From NCBI GenBank assembly GCA_023213215.1, contig CP096136.1:3322724-3386723 (forward strand): a stretch of DNA of 64,000 nt. The letters are read 5' to 3'. The notes below the pieces were generated by a model. That model had not been told where the DNA came from. It saw nothing but the letters and a program-made list of their open reading frames with translations, and searched no databases. The translations under genes were made by a program, and so were the position numbers. This document shows positions 1-64,000 of the stretch, piece after piece. Each line of letters starts with the position of its first letter. Within the stretch, counting starts at the first letter, position 1. The DNA comes from Flavobacterium sp. JAD_PAG50586_2 (GTDB taxonomy: Bacteria; Bacteroidota; Bacteroidia; Flavobacteriales; Flavobacteriaceae).

Positions 1-12
1 CCCCATATATAG

Positions 13-42
13 ACGGCTTCTTTAAAGAGGCCGTTTTTTTTT
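13..42 (+). terminator. Intrinsic terminator of a gene upstream of the window
   Basis: Stem acggcttc/gaggccgt (one G-U pair) followed by a T-run. Confidence 0.7.
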
Positions 43-164
43 GTTTAAAGTTTAAGGTTGAGGATCCATAAACTCATAACCCTATAAACGTATAACCTTT
101 TCCAAAAACCTTATAACCGTCATAACCTGTTCTATCCCGAACTTTGAATAAAAACATAGAAACC

Positions 165-473
165 ATGAAGAAGATAATAATGACCTTTGCAGCGATGTTA
201 GCATTTACATACGCCTCAGCACAATTAGAACCGAAAACAAGACAGCTTAAGAAAGACGATACCATCGGAGTTCAGCAAAGCCGCCGCCAACCCGCAGACA
301 AAACTGTCATAGCGAATAAAAGCATTCTAAAGAGGAATACTTTAGAATCGGGAATGGGGAAACCAAGTCCGGTTAAAAAAGATATAGAATCCAACAACCC
401 AATGCCAACGCCGGTACAAACCGAAAAGAATAGGGTAGAGTTGGTAACGGATACCATTACAAGGAAAAAGTAG
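165..473 (+). CDS. Small secreted hypothetical protein
   Basis: ATG at 165; MKKIIMTFAAMLAFTYASAQ is a typical Bacteroidota signal peptide, followed by a Lys/Pro-rich hydrophilic body. Confidence 0.7.
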   Translation: MKKIIMTFAAMLAFTYASAQLEPKTRQLKKDDTIGVQQSRRQPADKTVIANKSILKRNTLESGMGKPSPVKKDIESNNPMPTPVQTEKNRVELVTDTITRKK

Positions 474-481
474 GAGGGTTA

Positions 482-558
482 AGAAGGCAGGTTTCAGAAA
501 GCAGAAGGCAGGTTTCAGAAAGCAGACAGCAGGCTTCAGAAAGCAGAAAGAAGGCTTC
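482..558. repeat. Tandem 21-bp repeat (3 x 7-mer units), about 3.6 copies
   Basis: agaaggcaggtttcagaaagc at 482-502 and 503-523 (identical); variant agacagcaggcttcagaaagc at 524-544; partial copy 545-558. Confidence 0.9.
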
Positions 559-592
559 TCAAATAAGAAAGAAAATTATTGTCTATATAATA

Positions 593-623
593 AAAAAACT
601 CCAGAGTAAATCCGGAGTTTTTT
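593..623. terminator. Bidirectional intrinsic terminator between convergent genes
   Basis: aaaaaactcc(593-602)/ggagtttttt(614-623) perfect stem with A- and T-tails. Confidence 0.8.
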
Positions 624-647
624 ATTTTCTGTTTTCATAAATCTGCC

Positions 648-700
648 GACTGCTTTCTGCGTTCTGCGTTCTGCTTTCTGCTTTCTGAAAACTGCCTTCT
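648..700. repeat. Heptamer (ttctgcN) tandem repeats, inverted relative to 482-558
   Basis: ctgctttctgcgttctgcgttctgctttctgctttctgaaaactgccttct; 676-700 is the reverse complement of 482-506 with 1 mismatch. Confidence 0.85.
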
Positions 701-704
701 AACA

Positions 705-1769
705 CTAAATCTTAACCCTCCACCCAAAAGTGTCCTCAGCCATATTGTACTGTATCTTCGTTAGTTTGTCCTTTAACTGTAAAGCTATGGAGTTCTCTAT
801 TTTAGGTAATTCATAATAATGTTCCTGGTATTGAAAGCCTACAATTGGACTTACCACTGCAGCAGTTCCGGCTCCGAATATTTCTTTCAGGGTTCCGTTT
901 TTGGCACCTTCGACTAATTCCGATACCAATACTGAGCGTTCCTCTACTTTAATGCCATCGCGTTTAGCAATGTCAATAAGGCTTTTCCTTGTGATACCAT
1001 CTAAGATTCTTTCGCTGGTTGGCGCAGTGCAGATTGTATCGTTGAATCGGAAAAATACATTCATGGTTCCCGCTTCTTCCAGTTTGGTATGCGTAGCATC
1101 GTCTGTCCAGATGATTTGCTGGAACCCTTTTTCCTGCGCTAATTTCTGTGGATAGAATTGTGAGGAATAGTTTCCGGCTGCTTTTGCTGCTCCGATTCCA
1201 CCATTGGCCGCACGGCTGTAATGTTCGGCAATGATTACCTTTACTTCACCCGAATAATACGAACGGGCAGGGGAAAGGATAATCATAAAGCGGTATTGTG
1301 TTGAGGGCTGTGCAATAACGCCAGAACCAATCGCAATCATAAACGGACGGATGTACAAAGTATTTCCGAGGCCTTTCTTAACCCAGTCTTTTTCTAATTC
1401 AACAATAGCTTTTAGGCCACCAATAAAGATTTCCTCTGTAATTTCCGGCATAGCCATCCTTACGGCTGATTTGTTGAAACGGTCTAAGTTTTGGTCGGGA
1501 CGGAAAAGCCATATTTCGTCGTTATCATCACGATACGCTTTCATTCCTTCAAAAATAGCCTGTCCGTAATGGAACACTTTTGCGGAAGGATCCATAAGAA
1601 ACGGTTCGTAAGGTTTGATTACCGGTTTCTGCCAGGCACCTTCCTTAAAATCACATACGAGCATGTGGTCGGTAAACGTATTTCCAAATGCAATATTCTC
1701 AAAATCGACTTCGTTGATTTTAGAAGTTTTTACTCTTACTATATCGATTTCGTTTGTAGTTTTTAACAT
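705..1769 (-). CDS. ilvE: Branched-chain amino acid aminotransferase
   Basis: HYGQAIFEGMKA, LYIRPF, AKAAGNY (PLP lysine), EEAGTMNVFF, ILDGITRKS, GAGTAAVVSP motifs. Confidence 0.96.
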   Translation of the reverse strand: MLKTTNEIDIVRVKTSKINEVDFENIAFGNTFTDHMLVCDFKEGAWQKPVIKPYEPFLMDPSAKVFHYGQAIFEGMKAYRDDNDEIWLFRPDQNLDRFNKSAVRMAMPEITEEIFIGGLKAIVELEKDWVKKGLGNTLYIRPFMIAIGSGVIAQPSTQYRFMIILSPARSYYSGEVKVIIAEHYSRAANGGIGAAKAAGNYSSQFYPQKLAQEKGFQQIIWTDDATHTKLEEAGTMNVFFRFNDTICTAPTSERILDGITRKSLIDIAKRDGIKVEERSVLVSELVEGAKNGTLKEIFGAGTAAVVSPIVGFQYQEHYYELPKIENSIALQLKDKLTKIQYNMAEDTFGWRVKI

Positions 1770-2032
1770 AGTCTGATCATTTTTTTTACTTCAGTTAACA
1801 TTACAAAGTATTGAAAATTAATAGTTTGAGTTGCATTTGCTGAAAATTATAGTAGTTGTGTAAGTTTTTTGTAAAACTAATAAAAATAAATTAGCATTTC
1901 ACATCGGTAAAACAAATTGGAAATATTTTTCAAAACACTTAAGTTTCTTACTAAATGAGTAAATAAATCGTTAATATTTTCGTGGTTTTTGTTAAACTGT
2001 TTATATTCGCAACACATTAAAAATCTAATAAT

Positions 2033-2523
2033 ATGAGGAAAATAAATTTTATTGTAGCGATGTTGCTATTTATTGGAGCAACTGCGATGGCACAAACTAC
2101 TGCGAAAAACTTCAAGGCTGACGATTATGCTTCTTTTGGCGAAAAGTTCAAGGTAAACCGCGTTTACAACAAAGCCGAAATGCTGAAGAAATACAAAAAA
2201 CTAAAAAAGGCGATACGCTTACGGTTCAGTTCGAATCGAATATCAAATCCGTATGCAAAAAGAAAGGCTGCTGGATGAAGATGGAATTGGCTGGCGACAG
2301 CAATAACTTTGTAAAGTTTAAGGACTATGGGTTCTTCGTTCCGTTGAATGCGGATAATAGTCCGGCGATAGTAAGCGGTAAAGCATTTGTTGATGTAGAA
2401 TCTGTTGAAGAATTGAGGCATTATGCCAAAGATGGCGGAAAATCGGCAGCGGAAATCGCAAAAATCACCAAACCTGAAACTACTTATTCGTTTTTGGCTG
2501 ATGGGGTTTATATCAAGAAATAA
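2033..2523 (+). CDS. DUF4920-like secreted protein, split by a 1-nt frameshift in the A-run at ~2203-2208
   Basis: Restoring one A joins the two ORFs: ...KKLKKGDTLTVQFESNIKSVCKKKGCWMKMEL...FVKFKDYGFFVP; the VCKKKGCW and FKDYGFFVP motifs match the family. Confidence 0.8.
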
Positions 2524-2571
2524 TGATACTGAAATTCTGAAATGAATTCAGTACAAGTAAATTCAGCATAA

Positions 2572-3021
2572 ATGAAAAAGATAATTGCCCTTGCTTTGAT
2601 TTTTGGTTTGTTCTCCTGCCAGAAGAAAGAGGAAAAACCGAAGGAAGAGAAATGCGCTCCCGGCACGGAAAAGAAACTCGAAATGTATCAGATGTCGGAA
2701 ATGGCAGCGCTCATGGAGCAAATGTATGTCGACAACCAGCGCGTAAAGGAAAATATTAAAAAGGGCGAACCTATTGGTAAATTTCCGGAACATTATATGA
2801 AAATCTACTCGGCCAAATTCACAGACGAAACCGATAATGATTCGTTCTTTAAGGAAAAGGCAGACGAGTATATAGCAGCCCAGCGATTGCTTTATGCTGA
2901 TACGGATTCGAAGAATGCTACCAAAAATTTCAATGCGGCTGTTGATGCCTGTATCACCTGCCACGAGAGCAAATGCGGTGGACCAATACAGCGCATTAAG
3001 AAGCTATATATAAAGGAGTAA
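2572..3021 (+). CDS. Lipoprotein with C-terminal CXXCH motif (putative class II / cytochrome c'-like)
   Basis: Lipobox LFSC; helical Met-rich body; ACITCHESKC near the C-terminus. Confidence 0.7.
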   Translation: MKKIIALALIFGLFSCQKKEEKPKEEKCAPGTEKKLEMYQMSEMAALMEQMYVDNQRVKENIKKGEPIGKFPEHYMKIYSAKFTDETDNDSFFKEKADEYIAAQRLLYADTDSKNATKNFNAAVDACITCHESKCGGPIQRIKKLYIKE

Positions 3022-3023
3022 TT

Positions 3024-3686
3024 TTGAAGCGCGAAATTATCCAGACCAATGATGGTTCGACAACAATCCATCTGCCGGAGTGGAATGAGAGTTATCATTC
3101 CAAACACGGAGCAATTCAGGAAGCTTATCATGTATTTATAAAGAATGGCTTGTCTCTAAAACAGGGACAGGCCATTGCTGTTTTAGAAATTGGTTTCGGA
3201 ACCGGACTGAATTGTTTTATTACCTATCTCGAAGCCAAAAAGAATCAGCAACAAATAGATTACGTTGGAGTAGAGGCCTATCCTGTCAGGCAGGAAGAAG
3301 CCCTTCAGATGAATTATCCAAAGGAAATAGAAGCGGGTGAAACTCCACTTTTCAATCAAATGCACGAAAGCGATTGGGAGCAGAGGATTTCCTTATCGGA
3401 TAACTTTAGCCTTACCAAACGCCAACAATTCTTTCAGGACATAACCGATGAAAACACCTTTGATTTGATCTATTTCGATGCCTTCGGTTTCCGCGTTCAG
3501 CCCGAATTGTGGTCGGAAGAAATCTTTGCCGCGATGTTCAGGGCATTGAAGCCCAATGGTGTTTTGGTTACGTATGCCTGCCGGTCTTCCATAAAAAAGG
3601 CCATGCTATCAGCAGGTTTTTCCGTAGAAAAGTTACCCGGAGCTCCAGGCAAACGAGAGATGTTGCGCGCCAGTAAAGCGGTTTAG
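3024..3686 (+). CDS. mnmD: tRNA mnm5s2U34 methyltransferase (MnmC N-terminal / MnmD-like)
   Basis: TNDGSTT...ESYHSKHGA, LEIGFGTGLN, YFDAFG...QPELWS, TYAC...PGAPGKREM motifs. Confidence 0.9.
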   Translation: MKREIIQTNDGSTTIHLPEWNESYHSKHGAIQEAYHVFIKNGLSLKQGQAIAVLEIGFGTGLNCFITYLEAKKNQQQIDYVGVEAYPVRQEEALQMNYPKEIEAGETPLFNQMHESDWEQRISLSDNFSLTKRQQFFQDITDENTFDLIYFDAFGFRVQPELWSEEIFAAMFRALKPNGVLVTYACRSSIKKAMLSAGFSVEKLPGAPGKREMLRASKAV

Positions 3687-3807
3687 AAAAATTAACTTTT
3701 TGTGTAGTTATATTTAACGTTGAAAATATATCCCGAAAAAGAATAATAGTTATTTTTGATATCAGAAACGTTCTTATTTATTGCTAACCAACTTAATTAA
3801 ACTAAAC

Positions 3808-4008
3808 ATGTCTAAATCAATGCTAGACTATACCAAGTCTGTCTTGAAAGGAGTCAGTTTTGATGTTAATCTATTCAGCAAGGAACTCCAAAAAGCCTGT
3901 AAGGTGTTATTGCCTTACGAAATAGAAGAATTAATATCCTGGCTTACAAAATTTATAAAGGAAAAACCGGAATTACAGCACACGTTGCTGCTTATCAATA
4001 ATAAATAA
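3808..4008 (+). CDS. Small conserved hypothetical protein, paralog 1 of 3
   Basis: MSKSMLDYTKSVLKGVSFDVNLFSKELQKACKVLLPYEIEELISWL; clearly similar to 4108-4323 and 4475-4669. Confidence 0.85.
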   Translation: MSKSMLDYTKSVLKGVSFDVNLFSKELQKACKVLLPYEIEELISWLTKFIKEKPELQHTLLLINNK

Positions 4009-4012
4009 AACT

Positions 4013-4038
4013 AAGGGAACTTAAACGGTTCCTTTTTT
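4013..4038 (+). terminator. Intrinsic terminator after paralog 1
   Basis: aagggaac/gttccttt stem plus T-run. Confidence 0.6.
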
Positions 4039-4107
4039 ATTTGCTAATTAGGGAAACTGTATCGTTAACTGTTTCGTAGATAAAGTATATAATTAAACTT
4101 TATAGTC

Positions 4108-4323
4108 ATGGGACAAATGATTTACGATTTTACAAAGGCTTCTCTAATCAAAGCTTCCAACAATAAAGAGCTTTTTGTTAAGGAATTGGTTAAAGCCTCC
4201 AAAGCTTTGACAAAACATGAAAAGGACAAAATAACCAATTGGCTGTTTTTCTTTACAGCAGACAAACCTGATATGCAAAAATGGGTCTACGAACTTCTGG
4301 ATAAAGATATTTTAGTAGGTTAA
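4108..4323 (+). CDS. Small conserved hypothetical protein, paralog 2 of 3 (most diverged)
   Basis: MIYDFTK...LFVKELVKA...NWLFFFT pattern shared with its neighbours. Confidence 0.8.
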   Translation: MGQMIYDFTKASLIKASNNKELFVKELVKASKALTKHEKDKITNWLFFFTADKPDMQKWVYELLDKDILVG

Positions 4324-4474
4324 AACTTTAATAAAATGTTAATCAAGTGCATTTAAACGTCTAAAAAGGCATTTTATCGATAATTTTTAATAAAAATGTT
4401 TGGTAGAGAATATAATTTAATATACTTTTACTAAACGTTCTTACAATAAGATAACCCCAAATCTTAAACTAACC

Positions 4475-4669
4475 ATGCCTAGAATGATTTATGACTACAC
4501 GAAATCTGTACTCGAGAGAGTAAGCTTCGATCCGATCCTGTTCGCTAAAGAGCTAAAAAAGGCAATCCGAAATCTATTGCCTTATGAAGTAGAACAGTTA
4601 AAAAAATGGCTGCAGTTCTTTACGAGCGAGCATCCGGAATTAAAACAATGTTTATCTGTTGTTAGTTAG
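4475..4669 (+). CDS. Small conserved hypothetical protein, paralog 3 of 3
   Basis: MPRMIYDYTKSVLERVSFDPILFAKELKKAIRNLLPYEVEQLKKWL. Confidence 0.85.
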   Translation: MPRMIYDYTKSVLERVSFDPILFAKELKKAIRNLLPYEVEQLKKWLQFFTSEHPELKQCLSVVS

Positions 4670-4704
4670 CAGAATTGAATAAGGAGTTTTGTGCAATGAG
4701 CTCC

Positions 4705-5648
4705 TTATTTTTTTTGTTGTAACGGACTTATGATCTGCACATTCTGAAAGACTATCGCACCCTTTACTACCCCTGCAATTGTGGAGCGCAAAGCATCAAT
4801 GATATGAATCTTCAATTCATTTTTCGGGAAGATTAAACTCACTTCACGCGCCGGTTTCGGTTCCTTGAAATGGCGCAATTTTAATTGATCTTTTTCCTTT
4901 AAATCCAAGGTGTGCAGATAGGGAAGTAATGTGGTTCCCAAACCTTCATCTGCTAGTTTTATCAGTGTTTCAAAACTACCGCTTTCAATTTGGAAGTGGC
5001 TTTTCTCATTCGCGGCTACATTTTTGCATAAATTCAATATGCCATCCCGAAACAATGTCCATCCTGAAGTAACAGGATTTCGTCCAAATTCAAATCATCC
5101 ACCTCAATTTCCTGCTTTTGGAAATTTTGATGGCCTTCCGGAATGTAAGCTACAAAAGGCTCAAAATACAAAACCACTTCCTTTATTTTTTCCTCCTGTA
5201 ATGGCGTTGCCGCAATGGCAGCATCCAAATGACCATTGTTAAGTCGGGTGATGATTTCGTCGGTATTTAACTCTTCGATGATTAGCTTTACTTTCGGGTA
5301 TTTTTTAATGAAGTTATTTAGGAACATGGGTAACAAAGTGGGCATTATGGTTGGAATGATTCCCAAACGGAATTCGCCTCCAATAAATCCCTTTTGCTGG
5401 TCAACAATATCCTGAATCCTGTCGGCCTCATTGACAATGTTTTTGGATTGATTGACAATTTTTTGTCCGATTTCAGTTAGCTGTATCGGCTTTTTTGTCC
5501 GGTCAAAAATCTGGATTCCTAATTCTTCTTCAATTTTCTGGATCTGCATGCTCAACGTAGGTTGAGTCACAAAACATTTTTCCGCTGCAAGCGTAAAGTT
5601 CTTGTGTTCAGCAACTGCGAGAACATATTTAAGTTGGGTAATTGTCAT
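4705..5648 (-). CDS. oxyR: LysR-family peroxide-sensing regulator OxyR, 1-nt frameshift at ~5050
   Basis: LysR HTH (FTLAAEKCFVTQPTLSMQIQKIE); restoring one T gives LQDGHCFRDGILNLC with both redox cysteines. Confidence 0.9.
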
Positions 5649-5750
5649 TATATAGTATAATTTGATACAAATATAAAAACTATAAGTTTAATTTATAGTT
5701 AAGGAATGTTAAAAAAAGTATAATGGCTTTTAAAACCTACTCTGAATACT

Positions 5751-5758
5751 TACATTTG
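5751..5758 (+). promoter_or_regulatory. Bacteroidota -7 promoter element
   Basis: TACATTTG matches TAnnTTTG, immediately upstream of ATG 5763. Confidence 0.6.
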
Positions 5759-5762
5759 TGGC

Positions 5763-6049
5763 ATGAAATATTTTGCAAGACTATTTTTAACCGTATTCGT
5801 TCTCTTTCTTTCAACGCCGACAGTTGTTACGTTGATTAAGAAAACTACTGATACGTCTATATTTTATAGTTTTGCCGAAGAAGAAATCCACAAAGAGTTA
5901 AAGGAAGTTAAGGCGGAAGTCAAACAACACTTTGATTATCCATTTCTGGATTTGAAAATCAATAAAAATACCACTATCATTTCTGATAACTTATCGCGAC
6001 ATGATAATGTTGCCGCAGAAATTTTTCTCCTCCGCCCGAATTTATTTAA
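5763..6049 (+). CDS. Small membrane-anchored protein upstream of the SulP operon; probable true C-terminus EIFSPPPEFI*
   Basis: Hydrophobic N-terminus; adding one T to the T-run at 6022-6026 gives ATT TTT TCT CCT CCG CCC GAA TTT ATT TAA. As written, the ORF runs to 6071. Confidence 0.7.
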
Positions 6050-6122
6050 TACAAACTTTCGATGTTTTTAAGATGCTTACATACTGTGGGCATTAAACTT
6101 TTGTATTAAATTTTTTCAAATC

Positions 6123-7771
6123 ATGACAAAAAAATCAATCTTTTTGCTAACCTTAAGTCTGATTTTGCTTCAGGTTTAGTGGTTTTTTTAGTAGCACTTC
6201 CATTATGTTTGGGTATTGCTCTGGCTTCCGGTGCGCCATTATTTGCCGGTATTATTGCCGGAGTTGTTGGCGGACTTGTAGTTGGTTACCTGAGTAAGTC
6301 GCATCTAAGTGTTTCAGGTCCGGCAGCTGGTTTAACCGCAATAGTTTTAACCGCTATAACCGACTTGGGGAGTTTTAACGCTTTCTTATTGGCGGGTTTA
6401 ATTGCTGGTGTAATTCAGTTAGTACTTGGATTTGTTAAGGCAGGAAGTATTTCCAACTATTTCCCCACCAATGTAATTGAAGGAATGTTGGCCGGAATTG
6501 GAGTGATAATTTTCCTAAAGCAAATTCCCCACGCATTTGGTTATGATCCCGATCACGAAGGCGATTTTGGATTTTTCCAACCTGATGGAGAGAATACCTT
6601 TTCGGAAATTTTCAATATAATAAACCATGTGCAGCCAGGTTCTATTGTAATTACGCTGGTGTCTTTAACCATACTGATTGCGTGGACAAAAGTCAAGTTC
6701 CTAAAGGAGCTGAAACTGGTTCCGGCGGCTTTGATAGCTGTGATTGTTGGTATTTTGCTAAACGAATTATTCATTCTAACCGGAAGTCCTTTAGCTATCG
6801 GAAGTGACCATTTAGTAACATTACCTGTACCTACTTCATTTCAGGAGTTTACCAATATTTTTGTGGCGCCTGATTTTTATGCCATAACCAACAGTAAGGT
6901 ATGGATTGTAGGTATTACGATTGCAGTTGTGGCATCGATTGAAACTCTTTTATGCATTGAAGCTGCCGATAGGATGGACGCTCAAAAAAGATATACTGAT
7001 ACCAATGTGGAATTGAAAGCACAGGGAATTGGAAACATCATTAGTTCGATGCTTGGCGGATTACCAATGACCTCAGTAGTAGTTAGGACTTCAGCCAATA
7101 ATAACGCAGGAGCAAAATCTAAAATGTCTGCTATTATTCACGGGTTTTTATTATTGGTAAGCGTAGTGGCAATACCGGCAATACTGAATAAAATTCCACT
7201 GGCTACCTTAGCTGCCATCTTATTATTGGTGGGTTATAAACTAGCTAATCCAAAGGTAATTAAGCATTTCTGGGAAAGAGGGAAATACCAGTTCATTCCA
7301 TTCATAGCTACATTTATAGGAGTAGTTTTCACCGATTTATTAAAAGGAGTGGCATTGGGAATTGTAATCAGTATTATTTTTGTTTTGAAAGGAAATTTAA
7401 AACGGGCTTACCATTTCAGGAAAGAAGAATATGGCGATGGCGATGTTATCCATATTGATTTGGCGCAGGAAGTTTCATTTTTAAATAAAGCGGCCATTAA
7501 AGCTACTTTGATGGAGATTCCTGAGAATTCAAAAGTAATTATCAATGCCCAGGATACGGTTTACATTGCACATGATATTTTGGATTTACTCCGTGAATTT
7601 AAAGCAACACGTGCGGTTGATGAAAACATCAAAGTGAAGCTAAAAGGTTTTAAGAAAGCCTATCAGTTAGAAAACAGTGACGGATTTAAAAATACAGTGA
7701 CCATCGAACAACGATATGATGCCATGAAAAGAAAGATGGTAGATGTTGAAGTAGAAAAAAATAAAAATTAA
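6123..7771 (+). CDS. SulP/SLC26 family anion (bicarbonate) transporter
   Basis: FLVALPLCLGIALASG, SVSGPAAG, ELKAQGIGN, PMTSVVVRTS motifs and a STAS-like tail; the true start ATG 6123 (MTKKINLFANLKSDFASG) needs one A restored. Confidence 0.92.
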
Positions 7772-7774
7772 AAC

Positions 7775-8458
7775 ATGAAAACACTAAATAAAGAATTACA
7801 GGCTTCTATCACTCCAAGAAAAGCCTTAGACATATTGAAATCAGGAAACAAACGTTTTGTAAGCAACTTACAGGCGCACCGCGATTTGTTAGAACAGGTA
7901 AATGATACCCGTGATGGGCAATGGCCTTTTGCTACCATCTTAAGCTGTATTGATAGCCGAACATCAGCAGAACTTATTTTTGACCAAGGCCTTGGTGATG
8001 TTTTTTCGGTACGAATTGCCGGGAATATCGTTAATACAGACATCTTAGGAAGCATGGAGTTTGCCTGTAAAGTGGCAGGTTCTAAACTGATAGTGGTATT
8101 GGGTCATAGCAAATGTGGCGCTGTAAAGGGCGCCTGCGATCATGTAGAAATGGGTAATCTTACCGAATTACTTTCTAAAATCCAACCTTCCGTTTATGCA
8201 GAGACAGAAACCAAGGACAACCGTTCAGCATCTAACGCTACATTTGTTGAGAATGTATCGGAAATCAATGTGAGGCGAAATGTCAATAATATCATAGAGC
8301 GTAGCTTCATTTTAGAGCAGATGATTGAAAATGGAGAGATAGGCATCGTTGGTGCAATGCACAATATTGAAACGGGCGAAGTAACATTTTACGAAGAAAC
8401 CTTGTACATCAAAGACGAGGAAAACCCTAATTTTTCAGTGGCAGAATTAAGACATTAA
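7775..8458 (+). CDS. Beta-class carbonic anhydrase (clade C/D-like)
   Basis: LSCIDSRT, RIAGN, LGHSKCGAV zinc-ligand motifs. Confidence 0.93.
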   Translation: MKTLNKELQASITPRKALDILKSGNKRFVSNLQAHRDLLEQVNDTRDGQWPFATILSCIDSRTSAELIFDQGLGDVFSVRIAGNIVNTDILGSMEFACKVAGSKLIVVLGHSKCGAVKGACDHVEMGNLTELLSKIQPSVYAETETKDNRSASNATFVENVSEINVRRNVNNIIERSFILEQMIENGEIGIVGAMHNIETGEVTFYEETLYIKDEENPNFSVAELRH

Positions 8459-8542
8459 TAAACTTTAGAATCAAGCATAAAACCACCTTTAGCAATATAG
8501 TATCAGGTGGTTTTTTTGTTATATTTGGTACAAACTTACATC

Positions 8543-9178
8543 ATGAGCGATTTTTACAAAAAGATATTAGACAACAATAAGCAATGGGTCGAAAGAACAT
8601 TGGAAAAAGACCCAAACTATTTCAAGGATTTGGCCAAAGGACAAACGCCACCATTATTGTGGATTGGGTGTTCTGACAGTCGCGTTCCGGCAAATGAAAT
8701 CATTGGCGCCAAACCGGGAGAGGTTTTTGTCCACAGGAATATAGCCAATATGGTTGTGCATTCCGATATGAACATGCTCAGCGTTTTGGATTATGCGGTA
8801 AATGTCCTGAAGGTAAAACACGTTATTGTATGTGGCCATTATGGCTGTGGTGGAGTGAAAGCGGCTATGGGAAATGATTCCATTGGGATTATCGACAATT
8901 GGATCCGCCATATTAAGGATGTGTATCGTTTGCATGAACATTACCTTGATTCCATTGATAATGTAGAAGACCGTTTCAATGCTTTTGTCGAGATCAATGC
9001 GAAAGAACAGGTTTTCGATTTAGCTAAAACTTCCATAGTTCAGGGTGCTTGGAGAAACGGGCAGGAGTTAACATTACACGGTTGGGTATACGGACTAAAC
9101 TCTGGTTTTGTTACCGACTTAAATGTTAACATCAGTTCTAATGGGGATTTGGACGAAGTATACCAGTTGAAATTCTAA
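8543..9178 (+). CDS. can: Beta-class carbonic anhydrase (Can-like)
   Basis: WIGCSDSRVP, VHRNIAN, CGHYGCGGV; ATG at 8543. Confidence 0.93.
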   Translation: MSDFYKKILDNNKQWVERTLEKDPNYFKDLAKGQTPPLLWIGCSDSRVPANEIIGAKPGEVFVHRNIANMVVHSDMNMLSVLDYAVNVLKVKHVIVCGHYGCGGVKAAMGNDSIGIIDNWIRHIKDVYRLHEHYLDSIDNVEDRFNAFVEINAKEQVFDLAKTSIVQGAWRNGQELTLHGWVYGLNSGFVTDLNVNISSNGDLDEVYQLKF

Positions 9179-9182
9179 ATAC

Positions 9183-9204
9183 AATCGCTTTCGGGCGATT
9201 TTTT
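9183..9204. terminator. Terminator between convergent can and LETM1-like gene
   Basis: aatcgc/gcgatt stem plus T-run. Confidence 0.65.
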
Positions 9205-9205
9205 A

Positions 9206-10404
9206 TTACTCCCTTTCCTCATTTTCATTGAAGGCTGAAGGCAGTAGCTGTGGGATGAATTTTATAAGGATGGGTAGCAGCAAACCTCCGCCTGGCAATA
9301 GGAAAATTGTCAACGATGGAACCGATTTGCAGATGTCCAGTAATTGTACTTTTATTTTTTCTTTTCGTCCTTATCCAATTCCTTATGCGTAGACTTGGCT
9401 AAAAGATGCATAAGTTCCTTGCTTTGTGAAACTTCCTTTATCAGCCTTTTTTTGTTTCTATTGATTAGGATCTGTACACTTTCGGTAGTATGGTCATAGA
9501 AATTCTTAACGGGATTAGAATTGTTGAAATAGGGGATTTCCTTTTTATAGCTAACAATGAAATTATTAACAAAGGCAATGCTTCCGATTGTAAAGCTTTC
9601 CGGAATCTCTAATTTTTCGCCAAGCTTGAACAGAAAATAACGCTCCTCATTTTCTACTTTTTCATCGCTCCACAAGCTAACTCCGGCCAGATCAATCAGG
9701 TAAAATTTCTCTAAGTCATTGCTCAGGTAACTCAAATCCAAATCGTCAATCGTTTTGATTCCCTTATTCGAAAACTTATTGTAGCGTACAGACGATTCAA
9801 ACAGCTTCTGCAGCAATTCATCATGGACAGAAACTCCGGTTTTGGATTTCAAAGAAAGCGAAACAATGCTGATGACAATATCCTCAATCCGATTGAAATA
9901 TTTTTCGGGAAGCGAACCTTTTTCCAAATGCTTTTTAAAAGCCAATACGTCAACGAATAATAAGGCATTTGTAATGACATGTGAGAAGTTTTTGCTAAAC
10001 AAATCCTCATTGGTCTGCACTCTTTCGTGGATGATTTTCTCCAGTTTGCTCAGGTTGGAACTGCTTGGGAGCATTTTCTGCAAAGGATTAAACCCTTTTG
10101 GCGTCAGCAGATTGTAAAAGGCAACAGCTTCAGCAACAAAATGATTGTGATCGATATCCTGTTTAGTCACACAATACATTTTATAAAGCGTATTGAGCAT
10201 CCCAATTTTGGATATTTCCTCAGGATGAAGGCCTTCCATTGGAATTGCCTTTGCGGTATCAAAACTAACAATATGTCCAAAAATAAAACCCGTAGCCCTT
10301 GTTCTGGAATAGAACTCTTCTGCTGTAAGCACAAAAGAATGCTCAGCAGCTTTCTGTTCAATAAAGAACTTTTCAATCCAACCGGGCGCAGAAGGGTTAA
10401 TCAT
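9206..10404 (-). CDS. LETM1-related (biofilm-associated) protein, frameshift in the A-run at ~9355
   Basis: Restoring one A extends the ORF to ...QLLDICKSVPSLTIFLLPGGGLLLPILIKFIPQLLPSAF, the LETM1-type C-terminus. Confidence 0.85.
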
Positions 10405-10460
10405 TTGGGATTATTTTATAGTACAAAACTAAGGCTTTTTTACAAGCTAAAAAATCAAAC

Positions 10461-11044
10461 TCAAAAGGAGTCTCTGGATTTAATGTTTTGTTCACAAAGC
10501 GTTATAATTTGTGTAATACGGGCAATGCGGGTTTCTTCCCGTTTGGCCTGATTAAGCCAGTAAAGGTAACTTTTTCTATAGGACGGACTGAAGTTATTAT
10601 AATTAGTCAGGGCCTTTTTGTTTTTAGAAAAAGCGTCTGCTAAATCTGCAGGTACTTCCAGATTTTCAACGCCGTCCAGGCTTGTCCAGGAACCATTCTG
10701 TTTGGCAGTTTCAATTTTTTCAGGCCGCTTTCATGCATTAGGTTGTCGGCAATCAGCTTTTCGATGTAGGTTTTGTTTAGTTTGCTCCAGACGCTTTTGT
10801 CCTTTCGTGGTGTGAACAGCTGACGCCTGCGTTCCTCATCCAGCCTTTTTGCGGTAGAATCTATCCAGCCATAGCAGATGGCAACCTGAACGGCTTCTTC
10901 CCAACGCATGCTTTCTACAGCGCTTGCCACTCTGTAAAATACAAGATAAACTCCTTTCGAAGAATGATGATTGCCATGTAGCCATTCCCGCCATTCCTTG
11001 GCATTTCTGAAGTATAAAAGTTCCTTTTCTTCCAAGCTTTTCAA
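10461..11044 (-). CDS. YdeI/OmpD-associated family protein, frameshift at ~10715
   Basis: WREWL...WEEAVQVAICYGWIDS...FTPRK..SVWSKLNK; restored tail PADLADAF...YRKSYLYWLNQAKREETR. Confidence 0.85.
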
Positions 11045-11071
11045 AAATTGGTTTAGGTAAAGATAAAATTA

Positions 11072-12721
11072 TTATTTCAAAATCGCGGGCAAAATATAGT
11101 CTTCCATCATCCTGTCAACTTGTGAATGTGCGTAAGGTTTATTATAGGCTTTTGCAGTGATTACGATGGTTATGGGCAAATCCTTAAAGACAAATATCTT
11201 ATTTCCACCGTTTCCTGCGCAATAAAACGTTTCATAGTTTTTGTCGTTTACCGTATAGGTTTTATTCCAAAACAAATAGCCATAAAATTCATTTTCCCTT
11301 TCTGGTATCGGCATCTGCCTGGTAAGTGTTTTGCTTACCCATTCGGCTGGGATTATTTGCTGATTGTTCCATAGCCCTTTATTTTTATAAAGCTGACCAA
11401 TCTTTGCGAATCCTAACGAGGTCATCTGAAGTCCTCCAGCAGTATTGACTACTTTTTGTGGTGTGTATTGCCATTGATAGCTTTTGATTTCGAGCGGCTT
11501 AAATAACTTTTCCTCAGCATATTTTTCTAATCCGTTAGGTGTCGATTTATCTAATATGTCACCCAATAGAACTACTCCCGCTGTAAAATAATCCCATTGC
11601 TTTCCATTCGATTTCAGGCTGTCCATCGGTAAATCTAGGGCAAATTTAACCCAATCGGCTGTGGGATACATGTTTTCCTCATTACCAGGTGAATCACTAT
11701 TTTGGTCAGAGCCATCAAATGCCGAACTCATAGTCAGCAAATCTTTTAAGCTTACCTTTTCTTTTTGGATTGAAGGATTTTGGAACTTCTTAAAATCGTA
11801 AAACGAACTCAAAACCTGATTTTCATCTTTAATAAATCCATCATTTATGGCAATTCCCATTAGTATTGAGGCAAATGATTTTCCTACCGAACGTGTGTCG
11901 TGCAGTGAGGTTCGTTCAGCAGTATTGAAATATTCTTCCAACAATAGCTTTCCATCCTTTATAACTACAATGCTCGTAATGGCCTTGAATGAGTTTTGAA
12001 GGATTTCACTATTCAGCTTTTCAATTTTCTTTTTATCGAGTTTAGAATCCGATAGTTCGAATCCGCTGTTTTTGGCAATGTGTTGGATAGCCATTTGTTT
12101 TGCCGTTATTTTTGGCTTTTTGATAAGTAGGGTAAGGCTGCCGGAAGCAATTAATTTTCCGATTTTGGCTTCTTCCTCATTCATTTTCACGTAGGGCCTC
12201 ATTTCTACGGTCAATTTGTGCTTACCATTGGTCAGTACTTTCTCTCCACCGTTATTTTTGAATCGTTCGAACAGATATATAGACCACCAATCACCTCCGG
12301 CAGTGTCGGTAAAAGGAACGCGGAAGGTAGTAGTTATACTTTTTCGCAATCCGCAGCCAGGATGGATGTTTTCTTTATAAATTAAGGTATCATCAACATA
12401 AAAAGAAAATTGGTAATTGCCTTTGGAGTTTAGTTCGTCTGCAGTCAATTCGGGAGCAAGCGGATGCATATAGTTGGTTATGGAATTGGCCATGAAAACC
12501 CTAATGTTCAGATTGCTTTGAGCCGTCAGTTCAAGCGAAGTTAAGAAGTCCTTTTCTGTATATTCCTCAAGCGGAATGTTCCTGTCCATAAAGGTAATCC
12601 TCCCGATATTGGATTGATGTAAAACAGACGTGATTCCATCAGTTGCAACGAGATTATCGGTCTGCCCAAAACTTATCATACTCGAAATGCCCAACATACA
12701 AACGATTAAAATCCTTTTCAT
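11072..12721 (-). CDS. Secreted serine hydrolase (class C beta-lactamase / AmpC-like fold) with N-terminal extension
   Basis: Signal peptide; RSVGKS (SxxK), LLTMSS, WDY, YGYLFW, GNGGN motifs. Confidence 0.85.
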   Translation of the reverse strand: MKRILIVCMLGISSMISFGQTDNLVATDGITSVLHQSNIGRITFMDRNIPLEEYTEKDFLTSLELTAQSNLNIRVFMANSITNYMHPLAPELTADELNSKGNYQFSFYVDDTLIYKENIHPGCGLRKSITTTFRVPFTDTAGGDWWSIYLFERFKNNGGEKVLTNGKHKLTVEMRPYVKMNEEEAKIGKLIASGSLTLLIKKPKITAKQMAIQHIAKNSGFELSDSKLDKKKIEKLNSEILQNSFKAITSIVVIKDGKLLLEEYFNTAERTSLHDTRSVGKSFASILMGIAINDGFIKDENQVLSSFYDFKKFQNPSIQKEKVSLKDLLTMSSAFDGSDQNSDSPGNEENMYPTADWVKFALDLPMDSLKSNGKQWDYFTAGVVLLGDILDKSTPNGLEKYAEEKLFKPLEIKSYQWQYTPQKVVNTAGGLQMTSLGFAKIGQLYKNKGLWNNQQIIPAEWVSKTLTRQMPIPERENEFYGYLFWNKTYTVNDKNYETFYCAGNGGNKIFVFKDLPITIVITAKAYNKPYAHSQVDRMMEDYILPAILK

Positions 12722-12794
12722 AACTTATATTTTTAGCTGCAATACTACCGCTTAAAGTAAGTCAAAAATAGAATAGGATTAACATTGGAGAATT

Positions 12795-13603
12795 TTAACT
12801 AAAAAGTATTTTTCGGTATGCTGAGGGATTGATACCGTTGAACTCCCTAAAGCATCTTGTAAAATGGCTTTGGTCGGAAAAACCGCAATCAAAAGCAATA
12901 GTAGTCAAATCGAGGTTTTTTTGAGCGATAAGTTCCAATGACTTTTGGATTCTTAGCTTCCGAATGTAAGTTCCTAAGCCGGAATTAAAATATTTGGGAA
13001 AATCCCTTGAAAGATGGACTGGATGGATATTTGCCGTTTTAGATAAATAGTCTAACGAAAGCGTCTCCGAAAACTGGTCGTTCAGAATGGCTTTGATTTC
13101 GGCAACCCAGGTTGGATTTTTAGCGGTATTGGTTTGTTGATTACTTACCATTTTCGATAAGGTTTCGAGTAATAATGCCTTAATTGAAAGCGTTGACAAC
13201 GTATCGTCAAGCTTCGTTTCAGTAAAAATCTGATACATCAAAAATTTTAAATCGACATCGGCAATGTTAAGGCTTCCTGCAAATTATCGGTATTAAATCC
13301 TAAGGTATCAAACCACGATTTTTCTATTTCGATATGAAAACCTCTGGTAAATCCTTCAGGCTTGATATTATAATGAGGTTCCTGCCAGTTGTGGAATAGT
13401 AAACTTCCGGCAGAACAGTTGTAGATTTCCTTTTTATTGCCTTCAATAACATTACCCTGAAGTATAAAAGTAAAATAGGCATTTTCGTGATAATGCCAAT
13501 CTACTTTGTCATGGGTGTAAACGGTATCGGTCAGCGTTAATCCCTCTAAATGAATAGTCGTATTAGTCTGCCCATAAAACTCACCCTTTTGTGATAGCTT
13601 CAT
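12795..13603 (-). CDS. AraC-family regulator (cupin sensor + HTH), frameshift at ~13284
   Basis: N-half WHYHENAYFTFILQG; C-half HPVHLSRDF...IAFDCGFSDQSHFTRCF; restoring one G joins them. Confidence 0.88.
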
Positions 13604-13631
13604 TTGGTATTTAGTTCTAGCGGATGTTTAT

Positions 13632-14252
13632 TCATGGCTTAAAGTAGTGCAGGTACCAATCATTTTTATCAAAATTCCTTGCATTAGTATCAATTTTATG
13701 ATTGGAATCAATTTTTGAATAAAGTATTTCTAACGATTCGTATTCCCTCCAGCTAATAATCTTAAATCCTGACTGAAAAAGTTTTGCGCCACAAACTCCC
13801 ATCCCAATTTGATATTTTTTCTCTTCTGCAAATCTATCTCCATCATAAATTACCCTATTCCCACACGCAGCACTAACGTCCATCATTATTGCCAATTCAA
13901 TATCATTTTCCTGAGCGACGGCCAACATTTTTTCAGCGGCTTTTATCATTCCTGATGTCCAGTCAATTCCGGATGAAGTTAATACTTTTGCATTTCCATT
14001 AAGTACATCAAATCCATCACCTCCATATATATCACACATTTCTCTTGGGGTTCCGAAAGAAAAGTCCTCCGGGCAAAATGGGATGAATTTGATATTTTCG
14101 TACTGCAGTAATTTCAAAACGCTTGAATACTCTCCATAGTTATCCCCATTTACACCGCATTTGGCACCAAGCAGGCAGGAACTGAAAAGTATTCTTAAGG
14201 GATTTTCCTTAGTGGGAATTCTAAGATTCTTTAAGTAGTCTACAGTTGACAT
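13632..14252 (-). CDS. DUF523 / 2-thiouracil desulfurase (TudS)-like protein
   Basis: SSCLLG, FCPE..FGTPRE, SAACG and GMGV motifs typical of DUF523. Confidence 0.8.
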   Translation of the reverse strand: MSTVDYLKNLRIPTKENPLRILFSSCLLGAKCGVNGDNYGEYSSVLKLLQYENIKFIPFCPEDFSFGTPREMCDIYGGDGFDVLNGNAKVLTSSGIDWTSGMIKAAEKMLAVAQENDIELAIMMDVSAACGNRVIYDGDRFAEEKKYQIGMGVCGAKLFQSGFKIISWREYESLEILYSKIDSNHKIDTNARNFDKNDWYLHYFKP

Positions 14253-14287
14253 TTGATGAATGTTAATTAACAGACTTGGTGTTTATC

Positions 14288-14812
14288 TTATTGTATAATA
14301 GCAGTACAGGCAACTCTTCCACCGGCATTTCCTGTAGGTTGCGTAGTGAAATCGTCTGCTTTTTCGTGAACAATCAGACCTTTACCAAGAATATCCTTTG
14401 TAGCATCGCCACAGCCAATACACCATTCATTAGTTTTGAAAAGTATGGTAGCCGTTCCATCTTCCTTTACAGGAAAGTTTCCGATATCACCTTTATGGTA
14501 TTCGGCATCACCCCATTTTCCGTGTTTTTTGAAAGTTGGATTCCAGTGTCCACCTGCAGAGGAAGCGTCAGCGGCAGAACAATCCGCCTTTTCGTGAATG
14601 TGGATAGCATGAACTCCGGGTTGTAAGCCTGTTAGTTTTGCTTCGAGGCTGACTTCGCCATTCTTTTCAATAAAAACTGCAGTTCCTTCGACCTTACTGC
14701 CGCTTTTGGATTCAAAATGAATACCTACTTTTTTGGAATTATCAGTAGCAGTAGAATTTTTACATCCGATAGTGCATAATCCGAGAGCTAGAATACCTAG
14801 AATATTTTTCAT
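14288..14812 (-). CDS. sodC: Cu/Zn superoxide dismutase family lipoprotein
   Basis: Lipobox IGC; HAIHIHE, SAGGHWNP, HKGDIGN, LIVHEKADD, GNAGGRVAC. Confidence 0.92.
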   Translation of the reverse strand: MKNILGILALGLCTIGCKNSTATDNSKKVGIHFESKSGSKVEGTAVFIEKNGEVSLEAKLTGLQPGVHAIHIHEKADCSAADASSAGGHWNPTFKKHGKWGDAEYHKGDIGNFPVKEDGTATILFKTNEWCIGCGDATKDILGKGLIVHEKADDFTTQPTGNAGGRVACTAIIQ

Positions 14813-14923
14813 GACGTTTGTTTTTAGAATTCTATAAAAGTAAATAATTACCACCTCATCCATTTACAATATTTTGTTAAAAGGTTTCAGAATGTAGATT
14901 TCCGCCTTAGCGGGAATGATCAA

Positions 14924-15448
14924 TTATTTCGTTTTTTCTCCCACAAAGTAATCACTTTGCGATTTAAACAGCACGTTAAAAGTGGTTAAGGTTCCATAAA
15001 TACGGGTAATGTATTGCTGAAGCTCCACTTTTTCGATTTCCTCCAGTTTGCTTGCATTTATTTTCTGCTCCATTACACGTAGTCTGTCACGAAGCATTAC
15101 GATTTTATGGAAGAAGGCATCTATAGGTACATCTTTACCAGCTAAACCAGCCTGTCCCGGTTCTAATTTCATGGTACCACCTTTCCATTTATCGCCAATA
15201 GCGACAGGTTCTCCCAAACCGTTCCATTTTTTCAAGATAGAAAGAAGGCTTTGTTCTACATCATAAAAGCTAATTGTATCTACTTCATTTTCTGCGGCTT
15301 CTATTACTTCAAATTCGCTGTCGATAGCAATGGTTTCCAATCCGCCGTCTATAAAAGTTACCCAATATTCTTTTGATGATACATTGGTTACCACGCCTTT
15401 TCCATATTCAGTGTGGTTTATTCTTGAGCCAATACCTAATAATTTCAT
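14924..15448 (-). CDS. Conserved hypothetical protein
   Basis: Intact 174-aa ORF with ATG; FFHKIVMLRDRLRVMEQKIN...QQYITRIYGTLTTFN is a conserved-looking C-terminus. Confidence 0.75.
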   Translation of the reverse strand: MKLLGIGSRINHTEYGKGVVTNVSSKEYWVTFIDGGLETIAIDSEFEVIEAAENEVDTISFYDVEQSLLSILKKWNGLGEPVAIGDKWKGGTMKLEPGQAGLAGKDVPIDAFFHKIVMLRDRLRVMEQKINASKLEEIEKVELQQYITRIYGTLTTFNVLFKSQSDYFVGEKTK

Positions 15449-15536
15449 AATTATATTTTTATTGGACTAAAATAGGAATTTACTATAAATAAAAAAACTG
15501 CCAATAGAATTATTAACTTGCGTTAAAATTAAACAC

Positions 15537-15910
15537 ATGGAAATCGCAATCATAGCACACGACGGAAAAAAGCCGACATGGTTCAGTTCATCAATAAAAA
15601 CAAACATCTTTTAGCCAAAGAGAACATCAGGCTTATCGCAACCGGAACCACAGGAAGCAAAGTCGAAGCAGTTGGTATTAAGGTGAGGAAAATGCTTTCA
15701 GGACCATTAGGAGGCGATGCTCAGATTGCAGCCCGCGTTGCCGAAGGAAAAACCAAAATGGTATTGTTCTTTAAAGACCCTAACTCTAGCCACGCGCACG
15801 AGCCTGATATCAGTATGCTGATTCGGATTTGCGATGTACACAATGTTCCTTTAGCTACCAACGAAGCCACTGCACAGTTGCTATTATTGGGTTTGGATGA
15901 GATGAAGTAA
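15537..15910 (+). CDS. mgsA: Methylglyoxal synthase, frameshift in the A-run at ~15567
   Basis: Restored N-terminus MEIAIIAHDGKKADM; ATGTTG, SGPLGGDAQI, FFKDP..HAHEPD, CDVHNVPLATN. Confidence 0.93.
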
Positions 15911-16051
15911 ATAAAACTCTGTTAGCCATTTCTCATTTTTTGATGATTTAATTTATAGATAGAATTATATAAAACCACCCAGACATTATATAACACATTA
16001 TACTAACCCAGAAGCTAAATTTACAAGTAACTTAATCTAAAATGTAAAGCG

Positions 16052-16471
16052 ATGGAAAAGATGAGCCCCGTAGTGCATTTCGAAATGCCTGCAGAAGACC
16101 GAAACCGGATGGCTGTATTTTACAATAAAGCCTTTGGGTGGAAGACGCACATGCTCGGAGAAGATATGGGTAATTATGTAGTAGTTACCACTACCGAAAC
16201 GGATGAGAACGGCATGATTGAAAATAAAGGAGCAATCAACGGCGGCTTCTATCCCAAAAATGATGAAACCCCAGATCAGTATCCTTCTTTAGTCATAGGT
16301 GTTGAAAACATTCGGGAAGCCATGGACGACATAATTGAAGCCGGAGGTAAATTATTGGGCGAGCCAATGGACATTCCGGGGCACGGTTTATATGTTTCCT
16401 TTTATGATACGGAAGGCAATCGCGTAAGCATCATTCAACCTATTATGAAAATGCAATCTTCGGGAAAATGA
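16052..16471 (+). CDS. VOC (glyoxalase/bleomycin resistance) family protein
   Basis: VVHFEMPAED...FYNKAFGW, AINGGF, GGKLLGEPMDIPGHG...FYDTEGNR. Confidence 0.85.
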   Translation: MEKMSPVVHFEMPAEDRNRMAVFYNKAFGWKTHMLGEDMGNYVVVTTTETDENGMIENKGAINGGFYPKNDETPDQYPSLVIGVENIREAMDDIIEAGGKLLGEPMDIPGHGLYVSFYDTEGNRVSIIQPIMKMQSSGK

Positions 16472-16941
16472 GAGGCTGTTGGATCATATTAACCATTCTC
16501 ATGTTCTCCTGTAATCATAAGCAGAACTCCCCAATTATTCCGTCGAATATGACAGATACCATTGTTGTAGAACAGGATAAAGCGGAAGATTCTATTTATA
16601 ATAGGCAAAAAAATGATACGATTTCTATGTTGGTAGAAGACGAAAATGGAAAGTACACTGCCTTTGGTACGATTGATTCGATAAGCCATATTTATGTAAA
16701 ATTCAACAACGAAGACACTGGTAATCTAACCGCAGTTATTACTCCAATAGAGGGTACAGGTAACATTCGTTTTAACCAAATCCTATTTCCCGATAAAACT
16801 GCCGATGGCCCATTTGGCAAAGAGATGGTACTCGAACTCAAACAAACCGGAGAACACACTTTGATAATCGGTCATTCCTTAATGGCGGATCATCCTTATA
16901 GAGGAAAATTCAAGGTAGAGCTTCAGGTAGTGGAGGAATGA
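16468..16941 (+). CDS. Hypothetical lipoprotein
   Basis: Lipobox MFSC; 4-bp overlap with the upstream VOC gene. Confidence 0.7.
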   Translation: MRGCWIILTILMFSCNHKQNSPIIPSNMTDTIVVEQDKAEDSIYNRQKNDTISMLVEDENGKYTAFGTIDSISHIYVKFNNEDTGNLTAVITPIEGTGNIRFNQILFPDKTADGPFGKEMVLELKQTGEHTLIIGHSLMADHPYRGKFKVELQVVEE

Positions 16942-16960
16942 TGGTTGTATTCGATTTGAT

Positions 16961-17683
16961 TTATCGGCTCAAAATCTTTTTAGTTACAAATTCATTGAAA
17001 AAATAGTCCCTGTAAATAGTTCCAATTGGGATTTCATTTTTTCCAATATACACCGTATTATTATCAACCGAATCTATTCTGTCCGCATTGATTATATAGG
17101 ATTTGCTGACCCTCACAAACATTTTTTTAGGGAGCTGTTCATGAATGGTTTTTATATTCATGGCTGTAATTATCTTCTGGTTCTCCGTATGCATCACCAC
17201 ATAATCCTTTAACCCTTCAATAAAATGGATGTCATTAAAGTAGACTTTGATGATTTTTCGATCCGCTTTGATAAAGAAATGATTATCGGTTATTTGCTCT
17301 ATATTATTATGTGAATTTCCTTTTTTCAATAAGATAGAGTAGGACAGGGCTTTGTCAACTGCCTTGTGGAAGCGCTCTAATTTTACAGGCTTAATCAAAT
17401 AATCAATGGCATCCACTTCATAGCTCTCGGTTGCAAATTCTGAAAATGCTGTCGTAAAAATAACAAAGGTTTTTTCGGGGATTGTTTTGGCGAATTCAAT
17501 TCCATTAATTCCAGGCATCTGAATATCGAGAAAGATTAAGTCTATTCTTGTACCATGCACAAATTTTGAAGCTGTTGCTGCACTGTTAAACGAACCGAGT
17601 AAAGTTAAATCCGGTGTTTTCTCTATCAGCATTTCAATCGCCTCTCTTCCTAAAGGCTCGTCATCTACAATTATACAGTTCAT
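16961..17683 (-). CDS. LytTR-family response regulator
   Basis: IIVDDEP, FLDIQMP, DYLIKP receiver motifs; FVRVSKSYIIN LytTR motif. Confidence 0.93.
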   Translation of the reverse strand: MNCIIVDDEPLGREAIEMLIEKTPDLTLLGSFNSAATASKFVHGTRIDLIFLDIQMPGINGIEFAKTIPEKTFVIFTTAFSEFATESYEVDAIDYLIKPVKLERFHKAVDKALSYSILLKKGNSHNNIEQITDNHFFIKADRKIIKVYFNDIHFIEGLKDYVVMHTENQKIITAMNIKTIHEQLPKKMFVRVSKSYIINADRIDSVDNNTVYIGKNEIPIGTIYRDYFFNEFVTKKILSR

Positions 17684-18729
17684 AATTTTATACTTAGGAT
17701 TACAGAATAGGTTGTTTCACTTTCTTCAATTTGCAACAGGTGAGAATCAGGAAACAGTAATTGCAACCTTCTTTTTATATTAGCCAATCCCAATCCACCT
17801 GAATTGGTTTTTACTGCCTTTAAAATGGGTTTTGAATTCACGCATTTAAAGATGAGCTCGTCATTTAGGTTCTTAAATTCAAGGTTCACATACGACGCTT
17901 TTTCCGAATCATTATTGTGTTTCACGGCATTTTCTACAAATGAAATAAACAACAAAGGCGGAATCTGAACACCATTCAGGTTGCCTTCCTTAGAGATAAC
18001 AAAGTCAAAACTATCCCTTCGTATTTTCTCCAAATTTAGAAAATCTTCCAAGAAATGAATGTCAGAAGTCAGGAAAACCTGTTCCCTCGCACTGTCATAC
18101 AATTGATAGCGTAATAAATCACTCAATTTCATTAAAACCTGCGAAGCCTTATCAGGATCTTTCTTCGTCAGCACATTGGCATTGTTCAGCATATTGAAAA
18201 GAAAATGCGGATTGATCTGATTCTTTAACTGTTCTAATTCGGCACTGGTTTTAGCCTGCTCCAGATCATTAATTAATTGGGCATCCAATATCCATTGCTG
18301 GAATAATTTAACGGCGGCAGAGGCAATGATAAGCACAAGGATAACAAAGGAATAGCTAAGCAAATTGATATCATCCATTTCATAAGGAAGCAAATTGGGC
18401 CTAAAAAAATAGGCAGAAACCTTATTGATAAATGTCAGGGTAAAAATCCCCACGAAGACAAACAGGCCGTAGCTGATATACTTTTTCTTAAACAAAAACC
18501 GCGGTACAAAAAAATACATATTGCTATACGAAAGTAGCATTATCTGAAAAAAAGTGACAATACGATTGTAGGTTTCGGTCGGTTCCGTATAGTCTGGAGG
18601 ACTGTAACATATAACTAGTATGCTGAATCCTATCAGGATTAAATGCCGGTGCCATCTGTATTTCTTCGAGATAAAAAGCTGCAGCATTAAATTTTGCTCA
18701 ATCAGCGGCTTGTGTAAAATTTTATTCAT
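17680..18729 (-). CDS. LytS/YehU-type sensor histidine kinase
   Basis: TM helices; LKNQINPHFLFNMLNN, FVENAVKH, GGLGLANIKRRL; likely start MNKILHKP. Confidence 0.92.
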   Translation of the reverse strand: MNKILHKPLIEQNLMLQLFISKKYRWHRHLILIGFSILVICYSPPDYTEPTETYNRIVTFFQIMLLSYSNMYFFVPRFLFKKKYISYGLFVFVGIFTLTFINKVSAYFFRPNLLPYEMDDINLLSYSFVILVLIIASAAVKLFQQWILDAQLINDLEQAKTSAELEQLKNQINPHFLFNMLNNANVLTKKDPDKASQVLMKLSDLLRYQLYDSAREQVFLTSDIHFLEDFLNLEKIRRDSFDFVISKEGNLNGVQIPPLLFISFVENAVKHNNDSEKASYVNLEFKNLNDELIFKCVNSKPILKAVKTNSGGLGLANIKRRLQLLFPDSHLLQIEESETTYSVILSIKL

Positions 18730-18928
18730 AAGTATCTTAAATAGGTAAAGCAAATGTAAATACAATGCAATGCCACAATTTACAATTTATACCAAAGTAC
18801 ATCTTTTTTATACGAAAATTTTAATCAGTTTAAAATGGCATTTCATATAAAAAATCTTCGCTTTGGTATAATTCAAAAAAAGCCAATTCGGGAATGCTAT
18901 AAGTTCGCAGAAATCTAATCATTACTCT

Positions 18929-21307
18929 ATGAAACGCAAAATCTGGTATTTTATTTTAACCTTCCTTACCATTATTTTTTCTGCCGACGCGCAGGAATCA
19001 AAGGTTACCCTAAGCGGAACCATCGCCAACAAAACCAACAATGAAACATTGATTGGGGTAAACATCATCATCCCCGAAGCAAAAGCTTCTATCACAACAA
19101 ACTCCTACGGGTTTTATTCTATTACGCTGCCAAAAGGCAATTATACCATCATAGTCAGCTATATGGGTTTCGATACTGTTGAAGAATCCATCACGCTGAC
19201 AGAGAACACCAAGAAGAACTTCGCCATGCCGGAAACCGGAAAGGCACTCGATGAAGTTGTCATTACATCCAATAAGACGAAGGCTAACATCCGAAAACCC
19301 GAAATGAGTGTGAACAAGCTTTCGATTGCGACCATTAAAAAAATGCCCGCGGTTATGGGTGAAGTCGATGTGTTGAAATCCATCCTACAGCTTCCCGGAG
19401 TAACTAACGCGCAGGAAGGCGCTTCCGGATTTAATGTACGTGGAGGCTCCGTAGACGGTAATCTTGTGATGCTGGATGAAGCTGTAGTCTACAATACTTC
19501 CCACTTATTCGGATTCTTTTCGGTATTCAATTCAGATGTGCTGAAGGATTTGAAATTATATAAAGGCGGTATTCCAGCCAATTTCGGAGGCCGCGTATCT
19601 TCTGTCTTGGATATGTACCAAAAGGAAGGAAACAATAAAGAGTATCATATAAATGGCGGAATCGGATTAATTTCCAGCCGCTTATTAATAGAAGGTCCAA
19701 TCGTTAAAGAGAAAAGTTCCTTTGTAATTGCAGGGCGTGGAAGTTATGCCCATCTTTTCCTAAAGCTGGCTGATGAGCCCAACACCGCGTACTTCTATGA
19801 TTTGAATACAAAACTGAATTACAGGTTCAATGATAAGAATAACGTTTTTGTATCAGGCTATTTTGGCAATGACAAGATGAATTTCAATAATAGTTTTATA
19901 AATACTTATGGCAATACCCTTTTTAATGTTAGGTGGAACCACATCTTTTCGGATAAGATATTTTCAAATGCCTCAGCCATTTACAGCGATTACAATTACG
20001 GCTTGCAGATAAAGACAGTAGGAATCGATTGGGAATCTGATGTGAAGAACTATAACTTTAAGTACGATTTCAAACATTACATCTCTAACAATTTAATCCT
20101 GAATTATGGACTAAATTCGGTGTACTACAAATTCAATCCGGGAACGATTAATCCTTATGGAGCTACATCCGGAATCAATCCCGACCAGATTGCCAGGAAA
20201 TATGCTTTCGAAAACGCACTTTACATCAGCGCAGAACAAAAGCTGTCTGAAAAATTGTCCATCAATTACGGCCTTCGCTACAGTCATTTTCAAAGGTTAG
20301 GCGAGGAGGAAGTAAATACCTATGCCAATAACCAGGCGGTAGTTTTCAATTCGGATTTTCAGATTTATGAAGAGGCTGTTCCCACTGGAACCATTAAATA
20401 TGGAAAGAATAAAACCATAGCAACCTTTAGTAATCTCGAACCTCGTTTATCCGTAGCTTATTCCTTAAACGACAATCAGTCCTTTAAGTTAGGCTATAAT
20501 AGGATGAGCCAATACATTCATTTGATTTCCAATACGGCTTCGGTTTCTCCCTTAGACATTTGGTCTCCCAGCGATCGTTACCTAAAACCGCAAATACTGG
20601 ATCAGATAGCCTTGGGTTATTTCCAAAACTTTAAAGAGGATAACTATTCATTGGAAGTAGAAACCTTCTATAAAAAGATAAAAAACAAGTCCGATTATAT
20701 TGATGGTGCCGAATTAATTGCCAATGAAGCAATCGAAAGAGTCCTTTTAAATGGAGAAGCGCGTTCCTACGGATTGGAATTAATGCTAAAAAAGAACACG
20801 GGGAAATTAACCGGATGGGTTTCCTACACCCTTTCCAAAGCCGAGCAAAGGACTCCCGGCCGCAATTCCAATGAACCCGGAATCAACCAAGGCCAATGGT
20901 ATCGTGCCAATTATGACAAACTGCACAACCTTTCAGTTACTGCGGCGTATCAGTTCACTAAAAAATGGAACTTCGGCGGGATTTTTACTTTTCAGAGTGG
21001 AAAAGCAGCCACCTTCCCAAATGGAAAATACCAGTACCAGGGCATCACTATTGCCAGTTATGGCTTGCGGAATGAAGATGCATTGGCAGCCTACCATCAT
21101 TTGGATTTATCCGCAACCTATGTACCGAAACCCGATAAGAAAAAAGGATGGCAGGGCGAATGGGTGTTCAGTATTTATAACGTTTATAACAGGAGTAACG
21201 CAGCAAGCTACAGCTTTGGGCAAAATGAGGATACCGGACTTAGTGAAGCGAAACGGATTTCCATATTTGGAATCATTCCCGGTGTAACTTATAACTTCAA
21301 ATTCTAA
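18929..21307 (+). CDS. TonB-dependent receptor with N-terminal carboxypeptidase-regulatory-like domain
   Basis: TLSGTI...ETLIGVNI; plug motifs LQLPGV, NVRGG, KLYKGG; C-terminal TYNFKF. Confidence 0.92.
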   Translation: MKRKIWYFILTFLTIIFSADAQESKVTLSGTIANKTNNETLIGVNIIIPEAKASITTNSYGFYSITLPKGNYTIIVSYMGFDTVEESITLTENTKKNFAMPETGKALDEVVITSNKTKANIRKPEMSVNKLSIATIKKMPAVMGEVDVLKSILQLPGVTNAQEGASGFNVRGGSVDGNLVMLDEAVVYNTSHLFGFFSVFNSDVLKDLKLYKGGIPANFGGRVSSVLDMYQKEGNNKEYHINGGIGLISSRLLIEGPIVKEKSSFVIAGRGSYAHLFLKLADEPNTAYFYDLNTKLNYRFNDKNNVFVSGYFGNDKMNFNNSFINTYGNTLFNVRWNHIFSDKIFSNASAIYSDYNYGLQIKTVGIDWESDVKNYNFKYDFKHYISNNLILNYGLNSVYYKFNPGTINPYGATSGINPDQIARKYAFENALYISAEQKLSEKLSINYGLRYSHFQRLGEEEVNTYANNQAVVFNSDFQIYEEAVPTGTIKYGKNKTIATFSNLEPRLSVAYSLNDNQSFKLGYNRMSQYIHLISNTASVSPLDIWSPSDRYLKPQILDQIALGYFQNFKEDNYSLEVETFYKKIKNKSDYIDGAELIANEAIERVLLNGEARSYGLELMLKKNTGKLTGWVSYTLSKAEQRTPGRNSNEPGINQGQWYRANYDKLHNLSVTAAYQFTKKWNFGGIFTFQSGKAATFPNGKYQYQGITIASYGLRNEDALAAYHHLDLSATYVPKPDKKKGWQGEWVFSIYNVYNRSNAASYSFGQNEDTGLSEAKRISIFGIIPGVTYNFKF

Positions 21308-21324
21308 CCCATAAAATACAAACA

Positions 21325-22146
21325 ATGAAAACACTAACAAAAGGATTACTCGTACTATTGGCATTAGCCTTCACGGGATGTGAAGAAGTTATTAATGTGG
21401 ACTTAGAAACAGCTGAACCCAAACTGGTCATAGACGCATCCATTGATTGGGTAAAAGGTACTCCGGGCAACGAGCAGAAGATTGTCTTATCTACGACTAC
21501 AGGATATTACAGCCCAACATTCCCAACCGTTTCGGGAGCTACAGTCATCGTTACCAATACGCAGAATACAGTATTTACGTTTAACGAAATACCAAATACG
21601 GGAGAATACATCTGCTCTGATTTTCAACCGGTTATTGGGGAAACCTATACCATGACGATTACCTTAAACGGGGAAACCTATACTGCTATTGAAACATTAA
21701 TTGCGGCGCCGAATATAGAAGCGGCGATAGAACAGAACAGTACTGGCGGAATAACAGGCGATGAATTTGAAATAACTTATCATTATCAGGATAACGGAAC
21801 CGAAGAAAACTTCTACCTGAATCGCGTTATCTCGCCGCATGTTATATTTCCGACATTTGAGGTAGAGGATGATAATTACAGCAATGGAAGCATGATGTCC
21901 GAATCCTATTCGCATGAAGATTTAAGGGCAGGGGATATACTCAACATCCGATTGTACGGAATGTCAAAGAGGTACTATATGTATTTTAGTAAATTACTAT
22001 TGGCATCAGGCGGCGACGGAAGCCCGTTTCCAACTATCCCAACCGCGGTTCGGGGCAATATTGTGAATCAGACTAACAGTCAGAATTTTGCTTTCGGCTA
22101 TTTCAGGCTGGCAGAAGTTAGCATTAGAGACTATACTATCCAGTAA
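21325..22146 (+). CDS. DUF4249 family lipoprotein, partner of the TonB receptor
   Basis: Lipobox FTGC; CEEVINVDL...KLVIDA; GNIVN...FGYF ending. Confidence 0.85.
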   Translation: MKTLTKGLLVLLALAFTGCEEVINVDLETAEPKLVIDASIDWVKGTPGNEQKIVLSTTTGYYSPTFPTVSGATVIVTNTQNTVFTFNEIPNTGEYICSDFQPVIGETYTMTITLNGETYTAIETLIAAPNIEAAIEQNSTGGITGDEFEITYHYQDNGTEENFYLNRVISPHVIFPTFEVEDDNYSNGSMMSESYSHEDLRAGDILNIRLYGMSKRYYMYFSKLLLASGGDGSPFPTIPTAVRGNIVNQTNSQNFAFGYFRLAEVSIRDYTIQ

Positions 22147-22168
22147 AGAATTCATGTTTGTTTAGGGG

Positions 22169-22205
22169 AAAATGCCGGGTGCTATTCGTAACATTCCGGC
22201 ATTTT
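22169..22205. terminator. Hairpin/terminator after DUF4249
   Basis: aaaatgccgg...ccggcatttt 10-bp inverted repeat. Confidence 0.65.
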
Positions 22206-22269
22206 ATAAAACCGTCGGCATAAATATAAAATGGTTTATGCTATTGAAATTACTTAATTGATAGATACA

Positions 22270-22497
22270 ATGCAATACCAATTTAATAACTATTTGTTTA
22301 AAACCAGTGGCGTTTCAGAGTATCAGTTATTCTGGGTAACCTACGAAATTACAAAGAGATGTTCCGACACCGAATTGGGTTTTGTCAACTACGGAAATTA
22401 TTACTGTAGATTATCCATAGTAAATTCTTCTTTGTCAGCGGTTGAAATCGGATCGATTCTTACCGAAAATCAAATCGAATACGAAACAATTCCATAG
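22270..22497 (+). CDS. Short hypothetical protein
   Basis: Open frame from ATG (MQYQFNNY...) with no recognisable motif. Confidence 0.35.
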   Translation: MQYQFNNYLFKTSGVSEYQLFWVTYEITKRCSDTELGFVNYGNYYCRLSIVNSSLSAVEIGSILTENQIEYETIP

Positions 22498-22522
22498 TAG
22501 AAATGCTTCAGTCCTTTCTGTT

Positions 22523-22547
22523 GTCTTTCCCGCGCAGACGGAAATCT
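22523..22547. repeat. REP-like palindrome (GTCATTCCCGCG.AGGCGGGAATC type)
   Basis: gtctttcccgcgcagacggaaatct; related copy in the opposite orientation at 48233-48257. Confidence 0.6.
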
Positions 22548-22611
22548 ATTTTTAGATTTTTATATTTTTTACCACACTAAAGGATTATGCGTGAGCGGGG
22601 TAAAAACAAAA

Positions 22612-22821
22612 TCAATTAAGAACTTCTAAAATAACTTCCATTATATTTTGGCTTGATATTGGTTTTACCAAATAACCTGACAGTGCACTGATACTTTTAG
22701 CTTTTAAAACATCTTTTTCATCAACAGAAGAACTCACCATATAAATTACTACTGTTTTAGGTATCATAGGACTGATAATCAGGTATTCCTCCAAAAACTC
22801 CCATCCATCCATAACAGGCAT
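22612..22821 (-). pseudogene. C-terminal half of a CheY-like response regulator
   Basis: MPVMDGWEFL...MVSSS...GYLVKP; the upstream receiver residues (DD, LLD) are absent and replaced by unrelated sequence. Confidence 0.7.
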
Positions 22822-22949
22822 ATTGGTATTACCCTAATTCTTTCTCGCCAGCATAATCAATAGCACTACTGTATACATAATCTTCCCCTTTATAAACTAG
22901 TCGTTCTGCTCAATCGGCTTGTTGTTGGTTAGTAAGGAGCTTAAATAGG

Positions 22950-23004
22950 ACCACGCGAAGGAATTGACTTCGTCGAATCTTCGATTTCGGGCGTTAGCGG
23001 GAGG
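22950..23004. repeat. REP-like element (accacgcgaag family, extended variant)
   Basis: accacgcgaagg...gttagcgggagg shares its left arm with 23983 and 30734. Confidence 0.5.
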
Positions 23005-23018
23005 AAGTATCCATCAGG

Positions 23019-23687
23019 CTACTTCAACCTCAAACCTACCTTAATCCCAACCCGGAAATCCGGGAATATCCTCGTTCCGGTCAGCCTTATGATGTCTTCC
23101 TGTATTGGGCAGTCGCCTTCTTCGCCGGTCAGTATCCCGTCTTCTTCCTCTGTACTCAGGTCTGAATGGGAGCGGATGTGCCGTATGCCAACCCCGCAAT
23201 ACCATTCGAGTACAAACTTTTCGCCAATATTCTTCAGCTTGCCATATTTAAACACAGCCGAATGGATTGTACGCCTCATCCCATATTGCTTTTCAAACCT
23301 ACTGGCATGAATTACAATACTGTCCCGCATGTCAAAAGTCTGGTGCTTAAACTGGTATTCCAGTGCCAGGTACCTGCCGGAGCACTGTTGCTTATTCAGG
23401 TAGTATTTTATCGAAGGCCTCACAAGGAAACCTTTGGGGTCTATCTTGGTCGATTTAAGGTAACCTGCATAAGCACCCGCTTCAACGGCAACGGAAATGT
23501 TGCGTCGGAGCTTTACTTCAGTACCCAAACGTACCGAAGCACCATCAAATACGTCTGCCAATGCCAGTGGCGATAAGGTAACTATGATATTATTATCTGC
23601 GTTCCGATGTTGTGCGGCAGCGTGAATAAAAGTCAGGCTGTACAACATGGAGAAGAGGAACTTTTTAATTATTAATCCCTGAAACAT
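23019..23687 (-). CDS. Hypothetical outer-membrane beta-barrel-like protein (DUF3575-like)
   Basis: Signal peptide, alternating hydrophobic strands, ends GIKVGLRLK. Confidence 0.65.
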   Translation of the reverse strand: MFQGLIIKKFLFSMLYSLTFIHAAAQHRNADNNIIVTLSPLALADVFDGASVRLGTEVKLRRNISVAVEAGAYAGYLKSTKIDPKGFLVRPSIKYYLNKQQCSGRYLALEYQFKHQTFDMRDSIVIHASRFEKQYGMRRTIHSAVFKYGKLKNIGEKFVLEWYCGVGIRHIRSHSDLSTEEEDGILTGEEGDCPIQEDIIRLTGTRIFPDFRVGIKVGLRLK

Positions 23688-23859
23688 TGTGAATACTTTT
23701 ACCGATTATCCAAAATTCACAAATTGCCGGGTTTTTATTTTTATATAATTTAAAGGAGCAGTTATATAATTCCCATTCTTAATCAAAAATGAGTAAGCGT
23801 ACTATTTTCTCCTGACACCTGCCTTCTGCCATCTTCCATCTGAACACTAAATACTGAAC

Positions 23860-23940
23860 TCACTTCCCCGGATTATACTGAGAACAATAGCCGTTGGCAA
23901 TGCTCGTCATGTGTTTCATCTCTAGCTCTTTTGTTTTTCC
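23860..23940 (-). pseudogene. 3' remnant of the Cys-rich gene at 30370-30710
   Basis: Reads KHMTSIANGYCSQYNPGK* versus KHMTSIANGYCFQHNPG in the intact gene; differences are mostly at third codon positions. Confidence 0.85.
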
Positions 23941-23945
23941 TATTT

Positions 23946-23970
23946 GTCATGCTGACGAAGGAAGCATCTC
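23946..23970. repeat. REP-like palindrome gtcatgctgacgaaggaagcatctc
   Basis: GTCA-headed imperfect palindrome (atgct...agcat) of the type common in flavobacterial intergenic DNA. Confidence 0.6.
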
Positions 23971-23982
23971 ATCCGCTTTGGT

Positions 23983-24011
23983 AACCACGCGAAGTGATTC
24001 GCGCGGGAGCG
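23983..24011. repeat. 29-bp hairpin repeat, copy 1
   Basis: aaccacgcgaagtgattcgcgcgggagcg; 27/29 identical to 30734-30762; cgcgaa/ttcgcg stem. Confidence 0.85.
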
Positions 24012-24064
24012 GGGGTAATTTCCGGCTAAGTAAAATAAAAACCAGCTATGTCGCAAAACGGCTT

Positions 24065-24363
24065 TTATGTGCTGTGTTTAGCTTTAATAAGCGTCCTCAC
24101 AAAGACATAAACTATATGAGTAGAAACAATTAATCCACCTCCAAAAATCCAAAATGCTAATGTAATTCCTAATGCCGGCATTCCACATCGTACTTCACCT
24201 TCTTTAAACTCTGGCATAAAAAATCCTGGCAGTACAAAAAATCTAAAACTAGACCAAATGCTAAGAGTAAATATTTCCAATTACTCCTATTGTATTTGTC
24301 AAGCAAAATATAACCGCAAACTTGGACAATAAACATTAAAACACAAATATGTAATGGCGTCAT
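24065..24363 (-). CDS. Small membrane protein (~99 aa), frameshift at ~24235
   Basis: Joining ORFs 24169-24363 and 24065-24280 gives three TM segments and a CGMPALGITLAFWIFG motif. Confidence 0.7.
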
Positions 24364-24369
24364 AATTTA

Positions 24370-24447
24370 GAAAGTTTTTTCTAGTGTGATTTCGCACCCG
24401 AGCGAAGCGAACGGACGAAGTAATTACAAGAAACGGCTGTTAGTGGC
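24370..24447 (-). mobile_element. Degenerate attC-like recombination site
   Basis: Minus strand: GCCACTAAC (RYYYAAC inverse core) 15 bp after the stop of the upstream gene, then AGCCGTTTCTTGTAATT, shared with the 25555-25687 element; the right arm is decayed. Confidence 0.55.
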
Positions 24448-24461
24448 TGCTCTTTATTCTA

Positions 24462-25514
24462 TTATTTAGTTTTAAATCTTTCAAATGTGTTTCCGTTAAA
24501 CTTAAATGTTCCGTTTTCGGGTGTTCCAAGCCAAAGATTGCCTTGATTGTCCTTATACATAGAAACTAAATTAACTGTCATTTGAGTTCCGTCTTTAACT
24601 GCATAATTTGTAATCGTTTTGCCCGTCATATTTATAAACTCCCTTGTCCCAAGTTGTCAACCAAATATTTCCACTACTGTCTTCTACAATGTGGGAATAG
24701 TAGATATATTTATCTCCGCCAAATATTTTTGCATTTCCAATACCTTCAGTTTTTCGATATTGAAGCCTGTCGCTTTTTGCTTGTCTTTTCAAAATCAAAA
24801 ATATACTTGTGCCAAGTGTTACAAAACCAAAAACTGCCTTCTTTATCTTCAAAAATAGAACGAATGCCAAAAGTGCCGCCATTAGGTACATAGGTCAAAT
24901 CGTCTTCGTACATCCATTTTACTGTTTCTCCATCAAAACGACAAGCTCCAAAAACGGAAGTGCCAAACCATATTGCACCTTTTCTGTCTTTATAAATGGA
25001 ATACACTTCGTAAGGACTAAAGAACGAATTGACAACTCGTGGATAAATTTCATCGTGAAGATAGTGTTTGGGAAACTCCAAATTATATAAATTTTTTCCA
25101 TCATAGCGATAAGCACCTTCATTCTTTTTACCCAATATATAAAACCACAAATCATTCGGTTCTAATTTCCATTCTTTGCTTTTAATTGGTTGCAAAGTCG
25201 TAAATGTCTTTCCGTCAAATTTGTTGATACCACCGAAAGTTGAAATAAATATATTACCAAATTTATCTTCTTGAATTTGTCTTGTGGTGTCGTTGGCAAG
25301 TCCATGTTTTGTTGTAAAATTGACAATCGTTTTTCCGTCATAAACGATACACACCTTCTCCATTGCTACTAAACCAATAGTTGTTTTTCGTGTCTTGAAA
25401 CACATACCATAAATGTTTGCCGAGTTCATTTACAGATTTTCCAATAGTCTTTTGTCCGTTACACGAATTGAGTAATGTAAGTAATGTTAAAAATAAAAAT
25501 AAGTTCTTCTTCAT
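24462..25514 (-). CDS. Lipoprotein made of two-component-regulator-propeller (Reg_prop-like) beta-propeller repeats, several frameshifts
   Basis: Lipobox LNSC; repeated I.ED..GN.WF motifs (FQDTKNNYWF, IQEDKFGNIF, IYKDRKGAIWF, IFEDKEGSFWF, IVEDSSGNIWL); no kinase domain. Confidence 0.75.
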
Positions 25515-25554
25515 TTTCTGATTGTTCAATGCTTATGGTGTCGCGGTAGAGTTG

Positions 25555-25687
25555 CCATTAACGTTCCGTCGCTTCTCGTCAGTTGAACTTCGAAACTAAT
25601 TATTTTCTGTTAAAGATAAAAATTCCTGCGAAACGTAAACGTCAACTTATCACAAAATTCGCAATTGCGAGAAACGGCTCCTATGTG
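25555..25687 (-). mobile_element. attC-like site (~133 bp imperfect palindrome)
   Basis: Minus strand: left arm GCCGTTTCTCG-CAATTG pairs with a right arm whose reverse complement is GTCGCTTCTCGTCAGTTG (one extra base); ends AACGTTAATG (GTT core); inverse core reads CACATAG instead of CACATAAC. Confidence 0.65.
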
Positions 25688-25971
25688 ATGCCTTTATTTT
25701 TTGAAGCATTTGACTTTCTATTTTCAACACTTCTATTTTTTTTGTTTCAGTATTTGTAAAAGTAAGTTATGTATTCAGTATAGTTATTTACGCATTTGTA
25801 AAAGTTAATTGGGCATATAGTAAAGTTATTTTATTATTCATAATTGTTATTTACGTATTGATAGAAGTTAATTTGTCATTCGTTATTGTTGTTATTGGAT
25901 ACACAAAAGTTAGTAAGTTATTAATAACTGTTTTTTTAGAATTGCAAATAGTGAAGTTAATTAAGAAAAAG

Positions 25972-25995
25972 CAAATAGGGCTAACGCCCTATTTG
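25972..25995 (-). terminator. Terminator of the GLPGLI/barrel operon
   Basis: caaataggg/ccctatttg perfect 9-bp stem; U-rich tail on the minus strand. Confidence 0.7.
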
Positions 25996-26087
25996 TTTTA
26001 TTTTTTATTTCGAAAAATTGAATTTTACGATTGTTTTATAAAATTTTTTAAAAATTGTTAATAAATCAAAACTAAAAAAATAGTAAT

Positions 26088-28747
26088 TTAAAACCTAAAT
26101 TCCACTTTTAAAAGCACATATCTTGGCTGTAATTTGTATTCTGTTTTTGAAGAATTTATATCCGAAATGCTATAATTTCTAAATGTTTCTGTGTTAAAAA
26201 GGTTATTACCAGAGAGAAAAAACGTTAATTTATTTTCCTTAACTGTATAACGAGCTTCTATATCTAAAAAATAGTATTGGTTAACATCTTTGTCTAAACT
26301 GCTAAATAAATAACGTTCGGATTGTAATTCAACATTAAGTTTATCACAAAACGTAAATGACAAATCCAAGAAACTCATATTGTCTGTAAAGTTGTTTTTT
26401 ATGGTAGTTTCTACTTGATTGTAATTCCATTTTGATCCAATATGATAGTTGAAAAATCCTTTAAAACCTGAACGTAATTCAAAACCATATTCCGCTCCAA
26501 AATTTTTGACTTCACGTAAATTTGAATTATTAATTATGTTTTTAAAATTGGTTTTATTTGCACCTAATGTGATTTTTAAATTAGATTTTATTTGTTTAAA
26601 ATAATAATCTATGTTTGAGGATATGGATAAATATTCCCTGTCTTTTATAATGATTTTTTCAGATTGTGAATAATTTTGAGTTACAATAGAATTTGTGCTA
26701 TAAAAATCATTGCTTTTAGAGTACAAAACGAAGGTGTTTGCAAAAAACTTTTCGCCCCAACTGCCGTAGGTATAATTTAAAATAGCATTTAATGTATTTA
26801 GTTGATTAAATTCTGCTAAACCTTTAGAAATAGAACGAAACCCATTTTGAACAAAGCCAGAATAAACATCTAAAACACCTGCGTTATTTGTATTATATGA
26901 ATACGATGTAACTATTTTATTTTTTTCGTTTATATTCCAATCTAAACCTATTTTTGGAATAATAAAAAAGGGATTTTGATTGGTTTTAATGCCGAAATTT
27001 TCTAAATGATTAAATAGCTGATGAAAATCTGATTGCGTTAATAATGTATAATTACCAAATTTGAAACGATATTTAGCAGACAGATATAAATCATTAGTTG
27101 AATAGGTTAAATTGTTTTGATAGCTACTAGGTAAAGCTACACTAATATCGTTGTTTAATAATTCAAAGCGAGTGTCTAAATTATCTATTCTTAATTGATC
27201 ACCTAATTTTATTTCTAATAAATCGTCATTTTTCTTTTTGTCTAGTAAATGTGCTTCAATGCCTGCAAACTGCATTTTATTTTGACTATATTGCTTGGTG
27301 TTGTTTGCGTTTTCAGTAAATAGGTCATTAAAAATAAATTGATTAACGGAGTAGTTTTGTGGTGTTTTTTCATTGATATATCTACCTGAAAAAAGCAAAA
27401 CTTTATTTTCTTTAAATTTATTGGAAAAAACTAATTTTTGGTCAAAAAGTTGGTTGTTACTAGTCAGTTTTTCGTTTAGTAAATCGTTGTTGAATAGTAA
27501 ATCGCTTCGATTTTTTTCGTTGGTTTGGTTAAGCTTTCCTGTGTATTCTAAAGTTTTATTTTTAGAAATGTCATAGGTTAAATCTATTTTGCCAAAACCT
27601 GTAATCTGTTTTTTTCTTCCAACAAAGTTTTCAGTATTTACGAAAGATGTTGTCCCTACTGAAAAGGATTGTACACTATTTTTAAAAAAATCATTTTCAT
27701 CGGTGTTAAGAAAGCCTAATGTTTTGAGTTTTACTTTTTCTGAAAGTGTAAATATACTATTCAATGAAAGCATTTCTGCATTGTTAAAGTTTACTCTCTT
27801 TTCTTTTAAATTTGGTAAATCTGAACTTAATCCTAAGAGCGTTCTCGCCGATTGATTATCACCAATACTTCCAGGGTCATCAAAACGATAAGGTCGGATT
27901 AAGTTATTAATATCTCCAATTGCATCAACTCCAATATTATTAAGATTGGTTAAAAAATAATATTTACTTTTTTTCCAAAATTTATTAAATTGCTTCTTAC
28001 TTCATAACGATTTTCCGAAATAAGACCATAGGCTAAAGTTGCATTGCCAAACCATGTGCGCTTGTAATCTTCCTTTAAAGTAAGATTTAATGCAACTTTT
28101 TCGCTATTTTCAATTCCTTTTAGATGTTTATTGTTAGAATAGTGTTGATATAGTTCTATTTTATCAATTGGGTTTACAGGCATGTTTTTAGTTAGAATTT
28201 TATATCCTTTTTCAAACATATCATCTCCATCAATCATTACTTTTTCAATTTCTTGGTTACCAACTTTTATAGTACCGTCTGCTAAAACATTTAATCCGGG
28301 TATTTTTTTTAATAAATCCTCAACTACTTGTTCATTTCCTTGCAGAAAAGACTTTGCGTTAAATACAATAGTGTCATTTTTAACACTGATTGATTTTTTT
28401 GGTTCAATGAAAACCTCATTTAGTTCATATATTTTATCTATAAGATTAAAAGAAACTTTAATTGATTTATCATTTTCATCAATTACTATTTCTTTCTTAT
28501 TTTCTTCAAACTCTAATGAAGTTGCAATAATTGTCAATCGCCCCTTTTCATTAGTTGAGATTTTAAAATTTCCTTCATCGTTCGAATATGTAAAAGAGAT
28601 GATTTCATCGTTTTGATTTTTTAAAATAATAGTTATTGAGTTTAGTGCTCTGTTAGTTTTAAATTGTTTAACATTACCTTCGATAACCGTTTGAGAAAAA
28701 ATTAAAAAATTAAATAATAATAATGTAATTGTGAAATATTTTCGCAT
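26088..28747 (-). CDS. Outer-membrane beta-barrel (TonB-dependent receptor-like) protein with carboxypeptidase-regulatory-like N-domain, frameshift at ~27970
   Basis: Signal peptide; DTIVFNAKSF...VEDLLKKIPG...IEKVMIDGDD plug-like motifs; one restored A joins the two ORFs; C-terminal QPRYVLLKVEFRF. Confidence 0.85.
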
Positions 28748-28751
28748 TTTT

Positions 28752-29555
28752 TTATTTGAATTCCATTTGCGTTCTTATTTCATTTTGAGGCTCTTTATTT
28801 TGAAATGTTGAAAAACTAAATTGGGATTTATATTCTCTATTCTTATTTCTTGCTGCAATAATTGAAATTTTATCTTTTATTGCAGTTACATATATTTTGT
28901 CATATTCTTTAAATGACACCTTTTTGTATTTGAAACGTTTACTGAAATTGTCAGCTAAGTTTAAACTTTTTTCTTTGTAAGGGTAGTTTATTTTTTTTAT
29001 TTCCCATTTGTAAACTTTTTCGGTGTCCTCTATAGATAGTATTAAACCTGGTAATCCGCTAAATTTCCATGGACCAATCGATACAGGTATTTCCAGCGTA
29101 TACCATGCAATATATGTTCGTCCCCTAAAAGTTGTTTGAGCTTTTTTACAATTCATATTATTGAATTTTTTATCCCCCTTTAAAAAAAGCCATTTCATTT
29201 TTGGTATATTTTCATAAACTGAATATGATTTTTTTAAAATAATTTCTTCAAACAGATTTTCCGTTAGTTCGTTGGATAAAGTATTAATGAAAATCTCATT
29301 TGTAAATTTAACCTTCTTATTATCTACAATAATTTCATCATCACTTGAATCATCTGTTTTAAAAATTTTTTCAGTGTTGATAAACTTAGATGTGTAAAAA
29401 CTAAATTCATTCTGAATTGATAAAATGCCATCATAATTATTTACAATAGTTGGTCTATATTTGATAGATTCAAAATATTGTACTTGAATGGCGGGTTTGT
29501 CTTTTTGCTGAGCAAATAAATTACTAACTACTAATATTATATATAAATATCTCAT
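28752..29555 (-). CDS. GLPGLI family protein
   Basis: CKKAQTTFRGRTYIAWYTLEIPVSIGPWKFSGLPGLIL signature. Confidence 0.93.
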   Translation of the reverse strand: MRYLYIILVVSNLFAQQKDKPAIQVQYFESIKYRPTIVNNYDGILSIQNEFSFYTSKFINTEKIFKTDDSSDDEIIVDNKKVKFTNEIFINTLSNELTENLFEEIILKKSYSVYENIPKMKWLFLKGDKKFNNMNCKKAQTTFRGRTYIAWYTLEIPVSIGPWKFSGLPGLILSIEDTEKVYKWEIKKINYPYKEKSLNLADNFSKRFKYKKVSFKEYDKIYVTAIKDKISIIAARNKNREYKSQFSFSTFQNKEPQNEIRTQMEFK

Positions 29556-29574
29556 AAAATAAAGTTTAAAAAAT

Positions 29575-29601
29575 AGAAGCGAAGTGTATTGCTTCGCTTC
29601 T
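29575..29601 (-). terminator. Intra-operon hairpin between the peptide gene and GLPGLI
   Basis: agaagcgaag/cttcgcttct perfect 10-bp stem followed by a U-rich stretch on the minus strand. Confidence 0.7.
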
Positions 29602-29612
29602 TGAATAATTAT

Positions 29613-29834
29613 TTAACCCCAAATGTTAAATTCTGCTATTGCAAGCGCTTTAGCTTCTTTACTTCCACAGCTTACATTAGCAGGGACATAAATATCCCAT
29701 GTGCCTAAATATTGACCCCTAGAATTATACATTCTGTATACACAGTGGTTAGATGAAGCTTGAAGCAAAGTTGTGAAAGAAGATGTAGAAATAAATATTA
29801 CTGACATCAACAAAATTGTTTTAATTGTTTTCAT
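29613..29834 (-). CDS. Small secreted peptide (73 aa, two Cys)
   Basis: MKTIKTILLMSVIFISTSS signal-like N-terminus; mature part HCVYRMY...VSCGS...FNIWG. Confidence 0.7.
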   Translation of the reverse strand: MKTIKTILLMSVIFISTSSFTTLLQASSNHCVYRMYNSRGQYLGTWDIYVPANVSCGSKEAKALAIAEFNIWG

Positions 29835-29940
29835 TTATAACTTTTTTCGCTTAAATCTTTGCAAGAGCTTCTGGCTCGTTAAGGCAGTCAAAGATTTTCT
29901 GCGGTTTCTCTCCAATATGGAATTTCTGCCCGTGAACTAA
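29835..29940 (-). promoter_or_regulatory. Structured 5' leader candidate
   Basis: GC-richer patch in AT-rich DNA; aaatctttg(29853-29861)/caaagattt(29889-29897) perfect stem enclosing a gagc-cagaa-gctc hairpin. Confidence 0.45.
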
Positions 29941-30220
29941 TAAGTTCACATAAAAACCACATTGTTTTTTAAATATTCGCGACTATTCTCAAAACAATAT
30001 AATTTTAATTTTTACATAAAATCGTAAGAATATGTCGCTAAAATAGTAGATATAACTTTAAAATAAAAGTAAATAGTTATTATTTTTAAAGTAATTTAAT
30101 GTTTACCAAATAAAGTCGTTAAAGAGGAATAAAAATCGTTAAACGGCACTTTTGTAAGAAATGAGAGATTTATAGTCGTGTTGCTCGAAGGTATCACATA
30201 ACTTATAAATACCAGTAATA

Positions 30221-30330
30221 AACCCCGCTTACTTACAAGCCTATTTTTTCCATCCGCTAAAACTTTGTGGTATTTGTTGCGATGTGTGTAAAACGAAAAT
30301 AAGGATTAATTTAATAAGCATTAGCTTTTT
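30221..30330. repeat. ~110-bp direct repeat, copy A
   Basis: aacc.cgc.tacttacaagc-N17-taaaactttgtggtatttgtt.cgatgtg..aaaacgaa..taag.at.aa.ttaa, shared with 34954-35062. Confidence 0.9.
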
Positions 30331-30369
30331 AGGATTTATTTCAACGGTATTGAGATATAAGCCAATATT

Positions 30370-30710
30370 TTACTTCCCGGATTATGTTGAAAACAATACC
30401 CATTAGCAATGCTCGTCATATGCTTGCACCGCGTACCTTTCTTTGTAGTTCCTTTGCATTGCACCGTTTCCTTCTGACCTTGTGCCGTATTGGAAGATTT
30501 AAAACCCAACGCTTTATAATCTTGTGGCCTGCATATCTTGCAGGGATCTAATCCAAGTTCCGCAGCTCTTTCAAACGATATTTCCTCAGACACATTCTTA
30601 ACCATCCTGCAACTGCCCAGATGGTACTTAGCTCCCGAAGGTGTTTTGTATATCTTTTGCGCGGAGGCGGTTAGGGAGAAGAGGAGGATTAGTATTAGGT
30701 GTTTGTGCAT
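30370..30710 (-). CDS. Secreted Cys-rich putative metal-binding protein (Ada-like YH..C...PC..C plus C-terminal CKGTTKKGTRC...YCFQH ribbon, DUF5763-like)
   Basis: Signal peptide; the Cys/His motifs; the remnant at 23860 indicates a true end NPGK* at 30370 (one G missing). As written, the ORF ends at 30336. Confidence 0.8.
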
Positions 30711-30733
30711 GGGTTATGGTTTGTTTGTTGCGA

Positions 30734-30762
30734 AACCACGCGAAGGGATTCGCGCGGGAACG
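30734..30762. repeat. 29-bp hairpin repeat, copy 2
   Basis: aaccacgcgaagggattcgcgcgggaacg; 27/29 identical to 23983-24011. Confidence 0.85.
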
Positions 30763-30848
30763 AGGATAGGAGGAGGATAAGGATTAGGTGTCTATACATA
30801 TTTTATGATTTATGACCTCACTAAAGTATTTGTGCGGTAGCAGGTGAA

Positions 30849-32741
30849 TTATATAACTTCAATCTCACCTTCATTAAACCAGCCAAAATCTAGTAATTTT
30901 TTTTAACATTGTTGTATTATCTGTATAAGCAACTATAGCTAAACTTTCTTTAGCTCTACTACAAGCAACATAGAAGAGTCTTGATGTACGATCTATTCCG
31001 GTTTCTTTGCCATCAATTATATTTTTATTATCGGTTTGAGTTAATGATTTTATTCCAAATAACTTATCGTAGCTGAACATAAATCCTTTTGCTTCAACAT
31101 CATCTATAACAACCATTACCCTATCATATTCTAGCCCTTTTACTCCTTGATGCGTGCCAAATCCTGAGTTCTCGGATATATAGTTATTGTATTCTATTAT
31201 TTCATTAAAATCTGCATTTAATGCAATATCCCAAGCATGTAATAACTCATCGTCTTCCTCTTCTTCCTGTTCAGTTTCAATGTGAGAGATAGAAGAACGT
31301 TCTATAGCTAACTTTAAGTCATTAGGTAACTTGAATAAATTTGAATTATTTATATTGTTTATTATTTCTAATAATATTGGCGATTTATTGTCATCCCAAA
31401 GTTTTAGAAGTTCTTCAACATTAGCTTTAGCGGTTTTTAATATACTTATTTTATCACTCTCATTTTTGATATTTTCATTATTAAAAAGAGGTGATTGTTT
31501 TTTAATAATGTTTGCTATTTCAAAACTATTATTGTTTTTATGCGCTAATAATAATGGTAAAATTATTTTAATGAAAAAGTTAACTGATGAAGAACTACCA
31601 TCTAACAAACCAGTTTTCATTTTATCGACAGAATATAATGGATTAAAAAAGACGAAAACCCCATCCTGACAGCTGCCATATGATGCTCAAGAGTAAGAGT
31701 CTTTACAGGAATGTCCCTTTTGTCCTTTGGTAAACCTACGTCTGTCCATTTGTTATCTTTCGTAATTAATGACATTTTCTGTTTAATTGATTCCTCAGTA
31801 GACAATTTGTCCAATCCTCTCTGAACAATAAAAAATCTAACAACACCACCTGAATTTTCAATTCTTGGAATTTGCTTTTGGTGATCTATATCTTCTCTGA
31901 TTTTATTAATTAGTTCAATAATTCTAGATTTTGAACGATGATTCATTTGTTTTGCAGGCATTAACCAATCTTGTGGTAAATCATCTCCTAATTTTTCTTT
32001 GCCGTCACTATAAATTCGTTGCATGGTATCCCCAAATAAACCTAACGAGAATTGTTCTGTCTTAAGTGACTGCAAATAAAATAAGGCTTCTATTAATTCT
32101 TTTTTGGTATCTTGACTTTCATCAATTAAGATTATGGGATATTTATTAATTAATATATCCTCGAATAGTTTTTTTGAAGTAATAAAGTGAGATGCAATCG
32201 AAACTACTTCTGTATGGTTTAATGAATCTTTAGTTAAATTATCACCATTGGGATTATAGATAAATCTAGAAATTTTATCTAGTGACTGGAGCCTTTTAGT
32301 TTTAGATTCAATTTTCTTTCTGTTACTAATAGCTGTTTTATTATTAATATCTCTACTTTTTGATAGTTGTACATTTAATTCCGCTATAGATTCATTTAAA
32401 TCTACAACTAACCAATTTTTTATATCCGTAGTGAAATTTTGAATTAATTCCCAACAAAAACTATGGATGGTACTAATCTTAAAAATAGGATTATAAGCTA
32501 GTCTATGATTAATTTCATCTGCTGCAGCATTCGTATAAGTTATTATTGCAATCTTTTTATTTTTTAACTTAAAGTCCTTTCCAAAGTTTTCATTAAACTT
32601 GTCTAATACATTGACTAATGTACGTGTCTTACCAGAACCAGCACCGGCAAAAAGAAAAAAACTTTTAGGATTTAATGGATTAATGCAATTATAAATCTCA
32701 ACATCAACATTTTTATCTATATTATTATCGTAAGTATTCAT
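30849..32741 (-). CDS. gajB: UvrD/SF1A helicase-like protein, Gabija GajB-like; frameshifts at ~31650 and ~30900
   Basis: FAGAGSGKT, ILIDESQDT, GDTMQRIY, NHRS, THQGVKGLEYD, RLFYVACSRAK; starts 2 bp after the OLD nuclease stop. Confidence 0.8.
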
Positions 32742-32742
32742 C

Positions 32743-34903
32743 TCATAAAGGTTTATTAATATTGATATCTCTATTTGATCTTAATTGTTCCTCGACCCAA
32801 ATCAATCCCTCTTCGATATACTTAGGAGTATTTAAATTTTCAGGATTTTCAAAATACAAAACATCTAATGCAAATTCTGCTTTTTTGCACCTTCCGCATT
32901 AATTGCATCATAAGCTTTTAAGGCAACATTTGCAATATCAGTTTCATTAGCAGACTCAACCATTTTTTTTAGTAAACCAGATGATTTAGGTATAGATTTA
33001 AACATTTCAATATTTTCTATGATGAGTGCATCTTCGAAAGTGTATGGATAAATCTTTTTGTCATTTATACTTATTTCATTCTGAAATGCAACTCTAATAG
33101 GAGTGTAGGAAAGCACTTTATCTTTATATTCTAATTCTAACAATTTATCAATCTCATTAAGTTTAGGATTCCATTTTTTTAATGTATCATTATTAGTTTC
33201 TAAATTTTTCCCTTTTTGTGGTTGACATTTTTTGTTTGATGCTTTTGAAGGATCCTCAGAATCAATGTCTGTTATAATCAAAGTAATTAGTCCCAACTTT
33301 TCAATCAATGGTTTTAAACGATGAGCATGACTCCCTCCAATTTCAAGAATGGTAATGTAACAACTATCAAGTATTTGGTGTTTATTTTTTATAAAATGTG
33401 GTATAAGCATTCTCTCTGCGGGTCCTTCAACTAATATTGCTGCATCTGCAAAAAACAAATCATTATGAGTTGTATTGAGATATCTAATAACAAATTTTTC
33501 GGTTTCTTTCTCTTCAGATATTAAACTATTAAAAACTGATTTTAAACTAAGAACTTCTGATGTTGGTATTACGAGTGTATTTTTTCTTTTAAAATATCTT
33601 AAACTCTCAAATTTTTGATGTGCTATATAACTTGAGTGAGTACTTATAACTAATTGAGTTGTAAAATTACTCTTAGTATGTAAATCAGGATGTTTTCTTA
33701 AAACATTATAGGCTTTTTTAATAAAAACTTGTTGTACTTGAGCATGTAAATGTGCTTCAGGTTCTTCAATTAAAACTAAATGTAATGGTTCAATAATATC
33801 ACTGTCTTCAGTTGTTGCTTTACCTTTACGCATCCACTCATCCCTATATCGCATTAATTTGAAAATTATTGATATTAAGTTTTGATACCCTAATCCATTA
33901 TATTTCTCTGGCAGAGATAATCCATTATCAATTTCATATCTTACTGCAGATTCGTGTTCTAATCCATCAGAGGCTTTAATCAGTGATGATAAAGTTATTT
34001 GAGGATTACCAAAACCAGGATAATTCAAATCTTCTAATTCTTTTAAAGAATCTTTAAATCTAGATTTTAGATTACCATTAAACACCAATTGTGCATCATT
34101 CAATTTTTCTAAGGCGTCTAAGTCATTTTCTGTTGGGTCTATGGAAGGGTTAAGATGTTTGTCATAGTATGTACGCAACTGAGATGATAGATTTCTAGAA
34201 TTTTGTGATTCTGGATTTTCTGAATTAGCATCACTAAATCCTCTTTGAGCATTTATTGTGTCTATTTTAATTAATCCATTAAGTGGATTTCCTTCTAGGG
34301 CAATATTACTTTCGGTTAATTCTTGATCTTCATCAGCCCTACTAGGATCTAGAATATAGGTTTGTATTTCAAATAAAGAATTTAATTTTTTTCACAGAAT
34401 TGCCAAAAATCTTTAGGCCATAATTCAACATTTTTACCAGAATCACTATTTAACTTATTTACTTTACCTCTACTTACAATATAATCTTCGATTAATGCTT
34501 CTAAATTTTTAGGTTGAAAAATTAATCTAATTCCTAGTAGACCACCTTCCCAATCTAAATTAGGAATTAAATGACTTACGTACCTTAACTCTGAAGTGTC
34601 CACATTTAGCCATAAATCTAATGATGGTAAATATGGCTCTAGTAATTTTATACTTTTATCACCTTCTGATAAATCAGATTTTGTAATCCAACTTTCGGCG
34701 ATTTTATTTAACACAGTCCAATTAGATATTGTAAAATCTTGGGTTTTAAATTCCTTTCTTTTTAAAAAAGTTATTAAAGCATCCATTGCTGTGGTTTTTC
34801 CACTATTATTAGCTCCGACAAATATTGTTTCTTTTTCAGAAAATTCAATTTTACATGAATTTAGTTTTCTAAAATTTTTAATTTTAATAAAGTCAATTTT
34901 CAT
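32743..34903 (-). CDS. gajA: OLD-family ATP-dependent endonuclease (ABC ATPase + TOPRIM), Gabija GajA-like; frameshifts at ~34390 and ~32884
   Basis: IKNFRKL, FVGANNSGKTT (Walker A), NGLGYQN signature, LIEEPEAHLH (Walker B), STHSS, LFFADAAILVEGPAE and ITDID (TOPRIM), TFED, KAEFA after correction. Confidence 0.85.
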
Positions 34904-34953
34904 AATTGGTTTTTTATATTTAATGGTACTTCTAGTCACTCACAACCAGACAC

Positions 34954-35062
34954 AACCGCGCCTACTTACAAGCATAATTAATTATTCCAATAAAACTTTG
35001 TGGTATTTGTTTCGATGTGGGAAAACGAATGTAAGAATAAAATTAACATCCGTTCACTTTTT
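34954..35062. repeat. ~110-bp direct repeat, copy B
   Basis: Aligns colinearly with 30221-30330 (18/20 in the first block, an identical 21-mer taaaactttgtggtatttgtt, same 17-nt spacer). Confidence 0.9.
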
Positions 35063-35078
35063 GCGACTTATTTTTATC

Positions 35079-35133
35079 AGCGTTGCAACTTTATGCGTTG
35101 CAAAAAAATTGCCACACTAAAAGTTGCAACGCT
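35079..35133. promoter_or_regulatory. Operator-like inverted repeat upstream of the XRE gene
   Basis: agcgttgcaacttt (35079-35092) and aaagttgcaacgct (35120-35133) are perfect reverse complements, each containing the palindrome GTTGCAAC; a third partial site gcgttgcaa lies between them. Confidence 0.65.
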
Positions 35134-35159
35134 GGCATAAATATTGTGAAGCAAAAAGT

Positions 35160-35687
35160 ATGAGAGCCGAAAAAAATATCAGTAAGCTGTTAGGCATCAG
35201 TCAGGAAAGCTTAGCCATGATGCTTAAGGTAACGCGTGGACAGTTATCGATGTATGAATGTGGATTGCGCCCAATACCAACGCAAGCCATGAAGCAACTG
35301 GCGGAGATGATTGTATTGTTTTATGACAAAAATACGATTACAACGGCTAAGTCCCTGCAGGAGGAGAATACAGAGCTGCACGCAAAAGCAATCAAACGGC
35401 AACTGGAAGATAATCTTCTCGAACAGTATCCGCTTCGTAAAATCATAGCAAAGGCAGAGACTAAATACCACTCCAGGATCAGCACACTGAATTTCCTGCA
35501 AAAGCTAAGCCTCAAACAGTGGAAAAACGAATCAGGCGAACCCACGCTTCCGGAATTGTTGGCAGGGCAGACCGCCAGGAAACTCCAAAAGGAAAACTGG
35601 ACGCAGTTAAGGCAATACCAGATTAAGCTGGAAGTGCTGAAGGCGGAGGAGAGGCTATTGCGGGAGGAGTTGGGTGAGCCTGAGTAA
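35160..35687 (+). CDS. XRE/Cro-like helix-turn-helix protein with coiled-coil C-terminus
   Basis: LLGISQESLAMMLKVTRGQLSMYECGLRPIP HTH; ATG at 35160. Confidence 0.82.
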   Translation: MRAEKNISKLLGISQESLAMMLKVTRGQLSMYECGLRPIPTQAMKQLAEMIVLFYDKNTITTAKSLQEENTELHAKAIKRQLEDNLLEQYPLRKIIAKAETKYHSRISTLNFLQKLSLKQWKNESGEPTLPELLAGQTARKLQKENWTQLRQYQIKLEVLKAEERLLREELGEPE

Positions 35688-35729
35688 ATAGCACGGAGAA
35701 AAATTCTACCCGTCATTAAGCCCTCCTTA

Positions 35730-36416
35730 TTACTCCTTTACCACTTTTTTAAGTACTGTTTTGCCTTCTGCCTGTATTTTTACCAGGTAAATTCCAGAGG
35801 CCAAATCGGAAACTATAATGGCATTAAATCCGGAACTGGCCGTTTTTACGGTCTGTCCCAGTGAATTTATGATTTCAACCTTATCGATTGCATTGTTTCC
35901 CGAATCGACACTGAGTTGTGACGTGACAGGATTTGGATAGATAACGGTGCGGTTGAGATCGAAATCGGGTGAACCAAGCGCAGTGTTCCCAAATACAAAA
36001 TTCGTAAAGATGGGGGTTTCAATGTGCAGCCTCATGTTACCGCCCTGCCCGGTTATAGTGTATTGTCCTCCGGACTGCAGCATCGAAAAAAATGCACCTT
36101 CCATATCCATCTGGCTTTGGGAACTGCAAAGCAGGAGTGTAGCCGAAAAATTTTCAAATAGCACCAAGTCGTTATAAGGCGAAGTGTAGCTTCCGGTAAA
36201 AAAATTACACGCACCCTGGCCGTTAAAATCTAATGCCTCAGTAAACGTAACATGCGGAGATACAGCCGGAGTGACTGCCGAAACAGGGTAGTGGATATTG
36301 TCATCGGTAGAATAGTATTCGTATAAATACCACGTCCGGAATAACTCGGGATTCGGTGCCTGGCAAAAACAGTGTATACTGAAAATTAGCGCGGCTAGTG
36401 TAAAGAGTTGTTTCAT
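35730..36416 (-). CDS. T9SS cargo with META-like domain and type A C-terminal sorting domain
   Basis: Signal peptide; GQGACNFFTGSY...SATLLLC META-like motif; IYPNPV...LASGIYLVKI..KKVVKE. Confidence 0.82.
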   Translation of the reverse strand: MKQLFTLAALIFSIHCFCQAPNPELFRTWYLYEYYSTDDNIHYPVSAVTPAVSPHVTFTEALDFNGQGACNFFTGSYTSPYNDLVLFENFSATLLLCSSQSQMDMEGAFFSMLQSGGQYTITGQGGNMRLHIETPIFTNFVFGNTALGSPDFDLNRTVIYPNPVTSQLSVDSGNNAIDKVEIINSLGQTVKTASSGFNAIIVSDLASGIYLVKIQAEGKTVLKKVVKE

Positions 36417-36563
36417 TTCCTGCTGATTTATATTGTTGTTTGACGGTAATGCTCGGGATAAGCCTTACGAAAGATAGCAATTTTCTGATTCCCGGTTCAG
36501 CAATTACTGCAAAAACTTTTTCAGCTGTTGTTCCGTGATTAGGTAGTATTGCGTGAGATTATA

Positions 36564-36605
36564 CCCGATAGCGCATTCTATGGATGAGCTGTACCAAAGC
36601 CCACC
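36564..36605. repeat. Intergenic repeat (empty form)
   Basis: cccgatagcgcattctatg + gatgagctgtaccaaagcccacc; both halves recur at 47966-47984 and 48062-48084. Confidence 0.75.
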
Positions 36606-36732
36606 TTAAGCCGGCGTTTGTGACAGTTTTTAACGTTAACCGCAAAAAGCAAAGTTATTGCCGGAATTTTAAATCTCCCTTAGCACTACCACAAAAACCT
36701 GCCTTAGAACTTGTTACTGATTTATAATTGCC

Positions 36733-36740
36733 TATTTTTG
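36733..36740 (+). promoter_or_regulatory. Bacteroidota -7 promoter element
   Basis: TATTTTTG, 20 bp upstream of ATG 36761. Confidence 0.55.
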
Positions 36741-36760
36741 CCCATCTTAAACAGGATACC

Positions 36761-39700
36761 ATGAAATCAAAAATTACCTTCTTAGTTGTAGTGTTCTCCA
36801 CGCTTTTCGCACAGGCTCAATTGGAATTTGAGGAACAGGTGGTCATCGACGGTTCGCGCTATGTGCAATCGCCTAACGGTGTTACGTCGGCCGACTTTGA
36901 TGGCGATGGCGATAAGGACGTCCTGGCGTCATCCTATTTTGGTAACAAAGTAGTATGGCTCGAAAACCTCGACGGTACGGGTAATGACGTGGCACTTCAC
37001 CTTATTTCGTCGACCGTACAGGCGCCTTGGGGAGTTTATACAGCCGATTTGGATGGCGATGGCGATATGGATGCCTTGGCAGCCTCGTTTTCGAGTAGTA
37101 CGGTTACCTGGTATGAAAACACGGATGGCCAGGGTACCTTTGTGCAAAAACAGGCTATGTATGCCTTTCAGGCGCAACTGGTGATAGCCGCAGATATGGA
37201 TAATGACGGGGATAAGGATTTGATATGGGCTTCCAAATCGGATGGTACGATAAAGGGTTTCAAAAATACAGACGGATTGGGAAATTTCGGTGACTCTTTC
37301 AACGTTGAGAACAATGTATCCTCGGTGCAGTCGATCTATCCTGCCGATATAGATGGTGATGGGGATCAGGATATCCTGTCGTGTTACACGATAGATGGTG
37401 GTTCACAAGGTGTAACGTGGTACCGGAACAATGGAACAGGCAGCAATTACGGAAGCCGGATATTGATATCGAACGCAGTCAGCAATACCAATTCAGTATA
37501 TGCAGGCGATTTGGATGGTGATGGCGATATGGATGTAGCCTCAGCATCCGGAGTTGACGATAAGATAGCCTGGTACAAAAACCTGGACGGGTTGGGTACG
37601 TTCGGTACGCAACAGGTGCTGACACTGACAGCAGATGGTGCTCAGGTGGTACGCATAACCGACGTTGACGCAGATGGCGATAAGGATGTGGTTTTTGGAT
37701 CCAATACCGATAAAAAGATTGGCTGGTTCAATAACCTTGATGGCCAGGGGAATTTCAGCAGTGAAATCCTCATAGGGCAAAACACAGGAGACATACGCGA
37801 TATCTATTTTTCGGATATGGATGCCGATGGCGATTTGGATTTCCTTACGGCGGGTCTCGACATCAGGTTGTTTAACAATACCAATAACACAGGCAGTTTT
37901 ACTTCCAGTATCCTAACCAAAAGTATCGATGGCGGACGTGTCGTGTCTGTGGATGATTTGGATGGCGATGGAGATAAGGACATCGCGGTTGCTTCCTACT
38001 GGGACGACAAGATTTCATGGTATCGAAACCTCGATGGCCAGGGTAATTATTACAATACTCAAACCATTATATCTACTGACTTGAACGGCGCGACTTCGGT
38101 CCGGATTGGCGACGTGGATGGCGATGGGTTTAAGGATGTGCTGGCTACCGCTTATCTGGATAATACTGTGGTATGGTTTAGGAACACCGATGGCCTTGGT
38201 CATTTTGCAGCGCCACAATCCATTGACACAAACCTCAATTATGCTTCGAAGGTGTACCTGTCAGATATTGATAACGATGGCGATATGGATGTCTTCGCCA
38301 TAGGAACCACGCGGACGGTATGGTACGAGAACCTCGATGGAGTAGGTGGCTTTAGCGCCCAGCAGACTATAGATAACATAAACAACTTTGCCATGTTTGA
38401 TATGGACTTTGGTGATTTGGATGGCGATGGTGACCTGGATATTTCCGTAGCCGGAAATTACGGGATGTTACGCTATATTAACCTTGATGGCCAGGGTACT
38501 TTTGGCACCCGACAGATTTTGGAAAATAATACCTATAAAGCATTCTCTACCAAAATTGCCGACTTTGATGGCGACGGTGATAATGACCTTGTCTACATAG
38601 GCGATATTGGACAAACCTCTTCCAACTCGTATCTGGGTTGGTCTAAAAATCTAAATGGTTTAGGAAGCTTTGGCCCAATCCAGATTATCAGTACGCTTTT
38701 TTCCTATCCGAAAAGTGTAATCGTTGCCGACTTGGACAATGATGGTGATAAGGATATTGCTTCTGCTTCTGCAGGTACAGGCACTAACTCCCGCATAGCG
38801 TGGTATGAGAATACGGACGGATTGGGAGGTTTTGCCAACACCCAGCAGATTATCTCCCAAAGTTCTTACAGCCCTAATAACCTGGTTGCTTCAGATATTG
38901 ATGATAATGGTACGCTCGATATTGTAGCCGCTACAGAAGACGATAAGGTTTTGTGGTATAAAAATTCAGGCATCCTGCCTGCCAACAGCATCAGCGGAAC
39001 CGTGCGTTTTGATTTGCTGGGCGATGGCTGTACCGGGACCGATGCCCTACTAAGTGGCCTTATGATGGTTGCCGAAGGTACGAACACTACCGAAGCTACC
39101 TTCACGCAGGAAAACGGACAGTTTCAGCTTTATACCAGGGAAGAAGGCACTATTACCACAAGAATCGCATCGGAGGCAAGTTATTACGCTCCAAGCCCTG
39201 CCACTTTTGTGTCGAACTTCACAGGCCAGGGCAATACTGACGTAGTGGATTTTTGCGTACAGCCTATCGGCGAAATAAGGGATTTGGCGGTTAGCATTTA
39301 TCCTACCAGACAAGCCGTACCCGGATTCAATACTTATTATAATCTCGTTTATAGAAATGCAGGCCTTACACTTTTGAGCGGGTCCGTTACCTTTGCGTTT
39401 GATGATTCGAAACTGAATTTCCTAAATGCCAGTGAACCAATGTCTTCTCAAACCGCCAATACAATAACCTTTGATTTTACCGGCCTTCGTCCTTTCGAAT
39501 CCAGAATCATCAACCTGGCGTTTAATGTCTTCACACCACCTACCACCAACATTAACGATGTGTTGATTTCTACGGCTACCATAAATCCGGTTGCAGTCGA
39601 TTTCACTCCCGGGGACAATGTATTTGAATATCAACAAACTGTAATTGGCTCTTATGATCCTAATGATATCACCTGCCTCGAAGGCAGCCAGGTATTGATA

Positions 39701-40316
39701 GAAGATGCCGATCAGTACCTGCACTACCTTGTCCGCTTTCAGAACCACGGGTACGGCAGAAGCCATCAACGTACGTGTCGACAATATATTGGATGACAAT
39801 CAGGACTGGACCACTATGCAATTGGAAAGCCTGAGCCATCCGGGCCGTGTTACCATCCATAATGGAAGTGAGGTGAGCTTTATCTTTAACGACATCAATT
39901 TACCCGACAGCACCCATGATGAACCAAACTCCCATGGCTATATTGCTTATAAGATCAAGCCAAGGAATAATGTGGTGGTAGGGAATGTCGTAAATGCAAC
40001 GGCATCTATCTTTTTTGATTTCAATCCGCCTGTTATTACCAATACGGCAGCAACAACATTTGTTGAAACTTTGTCTGTGGATGATTTTGAGTCGGATAAG
40101 GTGTCTGTTTATCCTAATCCTACGAACGGGATTTTGAATATAGTTTCCAATGTTTCCATTGCAACCATTGAAATTTATAATCAGTTGGGGCAATTAGTAC
40201 TTTCAGCTAAAGGAGCTTCGGCAGTGGATGTTTCTTCCCTGAGCCAGGGTATTTACCTTTTGACTTTAAAAGAGGTGTCAGGTGCCATATTTACAAAGAG
40301 GATTATTAAGAAATAG
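36761..40316 (+). CDS. Large T9SS cargo: FG-GAP/VCBS repeat propellers + DUF7619-like Ig domain + type A sorting domain; +1 frameshift at ~39745
   Basis: More than 12 DxDGDGDxD repeats; SYDPNDI, RFQN(T)GTA, IFFDFNPPVITN; VYPNPT...LSQGIYLL...RIIKK. Removing one C (aaccacg to aacacg) joins the ORFs. Confidence 0.88.
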
Positions 40317-40472
40317 GCACAACTTTGCTTTAACGATACGGTAATTATTCCCTAGAAGGTGGGAAAGGCAATGGCGCAGAGATAGTTTCTTCATTAACCT
40401 GGGAAGTGGTAATGAGTTGTTTCCGAAGGTAATTATCATTACTTTTATCGTAATTAACACTACACCATTGTT

Positions 40473-41390
40473 ATGCTCGACCTAGTAATCCAATCCCGCA
40501 GCGCTGCAATCAGTGAGTCTATGAAGGTTAAACGCATTCTGCCGTTCCGCACCCACCGAATGGTTGGGCCTTTTATTTTTATGGACCATGCCGGGCCGGT
40601 TTTGAATGTGCCACCGATAGTTTCCACCTTAGATGTTTTGCCGCATCCGCATATCGGATTGTCGACGGTAAGCTATCTTTTTGGCGGACAGGTAACGCAT
40701 CGCGACAGCCTGGGAGTCGAGCAGATCATACGTCCGGGCGAAGTCAACTGGATGACGGCGGGAAGCGGTATCTCACATTCTGAACGCTTTGAAGACCCTT
40801 CGGTGCTGGCAGGAGGGAAGCTCGAAATGATCCAAACCTGGGTTGCATTACCCGAAAAGGATGAGGAGTCAGCACCAAGCTTCAACAACTACAAACCCGA
40901 ACAACTCCCAATATACACCGACACTGGCGTATGGATGAGGCTGATAGCCGGAAACGCTTACGGACTTAAAAACGATGTAAAGACTAACTCACCCTTGTTT
41001 TACCTGCATGTAACATTAAACGAAGGAGCAATGTTCGGGCTTCCAAAGGAACATTCCGAACGCGCCTTTTATATCGTAAAAGGTAGTGTGGAAGTTTCAG
41101 GTACCCTTTACACAGAAGGGCTTATGTTGGTTTTCTCCAAAGGAGTGGACCCAATGATTATTGCCAAAGAGGCTACTGTTTTAATGATGCTCGGAGGAGA
41201 ACCTTTAGGCGACCGTTACATCTGGTGGAATTTTGTTTCCTCGCGCAAGGAACGCATCGAACAGGCCAAAGAGGACTGGAAACAGGGACGCATTATATTA
41301 CCACCTAACGACAACGAGGAATTCATACCGCTACCGGATGATAGTTCTAAGCCGGCTGGTGGACCGCCGAAACCAGAACCAATGTCTTAA
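40473..41390 (+). CDS. Pirin family protein
   Basis: GPFIFMDH, PHPHIGLSTVSYLFGG, HRDSLG, WMTAGSGISHSE, QTWVALP, WWNFVSS. Confidence 0.95.
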   Translation: MLDLVIQSRSAAISESMKVKRILPFRTHRMVGPFIFMDHAGPVLNVPPIVSTLDVLPHPHIGLSTVSYLFGGQVTHRDSLGVEQIIRPGEVNWMTAGSGISHSERFEDPSVLAGGKLEMIQTWVALPEKDEESAPSFNNYKPEQLPIYTDTGVWMRLIAGNAYGLKNDVKTNSPLFYLHVTLNEGAMFGLPKEHSERAFYIVKGSVEVSGTLYTEGLMLVFSKGVDPMIIAKEATVLMMLGGEPLGDRYIWWNFVSSRKERIEQAKEDWKQGRIILPPNDNEEFIPLPDDSSKPAGGPPKPEPMS

Positions 41391-41462
41391 AAAATGAAGG
41401 AAAAAGGAAAAGTAGGAAGGATGTTATAATGTTTTTTTCCTATTTTCTTTTTCACAAATCCG

Positions 41463-41470
41463 TAACTTTG
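41463..41470 (+). promoter_or_regulatory. Canonical -7 promoter element of the Crp/Fnr gene
   Basis: TAACTTTG, 16 bp upstream of ATG 41487. Confidence 0.6.
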
Positions 41471-41486
41471 TCTAAACGCACTTTGT

Positions 41487-42062
41487 ATGGAAGCCAAAGA
41501 AATTCTGCAACAGCATATCGCTAAGACCGTCAATCTGACTGGCGATCAATTTACCTATTTCTTTTCCTTTTTTAAACCCATGTCCTTTAAGAAAGGGCAG
41601 ACGATCATTGGTGAAGGCGATAAAGTGGATTGCGAATACTTTGTACTTTCGGGCTGCCTGAAGGCTTTTTTTATCAACGATGAAATCAAGATGTATATCC
41701 TGCAGTTCGCTATGCCGACATGGTGGACTTCTGATTATGCCGCCTTGTATAACGATACCCGTGCCACTATTAATGTGGACTGTATTACCGATGCCGAGGT
41801 GCTTTGTATTTCGAATGCCGATCGGGAGAAATTGTGCAGTGAACTCCACGAAGCAGAATACTTCTTCCGCTGGCGGACGAACAGAGGTTATATTGCTTCA
41901 CAGAAAAGGCTACTGTCCTTTATGAATAACGATACCAAAAAAAGGTATGAAGAATTATTGGCGCTGTATCCTCAATTGTACAACCTGGTACCCAAACACC
42001 TGATTGCCGCCTATCTTGGGGTATCCCGTGAAACCCTAAGCAGGCTTTACGCCACACACTAA
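41487..42062 (+). CDS. Crp/Fnr family transcriptional regulator (Bacteroidota type)
   Basis: cNMP-binding-like FVLSGCLKAF; C-terminal HTH IAAYLGVSRETLSR. Confidence 0.93.
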   Translation: MEAKEILQQHIAKTVNLTGDQFTYFFSFFKPMSFKKGQTIIGEGDKVDCEYFVLSGCLKAFFINDEIKMYILQFAMPTWWTSDYAALYNDTRATINVDCITDAEVLCISNADREKLCSELHEAEYFFRWRTNRGYIASQKRLLSFMNNDTKKRYEELLALYPQLYNLVPKHLIAAYLGVSRETLSRLYATH

Positions 42063-42090
42063 ACGCCACTTTTAAGGCTGAAACGCAGTA

Positions 42091-42106
42091 TGTGACCTAC
42101 ATCACG
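42091..42106 (+). promoter_or_regulatory. CRP/FNR-type box 1 (before yceI operon)
   Basis: TGTGA-cctaca-TCACG; TTTG of the -7 element ends 30 bp downstream. Confidence 0.75.
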
Positions 42107-42162
42107 TAACCACCTTTGGTTTCTGTTATTCCTTTGTACCATAATTTTAAAACAACAAAAAA

Positions 42163-42698
42163 ATGGAAACAAAAGAATTTATAATCGACAGTGCAAAAAG
42201 CCGTATCGATTGGATTGGAAAAAAAGTTACCGGAGCACACAACGGCACTATTGACATAAAGGAAGGATCATTCCTGATCAATGAAGGTAAGCCAATGGGC
42301 GGAAAAGTCATTATCGCAATGTCGAGCATCAACATCTTAGATGTAACCGACCCGGCTACAAACACACAATTTGCAGGGCATCTTGCCTCTGATGACTTTT
42401 TTCTATAGAGAAGTTCCCAACAGCTTCTTTTGAGATTTTGAATGTACAGCTAACATCAGGAAATCAGTATCATTTTGACGGCAACCTTACGATTAAAGGA
42501 ATCTCTCACGCTGCTGCCTTTGACGCAACGGTAGAAAACAACGGATCGAAGTTGACCCTTACAGGAAAACTTATTGTTGACCGTACCAAATATGGTATCA
42601 GATTCCGTTCAGGGAATTTCTTCAAAGATTTAGGCGATACCCTAATCTATAATGATTTTGAGCTGGATATCAACGTAACTGCTAACCTTAGAAACTAA
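42163..42698 (+). CDS. YceI family protein, frameshift in the T-run at ~42400
   Basis: SRIDWIGKKVTGAHNGTI, GHLASDDFF(S)IEKFPTA, GNLTIKGI, VDRTKYGIRF.SG.FF. Confidence 0.88.
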
Positions 42699-42702
42699 AG
42701 CC

Positions 42703-42921
42703 ATGCCATTCGTAAAAATTGAACTGACCCGTGAGGGCGTTACCAGAGAACAGAAACAGCAGTTAATCAAAGGCGTTACCAATCTAATCACCGACGTTTT
42801 GAATAAAGACCCACACCTGACCCATATAGCCATACAGGAAATTGACACCGATAATTGGGGGTATGCAGGAGAACAGATATCGGTTTTAAGGGAACAGGGA
42901 ATAACCGCAGATAAAAAATAA
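42703..42921 (+). CDS. 4-oxalocrotonate tautomerase family protein
   Basis: N-terminal Pro (MPFVKI), 72 aa, IQEIDTDNWGYAG. Confidence 0.9.
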   Translation: MPFVKIELTREGVTREQKQQLIKGVTNLITDVLNKDPHLTHIAIQEIDTDNWGYAGEQISVLREQGITADKK

Positions 42922-42926
42922 GCATC

Positions 42927-43661
42927 ATGAAGAAGCAAACTATAATTGTAACAGGTTCCTCTTCGGGCATTGGCAAAGGTATCGCTAAATACTTCCTGGA
43001 CAGAGGTGATAATGTCGTAATCAATTCGGCTACTGAATCGAAATTAGAGGAGGTCTATCAGGAGTTCGGGGCAGGCGACAACCTTGCTTTTGTAGCCGGA
43101 GACATCAGTAAAAAGGAAACAGGGGCAGCATTGGTTACCAAAGCCATTGAAAGATTCGGTTCTGCTGATGTGCTCATTAATAATGCCGGCATCTTTGACA
43201 GCAAACCGTTTTTGGAAGTAGATGAAGCCTATCTGGATAAATTCCTGACTACGAACCTGAAAGGAACCTATTTTACTACGCAGGCCGCCATTTCGCAAAT
43301 GCTGAAACAGCAGGATGGTGTCGTCATTAACATAGGTACTCCTTTGGTAAACCATGGGTTGGGAGGCTGGCCGGCATCTGCTCCGGTATCGAGTAAGGGA
43401 GCCATCCATGCCTTAACCATTCAGCTCGCTGCCGAATTCGGAAAGCAGAACATACGCGTCAATACCGTAGCACCAGGTGTTATCCGCACGCCAATGCACG
43501 GAGATAAAGCCGATCTGAATGCTGGTCTTCACCTGTTAAACAGGGTAGGAGATATCGAAGATGTTGCCGAGATAGTGTATGCTGTTGCGAAAAGCAATTT
43601 CATTACCGGTTCGATTATCAATGTAGACGGAGGTAAAGGAGCAGGGCATAACTTAAATTAA
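42927..43661 (+). CDS. Short-chain dehydrogenase/reductase
   Basis: VTGSSSGIG, LINNAG, SKGA (Tyr of YxxxK replaced), RVNTVAPG, VDGG. Confidence 0.92.
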   Translation: MKKQTIIVTGSSSGIGKGIAKYFLDRGDNVVINSATESKLEEVYQEFGAGDNLAFVAGDISKKETGAALVTKAIERFGSADVLINNAGIFDSKPFLEVDEAYLDKFLTTNLKGTYFTTQAAISQMLKQQDGVVINIGTPLVNHGLGGWPASAPVSSKGAIHALTIQLAAEFGKQNIRVNTVAPGVIRTPMHGDKADLNAGLHLLNRVGDIEDVAEIVYAVAKSNFITGSIINVDGGKGAGHNLN

Positions 43662-43700
43662 TTCGAATAAAACCGCCCTTAGGGCATAAATTTAAATAAA

Positions 43701-44458
43701 ATGAAAAATATAATTAAATCAGTAATCGTTGTCTTATTGACAACCTCAGGCCTTACGGCTTATGCACAGCAAACACAAAAAACAAAAGTACTTTTTGTCT
43801 TAACGTCACACGACAAATTAGGCGACACCGGAGAAGCAACCGGTTCGTGGATTGAAGAATTTGCCACACCTTATTATTTCTTTCTGGATAAGGGGATTGA
43901 AGTGGTAATTGCGACGCCAAAAGGGGGACAGGCTCCAATTGATCCAAAAAGCAATGATCCATCCTTTCAGACTGCTGCTACCAAAAGGTTTTATGCCGAT
44001 AAAATGGCTCAGAAAGCATTGAGCAGTACAGTGAAAATCACGGCTGTTAATCAAAAAGATTTCAAGGCAGTATTCTATCCGGGTGGGCATGGCCCAATGT
44101 GGGATTTGGCGACCGATAAGAATTCGATGAAACTTATAATGGAGTTTTACAATAACAGCAAGCCAATAGCTTTTGTATGTCACGCTCCGGCTGCTTTGAC
44201 AAATGTTACCGATAAAAACGGAAAGTACCTAATTGACGGGAAAAAGTAACAGGCTTCACCAACACTGAAGAAGCCGCTGTAGGATTAACCAAAGTTGTAC
44301 CTTTTTTATTGGAAGACAAATTAAGGGAACATGGCGGAAAATTTTCTCAAGGTTCAGATTGGAGTTCTTATGTAGTGGAAGATGGCTTACTGTTAACAGG
44401 CCAAAATCCACAATCTTCAGAAGAAGTAGCTGCTAAACTATTGGCTAAAATAAAATAA
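43701..44458 (+). CDS. DJ-1/PfpI (Hsp31-like type 1 glutamine amidotransferase-like) protein, frameshift at ~44245
   Basis: VLTSHD.LG, FYPGGHGPMWDL, FVCHAP; restored tail VTGFTNTEE...TGQNPQS. Confidence 0.9.
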
Positions 44459-44480
44459 TTCAAGCCTAATGGTATTAAAT

Positions 44481-44523
44481 GATTTGGTATAGTTTGAAAA
44501 GAGAATTATACCAAATCTTTTTT
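44481..44523 (+). terminator. Terminator after the yceI-tautomerase-SDR-DJ-1 operon
   Basis: gatttggtata/tataccaaatc 11-bp perfect stem plus T-run. Confidence 0.7.
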
Positions 44524-44544
44524 AAATAATTTAACACATTCATT

Positions 44545-45036
44545 ATGAAATCGAATACATTTCTTAATAGCTTTTTGGCCCTATTCCTCATTTTTATTTC
44601 GACACAAGTGATTTCAGCACAGGGACTAAGCCCCAAAGCTTTTAATTTTATAAATCCGGAAAATATAGTCTGGAATTCCTTTCCTGCCTTTCCTGAAAAA
44701 GTAAAACTGGCTATTTTAGTTGGGAATCCTTCTAAACCAGAGCCATTTATAGTTCGGGTAAAAGTGCCAGACGGTGAAAAAATAATGGCTCATACACATC
44801 CCGAAGATAGAATATATACCGTAATCTCTGGTGTATTTTATATAGGCATGGGAGATACATTTGATGAAGCAAAATTAAAAGCTTATCCACCGGGATCTGT
44901 AATAATATTGCCGGGTAACACACCGCATTTCCATCTTGCCAAATCAGGGGAATACGTCACTCAGGTATATGCTATTGGACCTCTTGGTTTAGATTATCTC
45001 GATAAGCAATTTGATCCTAGGTCTAAATCTAAATAA
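44545..45036 (+). CDS. Secreted cupin domain protein
   Basis: Signal peptide; AHTHPEDRIYTVISG...PGNTPHFH. Confidence 0.85.
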   Translation: MKSNTFLNSFLALFLIFISTQVISAQGLSPKAFNFINPENIVWNSFPAFPEKVKLAILVGNPSKPEPFIVRVKVPDGEKIMAHTHPEDRIYTVISGVFYIGMGDTFDEAKLKAYPPGSVIILPGNTPHFHLAKSGEYVTQVYAIGPLGLDYLDKQFDPRSKSK

Positions 45037-45068
45037 CGGAAAACTGAATTTGCGTTACCCACTGTATA

Positions 45069-45084
45069 TGTGATGTACATCACA
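45069..45084 (+). promoter_or_regulatory. CRP/FNR-type box 2 (perfect palindrome)
   Basis: TGTGA-tgtaca-TCACA; TTTG ends 30 bp downstream. Confidence 0.8.
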
Positions 45085-45138
45085 CAGCTTTCCCGTCATT
45101 TTTCTTGAAATTTGTAGTGTAATCTTAAATCAGATCAA

Positions 45139-45620
45139 TTGAAACTACAGCAATTAAAACAGTTAGTACCAAAACTAATTTTAGTAATTGTTTTCATATT
45201 CTGTTCTATACAGGGCATGAAAGCACAAAATAGTAAGACCATGAAAAATCAAATTTCAGACTCGCAAGCCATTACAAACGTATTGGAAAACAATTATTTT
45301 AACGGAATCTATCAAGGTGATATCGCTTTGCTTGGCAATGCATTCCATCATGATGCCTTATTGTTTGGCGACATTAAGGAACTCCCTATGCCAAAACCCT
45401 GGAGCAATATCTCGAAGGGGTAAAAAACAGGCAAAATCCTAAGGATTCGGGCAGGCCATTTAAGGGAGAAATTTTATCTTTACATATCGTAAACTCCATT
45501 GCAATAGCAGAAGCCAAAGTGACCATGTATGACTTTATTTACCATGATATGCTGTCATTTCACAAAATCAACGGAAACTGGATTATTGTCAATAAAATGC
45601 TTACCGATACCAACCAATAA
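45139..45620 (+). CDS. NTF2/SnoaL-like (putative lumazine-binding) protein, frameshift at ~45378; start uncertain (45139/45217/45241)
   Basis: YFNGIYQGD..LL.NAFH.DA; restored tail IAIAEAKV...YHDMLSFHKINGNWIIVNK. Confidence 0.8.
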
Positions 45621-45630
45621 ATAAAAAGTT

Positions 45631-46710
45631 ATGTGGTACCAGACAAAAGCAACAGAATTGTTAGGGATTCAATATCCCATTATGCAGGGGCCTTTTGGAG
45701 GTAATCTATCCTCTATAGCATTAACCTCAACTGTATCCAATGCGGGTGGCCTTGGCGGATATGGTGCCTACACCTTAAGCCCGCAGGAAATAGTTGAAGT
45801 TGACCGACAGCTAAAGGCTGCGACTAACAAACCATATAATATCAATCTTTGGGTATCGGATACTGACGTCCCCAACGAGGGTTTGACAGACTCCCGATTT
45901 GAGGAAGTAAGGAAAACATTCCAGCCTTATTTTGATGAGCTTGGCATTCCGTTTCCGGAAAAGCCCGCACCATTTCAAACCCGATTTGAAAATCAGGTGC
46001 AAGTCATTCTTGACCTTAAGCCAAAAGTATTTAGCTTTATGTTTGGTGTTCCTTCTGTAGGCATATTAGAAGAATGCCGTAAACGGGGCATAGTAACAAT
46101 TGGAGCAGCCACTACTTTGGATGAGGCTCTTTTCCTGGAAGCTGCCGGGGTAGACATGATTATTGCGTCGGGTTTTGAGGCAGGAGGGCACCGGCCTTCT
46201 TTCCTGGCTTCGGCAGAATTGTCCATAACCGGATCCTTTGTATTGTTGCAATTGATAAGGGAAAAAGTAAAGGTACCGGTAATTGCGGCTGGAGGCATCG
46301 CTAACGGAAAAGGAGTTGCCGCAGCTTTAGCATTGGGTGCCAGTGCTGCTCAGGTGGGAACTGCATTTCTGGCTACCGATGAGTCGAATGCCCTGCCTAT
46401 ACACCGTCAGATGTTATTCTCCGATGCCGCAAAATACACTACGCTTTCGCGTGCCTATACCGGTCGTTTAGGACGTGGCATTTCCAGCAGGATTGCCAAA
46501 GAGATGATAGGAAAGGAACAACAGATCCTTCCTTTCCCGTTGCAGACCACCATAATGTCTTCCCTTCGGACAGCTGCCCTGGAGCAGGAAAAATGGGATA
46601 TGATATTGTTTTGGGGTGGACAGATTTCTCCACTACTCAAACATACCAAAGCCGCAACACTTATGGCTTCGCTGATTGAAGAAACCACAGATTATTTTAA
46701 TCAGCTGTAA
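45631..46710 (+). CDS. Nitronate monooxygenase family flavoprotein
   Basis: YPIMQGPFGG, GFEAGGH, VIAAGGI, AQVGTAFL.T.ES, WGGQ. Confidence 0.92.
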   Translation: MWYQTKATELLGIQYPIMQGPFGGNLSSIALTSTVSNAGGLGGYGAYTLSPQEIVEVDRQLKAATNKPYNINLWVSDTDVPNEGLTDSRFEEVRKTFQPYFDELGIPFPEKPAPFQTRFENQVQVILDLKPKVFSFMFGVPSVGILEECRKRGIVTIGAATTLDEALFLEAAGVDMIIASGFEAGGHRPSFLASAELSITGSFVLLQLIREKVKVPVIAAGGIANGKGVAAALALGASAAQVGTAFLATDESNALPIHRQMLFSDAAKYTTLSRAYTGRLGRGISSRIAKEMIGKEQQILPFPLQTTIMSSLRTAALEQEKWDMILFWGGQISPLLKHTKAATLMASLIEETTDYFNQL

Positions 46711-46725
46711 TACTGAGAGTGGGAA

Positions 46726-46741
46726 TGTGACTTACATCACG
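46726..46741 (+). promoter_or_regulatory. CRP/FNR-type box 3 (before ohr)
   Basis: TGTGA-cttaca-TCACG; TTTG ends 30 bp downstream. Confidence 0.75.
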
Positions 46742-46796
46742 TACCCGGATTCTGCTTCTTTCGGACCTTTGTAGTGTAATTTAAATACAATACAAA

Positions 46797-47216
46797 ATGG
46801 AAACAAAGATTGAAAAAGTACTCTATACCGGAGTAACACACACCACCGGAGGCAGAACCGGTAAATCAAAAAGTTCAGATGGTGAATTAGACATTGTTCT
46901 TTCTTCTCCCGGAACCAAACGAGCAGGTACTAACCCTGAGCAATTGTTTGCAGCCGGTTGGTCAGCCTGTTTTATAGGTGCCATGGAGATTGCAGCAAAA
47001 AATTTAAAGGTAGCCTTTCCTTCCGATCATTATGTAAATACTGAGGTTGATTTGGTACTAAGTGACGAAGGCTATACACTTCAGGCCCGTTTACATATCA
47101 ACTTACCGGGAGTGGATAAAAGCATTGCTAAAAGCATCATCGGGATTGCAGAAGAAACGTGTCCGTATTCAAAAGCTACGCAGGGTAACATAAAAGCTGA
47201 GTATATCCTTATCTAA
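46797..47216 (+). CDS. ohr: Organic hydroperoxide resistance protein
   Basis: GGRTG, GTNPEQLFAAGWSACF, TCPYSKA. Confidence 0.93.
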   Translation: METKIEKVLYTGVTHTTGGRTGKSKSSDGELDIVLSSPGTKRAGTNPEQLFAAGWSACFIGAMEIAAKNLKVAFPSDHYVNTEVDLVLSDEGYTLQARLHINLPGVDKSIAKSIIGIAEETCPYSKATQGNIKAEYILI

Positions 47217-47262
47217 AAACGTGTATAGTTTACCTCTAAAGTTTATTCTAAAGAAGGAAAAT

Positions 47263-47712
47263 ATGAAAAGTAATTTAATTTATCTCGTTATGGCACTCAT
47301 TACGGGAGCACTGATTCCGGTTCAGGCTTCCACCAATGCAGCATTTACTAAAAGTGTAGGCAATCCTTTCATTACTGGCTTGATGGTCTTTGTTGTGGGT
47401 TTTCTGGGTATGGTGGTGTTTGTACTAATTTCAGGGACCTCCATGCCAACTACCGAACAGGTGATTGCGGCACCGCTTTACAGTTACCTCGGTGGCATCA
47501 TTGTGGTTAGTTATGTTATAATCATTTCGATTCTGGTTCCCCGAATTGGAGTCGGGAATTCCATAGCCTTTATAGTAACCGGACAGGTTCTTTTTGCCAC
47601 AATTATAGATCATTTTGGACTTTTTGGTGTAAACGCCCGCTCTATCGACCTTACACGTATTATTGGGTTGATCTTATTAATTGGAGGGGTATATCTTGTA
47701 ATGAAAAAATAA
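47263..47712 (+). CDS. DMT family transporter (YdcZ-like)
   Basis: GALIPVQASTN, YLGG, PRIG, GQ...IIDHFGLFG. Confidence 0.88.
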   Translation: MKSNLIYLVMALITGALIPVQASTNAAFTKSVGNPFITGLMVFVVGFLGMVVFVLISGTSMPTTEQVIAAPLYSYLGGIIVVSYVIIISILVPRIGVGNSIAFIVTGQVLFATIIDHFGLFGVNARSIDLTRIIGLILLIGGVYLVMKK

Positions 47713-47965
47713 GTAGAATCAGAAACCGGTTGCTATTAAAAACTCTCGGTAAAGAATGGAATAATTGACAAAAAAGAGGATGTATGAATGCCTTTTTTTT
47801 GCGTTTAATTCCCTAGTTATCAACAAAGATTTTTTTCCTGCGTTAAAACATTTATATAAAAAAGTACTACTTCTATTGCTGTGAAACTTTTAAACCTCAT
47901 ATTTTCTACCTGCCTGGTAGCACTTTAGTACTTGTCCTGTGCAGGTATTGAAGTAGAGAGTGCGG

Positions 47966-48084
47966 CCCGATAGCGGATTCTATGATAATAACGCTCACTA
48001 TAGCACGAATGTTGATTATAATCTTGGAGAGGCGGATTGCAAATCCGTGCTATAATCTACAGATAAGCTGTATCAAAGCCCACC
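47966..48084. repeat. Intergenic repeat (filled form) containing a REP-like hairpin
   Basis: Same two halves as 36564-36605, separated by 77 bp with tatagcacg/cgtgctata arms and a cggattgcaaatccg palindrome. Confidence 0.75.
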
Positions 48085-48113
48085 AAAGCCCAAATGAAGA
48101 TTGAAAGCACGTA

Positions 48114-48215
48114 CGCATCATCTTCCCATCGAATGACAATGCCGAATTTATACCGTTACCGGATGATAGTTCTAAGCCGGCTGGTGGGCCACCGAAACCG
48201 GGACCGATGTCTTGA
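48114..48215 (+). pseudogene. 3' remnant of a pirin gene
   Basis: RIIFPSNDNAEFIPLPDDSSKPAGGPPKPGPMS*; 85/102 nt identical to 41289-41390; an upstream TGG is changed to TGA. Confidence 0.9.
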
Positions 48216-48232
48216 GTACAGAAGAAAGAAAT

Positions 48233-48257
48233 AGAATCCCGCCTGCGTGGGAATGAT
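48233..48257. repeat. REP-like palindrome (ATTCCC-N8-GGGA(A/T)T type)
   Basis: Reverse complement atcattcccacgcaggcgggattct; related to 22523-22547. Confidence 0.65.
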
Positions 48258-48266
48258 AAATAAGAA

Positions 48267-49847
48267 CTACAAATGCCTCATCTTTTCTTCCTCCATATCC
48301 AACTGATGCATTAACCTTCGCACGATGCTTTCGTCTAAATTTCCTTCCTTAATATTCTTTTTATTAAGCCATTTGCGCTGCTGCTTCAGTAGGCTGATGT
48401 AGATGACCTTGCAGTCGGATGTCATTTCGGTGTCTTCGGTCAGCATTTTACTGTCTTCCCATTTGCTGGCTATCCTTTGCAGGATGGGCTGTTCTTCGAG
48501 GGCTTTGCCGTATTGGTTTTTTAATTGTTCCAATGCAAATGCGGCGAGTTCATACCGCAGCTGTTTGTACTGCCTTAGTTCTTCTTCTTCCTGTTCGCCT
48601 GTCATCAGCTTAAACCTACGTAGAAAGTAGGGAAGGGTGAGTCCCTGCACAACCATCGTTAACAGTATTACCATAAAGGTGATGAAAAGGATAAGGTTCC
48701 GCTGCGGAAAAGGATTCCCATTATTTAACGTCACCGGAATCGATAAGGCTGCTGCCAACGATACTACGCCACGCATCCCGGTCCACCCAATGATAAAAGG
48801 GCCTTTGTATCCAGGGTGTTTTGTATCAGCCACCTTAATAAAGTTACGGGCAATCAGTGTTGTAATTACCGCACCATAAGCGGCTAGTATCCTTACGATA
48901 ATCAGCACGGCTGTAATCAACACTCCGTAACCAATGGCGGCATAAAAAGGTACCCCTTCTGTTTTTAATCCTTCTGTAATGGAAGGTAGAGAAAGCCCAA
49001 TGAGTGTAAATACCAAACCATTGAGTAAAAAAACAAGGCTCTGCCATACATTATAACCTCTTACCCGCGAAGCACTCGACAGGAAGGAATGTCGGTTATG
49101 GGATAAATATAGTCCGGCACTAACCACAGCCAATACTCCCGAACAATGAATCTCTTCAGCAGTCAGGTAAATAATATAGGGCATTAACAGGGTGAATACG
49201 ATATCCATATTGGCGTCGGTCGGAAGGTATTGATGGAGCTTCATGAAAATCCAGCCAATCAGTAATCCAATGCCAATACCGCCAATTAACATCCACGAGA
49301 AACTAACTACCGCTTCCGAGAAGATGAACTGGGTTGTACTGACCGCCACCAAAGCAAATCTGAAGATGATAAGCGATGAAGCATCGTTTAGCAGGCTCTC
49401 CCCTTCGAGGATGGAGGATATGGTTCGGGGTACTTTAACAAATTTTAAAATGGCACCAGCACTTACAGCATCAGGAGGCGATACTATCCCACCTAACAGG
49501 AAACCTAGTGCGAGTCCGAATCCGGGAATGAAATATTCGGCTACGAGTGCTACAGACAAGGCTGTTAGGAAAACCACCACAAAGGCAAAACTTAATATAA
49601 TCCTGCGCCAATGCCAGAGTTCTTTCCACGAAATAGACCAGGAGGCTTCATATAATAAAGGAGGCAGAAAAATCAGGAATATGAATTCGGGGTCTATTTT
49701 TATGCTTGGGATTCCGGGCACAAGACCAATCATTAAACCTGATACAATCAATAAGATAGGGTAGGCTACCTTAATCTTATCGGCAACCATCATGATCAGC
49801 ACAATAGCAAAGATTAGGATTAGGTAAAAGGGGAAATTATCGAGCAT
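48267..49847 (-). CDS. Na+/H+ antiporter, CPA1 family (YvgP/NhaK-like)
   Basis: IFLPPLLY, VSPPDAVS, LEGESLLNDA, SGVLAVVSAG, GMRGVVSLAAAL; likely start MLDNFP. Confidence 0.93.
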   Translation of the reverse strand: MLDNFPFYLILIFAIVLIMMVADKIKVAYPILLIVSGLMIGLVPGIPSIKIDPEFIFLIFLPPLLYEASWSISWKELWHWRRIILSFAFVVVFLTALSVALVAEYFIPGFGLALGFLLGGIVSPPDAVSAGAILKFVKVPRTISSILEGESLLNDASSLIIFRFALVAVSTTQFIFSEAVVSFSWMLIGGIGIGLLIGWIFMKLHQYLPTDANMDIVFTLLMPYIIYLTAEEIHCSGVLAVVSAGLYLSHNRHSFLSSASRVRGYNVWQSLVFLLNGLVFTLIGLSLPSITEGLKTEGVPFYAAIGYGVLITAVLIIVRILAAYGAVITTLIARNFIKVADTKHPGYKGPFIIGWTGMRGVVSLAAALSIPVTLNNGNPFPQRNLILFITFMVILLTMVVQGLTLPYFLRRFKLMTGEQEEEELRQYKQLRYELAAFALEQLKNQYGKALEEQPILQRIASKWEDSKMLTEDTEMTSDCKVIYISLLKQQRKWLNKKNIKEGNLDESIVRRLMHQLDMEEEKMRHL

Positions 49848-49912
49848 ATAGGGGTAGAGATTTAAGGAATCAAACAAATATAGGAATTAGTTCCTTTGCC
49901 TAAAGCAATAAA

Positions 49913-49942
49913 AAATCCCCAACGGTTTCCAATTGGGGATTT
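49913..49942. terminator. Intrinsic terminator hairpin
   Basis: aaatccccaa/ttggggattt perfect 10-bp stem. Confidence 0.7.
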
Positions 49943-49961
49943 GAATTATAAAGCTGTTGAT

Positions 49962-50735
49962 TTAACGGATGGCTATCTTTTTAAAAACGTTGCCATTCTC
50001 CGCCTGAAACTTAACAAAATAAATTCCCGCAGTTAGCGTATCCACAGGTAATGAAGTAGTATTTACTTTGCTTTCCAATACTTGTTTTCCGGTTATATCA
50101 TAAATGGTAATGGCTGCGATCACGACATTGGAATCAAAAGTCAGCACGCCTTTGGTAATTGGATTTGGATATATGTTAAGGTTTATAGTTGTATGCTGAA
50201 CCGATGCCAAATCATTTGTCGCATCCTTAAAGTTTATAATGCCATCGCTGTCATCGTCATCATCCATAAGGTTCAGATTGTTGTTGGCGTCTTCATCCAT
50301 ATTTGAAATTCCGTCATTATCATCGTCGCCATCGTGTGGAACTGTAATTAAATAAAAAGCAGTACCGAGGTAAATAGAAACCGGGTAATAACAAGGAGGC
50401 TGTTCTTCGAACTCAGGTCCTGAACCATTAAATACATAACCAATAGAGCATACCTGATTTTGAACAGTATTGGAAAAAAGTAAAGGCTGAATAACAGAAT
50501 TGGAATCAATAATGGCAGTGTATCCGGAAGAACTCACACCAAAAAAAGATTCCAGTTTTGGTCTGTCTATATGTTCAATATAATATCCTATGTCAAAAAT
50601 TGCAAATCCGTCATTATTGGTATCAAGGCCATATGCAGGAGTAGAGTAACCTGGAGGAGGAAGTGTTGGGCCACATTGCGCATTCACATTTGCGAGACAA
50701 CATAATGAAAAGAATAAAAGTAGTTTTGTTTTCAT
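49962..50735 (-). CDS. T9SS cargo with Asp-rich calcium-binding (TSP3-like) motifs
   Basis: Signal peptide; DGDDDNDGISNMDEDANNN...DDDDSDGI; IYPNP...LTAGIYFVK. Confidence 0.8.
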   Translation of the reverse strand: MKTKLLLFFSLCCLANVNAQCGPTLPPPGYSTPAYGLDTNNDGFAIFDIGYYIEHIDRPKLESFFGVSSSGYTAIIDSNSVIQPLLFSNTVQNQVCSIGYVFNGSGPEFEEQPPCYYPVSIYLGTAFYLITVPHDGDDDNDGISNMDEDANNNLNLMDDDDDSDGIINFKDATNDLASVQHTTINLNIYPNPITKGVLTFDSNVVIAAITIYDITGKQVLESKVNTTSLPVDTLTAGIYFVKFQAENGNVFKKIAIR

Positions 50736-50745
50736 ATTTTATAAT

Positions 50746-51135
50746 TTAAGATTTAACCGCAATCATTGAAATCTCAATGTTCACACCTTTCGGTAAACCA
50801 GCCACTTGAACTGTTTCGCGCGCTGGTGCAGTAGCTTCATCAAAGTAAGTTGAATACACCGAATTGATTCGGGTAAAGTCGCCCATGTCCATAATAAAGA
50901 TAGTTGTTTTTACTACATTATCAAACGTCATCCCCGCAGCATCAAGAACGGCTTTCATATTTTCCATTACCTGTTTGGTTTCGGTTTCTATGTCCTCAAT
51001 AACCAATTCCATCGTAGTAGGATCTAAAGCCACCTGACCCGAAGTATAAAGTGTATTTCCAATCAGTATGGCCTGACTGTAAGGTCCTATTGGTGCCGGA
51101 GCTTTGTCTGTAAAGATTATTTTCTTATCACTCAT
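50746..51135 (-). CDS. ridA: RidA/YjgF family enamine/imine deaminase
   Basis: APAPIGPYSQA, SGQV, NVVKTTIF, PARETVQVAGLP..VNIEI. Confidence 0.92.
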   Translation of the reverse strand: MSDKKIIFTDKAPAPIGPYSQAILIGNTLYTSGQVALDPTTMELVIEDIETETKQVMENMKAVLDAAGMTFDNVVKTTIFIMDMGDFTRINSVYSTYFDEATAPARETVQVAGLPKGVNIEISMIAVKS

Positions 51136-51157
51136 AACTTAAATTCATAATTCATAA

Positions 51158-53869
51158 TTACCTAATCGTTCTATCCGGCTGGTTTCGTTTGTCCCATTTA
51201 ATATCGCTTAAGACGCCCGCTTTTATCCCGATGAAGAATCCCCAGTAGGCATTGTCTCCAAAAGGTACCCAGTTGAAATCCATCCGCCAGCTCAGCAAAT
51301 CCCTTTCGAACCTGAATTGGGTGTAAGTAACGCCCCGGTTGACAAAATCATATCCCGTTGAGACACCTACTTTCCACTTGGGTGTTAGGTCGGTATTCAT
51401 CGAAACCATAAGAGAGTTTCCTGTTATCTTTTGTTCCCGATTGGAATTGGAATAGGTCAACGAATAGGCAAGCGTCATATCCCAGGGAGATTGTACTTGA
51501 AGAAATCGGAAATAACACTTTCTTCATCACCTTCCTTGAACTGGCTCTGCCGTCGATCACTCAAATCGGTGTTGGTTCCGAATAAATCATCTTCACGGCC
51601 ACCATTTCTTTCACCCTGTTCGTTTTTCTTTTCTGATTCTTCCGTGTCTTTGCTAGAGAAAGAATAGTTCAGCGTCATATTCGCACTGGTCATTCTAAAC
51701 AAACTTCCACCATTGTCAATATTCCACACATTGATCCGCTGTCCGGCATTGTTGATGGCATACGGGTCAAATGTAGCTCCAAAATTCACATTCATTTTCT
51801 GATTCAATAATTGGGTTCCGCCACTGATACGCATTGGAGACCATTTTAGTGAATCGGCAGTAATATCATAGGAAGTAGAGAAATTCAGGTTGTTCAGTAA
51901 CATGATTTTCTTCGGTTCGGTTTGAGTCGAATCTTTATCGGTTACTTTGGCTTCAAAGGTATTGCTCAAATTGAAACCTAAATTGTTGGACATTGTTTTA
52001 CCCGGAGCACCAAATATACCGGTATCAAATCGGGTGTATTCTACCATTCTGCCGCTTCCGTTGGAATCATAAGTATCGTAATATTTTGAAAAGCTTGGCG
52101 TATAACTATAACTAACATTCGGACGCACCACATGTCGGATAGCCTGAATTTTTTCTTTTCACCAAAATTAAAGGTTCCGTAAACCGTTGTTCCTAATCCG
52201 GCAGAAAAAGAATACGTCCTAAAGGCATCAAAGCCCTGAACATCGGTATCCACTACAGCGTTTGTATTGTTGTCAAATTGCCTTCTGATGGTTTTAAGGT
52301 ACCAAACTTCATTGTAATTCACGGAAGTCGTTGCGCTGAAATACTTGAAAACCTTAAAGTTGGTACTTAACGGAATGCTGTGCTGGAAGCCGACTTTGGC
52401 ATCACGGAACATCTCTGGCTTGAAAAAAGAGAATCTGTAGTCTCTATCCTGTTTTCACCGCGCACATTGTACTGTAAATTAATATTCTTGAAAAAGCCTT
52501 TCTTGATGCCGTCTTTTGGCGCAAAAGGAAATATCCTGTCCACACTAACCTGTAGCGTTGGCAAAGTCATATTAATTACTTCCGTATTGGTGTTTTGCGA
52601 ATGTGTTGCTGCCAAAGACATATTAACCTGTGGCACCGAATTGAATGTCTTGGAATAGGAAATAGAGGAACTCAGCGTATTAATCAAAGGACCACCTACG
52701 TTTACCTGATTGATAGACTGTCGGTAATATTTACTGGTTCCAAGATTTACCGAAGCAGAAAATCGCGAGTTCGGATTGGATTTAGCATCTTTAGAATGCG
52801 ACCACTGAATATTATAGATATTTGTTCTGGAATAATCCGGATAGCCTCTTTCACTGGTTATCAGGTTTTCGAAACGCACATTTACGTTCCCCAAAAATTG
52901 GTATTTCTTGGCATAAGTAGACTCAAACCGAAGTGCGTAACTCCCATTAGTATAATAATCTCCCAGAACTGCTAAGTCATAACTATCGCTTAAGGCAAAA
53001 TAATAACCTCCATTTTGAAGCGAAAATCCTCGTGTATTACTATCATTGTAGGATGGAATAATCAACCCCGAACGGCTTTTCTCACTCATTGGAAAGAAGG
53101 CAAACGGAAGCGCTAAAGGGGTTGGGACATCGGCAATAACCATGTGGGTAACGCCAACAACCACCTTTTTTCCGGGAACAAATTTTACCTTATTGGTATA
53201 AAAATAATATTCAGGATCATCAATGTCTTTCGAAGTGGTAAAACGCGCGCCTTTCATAAAGTAAACTGAATCGTTTTCTCTTTTGGTCCTTTCGGCCTTT
53301 ACCCTAAATTCGCCTTGTTCTGTTCTCGAATTCAGGACGAGTGCCTTTTTGGTCTTATAATTAAATCGGATTGAATCCGGTTCCACAACATTGTTTCCTT
53401 GTTTGAATACAGGTCTTTGGGTCCACGTTCCGGTCGAATCCTTTATTCTTCCGGCATAGATTTCATTTTTCTGGTAATCAATAACGATAATCCCCGATTT
53501 CAGTTCAATGTCCTGATAATAAACTTCGGCCTGGTTGTAAAGTGTAATTAATTTTTTCTTCTGGTCAAATTTTTCGTAGTCAACCGCTTTTCTTTTAATC
53601 TTACTCTCTAATAAAGGTTTTTTTAAACTGTCGGATATTTTAACCTTAGTAAGTTCGGGTTCTGCTATTGTTGTTTCCTGAGGTGTAGTTTCCTGATTCT
53701 TAGCAGGGAAGGAAGCGCTTTTGTTTTTGTTGTCTTGGGAATATGTTTTTGTGTTTCCCAGTGTTAGGAAGATTGTTAAAAAAACGATATAAAATAAGTT
53801 TCTTTGCAAAGGTTTAATACTATTTTTGTAGAAATATGGCTTGATTTTTGACGATGCAAACTTACACAA
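51158..53869 (-). CDS. lptD: LPS assembly protein LptD (Bacteroidota type), three 1-nt frameshifts (~52420, ~52155, ~51483); start approximate
   Basis: LYNQAEV.YQDIELKSG, PTPLALPFAFFP, RGFSLQNGGYY, RDLLSWRM.FNWVP...FFIGIKA; the four ORFs join by single-base homopolymer corrections. Confidence 0.88.
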
Positions 53870-53942
53870 TATTTTCGGTCAAAAATAAGGAAATATTGGT
53901 ATTATAACCTTTCGGTTTTAATTAAAATTAACTTTTGAGTCA

Positions 53943-55076
53943 ATGAGAATTATAAAAAATATAAAAACCTGTTTTTCAATACTATTCCTTTTTAGTATTC
54001 TGAATATTTTCGGGCAGACAGGTTCCGGTAAATTCAGGATTGTTTTGGATGCCGGTCACGGAGGAAAAGATCCAGGAAACTCTTACCATGGTTTTGTGGA
54101 AAAGGAGATTGCTCTAAAAACCACTTTAAAAGTCGGTAAATTCCTGGAGCAGGAAAAAGATTTCGATGTTAGGTACACACGAAAAACAGACGAATTCATC
54201 GAATTGGTTGACCGTCCAAAAGTGGCCAACAGTATCAATGCCGAATTATTTGTTTCGATACACTGTAATTCAGTTACTAACCAAGCGCCATCGGGAACGG
54301 AAACTTTTGTAATGGGACTTTCGAGAACCAATATGAATATGGAAGTGGCCAAAAAGGAAAACTCGGTAATCCTGTTGGAAGACAATTATAAACAGACCTA
54401 TAAAGGATTTGACCCGCACAAGCCTGAAAATTTGATTGGGCTAAAAATCATCCAGGAAGATAATTTGTACAGCAGTATTAATTTAGCAACAACCATTCAG
54501 GACAACTTCACACACAATTTAAACAGAAAGACAAGAGGCGTAAAGCAACAGCCTTTATGGGTTTTAGATGCTGCAAAAATGCCTGGAGTTTTAATAGAGT
54601 TGGGTTTCTTATCCAATAAGGAAGAGGGCGAATACCTGGATTCAGATGAAGGTCAAACCGAAATGGCGCGCCAGATTGCCAATGCGATCATTCATTACAA
54701 AAAGGAGTATTTTAACGAACCTTATAATGCAGACGAAGTTAAGCCTGTTGTAAAAACATACAAACCAGAGCCGAGAGAGATTGTGGATAGCGTTGTCACA
54801 AAACCTGCAGAAACTGTTGATCCTGTGATTCCTGGACAAGGATTGTATAAAGTACAATTGTTTGCGAGTTCTAAAAAGAAAGATTTGTATTCCAATGATT
54901 TCAAAGGATTAAGGGATATTTCATTTACATTCGAAAATAACCTTTACCGTTACTATTACGGAAAATCATATGATTTAGAGTATGCCCGAAAAATGTGTAA
55001 TGAAGCTAAAGGTAAAGGGTTTCCAAGTGCCTTTATTGTAGTATTCGCCGATGGAAAAGCGTCAGCTTTAAAATAA
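53943..55076 (+). CDS. N-acetylmuramoyl-L-alanine amidase (Amidase_3) with SPOR-like C-domain, copy 1
   Basis: VLDAGHGGKD, FVSIHCNS, VLIELGF; YKVQL...YRYYYG...KGFPSAFIV. Confidence 0.93.
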   Translation: MRIIKNIKTCFSILFLFSILNIFGQTGSGKFRIVLDAGHGGKDPGNSYHGFVEKEIALKTTLKVGKFLEQEKDFDVRYTRKTDEFIELVDRPKVANSINAELFVSIHCNSVTNQAPSGTETFVMGLSRTNMNMEVAKKENSVILLEDNYKQTYKGFDPHKPENLIGLKIIQEDNLYSSINLATTIQDNFTHNLNRKTRGVKQQPLWVLDAAKMPGVLIELGFLSNKEEGEYLDSDEGQTEMARQIANAIIHYKKEYFNEPYNADEVKPVVKTYKPEPREIVDSVVTKPAETVDPVIPGQGLYKVQLFASSKKKDLYSNDFKGLRDISFTFENNLYRYYYGKSYDLEYARKMCNEAKGKGFPSAFIVVFADGKASALK

Positions 55077-55093
55077 TTTAGTAAAAGTATATT

Positions 55094-56257
55094 TTGAGAG
55101 TAATAAAAAAAATAAGAGTAATTATGATGGTAACTGCCATCTTTTTATTTGTTTCCCATACAGCCAATAGCCAGAAATTTAAGGTAACACTCGACGCAGG
55201 TCATGGAGGCCATGATTACGGTGCGGTTTACCATGGGCATATAGAAAAGAACATTGCCTTAGCAGTAGTCTTAAAGGTAGGCCGTATTTTAGAAAAAAAT
55301 TCAGGAATTGATGTTGTTTATACCCGTAAAACCGACGTCTTTATCGATTTGATTGAACGCGCCAACATTGCCAATCGTGCAGATGCCAATATTTTTGTTT
55401 CGATACACTGTAACGCCAATAAGAACACAGCAGCAGATGGTAGCGAAACCTATGTAATGGGGCTTTCTAAAAATGCATCCAATCTTGAAGCAGCAAAGCG
55501 TGAGAACGAGGTAATCACATTAGAGAAGGATTATAAACAAAAGTATGAAGGTTACGACCCAAAATCACCTGAATCGATTACAGGTATTATTCTTATGGGC
55601 GAGGAATACCTGAACAACAGTATTACACTTGCCGGTAAAGTGCAGGAGCAATTTTTGAACGTTGGCAGAAAAAGCCGTGGTGTGAAACAAGCTCCTTATA
55701 TGGTTTTGCATAAAGCCTACATGCCAAGGGTTTTAATCGAAATGGGATTCATTTCAAATCCAACAGAAGGAGCAAGATTAGATTCGGAAGAGGGACAGCA
55801 GCAGATTGCGGAATCTATCGCGAATGCTATTATAGCTTACAAAAAGGAAAATTTTGGATCAGGCAGTGACGATGATGATAAACCATCCCAAAAAATAGAA
55901 ACCATTAAAATTGACACTACTAAAAAACCAACCGTTAAAACTCCTGAAGTTAAAAAACCGGAAACAAAACCCGTTGTAAAACCAGAGCCGGTTAGTTCAG
56001 GCGTAGCGACTTTCAAGGTGCAGCTTTCTGCCAGTGGAACAAAGTTAGATCCGGTTCCAAGCAATTTTAAGGGATTGAATAATATTTCCGTAGCTAATGA
56101 AGGAACGCTGTATAAATATATGTATGGAGAAACCACAAGTTACGACGATGCGAAAAGATTACTGTCAGAAGCCAAGAGCAAAGGATACACATCTGCCTTT
56201 GTAATTGCGTTTAAAAATGGTAAGAAAGTTTCTGTACAGGAAGCATTAAGACAATAA
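55094..56257 (+). CDS. N-acetylmuramoyl-L-alanine amidase (Amidase_3) with SPOR-like C-domain, copy 2
   Basis: TLDAGHGG, FVSIHCNA, VLIEMGF; FKVQL...YKYMYG...KGYTSAFV. Confidence 0.93.
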   Translation: MRVIKKIRVIMMVTAIFLFVSHTANSQKFKVTLDAGHGGHDYGAVYHGHIEKNIALAVVLKVGRILEKNSGIDVVYTRKTDVFIDLIERANIANRADANIFVSIHCNANKNTAADGSETYVMGLSKNASNLEAAKRENEVITLEKDYKQKYEGYDPKSPESITGIILMGEEYLNNSITLAGKVQEQFLNVGRKSRGVKQAPYMVLHKAYMPRVLIEMGFISNPTEGARLDSEEGQQQIAESIANAIIAYKKENFGSGSDDDDKPSQKIETIKIDTTKKPTVKTPEVKKPETKPVVKPEPVSSGVATFKVQLSASGTKLDPVPSNFKGLNNISVANEGTLYKYMYGETTSYDDAKRLLSEAKSKGYTSAFVIAFKNGKKVSVQEALRQ

Positions 56258-56283
56258 TAACAAGGAGTTCTTAGAATTTATTT

Positions 56284-56291
56284 TAACTTTG
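56284..56291 (+). promoter_or_regulatory. Bacteroidota -7 promoter element for mlaD
   Basis: TAACTTTG upstream of TTG 56340. Confidence 0.55.
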
Positions 56292-56339
56292 CCACTCGAG
56301 ACCGAAGGTCGAACAGTATGTAATAAAAAAGACTTACCA

Positions 56340-57319
56340 TTGAAAATCACAAGAGAAATCAAGACCGCCATATTAGTTATAGCTTCAATTTTATTATTTA
56401 TCTGGGGCTACAGTTTCCTAAAAGGAAGGGATTTACTTTCCAACTATAAAACATTCTACGTCCAATACGACAATGTAGAAGGCTTGGTGAATTCGGCACC
56501 GGTTACTATTAACGGTTTAAACGTTGGTAAGGTAATGGGTGTAAAATTCCTTGATAACACGGGTAAGATACAAGTGGAATTACAGATTAAATCTGATTTT
56601 CCTTTTTCAAAATCAAGCATTGCTTCTATTTACGAACCAGGTTTGATTGGTGGTAAGCAAATTATGATTACTCCTAATTTTGAGGATAAAACCCCAGCCG
56701 AATCAGGAATGACCTTACAGGGAAATATCAAGCCAGGCTTAACGTCATTAGTGGGTGAAAAACTAACGCCGCTTCAGGAGAAAGTAGAGAAAATGGTAGT
56801 TTCTGCTGATGATTTATTGAAAAACGTTAATTCTATTTTGGATGCCAAAACCAAAGCAAACCTAAAAAGCACCATCGCTAATCTTGATGCTACCTTAGCC
56901 GAATTCAAGGTGGCTTCCAAAAACGTAAACGAAATGCTGAATGAGAATAAAGGAAAATTCAGTTCGACCATGACGAATGTAAATAAGGCTTCTGCCAATT
57001 TTGCTAAGATATCGGATTCAATATCCAAAGCAAATATTGGTAAAACCGTTAAAAGTTTAGAAAAACCTTAGCGAATGTTGATAAGATAATGGCTGATGTC
57101 CAATCCGGAAAAGGAACTTTGGGTAAACTTGCCAAAGACGAAACGATGTACACTAATTTGGCTAAATCATCTAAAGAATTGGAATTATTGCTGCAGGATT
57201 TCCGACTCAATCCAACACGTTACGTAAATGTTTCACTTTTCGGGAAAAAGAATAAGCCCTATAAAGCACCTACACCTGAACAAATAGCAATAGATACAAT
57301 CGCAAAAAAGAAACCCTAA
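56340..57319 (+). CDS. mlaD: MlaD/MCE family protein, frameshift in the A-run at ~57060
   Basis: (M)KITREIKTAIL, VEGL...PVTINGLNVGKV, GLIGGK; GTLGKL.KDE..Y.NL...LLQDFRLNP.RYV. Confidence 0.88.
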
Positions 57320-57325
57320 GTTATG

Positions 57326-58627
57326 ATGTATATTGACAACATACTTTTTGCCATCATCCTTATTGTGGGCATCGGTTTTTTTACAAAAAATGTAATTAAA
57401 CTAAAACGCAATATCAATCTTGGCCACGACGTAAACCGAAACGATAATCCTTCAGCGCGTTGGGCGAATATGGCCATGATTGCTTTAGGGCAATCCAAAA
57501 TGGTAAAAAAACCTATAGCGGGATTTCTCCATATTATAGTGTATGCTGGTTTTATCATTATCAATTTAGAGGTTTTGGAAATCATCATTGACGGACTTTT
57601 CGGAACACACAGGGTTTTTTCTGTCCTTGGCGGATTTTACACTTTCCTTATCGGTTCATTTGAAATTCTTGCCGTATTGGTTTTAGTAGCCGTAATTATC
57701 TTCTGGATCAGAAGGAATGTCATCCGATTAAAACGTTTTGCAAGTTCCGATCTAAAAGGCGCACCAAAGAAAGATGCTGATACTATCCTGTATTTCGAAA
57801 TCGTATTGATGTCCTTATTTTTGATCATGAATGGATTTGACCTTCAGTTTCAGTCGATGAATTCAGGCAATATCATTTCCCGATTTTTAACACCTTCATC
57901 GGAAATCTTTTCACTGGTTCAGGTCGAAATGATAGAAAGAATAGCCTGGTGGATTCACATCATCGGAATTTTAGTGTTCCTGAATTACTTGTATTACTCA
58001 AAGCATTTGCATATTCTGCTGGCTTTCCCAAATACTTATTTTGCCGATCTAAATCCGAAAGGACAATTCGATAATCTCGAAAGCGTTACCAAGGAAGTAA
58101 AACTTATGATGGATCCGAATGCCGATCCATTCGCAGCACAGCCTGTGGATGAAAATGCAGTGCCACATAAATTTGGAGCTTCTGATGTTCAGGATTTGAA
58201 TTGGGTACAGTTACTGAATGCCTACACGTGTACAGAATGCGGTCGTTGTACTTCAGCCTGTCCGGCAAATATAACGGGTAAAAAACTGTCGCCACGTAAA
58301 ATCATGATGGATACTCGGGATCGATTGGAAGAAGTAGGAAAAAATATAGATGCCAATAAAGGTGTTTTTGTTCCTGATAATAAATCGTTGCTGAATGATT
58401 ACATAACACCGGAAGAACTTTGGGCTTGTACATCGTGCAACGCGTGTGTCGAAGAATGTCCGGTAAACATCAGTCCGTTGTCCATTATCATGGATATGAG
58501 AAGGTACTTGGTTATGGAACAAAGTGCAGCACCACAATCATTGAACGCCATGATGACCAATATTGAGAACAACGGCGCACCATGGCAGTATAACCAACAG
58601 GATCGATTGAACTGGAAAAACGAATAG
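57326..58627 (+). CDS. Membrane Fe-S oxidoreductase subunit (FadF-like N-half: TM domain + two 4Fe-4S motifs)
   Basis: TM helices, SKHLH; CTECGRCTSACP and CTSCNACVEECP. Confidence 0.9.
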   Translation: MYIDNILFAIILIVGIGFFTKNVIKLKRNINLGHDVNRNDNPSARWANMAMIALGQSKMVKKPIAGFLHIIVYAGFIIINLEVLEIIIDGLFGTHRVFSVLGGFYTFLIGSFEILAVLVLVAVIIFWIRRNVIRLKRFASSDLKGAPKKDADTILYFEIVLMSLFLIMNGFDLQFQSMNSGNIISRFLTPSSEIFSLVQVEMIERIAWWIHIIGILVFLNYLYYSKHLHILLAFPNTYFADLNPKGQFDNLESVTKEVKLMMDPNADPFAAQPVDENAVPHKFGASDVQDLNWVQLLNAYTCTECGRCTSACPANITGKKLSPRKIMMDTRDRLEEVGKNIDANKGVFVPDNKSLLNDYITPEELWACTSCNACVEECPVNISPLSIIMDMRRYLVMEQSAAPQSLNAMMTNIENNGAPWQYNQQDRLNWKNE

Positions 58628-58708
58628 TGAATTAAAATAACACAAATTACCATAAATGTGAGCCTTGGGAATTTGTCTAATGAATGTGAAATAATTAAAA
58701 TTAAAAAG

Positions 58709-59155
58709 ATGAAAGCGGAAGACATTGACAAAAGCCTACAAACAGTAACCGAAAACGGACAGCATTTAAGTCCGATTTTACCAGAAGGCGTAAAAAACTA
58801 TTTAATTGATATCGACGGAACAGTGTGCGACGATATCCCAAACGAAGAACCGGAACGAATGCTTACGGCTGAACTTTATCCAGATGCTTTGACAACATTG
58901 AATAAATGGTATGACGAAGGACATATCATATTCTTCTTTACGTCAAGAACCGAAGCACACCGTGAGTATACCGAAATCTGGTTAAAAAAACATGGATTCA
59001 AATACCACGGAATTGTTTTCGGAAAACCTCGTGGAGGAAACTATCACTGGATTGACAATCACTTGGTAAAGGCAACGCGTTACAGAGGAAAGTTTACTGA
59101 TTTAATCGAAAAAGAAGTAACCATCGAAGTATTCGACGATGGACAACATGAATAA
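58709..59155 (+). CDS. HAD-superfamily small protein (LNS2-like)
   Basis: LIDIDGT (DxD), FFTSR, FGKPRGG..HWIDN. Confidence 0.8.
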   Translation: MKAEDIDKSLQTVTENGQHLSPILPEGVKNYLIDIDGTVCDDIPNEEPERMLTAELYPDALTTLNKWYDEGHIIFFFTSRTEAHREYTEIWLKKHGFKYHGIVFGKPRGGNYHWIDNHLVKATRYRGKFTDLIEKEVTIEVFDDGQHE

Positions 59156-59159
59156 TAGA

Positions 59160-59194
59160 ACTTTGCAACTTTGCCATTTTGCGACTTTGCAACT
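59160..59194. repeat. 8-bp tandem repeat x4
   Basis: actttgca actttgcc attttgcg actttgca act. Confidence 0.8.
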
Positions 59195-59205
59195 AAAATA
59201 AAAAT

Positions 59206-59997
59206 ATGTCAGAAGTGTTAAATGTGCCTACAATGGCAGAAATGATGGCTCAAGGCAAACAACCCGAAGTTTTATTCTGGGTGGGATGTGCCGGGAGTTT
59301 TGACGATAGGGCAAAAAAAATAACCAAAGCGTTTGTGCGTATTCTAAATCGTGCCAATGTGGATTTCGCTGTTTTAGGTACGGAAGAAAGCTGTACCGGA
59401 GATCCTGCGAAACGCGCGGGTAACGAATTTTTGTTCCAGATGCAGGCAATGATGAACATTGAAGTGCTGAATGCCTACGAAGCCAAAAAAATCGTAACGG
59501 CCTGTCCGCATTGTTTTAACACACTCAAAAATGAATATCCTGAATTAGGCGGAAAGTATGAAGTAATCCATCACACTGAATTCCTGAAATCATTATTGGA
59601 TAGCGGAAGACTGACCATTGAAGGAGGACAGTTCAAAGGAAAACGAATTACTTTCCATGATCCCTGTTATCTTGGAAGGGCGAATAATGTTTATGAAGCA
59701 CCAAGGGAATTAATTGCAAAGCTCGATGCTGAACTGGTTGAAATGAAACGTTCAAAAGCAAACGGTTTATGCTGTGGTGCCGGTGGAGCGCAAATGTTCA
59801 AAGATGCAGAACCAGGGAATAAAGAAATCAACATTGAAAGAACAGAAGACGCATTGGAAACCCAACCGGAAATTATTGCGGCAGGATGCCCTTTCTGTAA
59901 CACGATGATGACGGATGGTGTAAAAGCCAAAGAAAAAGAAGGCGAAATCAAAGTGATGGATGTAGCTGAGCTAATTGCTAATGCCCAGGATTTATAA
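59206..59997 (+). CDS. CCG-domain (Fe-S)-binding oxidoreductase subunit
   Basis: WVGCAG, CTGDP, ACPHC, FHDPCYLGR, CCGAGG, GCPFC. Confidence 0.92.
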   Translation: MSEVLNVPTMAEMMAQGKQPEVLFWVGCAGSFDDRAKKITKAFVRILNRANVDFAVLGTEESCTGDPAKRAGNEFLFQMQAMMNIEVLNAYEAKKIVTACPHCFNTLKNEYPELGGKYEVIHHTEFLKSLLDSGRLTIEGGQFKGKRITFHDPCYLGRANNVYEAPRELIAKLDAELVEMKRSKANGLCCGAGGAQMFKDAEPGNKEINIERTEDALETQPEIIAAGCPFCNTMMTDGVKAKEKEGEIKVMDVAELIANAQDL

Positions 59998-60005
59998 GCA
60001 TCTTA

Positions 60006-60758
60006 ATGAATAAATTTATTTTTTGTTTTCTCTTTTTGACGATACAATCCTATGGACAACAATCGAGTGCAGACATTGATTCAATTGCTGTTGAAAGAAA
60101 GTTAGAGTTTAAATACAAACAGTTAATTATTCCCGCTGTTTTTATTGGTTACGGGATCATAGGTCTCGAAAGTGGTCAGATAAAAGGATTCAATTCCGGA
60201 CTGAGTGCAGAAGTAACCGAAAATATTGACGAAAAAACATCCATCGATGACTTTTCACAATACGCTCCGATAGCCGGACTTTATGGATTGTCAGCTGTGG
60301 GAGTAAAAGGGAAAAATAATATAAAGGACAAAACCATTATTTTGGCAACGTCCTATCTTTTAATGGGCTTGACTGTAAATGCTTTCAAAAAAACAGCTTC
60401 AGTGGAACGTCCAGACGGAAGAGGCTTGAATTCGTTTCCTTCCGGACATACCGCAACAGCATTTATGGGAGCAGAGCTAATGTATCAGGAATATAAGGAT
60501 GCATCTGTTTGGTACGGTATCTCGGGTTATGCAGTAGCAGCAGGAACAGGAGCTTTTAGAATGTATAATAACAGGCACTGGCTTTCCGATGTTGTAGCCG
60601 GAGCCGGAATAGGAATATTGAGTGCCAAGGCAGGATATTGGTTGTATCCGTACACCAGCAAATTGTTCGCAAAAAAGAAATCAACAAATACTAAAACGGC
60701 CATGATTCCGTTCTATGATGGTAAGGCCTCAGGTTTTGCTTTTGTAAAAATATTTTAA
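60006..60758 (+). CDS. PAP2 family phosphatase
   Basis: K....RP, SFPSGHT, FRMYNNRHWLSDV. Confidence 0.9.
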   Translation: MNKFIFCFLFLTIQSYGQQSSADIDSIAVERKLEFKYKQLIIPAVFIGYGIIGLESGQIKGFNSGLSAEVTENIDEKTSIDDFSQYAPIAGLYGLSAVGVKGKNNIKDKTIILATSYLLMGLTVNAFKKTASVERPDGRGLNSFPSGHTATAFMGAELMYQEYKDASVWYGISGYAVAAGTGAFRMYNNRHWLSDVVAGAGIGILSAKAGYWLYPYTSKLFAKKKSTNTKTAMIPFYDGKASGFAFVKIF

Positions 60759-60763
60759 TTATT

Positions 60764-61246
60764 ATGTATATCCCTTTTGAAAATTTACCCGAAGAATCTA
60801 AAATCTGGATTTACCAATCCAACAGAAAATTTTCAGATGAAGAGATGGCTGAAATCGAAAATGATTTAAAGACATTTATCGAAAATTGGGCCGCACACGG
60901 AACCGGATTGGAAGCTTCGTATCTTTTGAAGTACAACCGATTTATAGTTCTTGCTGTTAATCAGGAAGTGCAGCAGGCGACAGGCTGTTCTATCGATTCC
61001 TCGGTGGCTTTTATCCAAAACCTGGAGCAAAAATACCAGGTTGATTTATTGGATAAAATGAATGTGACTTTCAAAAACGGAGAACACATTGCCCACAAAT
61101 CGTTAATCGACTTCAAGCGCATGGCTAAAGAAAAAGCGGTTACCGAAAATACTATTGTCTTCAATAATTTAGTGAATACCATCGAAGAATTTAACGAAAA
61201 CTGGGAAGTTCCGGCAGCAGAAAGCTGGCATAGTCGTTTCTTTTAA
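60764..61246 (+). CDS. Conserved Bacteroidota hypothetical protein
   Basis: Intact ORF; WIYQS, WAAHG, ATGCSIDSS, SWHSRFF. Confidence 0.8.
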   Translation: MYIPFENLPEESKIWIYQSNRKFSDEEMAEIENDLKTFIENWAAHGTGLEASYLLKYNRFIVLAVNQEVQQATGCSIDSSVAFIQNLEQKYQVDLLDKMNVTFKNGEHIAHKSLIDFKRMAKEKAVTENTIVFNNLVNTIEEFNENWEVPAAESWHSRFF

Positions 61247-61258
61247 TTGCTGAATTGT

Positions 61259-64000
61259 ATGAAAAGGTATTTTTTCAGAATTGGATTATTTGCAGCATTG
61301 CCGTTTTTGGTTACGAATTGTTCGTCGACTAAAACAGGTAAAACTCTTCCTGTGGCTGTAACCAAAACTGAAATCCCAGTTGACAAAAATGAAATTCCGC
61401 TTAACGAGGAAGTTTATATCCAACGCAATAAATCCGACCGAAAAAACTTTTTCCCGACACTGAAGCAGAAACGCGATGGGTTGACAGCATTTATAATAAA
61501 CTGACTTTTGATGAAAAAGTCGGGCAGTTATTTATGGTTGCCGCTTACTCTAACAAAGATGCCGCACATTTTGCTGAAGTAGACAAATTGGTTTCCGAAA
61601 ATAAAGTCGGCGGATTGATTTTCTTTCAAGGTGGACCAATGCGTCAGGCGAGATTAACCAACAGGTTTCAATCACTAGCCAAAGTTCCTTTATTTATTGG
61701 GATTGATGCAGAATGGGGGCTAAGCATGCGGATTGACTCTACTTTCCGTTACCCTTTCAACATGACCTTGGGTGCCATTAAGGATTTGAAATTAGTTGAG
61801 GAAGTTGGAACCAGCATGGCTAAGGAAAGTAAACGAATGGGAATCCATTTCAATTTTGCTCCGGTTTTAGATATCAATACCAACCCAAAAAATCCAATTA
61901 TTGGCTATCGTTCTTTTGGTGAAAACAAAATTAACGTAACCGAACATGCCCTTGCACTGATGAACGGTGCTCAAAGCCAGGGTATATTTTCTACCGGAAA
62001 ACACTTTCCCGGACACGGTGACACATCAACCGATTCGCACAGTACTTTACCCATTGTAAACGCTTCATTGGAACATTTGGAAAAGATAGAATTGTATCCT
62101 TATAAAAGATTGTTTGACGAAGGATTGGTATCTGTGATGGTAGCGCATTTAAATGTGCCGAGTCTCGAACCACGGGAAGGATATCCAACTTCCATTTCCT
62201 ATAATGTAGTCAATAATTTACTTCGAAATGAATTAGGTTTCGAAGGACTTGTTTTTACAGATGCGTTAAATATGAAAGGAGCTGCCAATTTCAGGAAGCC
62301 GGGAGATATCGATCTGGAAGCTTTCCTTGCCGGAAATGATATTTTGCTTTTCGCCGAAAATGTACCACTCGCAGTGGAGAAAATTTGTGTAGCCTATCAG
62401 GACAGCCTGATTTCGGATGCTCGATTAGCCCAATCTGTCAAAAAGATTTTACGCTACAAATTCAAGGCCGGATTGAATAAATACAAGCCTGTAGAGCCAA
62501 TCAATCTCTATAAAGACCTGAACCCGAAATCTAACGAAACCTTACAATATCAACTGTATGAAAATGCAGTGACAGTCGTAAAAAATGATGGGAATATATT
62601 GCCAATCAAAAACCTGAATCAAAAAATAGCTTACGTTAAATTGGGCGACGACACAAACAGTTCTTTTGTCAATACCTTAAAGAAATATACCGAAGTAACT
62701 GAAGTTTCGGAAACCAATATTGATACACTGCTTTCGAAACTGACCGATTATGAAACCGTAATCATAGGCTATCACAAATCGGACAAATCCTGGTGGAAAT
62801 CTCCGGAACTTACCGTACCCGAATTGCAAATCATTGATTCTATCTCAAAAACGAAGAAAGTAATCATAGATTGTTTTGCAAAGCCTTATTCCTTGTCAAA
62901 AATCTTGAATTTTAATGAATTGGAAGGTGTAATTGTCTCTTATCAAAATGGAGATATCGCACAGGAAGTTTCTGCCGAAATTATTTTTGGAGCGGTTGAT
63001 GCCAAAGGATTACTTCCCGTTTCTATTAATGGCAATTACAAAGCTGGTGACGGAATCACAACTCAAAAAATCAATCGCCTTGGTTTTGCAAGTCCGGAAA
63101 GTGTTGGAATGAGTTCCGAAAAGCTAAAGCAGATTGAAACCTTAGCCCAAAAAGCCATCGATGGTAAAATGGCGCCGGGAATGCAGGTGCTCGTGGCCCG
63201 AAAAGGGAAAGTCATCTATCAGAAATCATTCGGCAAACAAACCTATGAAGGGAATGTAAAAGTTAAGAATTCGGATTTATATGATGTAGCCTCATTGACA
63301 AAAATCGTGTCAACTTTGCCCAATGTAATGCAGGTTTATGACCAGAAGAAAGTTACTTTGGAAACGACATTAGGCGAAATGCTGCCCATATTTAAAGGCT
63401 CGAACAAGCAACAAATGACTTTTAAGGAACTGCTTTCCCATTACGGAAGAATGCAGGCCTGGATTCCATTTTACAAGGCTACAGTGGATTCAGCGAAAAT
63501 TCCTTTGGATAAATATTATAAAAAAGTCTACACAGAAGGTTTTACCAAAAGGGTTTCCGATAGTCTGTTCCTGCGAGATGATTATCATGATACGATTATG
63601 AAGCAGATTATCAAAAGTCCATTGATTGATAAAAAGAATACCGTTACAGCGATTTTACCTTTATAATCCTGAAACAATATTTAGAGAAAGTGATGGGAAA
63701 ACCGCTTGATGAATTGTCGGTTACCAATTTCTATAAAACAATTGGAATGAACAATACGTTATACAATCCGTTGAATAGATTTGATAAAAGCGTTATCGCT
63801 CCAACTGAAATCGATACCTATTTCCGCCATGAACTTATCCAGGGATACGTGCATGATATGGAAGCCGCTATGGAAAATGGAGTAGGAGGCCACGCCGGGA
63901 TTTTCTCCAATGCCATGGATATTGCCAAAATGATGCAGATGTACCTGCAAAAAGGAAACTATGGAGGCATTCAATATTTTTCGGAAGACACCTTCAATAC
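61259..64000 (+). CDS. GH3 beta-N-acetylglucosaminidase fused to a serine hydrolase (beta-lactamase-like) domain; frameshifts at ~61450 and ~63630; runs off the window
   Basis: Lipobox VTNC; IDAEWG, APVLD, RSFG, GKHFPGHGDT..DSH, FTDALNM; C-domain YDVASLTK and, after correction, YSD, GYVHD, GHAGIF. Confidence 0.9.

Follow-up and report, generated by a model that had tools for sequence, protein, structure and literature searches.

Two repeats resembling the attC sites of integrons flank a lipoprotein gene in the genome of Flavobacterium sp. JAD_PAG50586_2, and an earlier note on this DNA, made from its letters alone, had read them as a decaying cassette array of a Bacteroidota system that lacks an integrase. 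Does such a system exist in this phylum, and does the locus belong to it? IntegronFinder 2.0 reported for the Bacteroidetes only In0 elements and one complete integron, in Salinibacter (Neron 2022), and another preprint counts the Bacteroidota among the clades earlier found without integrons. Our search of the literature returned no description of a Flavobacterium cassette system.

The genome analysed is closed (3.81 Mb, one contig); the window, the whole stretch of 64,000 nucleotides around the locus, corresponds to its positions 3322724-3386723, and five-digit coordinates below refer to the window. Within it, the region 24015-30202 is very probably a decayed cluster of three cassettes without a recombinase nearby, derived from a system at 1.946-1.973 Mb of the same genome (Table 1).

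Table 1 Features of the window cluster and of the site family in the genome
Feature	Coordinates	Strand	Description
Cluster order	junction 30201/30202, end 24015	-	right to left: junction, cassette A, cassette B, cassette C
Proximal junction	window 30192-30202	+	TATCACATAA|C, then non-attC DNA (TTATAAATACC)
Cassette A	window 30201 down to 25562	-	four ORFs and upstream region, terminator, AT-rich stretch, site 3
Cassette A cargo	window 25689-30201	-	multigene; ORFs 29613-29834, 28752-29555, 27950-28747, 26088-27773
Cassette A terminator	window 25966-25999
Cassette A AT-rich stretch	window 25700-25960		~21-nt periodic repeats
Site 3	window 25553-25688	model strand +, ORF-sense strand -	1 site; complete but mutated 136-nt attC-like site, subtype A
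Cassette B cargo	window 24462-25514	-	Reg_prop beta-propeller lipoprotein pseudogene, three frameshifts; PF07494
Site 2	window 24420-24449	+	27-30-nt remnant, ORF-proximal arm of the attC of cassette B (AATTACAAGAAACGGCT|GTTAGTGGC)
Cassette C cargo	window 24065-24363	-	small (~100 aa) membrane-protein pseudogene, one frameshift
Site 1	window 24015-24074	+	subtype B half-site: ORF-proximal arm and part of loop
Non-cassette flank	window 23866-24012	-	internally deleted duplicate of a 'GC hairpin plus Cys-rich gene' unit
Main array	1.946-1.972 Mb		about 30 sites
Recombinase	1972609-1973646	-	345-aa Xer/IntI-like tyrosine recombinase
Cluster	412-433 kb		12 sites
Cluster	3.490-3.496 Mb		4 sites
Cluster	99.6-102.3 kb		2 sites
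Cluster	387.5-388.5 kb		2 sites
Site	2.078 Mb		1 site

One complete site and two remnants in the window

Covariance-model and local profile searches of the window recovered one complete site and two fragments. The complete one, site 3, scores 104.8 bits (E 3e-21) with model R1, a covariance model built from 20 aligned sites of the distant 1.95-Mb array alone, and 98 bits by nhmmer. It is the sole full-model site of the window, where no other full match appeared even with filters off; sites 1 and 2 are local matches only, over 55 and 27 nt. A scan of the window with Rfam gave no family reaching its gathering threshold.

Site 3 corresponds to the imperfect palindrome that had been described upstream of the lipoprotein gene; it extends over the full 136 nt and has the AACGTT end as described, and the next ATG, said to follow within a few bases, actually lies ~45 nt past it. 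Its crossover point AA|C is placed at 25561/25562, and the AACG of this end (25560-25563) is intact, as are most stems. The R-box is defective, GTT having become CCT in the 3' arm of the plus strand (25680-25682), so that two of the three invariant bases are gone. Compared with the family, helix 3 is shorter by 2 nt and helix 2 carries a C>T change, and the site folded alone does no better than its shuffles (DNA fold z = -0.4, against -3.1 for an intact site).

The arm reported as common to the two original elements is real. It reads AGCCGTTTCT(C/T)G(C/T)AATT on the minus strand at 24422-24438 and 25663-25679, the reverse complements of these stretches being AGCCGTTTCTTGTAATT and AGCCGTTTCTCGCAATT, respectively, and the core, AAACGGCT..TATGTG, occurs a third time, at 24056. 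The downstream element does start with GCCACTAAC (24440-24448, minus strand), 13 nt past the TAA stop at 24462-24464; it is no hairpin, only an arm of 27-30 nt being left. This element, site 2, matches model positions 111-137 by nhmmer at 24420-24446 (E 0.013). Its loop and second arm are gone, with a short GC-rich hairpin repeat at 24385-24419 in their place, and its R-box is complementary to 25552-25562 at 8 of 10 positions. Core mutations had been proposed for both elements: the R-box of site 3 is indeed mutated, whereas site 2 is truncated and not point-mutated. Both elements thought to bracket one gene are genuine sites, but a third remnant at 24015-24069 accompanies them and the cassettes number three, over 24015-30202. 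This remnant, site 1, matches model positions 82-135 (nhmmer, E 3e-5), is 91% identical over 45 nt (blastn) to the main-array site at 1969019, and has GTT changed to TTT in its R-box. The stretch 23876-23905 was considered as an inverted attC arm of site 1 and rejected, being the 3' end of the truncated Cys-rich duplicate.

All three sites are probably inactive, a judgement that for site 3 is drawn from conservation only. Under the CALIN definition (at least two attC sites, no integrase), the window presents one full-model match and two partial sites, and it holds no tyrosine recombinase, the nearest array-linked one being 1.37 Mb off. By strict criteria the locus is a single-site remnant of an earlier three-cassette cluster. 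The earlier statement that an integrase is missing therefore holds for the surroundings of the window, but not for the genome, where the enzyme at that distance is integrase-like and not a canonical IntI.

A family of sites clustered across the genome

The number of occurrences of AAACGGCT was uninformative as a motif count and became informative once the motif was extended to AAACGGCTGTTA: in a whole-genome search the extended motif was clustered and on one strand, at 1.946-1.972 Mb, 412-433 kb and 3.490-3.496 Mb. A search for further copies had been proposed in the earlier note, and model R1 finds ~47 of them on the model strand, with at least five satellite clusters besides the main array; one further row, the 48th, matches the site at 431.4 kb weakly and on the opposite strand. 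The sites are ~136 nt long, start with (variable)TAACGTTCCGCCGC, end with AAACGGCTGTTA(variable), and split into two or three subtypes by their loop. Their AAC/GTT ends are nearly invariant, and RNAalifold on 20 sites predicts a stem of 21 bp, six pairs of which covary from one subtype to another (TTCTCG/CGAGAA versus TTGGCG/CGCCAA, for example).

Eight attC-like sites contain an element of the IS110 family (NF033542, 205 bits; PF01548, PF02371), always at one fixed position and in one orientation. Its transposase is of the DEDD type with a Transposase_20 domain, its target is fixed, and nine copies have the common junction ...AAACCG|IS|...TTTGTTA.

Cassette organisation and crossover point

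Sites of the family are positioned gene by gene, one ORF apart, with the ORFs co-oriented, as the cassette reading of the earlier note would have it. Each interval of the main array holds one or two non-IS ORFs, all on the minus strand, which is also the strand of the recombinase gene, and the stop codons lie 7-20 nt from a site. Across the intervening ORF, the variable bases by the AAC of one site are the exact 10-nt complement of those by the GTT of the other. One cassette of 632 nt is present at both 433 kb and 1.963 Mb with 99.7% identity, which runs from the C of AAC to the AA of the next site, and a second duplicate, within the main array, has the same boundaries. The attI junction of the main array, ~100 nt from the recombinase stop codon, is GGTGTATAA|C TTGTTTATATG, and the attI-like sequence reads …TATACATATAAACAAG|TT. 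This junction sequence recurs at 422 kb, and related AT-rich junctions close the other clusters; past the last cassette of the main array the non-site DNA is TTGTTTATATGTATAACTCC.

Since R-box complementarity, duplicate boundaries and attI-like junctions agree, we place the crossover at AA|C on the model strand; read in the sense of the ORFs this is G|TT, which lies, as it does in integrons, at the ORF-distal end of the site. The units are thus cassettes bounded at G|TT, each with an R-box complementary to the cassette start. Taking the plus strand, whose AAC arm has the extra bases, as the 'top' strand of the cassettes was also considered; ORF orientation and duplicate boundaries led us to reject it.

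Three decayed cassettes

On the minus strand the proximal junction of the window cluster reads ...TATTTATAAG|TTATGTGATA at 30201/30202. The sequence TATCACATAAC at 30192-30202 is the exact 10-nt complement expected for the R-box of site 3 and has, in addition, the T at the 11th position that is conserved at all other cassettes; the 11-mer occurs only 2 times in the 3.8-Mb genome. Because the R-box partner of site 3 lies there, the right boundary of cassette A can be set at 30201/30202. The far side of the junction at 30202 resembles the junction of the 3490-kb cluster, C|TTACATATACC, and 30192-30202 probably shows where the first cassette entered an attI-like secondary site.

Cassette A is atypical in being 4.6 kb long and multigene, with its own promoter and terminator; its ORF at 27950-28747 has the Pfam domain CarboxypepD_reg, and the operon has paralogues at 2.171 and 1.710 Mb. 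The propeller lipoprotein of cassette B had been taken for one gene, but it is split over three reading frames: against the intact 351-aa homologue from another Flavobacterium species, tblastn follows frames -1/-2/-3/-1. In that species the intact homologue is itself a cassette ORF, between two sites. The gene of cassette C consists of two overlapping ORFs in different frames, has its stop codon inside the R-box of site 1, and gave no Pfam match. Over 1235 nt, seven IS copies show 100% identity; assembly indels thus appear to be rare, and the frameshifts are probably real.

Adjoining the distal end of the cluster is the deleted Cys-rich duplicate, the intact copy of which lies at 30367-30762; 23983-24008 and 30734-30759 are 96% identical over 26 nt (blastn). 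A DNA search of 40 relatives, in a collection with one genome per species, gave no syntenic copy of the window locus, the only matches being the site itself (up to 90-91% over 120-140 nt) and the propeller homologue. For the flanking DUF3575 gene, an exact-protein look-up returned no record.

A recombinase without the IntI insert

Directly upstream of the main array, and co-oriented with the cassette ORFs, is the gene of a tyrosine recombinase with the domains Phage_integrase (PF00589) and SAM_4. Among the NCBIfam models it passes only NF040815, XerA_Arch/'integron integrase', at 222.7 bits (cut-off 220), and it fails the IntI model TIGR02249, with 218 bits against a cut-off of 265 and a match in two pieces. 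Aligned with VchIntIA (2a3v), the 19 residues 249-267 of the recombinase replace chain residues 182-242; the insert specific to IntI, the I2 region, is absent, and in this respect the protein departs from integron integrases. The recombinase has the box I arginine as well as the box II residues (LRHSYATHLL...GH...IYTH). In an AlphaFold model (pLDDT 85.5), an N-terminal beta-beta-alpha-beta-beta-alpha domain, which had no Pfam match, is followed by a four-helix core-binding domain and then the catalytic domain. By Foldseek, whose matches mostly reflect the recombinase core, the closest solved structure is that of VchIntIA, followed by archaeal XerA. We infer that this recombinase catalyses the recombination of the cassettes.

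Gene and array in other Bacteroidota

Homologues with 45-74% identity occur in many Flavobacterium species, Chitinophaga, Algoriphagus and Pseudopedobacter, and in metagenome-assembled genomes of Bacteroidales and one of Ignavibacteria. The I2 position is likewise without an insertion in all 16 other family members compared, which come from several orders. The N-terminal domain of ~55 aa is conserved, its RWS...W motif being kept in 18 aligned recombinases. At 80 loci of other Bacteroidota all R1 matches (81/81) are located downstream of the recombinase gene and oriented opposite to it, the same layout of gene then array as in this genome.

The fold, too, is conserved beyond this genome. The sample comprises 63 sites from 20 loci of other genomes, in an alignment fitted to the model and so favouring it somewhat; in it, standard pairs fill 95.9% of cells, compared with 68% after shuffling and 30-45% when partners are slid. 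Compensatory changes are found in 17 of 21 pairs, the covariation score is 0.65 (0.16 when shuffled), and the GTT positions that pair with AAC are kept in 60-62 of the 63. These are imperfect palindromes with AAC/GTT R-box ends and a hairpin fold, as in integrons, and the conserved fold on which the earlier reading depended holds with compensatory changes.

A mirrored asymmetry

In one respect the Flavobacterium sites differ from classical attC. Their extra bases are on the crossover-AAC arm and form a bulge of 4 nt that immediately follows AACG, a one-base bulge and a 2-versus-1 internal loop; in the other genomes this arm is 3-6 nt longer than its partner in 63/63 sites. Canonically, the strand that recombines carries its extrahelical bases on the arm across from its cleaved AAC (PMC5027507), a rule that the Flavobacterium sites do not follow. 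They are canonical with regard to ORFs and crossover, and mirrored in asymmetry. Because the asymmetry is mirrored and the I2 insert is missing, the choice of strand would have to differ from that of IntI.

Discussion

The copies of the sites, their spacing, their fold and the complementarity of their R-boxes support the earlier reading of the window elements as attC-like sites of a decaying, CALIN-like Bacteroidota cassette system, and so do the cassette shared by two arrays and the propeller homologue in the array of another species. An active cassette of this system would consist of one or few ORFs followed by an imperfect palindrome of ~130 nt with AAC...GTT ends. By analogy with integrons, the recombinase may recognise the site folded as single-stranded DNA and cut its ORF-complementary strand at AA|C, equivalent to G|TT at the ORF-distal end; the cut strand would then be exchanged with another site or with the AT-rich attI-like site by the recombinase gene. 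The single-strand mechanism is kept as an analogy since the recombinase lacks the IntI insert that binds extrahelical bases. Insertion at an attI-like secondary site (C|TTATAAATACC at 30202) probably gave rise to the window cluster, which has since, in all likelihood, become immobile and non-coding: two of the three invariant R-box bases of site 3 are lost, sites 2 and 1 have each lost one arm, and both single-gene cargos have frameshifts.

Could the cassettes of the window nevertheless still be mobile, the recombinase of the genome acting in trans on site 3 and possibly on the remnants as well? The crossover end and most stems of site 3 are intact, and single attC features can be dispensable in classical integrons (PMC5027507); yet its GTT reads CCT at positions kept in nearly all sites elsewhere, its stem has a 2-nt deletion and folds no better than shuffles, sites 1 and 2 each miss a whole arm, and the cargo genes are pseudogenes, so that no selection would act to retain the cassettes. 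We regard continued mobility as unlikely. Slightly less probable still is that the elements are REP- or MITE-like palindromes spreading by themselves, or terminators, with no relation to cassette recombination. They are, it is true, imperfect palindromes just past stop codons, in a region with other short GC-rich hairpin repeats of a kind common in Flavobacterium, but such elements would not be expected to show a 10-nt R-box complementarity specific to each cassette, units delimited precisely at AA|C, arrays in which the sites strictly point one way, or constant linkage to one recombinase family across genera. The most improbable reading of all makes the sites repeated, reusable promoters or leaders, as the position of site 3 ~45 nt upstream of an ATG could suggest. 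Against it, array sites come 7-20 nt after stop codons, their stems covary as hairpins, and the model has no match at the ~120-bp repeats around the neighbouring Gabija pair. The decayed three-cassette cluster thus remains our preferred reading; the window element itself is probably an inert relic, and the interest lies in its parent, the integron-like platform.

That platform shares much with the sedentary chromosomal integrons, such as the Vibrio cholerae superintegron with its VCR sites. Both have mostly single, co-oriented ORFs separated by RYYYAAC...GTTRRRY palindromes of ~130 nt; as in sedentary integrons with CALIN and SALIN elements, the crossover is G|TT at the ORF-distal end and the R-box is complementary to the start of its own cassette. 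An adjacent Xer/IntI tyrosine recombinase, an attI-like junction and satellite clusters are also common to both, as is the type of cargo, mostly of unknown function with Fic/DOC and similar genes. The differences concern the recombinase and the sites: the Flavobacterium enzyme has no I2 helix region and has a conserved N-terminal domain of ~55 aa instead; its gene is upstream of the array and co-oriented with it, whereas theirs is divergent; and unpaired bases are on the cleaved-AAC arm rather than the opposite one. The direction of the gene is that of the 'inverted integrase' integrons of Treponema, Chlorobi and others, in which the integrase points the same way as the cassettes. Integrases of that group, as far as is known, keep the additional domain of IntI. 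The Xer recombinases (XerA, XerC/D and XerH, acting on dif or on folded single-stranded phage attP) have the same fold and core length and likewise no I2; however, they resolve chromosome dimers at a single dif site, whereas the Flavobacterium-type recombinase always precedes an array of hairpin sites and has an extra N-terminal domain. The IS110 element, whose family is guided by bridge RNA, is comparable to the IS1111-attC group of that family in its attC-like targets, which here are of the Flavobacterium type.

Single-strand recombination has been attributed to the acquisition of the I2 helix by IntI (PMC4792948, PMC7790495), and the insert was reported as 'not fully conserved' in a subgroup of integron-like recombinases (Smyshlyaev 2021). 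There is, in our estimate, an even chance that the loci described here represent a widespread integron-like class of Bacteroidota and Ignavibacteria, in which I2 was never gained or was lost and in which a distinct N-terminal domain and mirrored sites provide a second structural solution. Going by the published surveys, standard integron detection would miss the Bacteroidota class.

One closed genome thus contains a full platform, with a recombinase lacking I2, an attI-like junction, ~30 cassettes, satellites and a site-targeting IS110, and the window locus illustrates the end state of the satellites, in which the sites are immobilised and the cargo has eroded. Should the system be active, the known reach of cassette gene capture would extend to a major environmental and fish-pathogen phylum, cassette contents in Bacteroidota genomes would at present be going unannotated as such, and the system would offer a natural test of what recombination at hairpin sites truly requires.

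Insertion elements and satellite sub-arrays

Nine near-identical copies of an IS110-family element were found, six of them in the main array (the run of ~30 attC-like sites directly downstream of the gene for the Xer/IntI-like recombinase), two at 419-423.7 kb and one at 2076105-2077339. Eight of the nine lie within attC-like sites, with identical insertion point and orientation (...AAACCG, the element, then ...TTTGTTA), a parallel to the IS1111-attC group in classical integrons. The satellite region at 412-433 kb comprises three sub-arrays, each closed by an attI-like junction (422.15 kb, 427.39 kb and 433.69 kb) and then a homologous ~220-nt platform with many TTGAAAC/GTTTCAA motifs; the region contains no recombinase gene. 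The 422 kb junction matches the main attI, which lies between the recombinase gene and the main array, across its first 14 nt (TTGTTTATATGTAT).

Features of the recombinase, the main array and the window cluster
Feature	Coordinates	Strand	Details
Recombinase N-terminal domain (small)	genome 1973482-1973646	minus	residues 1-55; beta-beta-alpha-beta-beta-alpha; motif RWS...WHLP
IS110-family element	genome 1950204-1951438		347 aa; NF033542, 205 bits
GC-rich hairpin repeats (three, ~30 nt each)	window 23943-23974, 23983-24016, 24394-24424

Decayed cassettes and their flanks

In the window's cluster of three decayed cassettes, the GC-rich hairpin repeats occupy the places of the lost parts of attC-like sites 1 and 2, and many Flavobacterium genomes share them at 90-100% identity. 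Both sides of the cluster carry a duplicated unit of a GC-rich 29-nt hairpin and a Cys-rich small gene (window 23866-24012 and 30367-30762), the left copy of which has an internal deletion that leaves only the last ~19 codons. Within cassette A, whose attC is site 3, the 561-aa ORF (26088-27773) and the 265-aa CarboxypepD_reg-domain ORF (27950-28747) are separated by 176 nt; since paralogous loci at 2.172-2.175 Mb have the corresponding portions near each other, the two may represent a single, split outer-membrane barrel gene. An AT-rich stretch (25700-25960) lies between site 3 and the terminator that follows the 561-aa gene; its ~7 copies of AAGTTA(A/G)TT, spaced ~21 nt apart, resemble an iteron or phased binding-site array.

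N-terminal domain of the recombinase

The recombinase lacks the IntI-specific I2 insert. Its N-terminal domain is kept across 19 aligned family members, and Pfam returned no match for residues 1-55. This domain is a candidate stand-in for the missing I2 function.

What the first reader, a model, noticed from the sequence alone, without database searches (positions are those of the whole stretch)
42091..46771. Three CRP-like boxes at exactly the same distance from non-canonical promoters define a local regulon
Seen: TGTGA-N6-TCAC(A/G) at 42091, 45069 and 46726, with a conserved spacer (cctaca, tgtaca, cttaca). In all three the TTTG of the -7 element ends exactly 30 bp after the box and is followed by TA. 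The -7 elements (TTCCTTTG, GAAATTTG, GACCTTTG) lack the canonical TA, whereas the regulator's own promoter is canonical (TAACTTTG). Established: TGTGA-N6-TCACA is the CRP/FNR site geometry, and TAnnTTTG is the Bacteroidota -7 element. Inference: the adjacent Crp/Fnr protein activates three weak promoters from a class II-like position next to the -33 region, which gives a directly testable regulon.
Basis: partly seen in the sequence, partly recalled or inferred. Interest (0 to 1): 0.66.

Follow-up and report, generated by a model that had tools for sequence, protein, structure and literature searches.

The report
Crp-like activator boxes, detox regulon
Three copies of a 16-base palindrome sit exactly 30 bases upstream of the end of the promoter box of three detoxification gene groups. 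Comparison with about 100 other Bacteroidota genomes shows they are almost certainly docking sites of the neighbouring, unstudied Crp-like regulator, a clean new example of a familiar control logic.

Summary
TGTGA-N6-TCAC(A/G) occurs at 42091, 45069 and 46726. The spacer-specific form occurs nowhere else in the 3.8-Mb Flavobacterium genome. In all three sites TTTG ends exactly 30 bp after the 16-bp box, and a start codon follows 25-26 nt later.

Comparative genomics supports the reading. The adjacent 191-aa regulator has orthologues (68-86% identity) in 80 sampled Bacteroidota genomes of four classes. Almost every one carries the same box, and TTTG ends at +30 in 74 cases, against 1 at +29 and 0 at +31. 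The DNA between box and TTTG is not conserved. None of 81 such promoters has the canonical TA of TAnnTTTG.

The conserved core is one box before yceI-tautomerase-SDR-NTF2-NMO. The boxes before NTF2-NMO and ohr are lineage-specific additions. In another Flavobacterium a DJ-1/cupin pair 177 kb from the regulator carries its own box.

The regulator folds like CRP/FNR and has an invariant R-E-x-x-x-R recognition helix. Paralogues with other helices have other palindromes at the same +29/+30 position.

The most likely mechanism is class II-type activation, with the box centred near -42.5. Binding, the start site, the sign of regulation and the effector are untested. The scan noted a sibling case on other DNA (e1-5276253).

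The parts
41463..41470 (+). Canonical -7 element TAACTTTG of the regulator's own putative promoter, 16 nt before its ATG. No TGTGA box lies upstream.
   Evidence: Read. Flavobacterium orthologues carry TAACTTTA about 45 nt upstream instead.
41487..42062 (+). 191-aa Crp/Fnr-superfamily regulator with recognition helix S-R-E-T-L-S-R. It belongs to an uncharacterised Bacteroidota subfamily whose only solved member is 3DN7.
   Evidence: PF00027 at E 4.9e-11. 3DN7 at E 9e-25. AF2 model pLDDT 93.7. Foldseek TM 0.87 to MtbCRP, GlxR and FNR. R181-E182-T-L-S-R186, C99 and C117 are invariant in 81 of 81 orthologues.
42091..42106 (+). Box 1, TGTGACCTACATCACG, 28 nt after the regulator's stop codon. This is the ancestral, phylum-wide conserved site.
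   Evidence: 25.3 bits.
42129..42136 (+). -7-like element TTCCTTTG without TA. TTTG ends 30 bp after box 1 and the yceI ATG follows 26 nt later.
   Evidence: TTCCTTTG is the commonest octamer among 81 orthologous promoters.
42163..44458 (+). Transcription unit 1. It holds yceI (42163-42698, frameshift in a T6 run near 42397-42402), a 4-OT-family tautomerase (42703-42921), an SDR (42927-43661) and DJ-1/PfpI (43701-44458, frameshift in the A5 run at 44241-44245).
   Evidence: Pfam and NCBIfam hits. Frames read. Orthologous intact genes.
44481..44517 (+). Intrinsic-terminator-like hairpin (15-pair stem followed by TTTTTT) after DJ-1. It is the only convincing terminator inside the island.
   Evidence: (I8).
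44545..45036 (+). Cupin-domain gene with no box of its own here. In Flavobacterium sp. 270 the DJ-1/cupin pair lies 177 kb from the regulator behind its own box.
45069..45084 (+). Box 2, TGTGATGTACATCACA, a perfect 16-bp palindrome. It is shared only with F. aquatile among the congeners searched.
   Evidence: 25.9 bits.
45107..45114 (+). -7-like element GAAATTTG. TTTG ends 30 bp after box 2 and the TTG start codon of the NTF2-like gene follows 25 nt later.
   Evidence: F. aquatile has ATG at the same distance.
45139..46710 (+). Transcription unit 2. It holds an NTF2-like protein (45139-45620, 1-nt frameshift near 45393-45400) and an NMO-family flavoprotein (45631-46710).
46726..46741 (+). Box 3, TGTGACTTACATCACG, 15 nt after the NMO stop codon. 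It was found only in this genome among 201 congeners.
   Evidence: 24.0 bits. The F. aquatile ohr has a canonical TACCTTTG element and no box.
46764..46771 (+). -7-like element GACCTTTG. TTTG ends 30 bp after box 3 and the ohr ATG follows 25 nt later.
46797..47712 (+). Transcription unit 3. It holds the Ohr peroxiredoxin (46797-47216) and probably the YdcZ-type exporter (47263-47712).
   Evidence: TIGR03561 at 143.5 bits, above its cutoff of 88.85. PF04657.

Best explanation
Proposed mechanism. The gene at 41487-42062 encodes a dimeric Crp/Fnr-superfamily regulator. It recognises the extended palindrome TGTGAyCTA|TAGrTCACr. The three boxes are its only strong sites in this genome. Each box ends 30 bp before the G of a TA-less -7 element.

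Position on the promoter. In Flavobacterium the sigma-A motif TAnnTTTG occupies -12 to -5. The box would therefore span about -50 to -35, centred near -42.5. That is where the -33 element should be.

Sign of regulation. The regulator most likely acts as a class II-type activator. It would replace the missing -33 contact and compensate for the weak -7 by touching RNA polymerase.

Targets. Three units would be switched on together:
- yceI-tautomerase-SDR-DJ-1
- NTF2-like-NMO
- ohr(-ydcZ)
The gene content points to defence against reactive electrophiles, quinones, nitronates or organic peroxides.

Effector. It is unknown and probably not cAMP. Two Cys invariant in this clade (C99, C117) make thiol-based sensing one candidate.

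Basis of each step. Shown by computation: sites, spacing, conservation, co-occurrence with the regulator, fold, helix. Inferred: binding, start site, activation, signal.
For: 1. Uniqueness. The three boxes are the only ones in 3.8 Mb.
2. Co-occurrence. Orthologous regulators are present in 6 of 36 congeners, and the module occurs in exactly those six.
3. Genus scan. In 201 congeners the pattern has 34 matches against 2 for the backwards-read control.
4. Spacing. Across 80 genomes of Flavobacteriia, Sphingobacteriia, Chitinophagia and Cytophagia, TTTG ends at +30 in 74 cases, at +29 in 1 and at +31 in 0. The 26 nt in between are not conserved.
5. Weak -7. None of 81 promoters has TA at -12/-11, against 12% of intergenic TTTG in this genome.
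6. Sites away from the regulator and on other genes keep the same geometry:
- a DJ-1/cupin pair 177 kb from the regulator in Flavobacterium sp. 270
- a Flavodoxin_2 gene in G220
- ABM genes in Pedobacter
- a DJ-1 gene in Olivibacter
.
7. Protein. The fold matches CRP, GlxR and FNR at TM 0.87. R-E-T-L-S-R is invariant in 81 of 81 orthologues. By established knowledge of CRP residues R180, E181 and R185, this helix reads GTGA.
8. Helix and half-site co-vary in paralogues, all at +29/+30:
- TPEFFSK with CTTAA
- [ST]PEYLSE with CTTAAAC
- TPETLSR with CTTGAT
- SAEFMSK with CTTGA
This holds for 23 of 45 paralogues, against 4 of 45 in the reverse-strand control.
9. The sigma-A motif lies at -12 to -5 in F. 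psychrophilum (PMC9723704).
Against: - No binding, transcript or start-site data exist.
- The -42.5 position rests on another species' promoter map.
- A box over the -33 region could equally block RNA polymerase.
- Most known electrophile and peroxide regulators (OhrR, NemR, YodB, MhqR) are repressors.
- Paralogue promoters of the CTTAA type have a canonical TAAATTTG -7 element, so a weak -7 is not a family rule.
- In 35 of 83 orthologous promoters a second box lies upstream, usually 37 bp away, which is 3.5 helical turns. This is not the usual same-face tandem arrangement of CRP.
- Orthologous sites are related by descent, so the counts overstate independence.
Confidence: 0.75

Rival explanations
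1. Same protein and same sites, but the regulator is a repressor. It sits over the -33 region and occludes RNA polymerase until an electrophile or oxidant releases it.
For: - The box overlaps the expected -33 position (PMC9723704).
- The functional analogues OhrR, NemR, YodB and MhqR are repressors (established knowledge).
- Tandem boxes 37 bp apart occur in many orthologous promoters.
- Paralogue promoters have a canonical -7 element.
Against: - A repressor needs overlap, not single-base-pair phasing. Here +30 holds in 74 cases, with 1 at +29 and 0 at +31.
- Repressed promoters are normally strong. Here 0 of 81 have the TA of the -7 element, and none has room for a -33 element.
- Crp/Fnr proteins at about -41.5 are classically activators.
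Confidence: 0.17
2. The boxes are bound by a different transcription factor, and the neighbouring Crp-like gene is only a passenger.
For: No binding data exist. The genome has two other regulators of this subfamily and three weaker Crp-like hits.
Against: - The other paralogues have different recognition helices. The two closest each have their own palindrome directly behind their own gene.
- The box and this regulator co-occur in about 100 genomes, usually within 30 bp of the regulator's stop codon.
- The RE..R helix matches GTGA.
Confidence: 0.05
3. The three elements are copies of one duplicated promoter cassette, or a chance resemblance, with no dedicated regulator.
For: Boxes 2 and 3 share an 18-nt stretch after the TTTG at 89% identity (D15). 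One yceI-type promoter appears copied in front of DJ-1 in Flavobacterium sp. 270.
Against: - The 26 nt between box and TTTG differ completely among the three.
- The chance expectation is 0.31 per window, and the spacer-specific box occurs nowhere else in the genome.
- Only the box, the spacing and the TTTG are conserved across four classes.
Confidence: 0.03

Closest known systems
E. coli CRP (CAP) at class II promoters such as galP1
   Same: - Two-domain fold (Foldseek TM 0.73-0.75 to CAP-DNA complexes).
- R-E-x-x-x-R recognition helix.
- TGTGA-N6-TCACA dyad.
- Site abutting or replacing the upstream promoter element, within about 1 bp of the -41.5 geometry.
   Different: - Sequence similarity is too low for phmmer to find CRP.
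- The protein ends right after the recognition helix.
- The cAMP-contacting Gly-Glu seems replaced by Ala-Met (the mapping is my own reading).
- The half-site is longer (TGTGAyCT).
- The partner promoter element is the Bacteroidota -7 box TAnnTTTG, not a -10 hexamer.
- It is a local regulator with three sites, not a global one.
FNR and its relatives at class II promoters (centre -41.5)
   Same: Fold (TM 0.83-0.87 to A. fischeri FNR). Activator-type geometry. Dedicated stress or respiration regulons. The E-x-x-S-R residues are also present in the helix.
   Different: There is no N-terminal Cys cluster (sequence). An Arg precedes the Glu, as in CRP. The site is GTGA-type, not TTGAT-N4-ATCAA.
3DN7, 'cyclic nucleotide binding regulatory protein' of Cytophaga hutchinsonii (structural genomics, function unknown)
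   Same: It is the closest solved relative (E 9e-25 and 30% identity). It has the same short architecture and the conserved QFA..WW.SDY pocket motif.
   Different: Its helix reads TPEYLSE, so it belongs to a paralogous branch that here pairs with CTTAAAC-type boxes. I found no regulon, site or ligand reported for it in two library searches.
Thiol-based electrophile and peroxide regulators (OhrR, YodB, MhqR, NemR), and NmoR of P. aeruginosa for nmoA
   Same: They control the same kinds of genes: ohr, quinone or nitro reductases, DJ-1/glyoxalase-type enzymes and nitronate monooxygenase. The control is local. (Recalled knowledge, not tested here.)
   Different: They belong to other protein families (MarR, DUF24, TetR, LysR) and are mostly repressors. 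No homology to them was found.
Sibling case noted earlier in this scan on another genome (e1-5276253)
   Same: A 16-bp palindrome at one fixed distance from weak -7 boxes, next to an unstudied Crp-like regulator. The targets are horizontally mobile small detoxification enzymes.
   Different: It has a different palindrome, and its spacing is described as 21 bp to the -7 box, where the gap here is 22 nt. I did not examine that locus myself.

Membership tests
Crp/Fnr superfamily of transcription regulators | N-terminal cNMP-binding-type beta-barrel domain | tested here: met
   PF00027 scores 42.9 bits against a cutoff of 27.5, over residues 32-118. The model shows the barrel strands.
Crp/Fnr superfamily of transcription regulators | Long dimerisation helix followed by a C-terminal helix-turn-helix domain | tested here: met
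   By sequence alone the result is inconclusive: HTH_Crp_2 scores 17.3 bits, below its cutoff of 27. The full-length model (pLDDT 93.7, helix 121-147, helices 170-177 and 181-190) superposes on MtbCRP, GlxR and FNR at TM 0.87.
Crp/Fnr superfamily of transcription regulators | Palindromic 5-N6-5 (or 5-N4-5) DNA site | tested here: met
   16-bp dyads lie at 42091, 45069 and 46726 and are conserved next to orthologues. Binding itself is not shown.
CRP proper (cAMP receptor protein) | R-E-x-x-x-R recognition helix reading TGTGA | tested here: met
   R181-E182-T-L-S-R186 is invariant in 81 of 81 orthologues. The sites are (T/A/C)GTGA.
CRP proper (cAMP receptor protein) | cAMP-binding residues of the phosphate-binding cassette (Gly-Glu ... 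Arg-Ser/Thr) | tested here: inconclusive
   The equivalent stretch reads F-A-M...(K/R/P)-A-T. Ala75 and Met76 are near-invariant and position 92 is variable. The residue mapping is my own reading of the domain motif, not a structural superposition with ligand.
FNR | N-terminal cysteine cluster for an iron-sulfur centre | tested here: not met
   There is no Cys in the first 48 residues (sequence). Cys occur at positions 49, 57, 99, 107 and 117.
Class II activator-dependent promoter | Activator site centred about 41.5 bp upstream of the transcription start, overlapping the -35/-33 region | tested here: inconclusive
   The centre is inferred at about -42.5. This follows from the +30 spacing and the -12 to -5 position of TAnnTTTG in F. 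psychrophilum (PMC9723704).
Class II activator-dependent promoter | Weak core promoter (poor -35/-33 and/or -10/-7) | tested here: met
   None of 81 promoters has TA in the -7 octamer, against a 12% background. The -33 position is taken by the box.
Class II activator-dependent promoter | Transcription depends on the activator | not testable with these tools
   This needs a deletion or reporter experiment.

The most novel reading that the evidence does not exclude
The three boxes are one instance of a family-wide rule. A large, uncharacterised, Bacteroidota-specific branch of short Crp-like proteins (3DN7-like) forms self-contained sensor-promoter cassettes.

In each cassette the regulator gene is followed at once by its own 16-bp palindrome. 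The palindrome is fixed at +29/+30 from the -7 TTTG, in front of one small detoxification operon.

The half-site can be read from the recognition helix:
- RETLSR reads GTGA.
- PEFFSK reads CTTAA.
- PEYLSE reads CTTAAAC.
- PETLSR reads TTGAT.

The cassettes move horizontally between classes and recruit new genes by gaining a box, as ohr did here. If so, this would describe a widespread, unstudied stress-sensing layer in Bacteroidota. It would also supply a set of orthogonal inducible promoters.
Probability: 0.55. Interest if true: 0.62.

Novelty: new member of a known kind. Interest (0 to 1): 0.5.

Why it matters
- It gives a ready-made, small and precisely defined regulon: one regulator, three promoters and a 16-bp site. 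The regulator family is abundant in Bacteroidota, yet I found no characterised member, site or ligand in the searchable literature.
- The single-base-pair constancy of the box-to-(-7) distance across four classes is indirect evidence. It suggests that class II-type activator contacts also operate with the unusual Bacteroidota sigma-A, which uses a -33/-7 promoter.
- The comparative series shows how a regulon grows:
  - one box in most genomes
  - two boxes in F. aquatile
  - three boxes here
  - a site 177 kb from the regulator gene in Flavobacterium sp. 270
- On the practical side, such cassettes could serve as inducible promoters for Flavobacterium and its relatives once the inducer is known.

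Tried and rejected
- Chance. Rejected by shuffles and by whole-genome uniqueness.
- TTTG as a -33 element of a promoter further downstream. Rejected because the start codon lies only 25-26 nt after it. In 71 orthologous promoters that distance is mostly 21-40 nt, with 25 nt the most common.
- Sigma-70 consensus scan. It found fewer promoter-like matches than shuffles did, and it does not apply to Bacteroidota.
- Further regulon members in this genome. Relaxed patterns and the weight matrix gave none with the right spacing. The one exception is a weak site (11.4 bits) at genome position 374126 with TTTG at +29.
- Box upstream of ohr in F. aquatile and in three other relatives. None was found.
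- Autoregulation. No box lies upstream of the regulator in the window.
- Literature. Five library searches found no description of this regulator, its site or 3DN7 function.
- Sequence match to CRP. phmmer against the PDB found only 3DN7 and weak cNMP-domain hits, so the relationship was established by fold instead.


Full report
**Observation**

The region was read. TGTGA-N6-TCAC occurs at 42091, 45069 and 46726. Shuffles of the window give 0.31 matches on average, and none of 100 shuffles reached the observed count. The three 16-bp boxes are:
- box 1: TGTGACCTACATCACG
- box 2: TGTGATGTACATCACA, a perfect palindrome
- box 3: TGTGACTTACATCACG

Counting on the ruler, the boxes end at 42106, 45084 and 46741. 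TTTG ends at 42136, 45114 and 46771, which is exactly 30 bp later in each case. Each TTTG is followed by TA. A start codon follows 25-26 nt after the G:
- ATG at 42163
- TTG at 45139
- ATG at 46797

The octamers in the -7 position are TTCCTTTG, GAAATTTG and GACCTTTG. None has the TA of TAnnTTTG. The regulator gene is preceded by TAACTTTG at 41463-41470.

The window lies in a single-contig genome of 3.81 Mb with 37% G+C. In that genome:
- The spacer-specific box occurs only at these three places.
- The composite GTGA-N6-TCAC-N27-TTTG also occurs only there.
- A weight matrix built only from sites in other genomes ranks the three boxes first, at 24.0-25.9 bits. The best unrelated site scores 16.2 bits.
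- About 0.96% of intergenic positions end a TTTG. The shared offset is therefore a coincidence of about 1e-4, even before any comparative evidence.

**Genes**

- The regulator (41487-42062) has a cNMP-binding-type domain.
- Behind box 1 lie yceI, a 4-oxalocrotonate-tautomerase-family protein, an SDR and a DJ-1/PfpI protein. A strong terminator-like hairpin follows at 44481-44517.
- A cupin gene comes next.
- Behind box 2 lie an NTF2-like protein and an NMO-family flavoprotein.
- Behind box 3 lie an Ohr peroxiredoxin (TIGR03561, above its cutoff) and a YdcZ-type exporter.
- No terminator separates the cupin gene from box 2, or NMO from box 3. The internal promoters may therefore add to read-through.
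- In this assembly yceI, DJ-1 and the NTF2-like gene each have a 1-nt frameshift inside a homopolymer run. The orthologues are intact.

**Congeners**

The organism is a Flavobacterium.
- Orthologues of the regulator (75-84% identity) occur in 6 of 36 sampled congeners.
- In all six the same box follows the gene, with TTTG ending at +30. The operon yceI-tautomerase-SDR-NTF2-NMO comes next.
- A pattern scan of 201 congeners gave 34 matches, against 2 for the backwards-read control. About 26 matches are this module. Among the first 36 genomes it is present in exactly the six that have the regulator.
- I then searched for the box without any spacing condition in ten of those genomes. Together with the window's own genome this gave 21 distinct sites, and 16 have TTTG at +30.

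**How the regulon grew**

- In most relatives the operon is continuous and has one box.
- In the window and in F. aquatile (G023) a cupin insertion splits the operon. Here the insertion is DJ-1 plus cupin. A second box precedes NTF2-NMO.
- In Flavobacterium sp. 270 (G015) the orthologous DJ-1/cupin pair lies 177 kb from the regulator. It sits behind its own box with TTTG at +30. This shows that the box also occurs far from the regulator gene, so it is not simply a feature of the regulator's 3' flank.
- The ohr box was found only in the window's genome. F. aquatile has the orthologous ohr in the same place with a canonical TACCTTTG element and no box. Here, therefore, ohr appears to have been recruited by gaining a box and losing the T of TA.

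**Phylum**

A scan of one genome per species gave 568 relatives. The best 80 (68-86% identity) come from Flavobacterium, Mucilaginibacter, Pedobacter, Sphingobacterium, Olivibacter, Dyadobacter, Chryseolinea, Chitinophaga, Niastella, Ferruginibacter and Puia.
- The histogram of TTTG-end offsets after boxes has 74 at +30, 1 at +29 and 0 at +31. No other offset exceeds 11.
- With any flanking letter allowed there are 81-83 such promoters. None has TA at -12/-11. The background for intergenic TTTG in this genome is 12%.
- The DNA between box and TTTG is unrelated between lineages.
- The first gene behind the box is yceI in 61 of 71 cases. Otherwise it is NTF2, SDR, tautomerase, NMO, an ABM monooxygenase or a LytTR protein.
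- Further boxed genes are DJ-1 (Olivibacter) and a Flavodoxin_2 quinone-reductase-like gene (G220).
- In 35 of 83 promoters a second box lies upstream, and in 28 of these it is exactly 37 bp away. The window has none.
- The regulator tree interleaves Flavobacteriaceae, Sphingobacteriaceae, Chitinophagaceae and Spirosomataceae, with several well-supported mixed clades. This suggests horizontal movement of the module, but I did not test it formally.
- In the window the island is bracketed by the 3' end of a pirin gene and a 78%-identical remnant of it at 48093-48230. This fits arrival as a block.

**Protein**

- phmmer against the PDB finds only 3DN7, an uncharacterised Cytophaga protein.
- An AlphaFold model (pLDDT 93.7) superposes over its full length on M. 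tuberculosis CRP, GlxR and FNR at TM 0.87. It superposes on CAP-DNA complexes at TM 0.73-0.75.
- The chain ends just after the recognition helix.
- That helix, S-R-E-T-L-S-R, is invariant in 81 of 81 orthologues, as are C99 and C117. In CRP the equivalent residues R180, E181 and R185 read the G:C pairs of TGTGA (established knowledge).
- The stretch matching the cAMP phosphate-binding cassette reads F-A-M rather than F-G-E (the mapping is mine). cAMP is therefore unlikely to be the ligand.
- This is the only protein of the subfamily in the genome with that helix.

**Family-wide pattern**

The two other paralogues in this genome each have their own palindrome directly behind their own stop codon:
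- CTTAACCTACATTAAG, with TTTG at +30, before a pirin-like gene.
- CTTGAAGTAGTTCAAG, with TTTG at +29, before a CMD/AhpD-like gene.

Among 45 paralogues from relatives, 23 have a 5-N6-5 palindrome with TTTG at +29/+30 just downstream. The reverse-strand control gives 4. The half-site follows the helix:
- [ST]RETLSR with GTGA
- TPEFFSK with CTTAA
- [ST]PEYLSE with CTTAAAC
- TPETLSR with CTTGAT (the FNR-like E-x-x-S-R case)
- SAEFMSK with CTTGA
- TNVFLSN with ATTAA

This co-variation is the strongest in-silico argument that each palindrome is read by the protein encoded next to it.

**Mechanism**

In F. psychrophilum the sigma-A motif TAnnTTTG occupies -12 to -5 (PMC9723704). Applying that here, the box spans about -50 to -35 and is centred near -42.5. 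It lies on top of the -33 position and within about 1 bp of the class II position of CRP and FNR. Paralogues with +29 sit at -41.5.

Several features point to an activator that contacts RNA polymerase:
- single-base-pair constancy of the spacing
- no room for a -33 element
- a -7 element that never has TA
- a family whose members classically activate from this position

I put this at about 0.75. I put 0.17 on the same protein acting as a repressor. The small remainder covers another factor binding the boxes or no dedicated regulator.

The gene set is YceI, tautomerase, SDR, NMO, DJ-1, Ohr, ABM and a flavodoxin-like reductase. It suggests a response to reactive electrophiles, quinones, nitronates or organic peroxides. 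The clade-specific invariant Cys pair is a candidate sensor, but this is speculation.

**Novelty**

I found no description of this regulator, its site or its subfamily in five library searches. The scan's own notes hold a sibling case on another genome (e1-5276253), which I did not examine.

The logic is the familiar one of a Crp/Fnr regulator at a class II-like site. I therefore file this as a new member of a known kind. The family-wide cassette rule is the more novel reading that remains open.

Noticed in passing
42397-42402, 44241-44245, 45393-45400: Three 1-nt frameshifts in yceI, DJ-1 and the NTF2-like gene lie within 3 kb, each inside a homopolymer run (T6, A5, A4/C3). Orthologues are intact, and genome completeness is only 94.6% for a closed contig. 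This looks like systematic homopolymer undercalling in the assembly rather than true pseudogenes.
   Followed up: partly
41268-41405 and 48093-48230: The 3' end of the pirin gene is repeated at 78% identity on the far side of the island. The remnant still translates to a pirin C-terminus. The whole regulator-plus-targets island (about 6.8 kb) is therefore bracketed, as if it arrived as one block. Pirin is not next to the regulator in six relatives.
   Followed up: partly
G000:C1:2092197-2092775 (-) and G000:C1:3589012-3589581 (-), outside the window: Two paralogous Crp-like regulators in the same genome each have their own perfect palindrome right after their stop codon. One is CTTAA-N6-TTAAG before a pirin-like gene. 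The other is CTTGA-N6-TCAAG before a CMD/AhpD-like gene. TTTG ends at +30 and +29 respectively.
   Followed up: yes
L113, L149, L150, L152, L153, L160 and others (orthologous loci, about 3076 and 3113): In 35 of 83 orthologous promoters, mostly Sphingobacteriia, Chitinophagia and Cytophagia, a second box lies upstream of the promoter-proximal one. In 28 cases the start-to-start distance is exactly 37 bp, about 3.5 helical turns. Chryseolinea has three boxes. The function is unknown, and the arrangement is absent from the window.
   Followed up: partly
L085-L164 (regulator orthologues): The regulator is 80-86% identical between Flavobacterium and members of other classes (Mucilaginibacter, Dyadobacter, Niastella). 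Its tree interleaves four families with several well-supported mixed clades. This suggests repeated horizontal transfer of the module within Bacteroidota.
   Followed up: partly
G000:C1:374126-374141 (+), outside the window: TGTGATATCTGTCACA has TTTG ending at +29, and a lipoprotein gene of unknown function starts 22 nt later. It scores only 11.4 bits with the orthologue-derived matrix. It may be a weak fourth site or the site of another factor.
   Followed up: partly
45139: The NTF2-like gene appears to start with TTG at the position where F. aquatile has ATG. That position is exactly 25 nt after the -7 TTTG. The N-terminus looks like a signal or lipoprotein leader.
   Followed up: no
45111-45128 and 46768-46785: The promoters of boxes 2 and 3 share TTTGTAGTGTAAT-T-AA after the -7 element (89% over 18 nt). 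Box 1 and most Flavobacterium orthologues keep TTTGTA...TAA. There is thus a conserved start-site or leader region beyond what the -7 consensus requires.
   Followed up: no
41487-42062 (model m67c7900e1da5): The predicted DNA-binding domain ends with the recognition helix. I expected C-terminal strands after that helix, as in CRP, but they are absent. A QFA..WW.SDY motif in the barrel is nearly invariant across the whole subfamily. It may mark a common ligand pocket.
   Followed up: no
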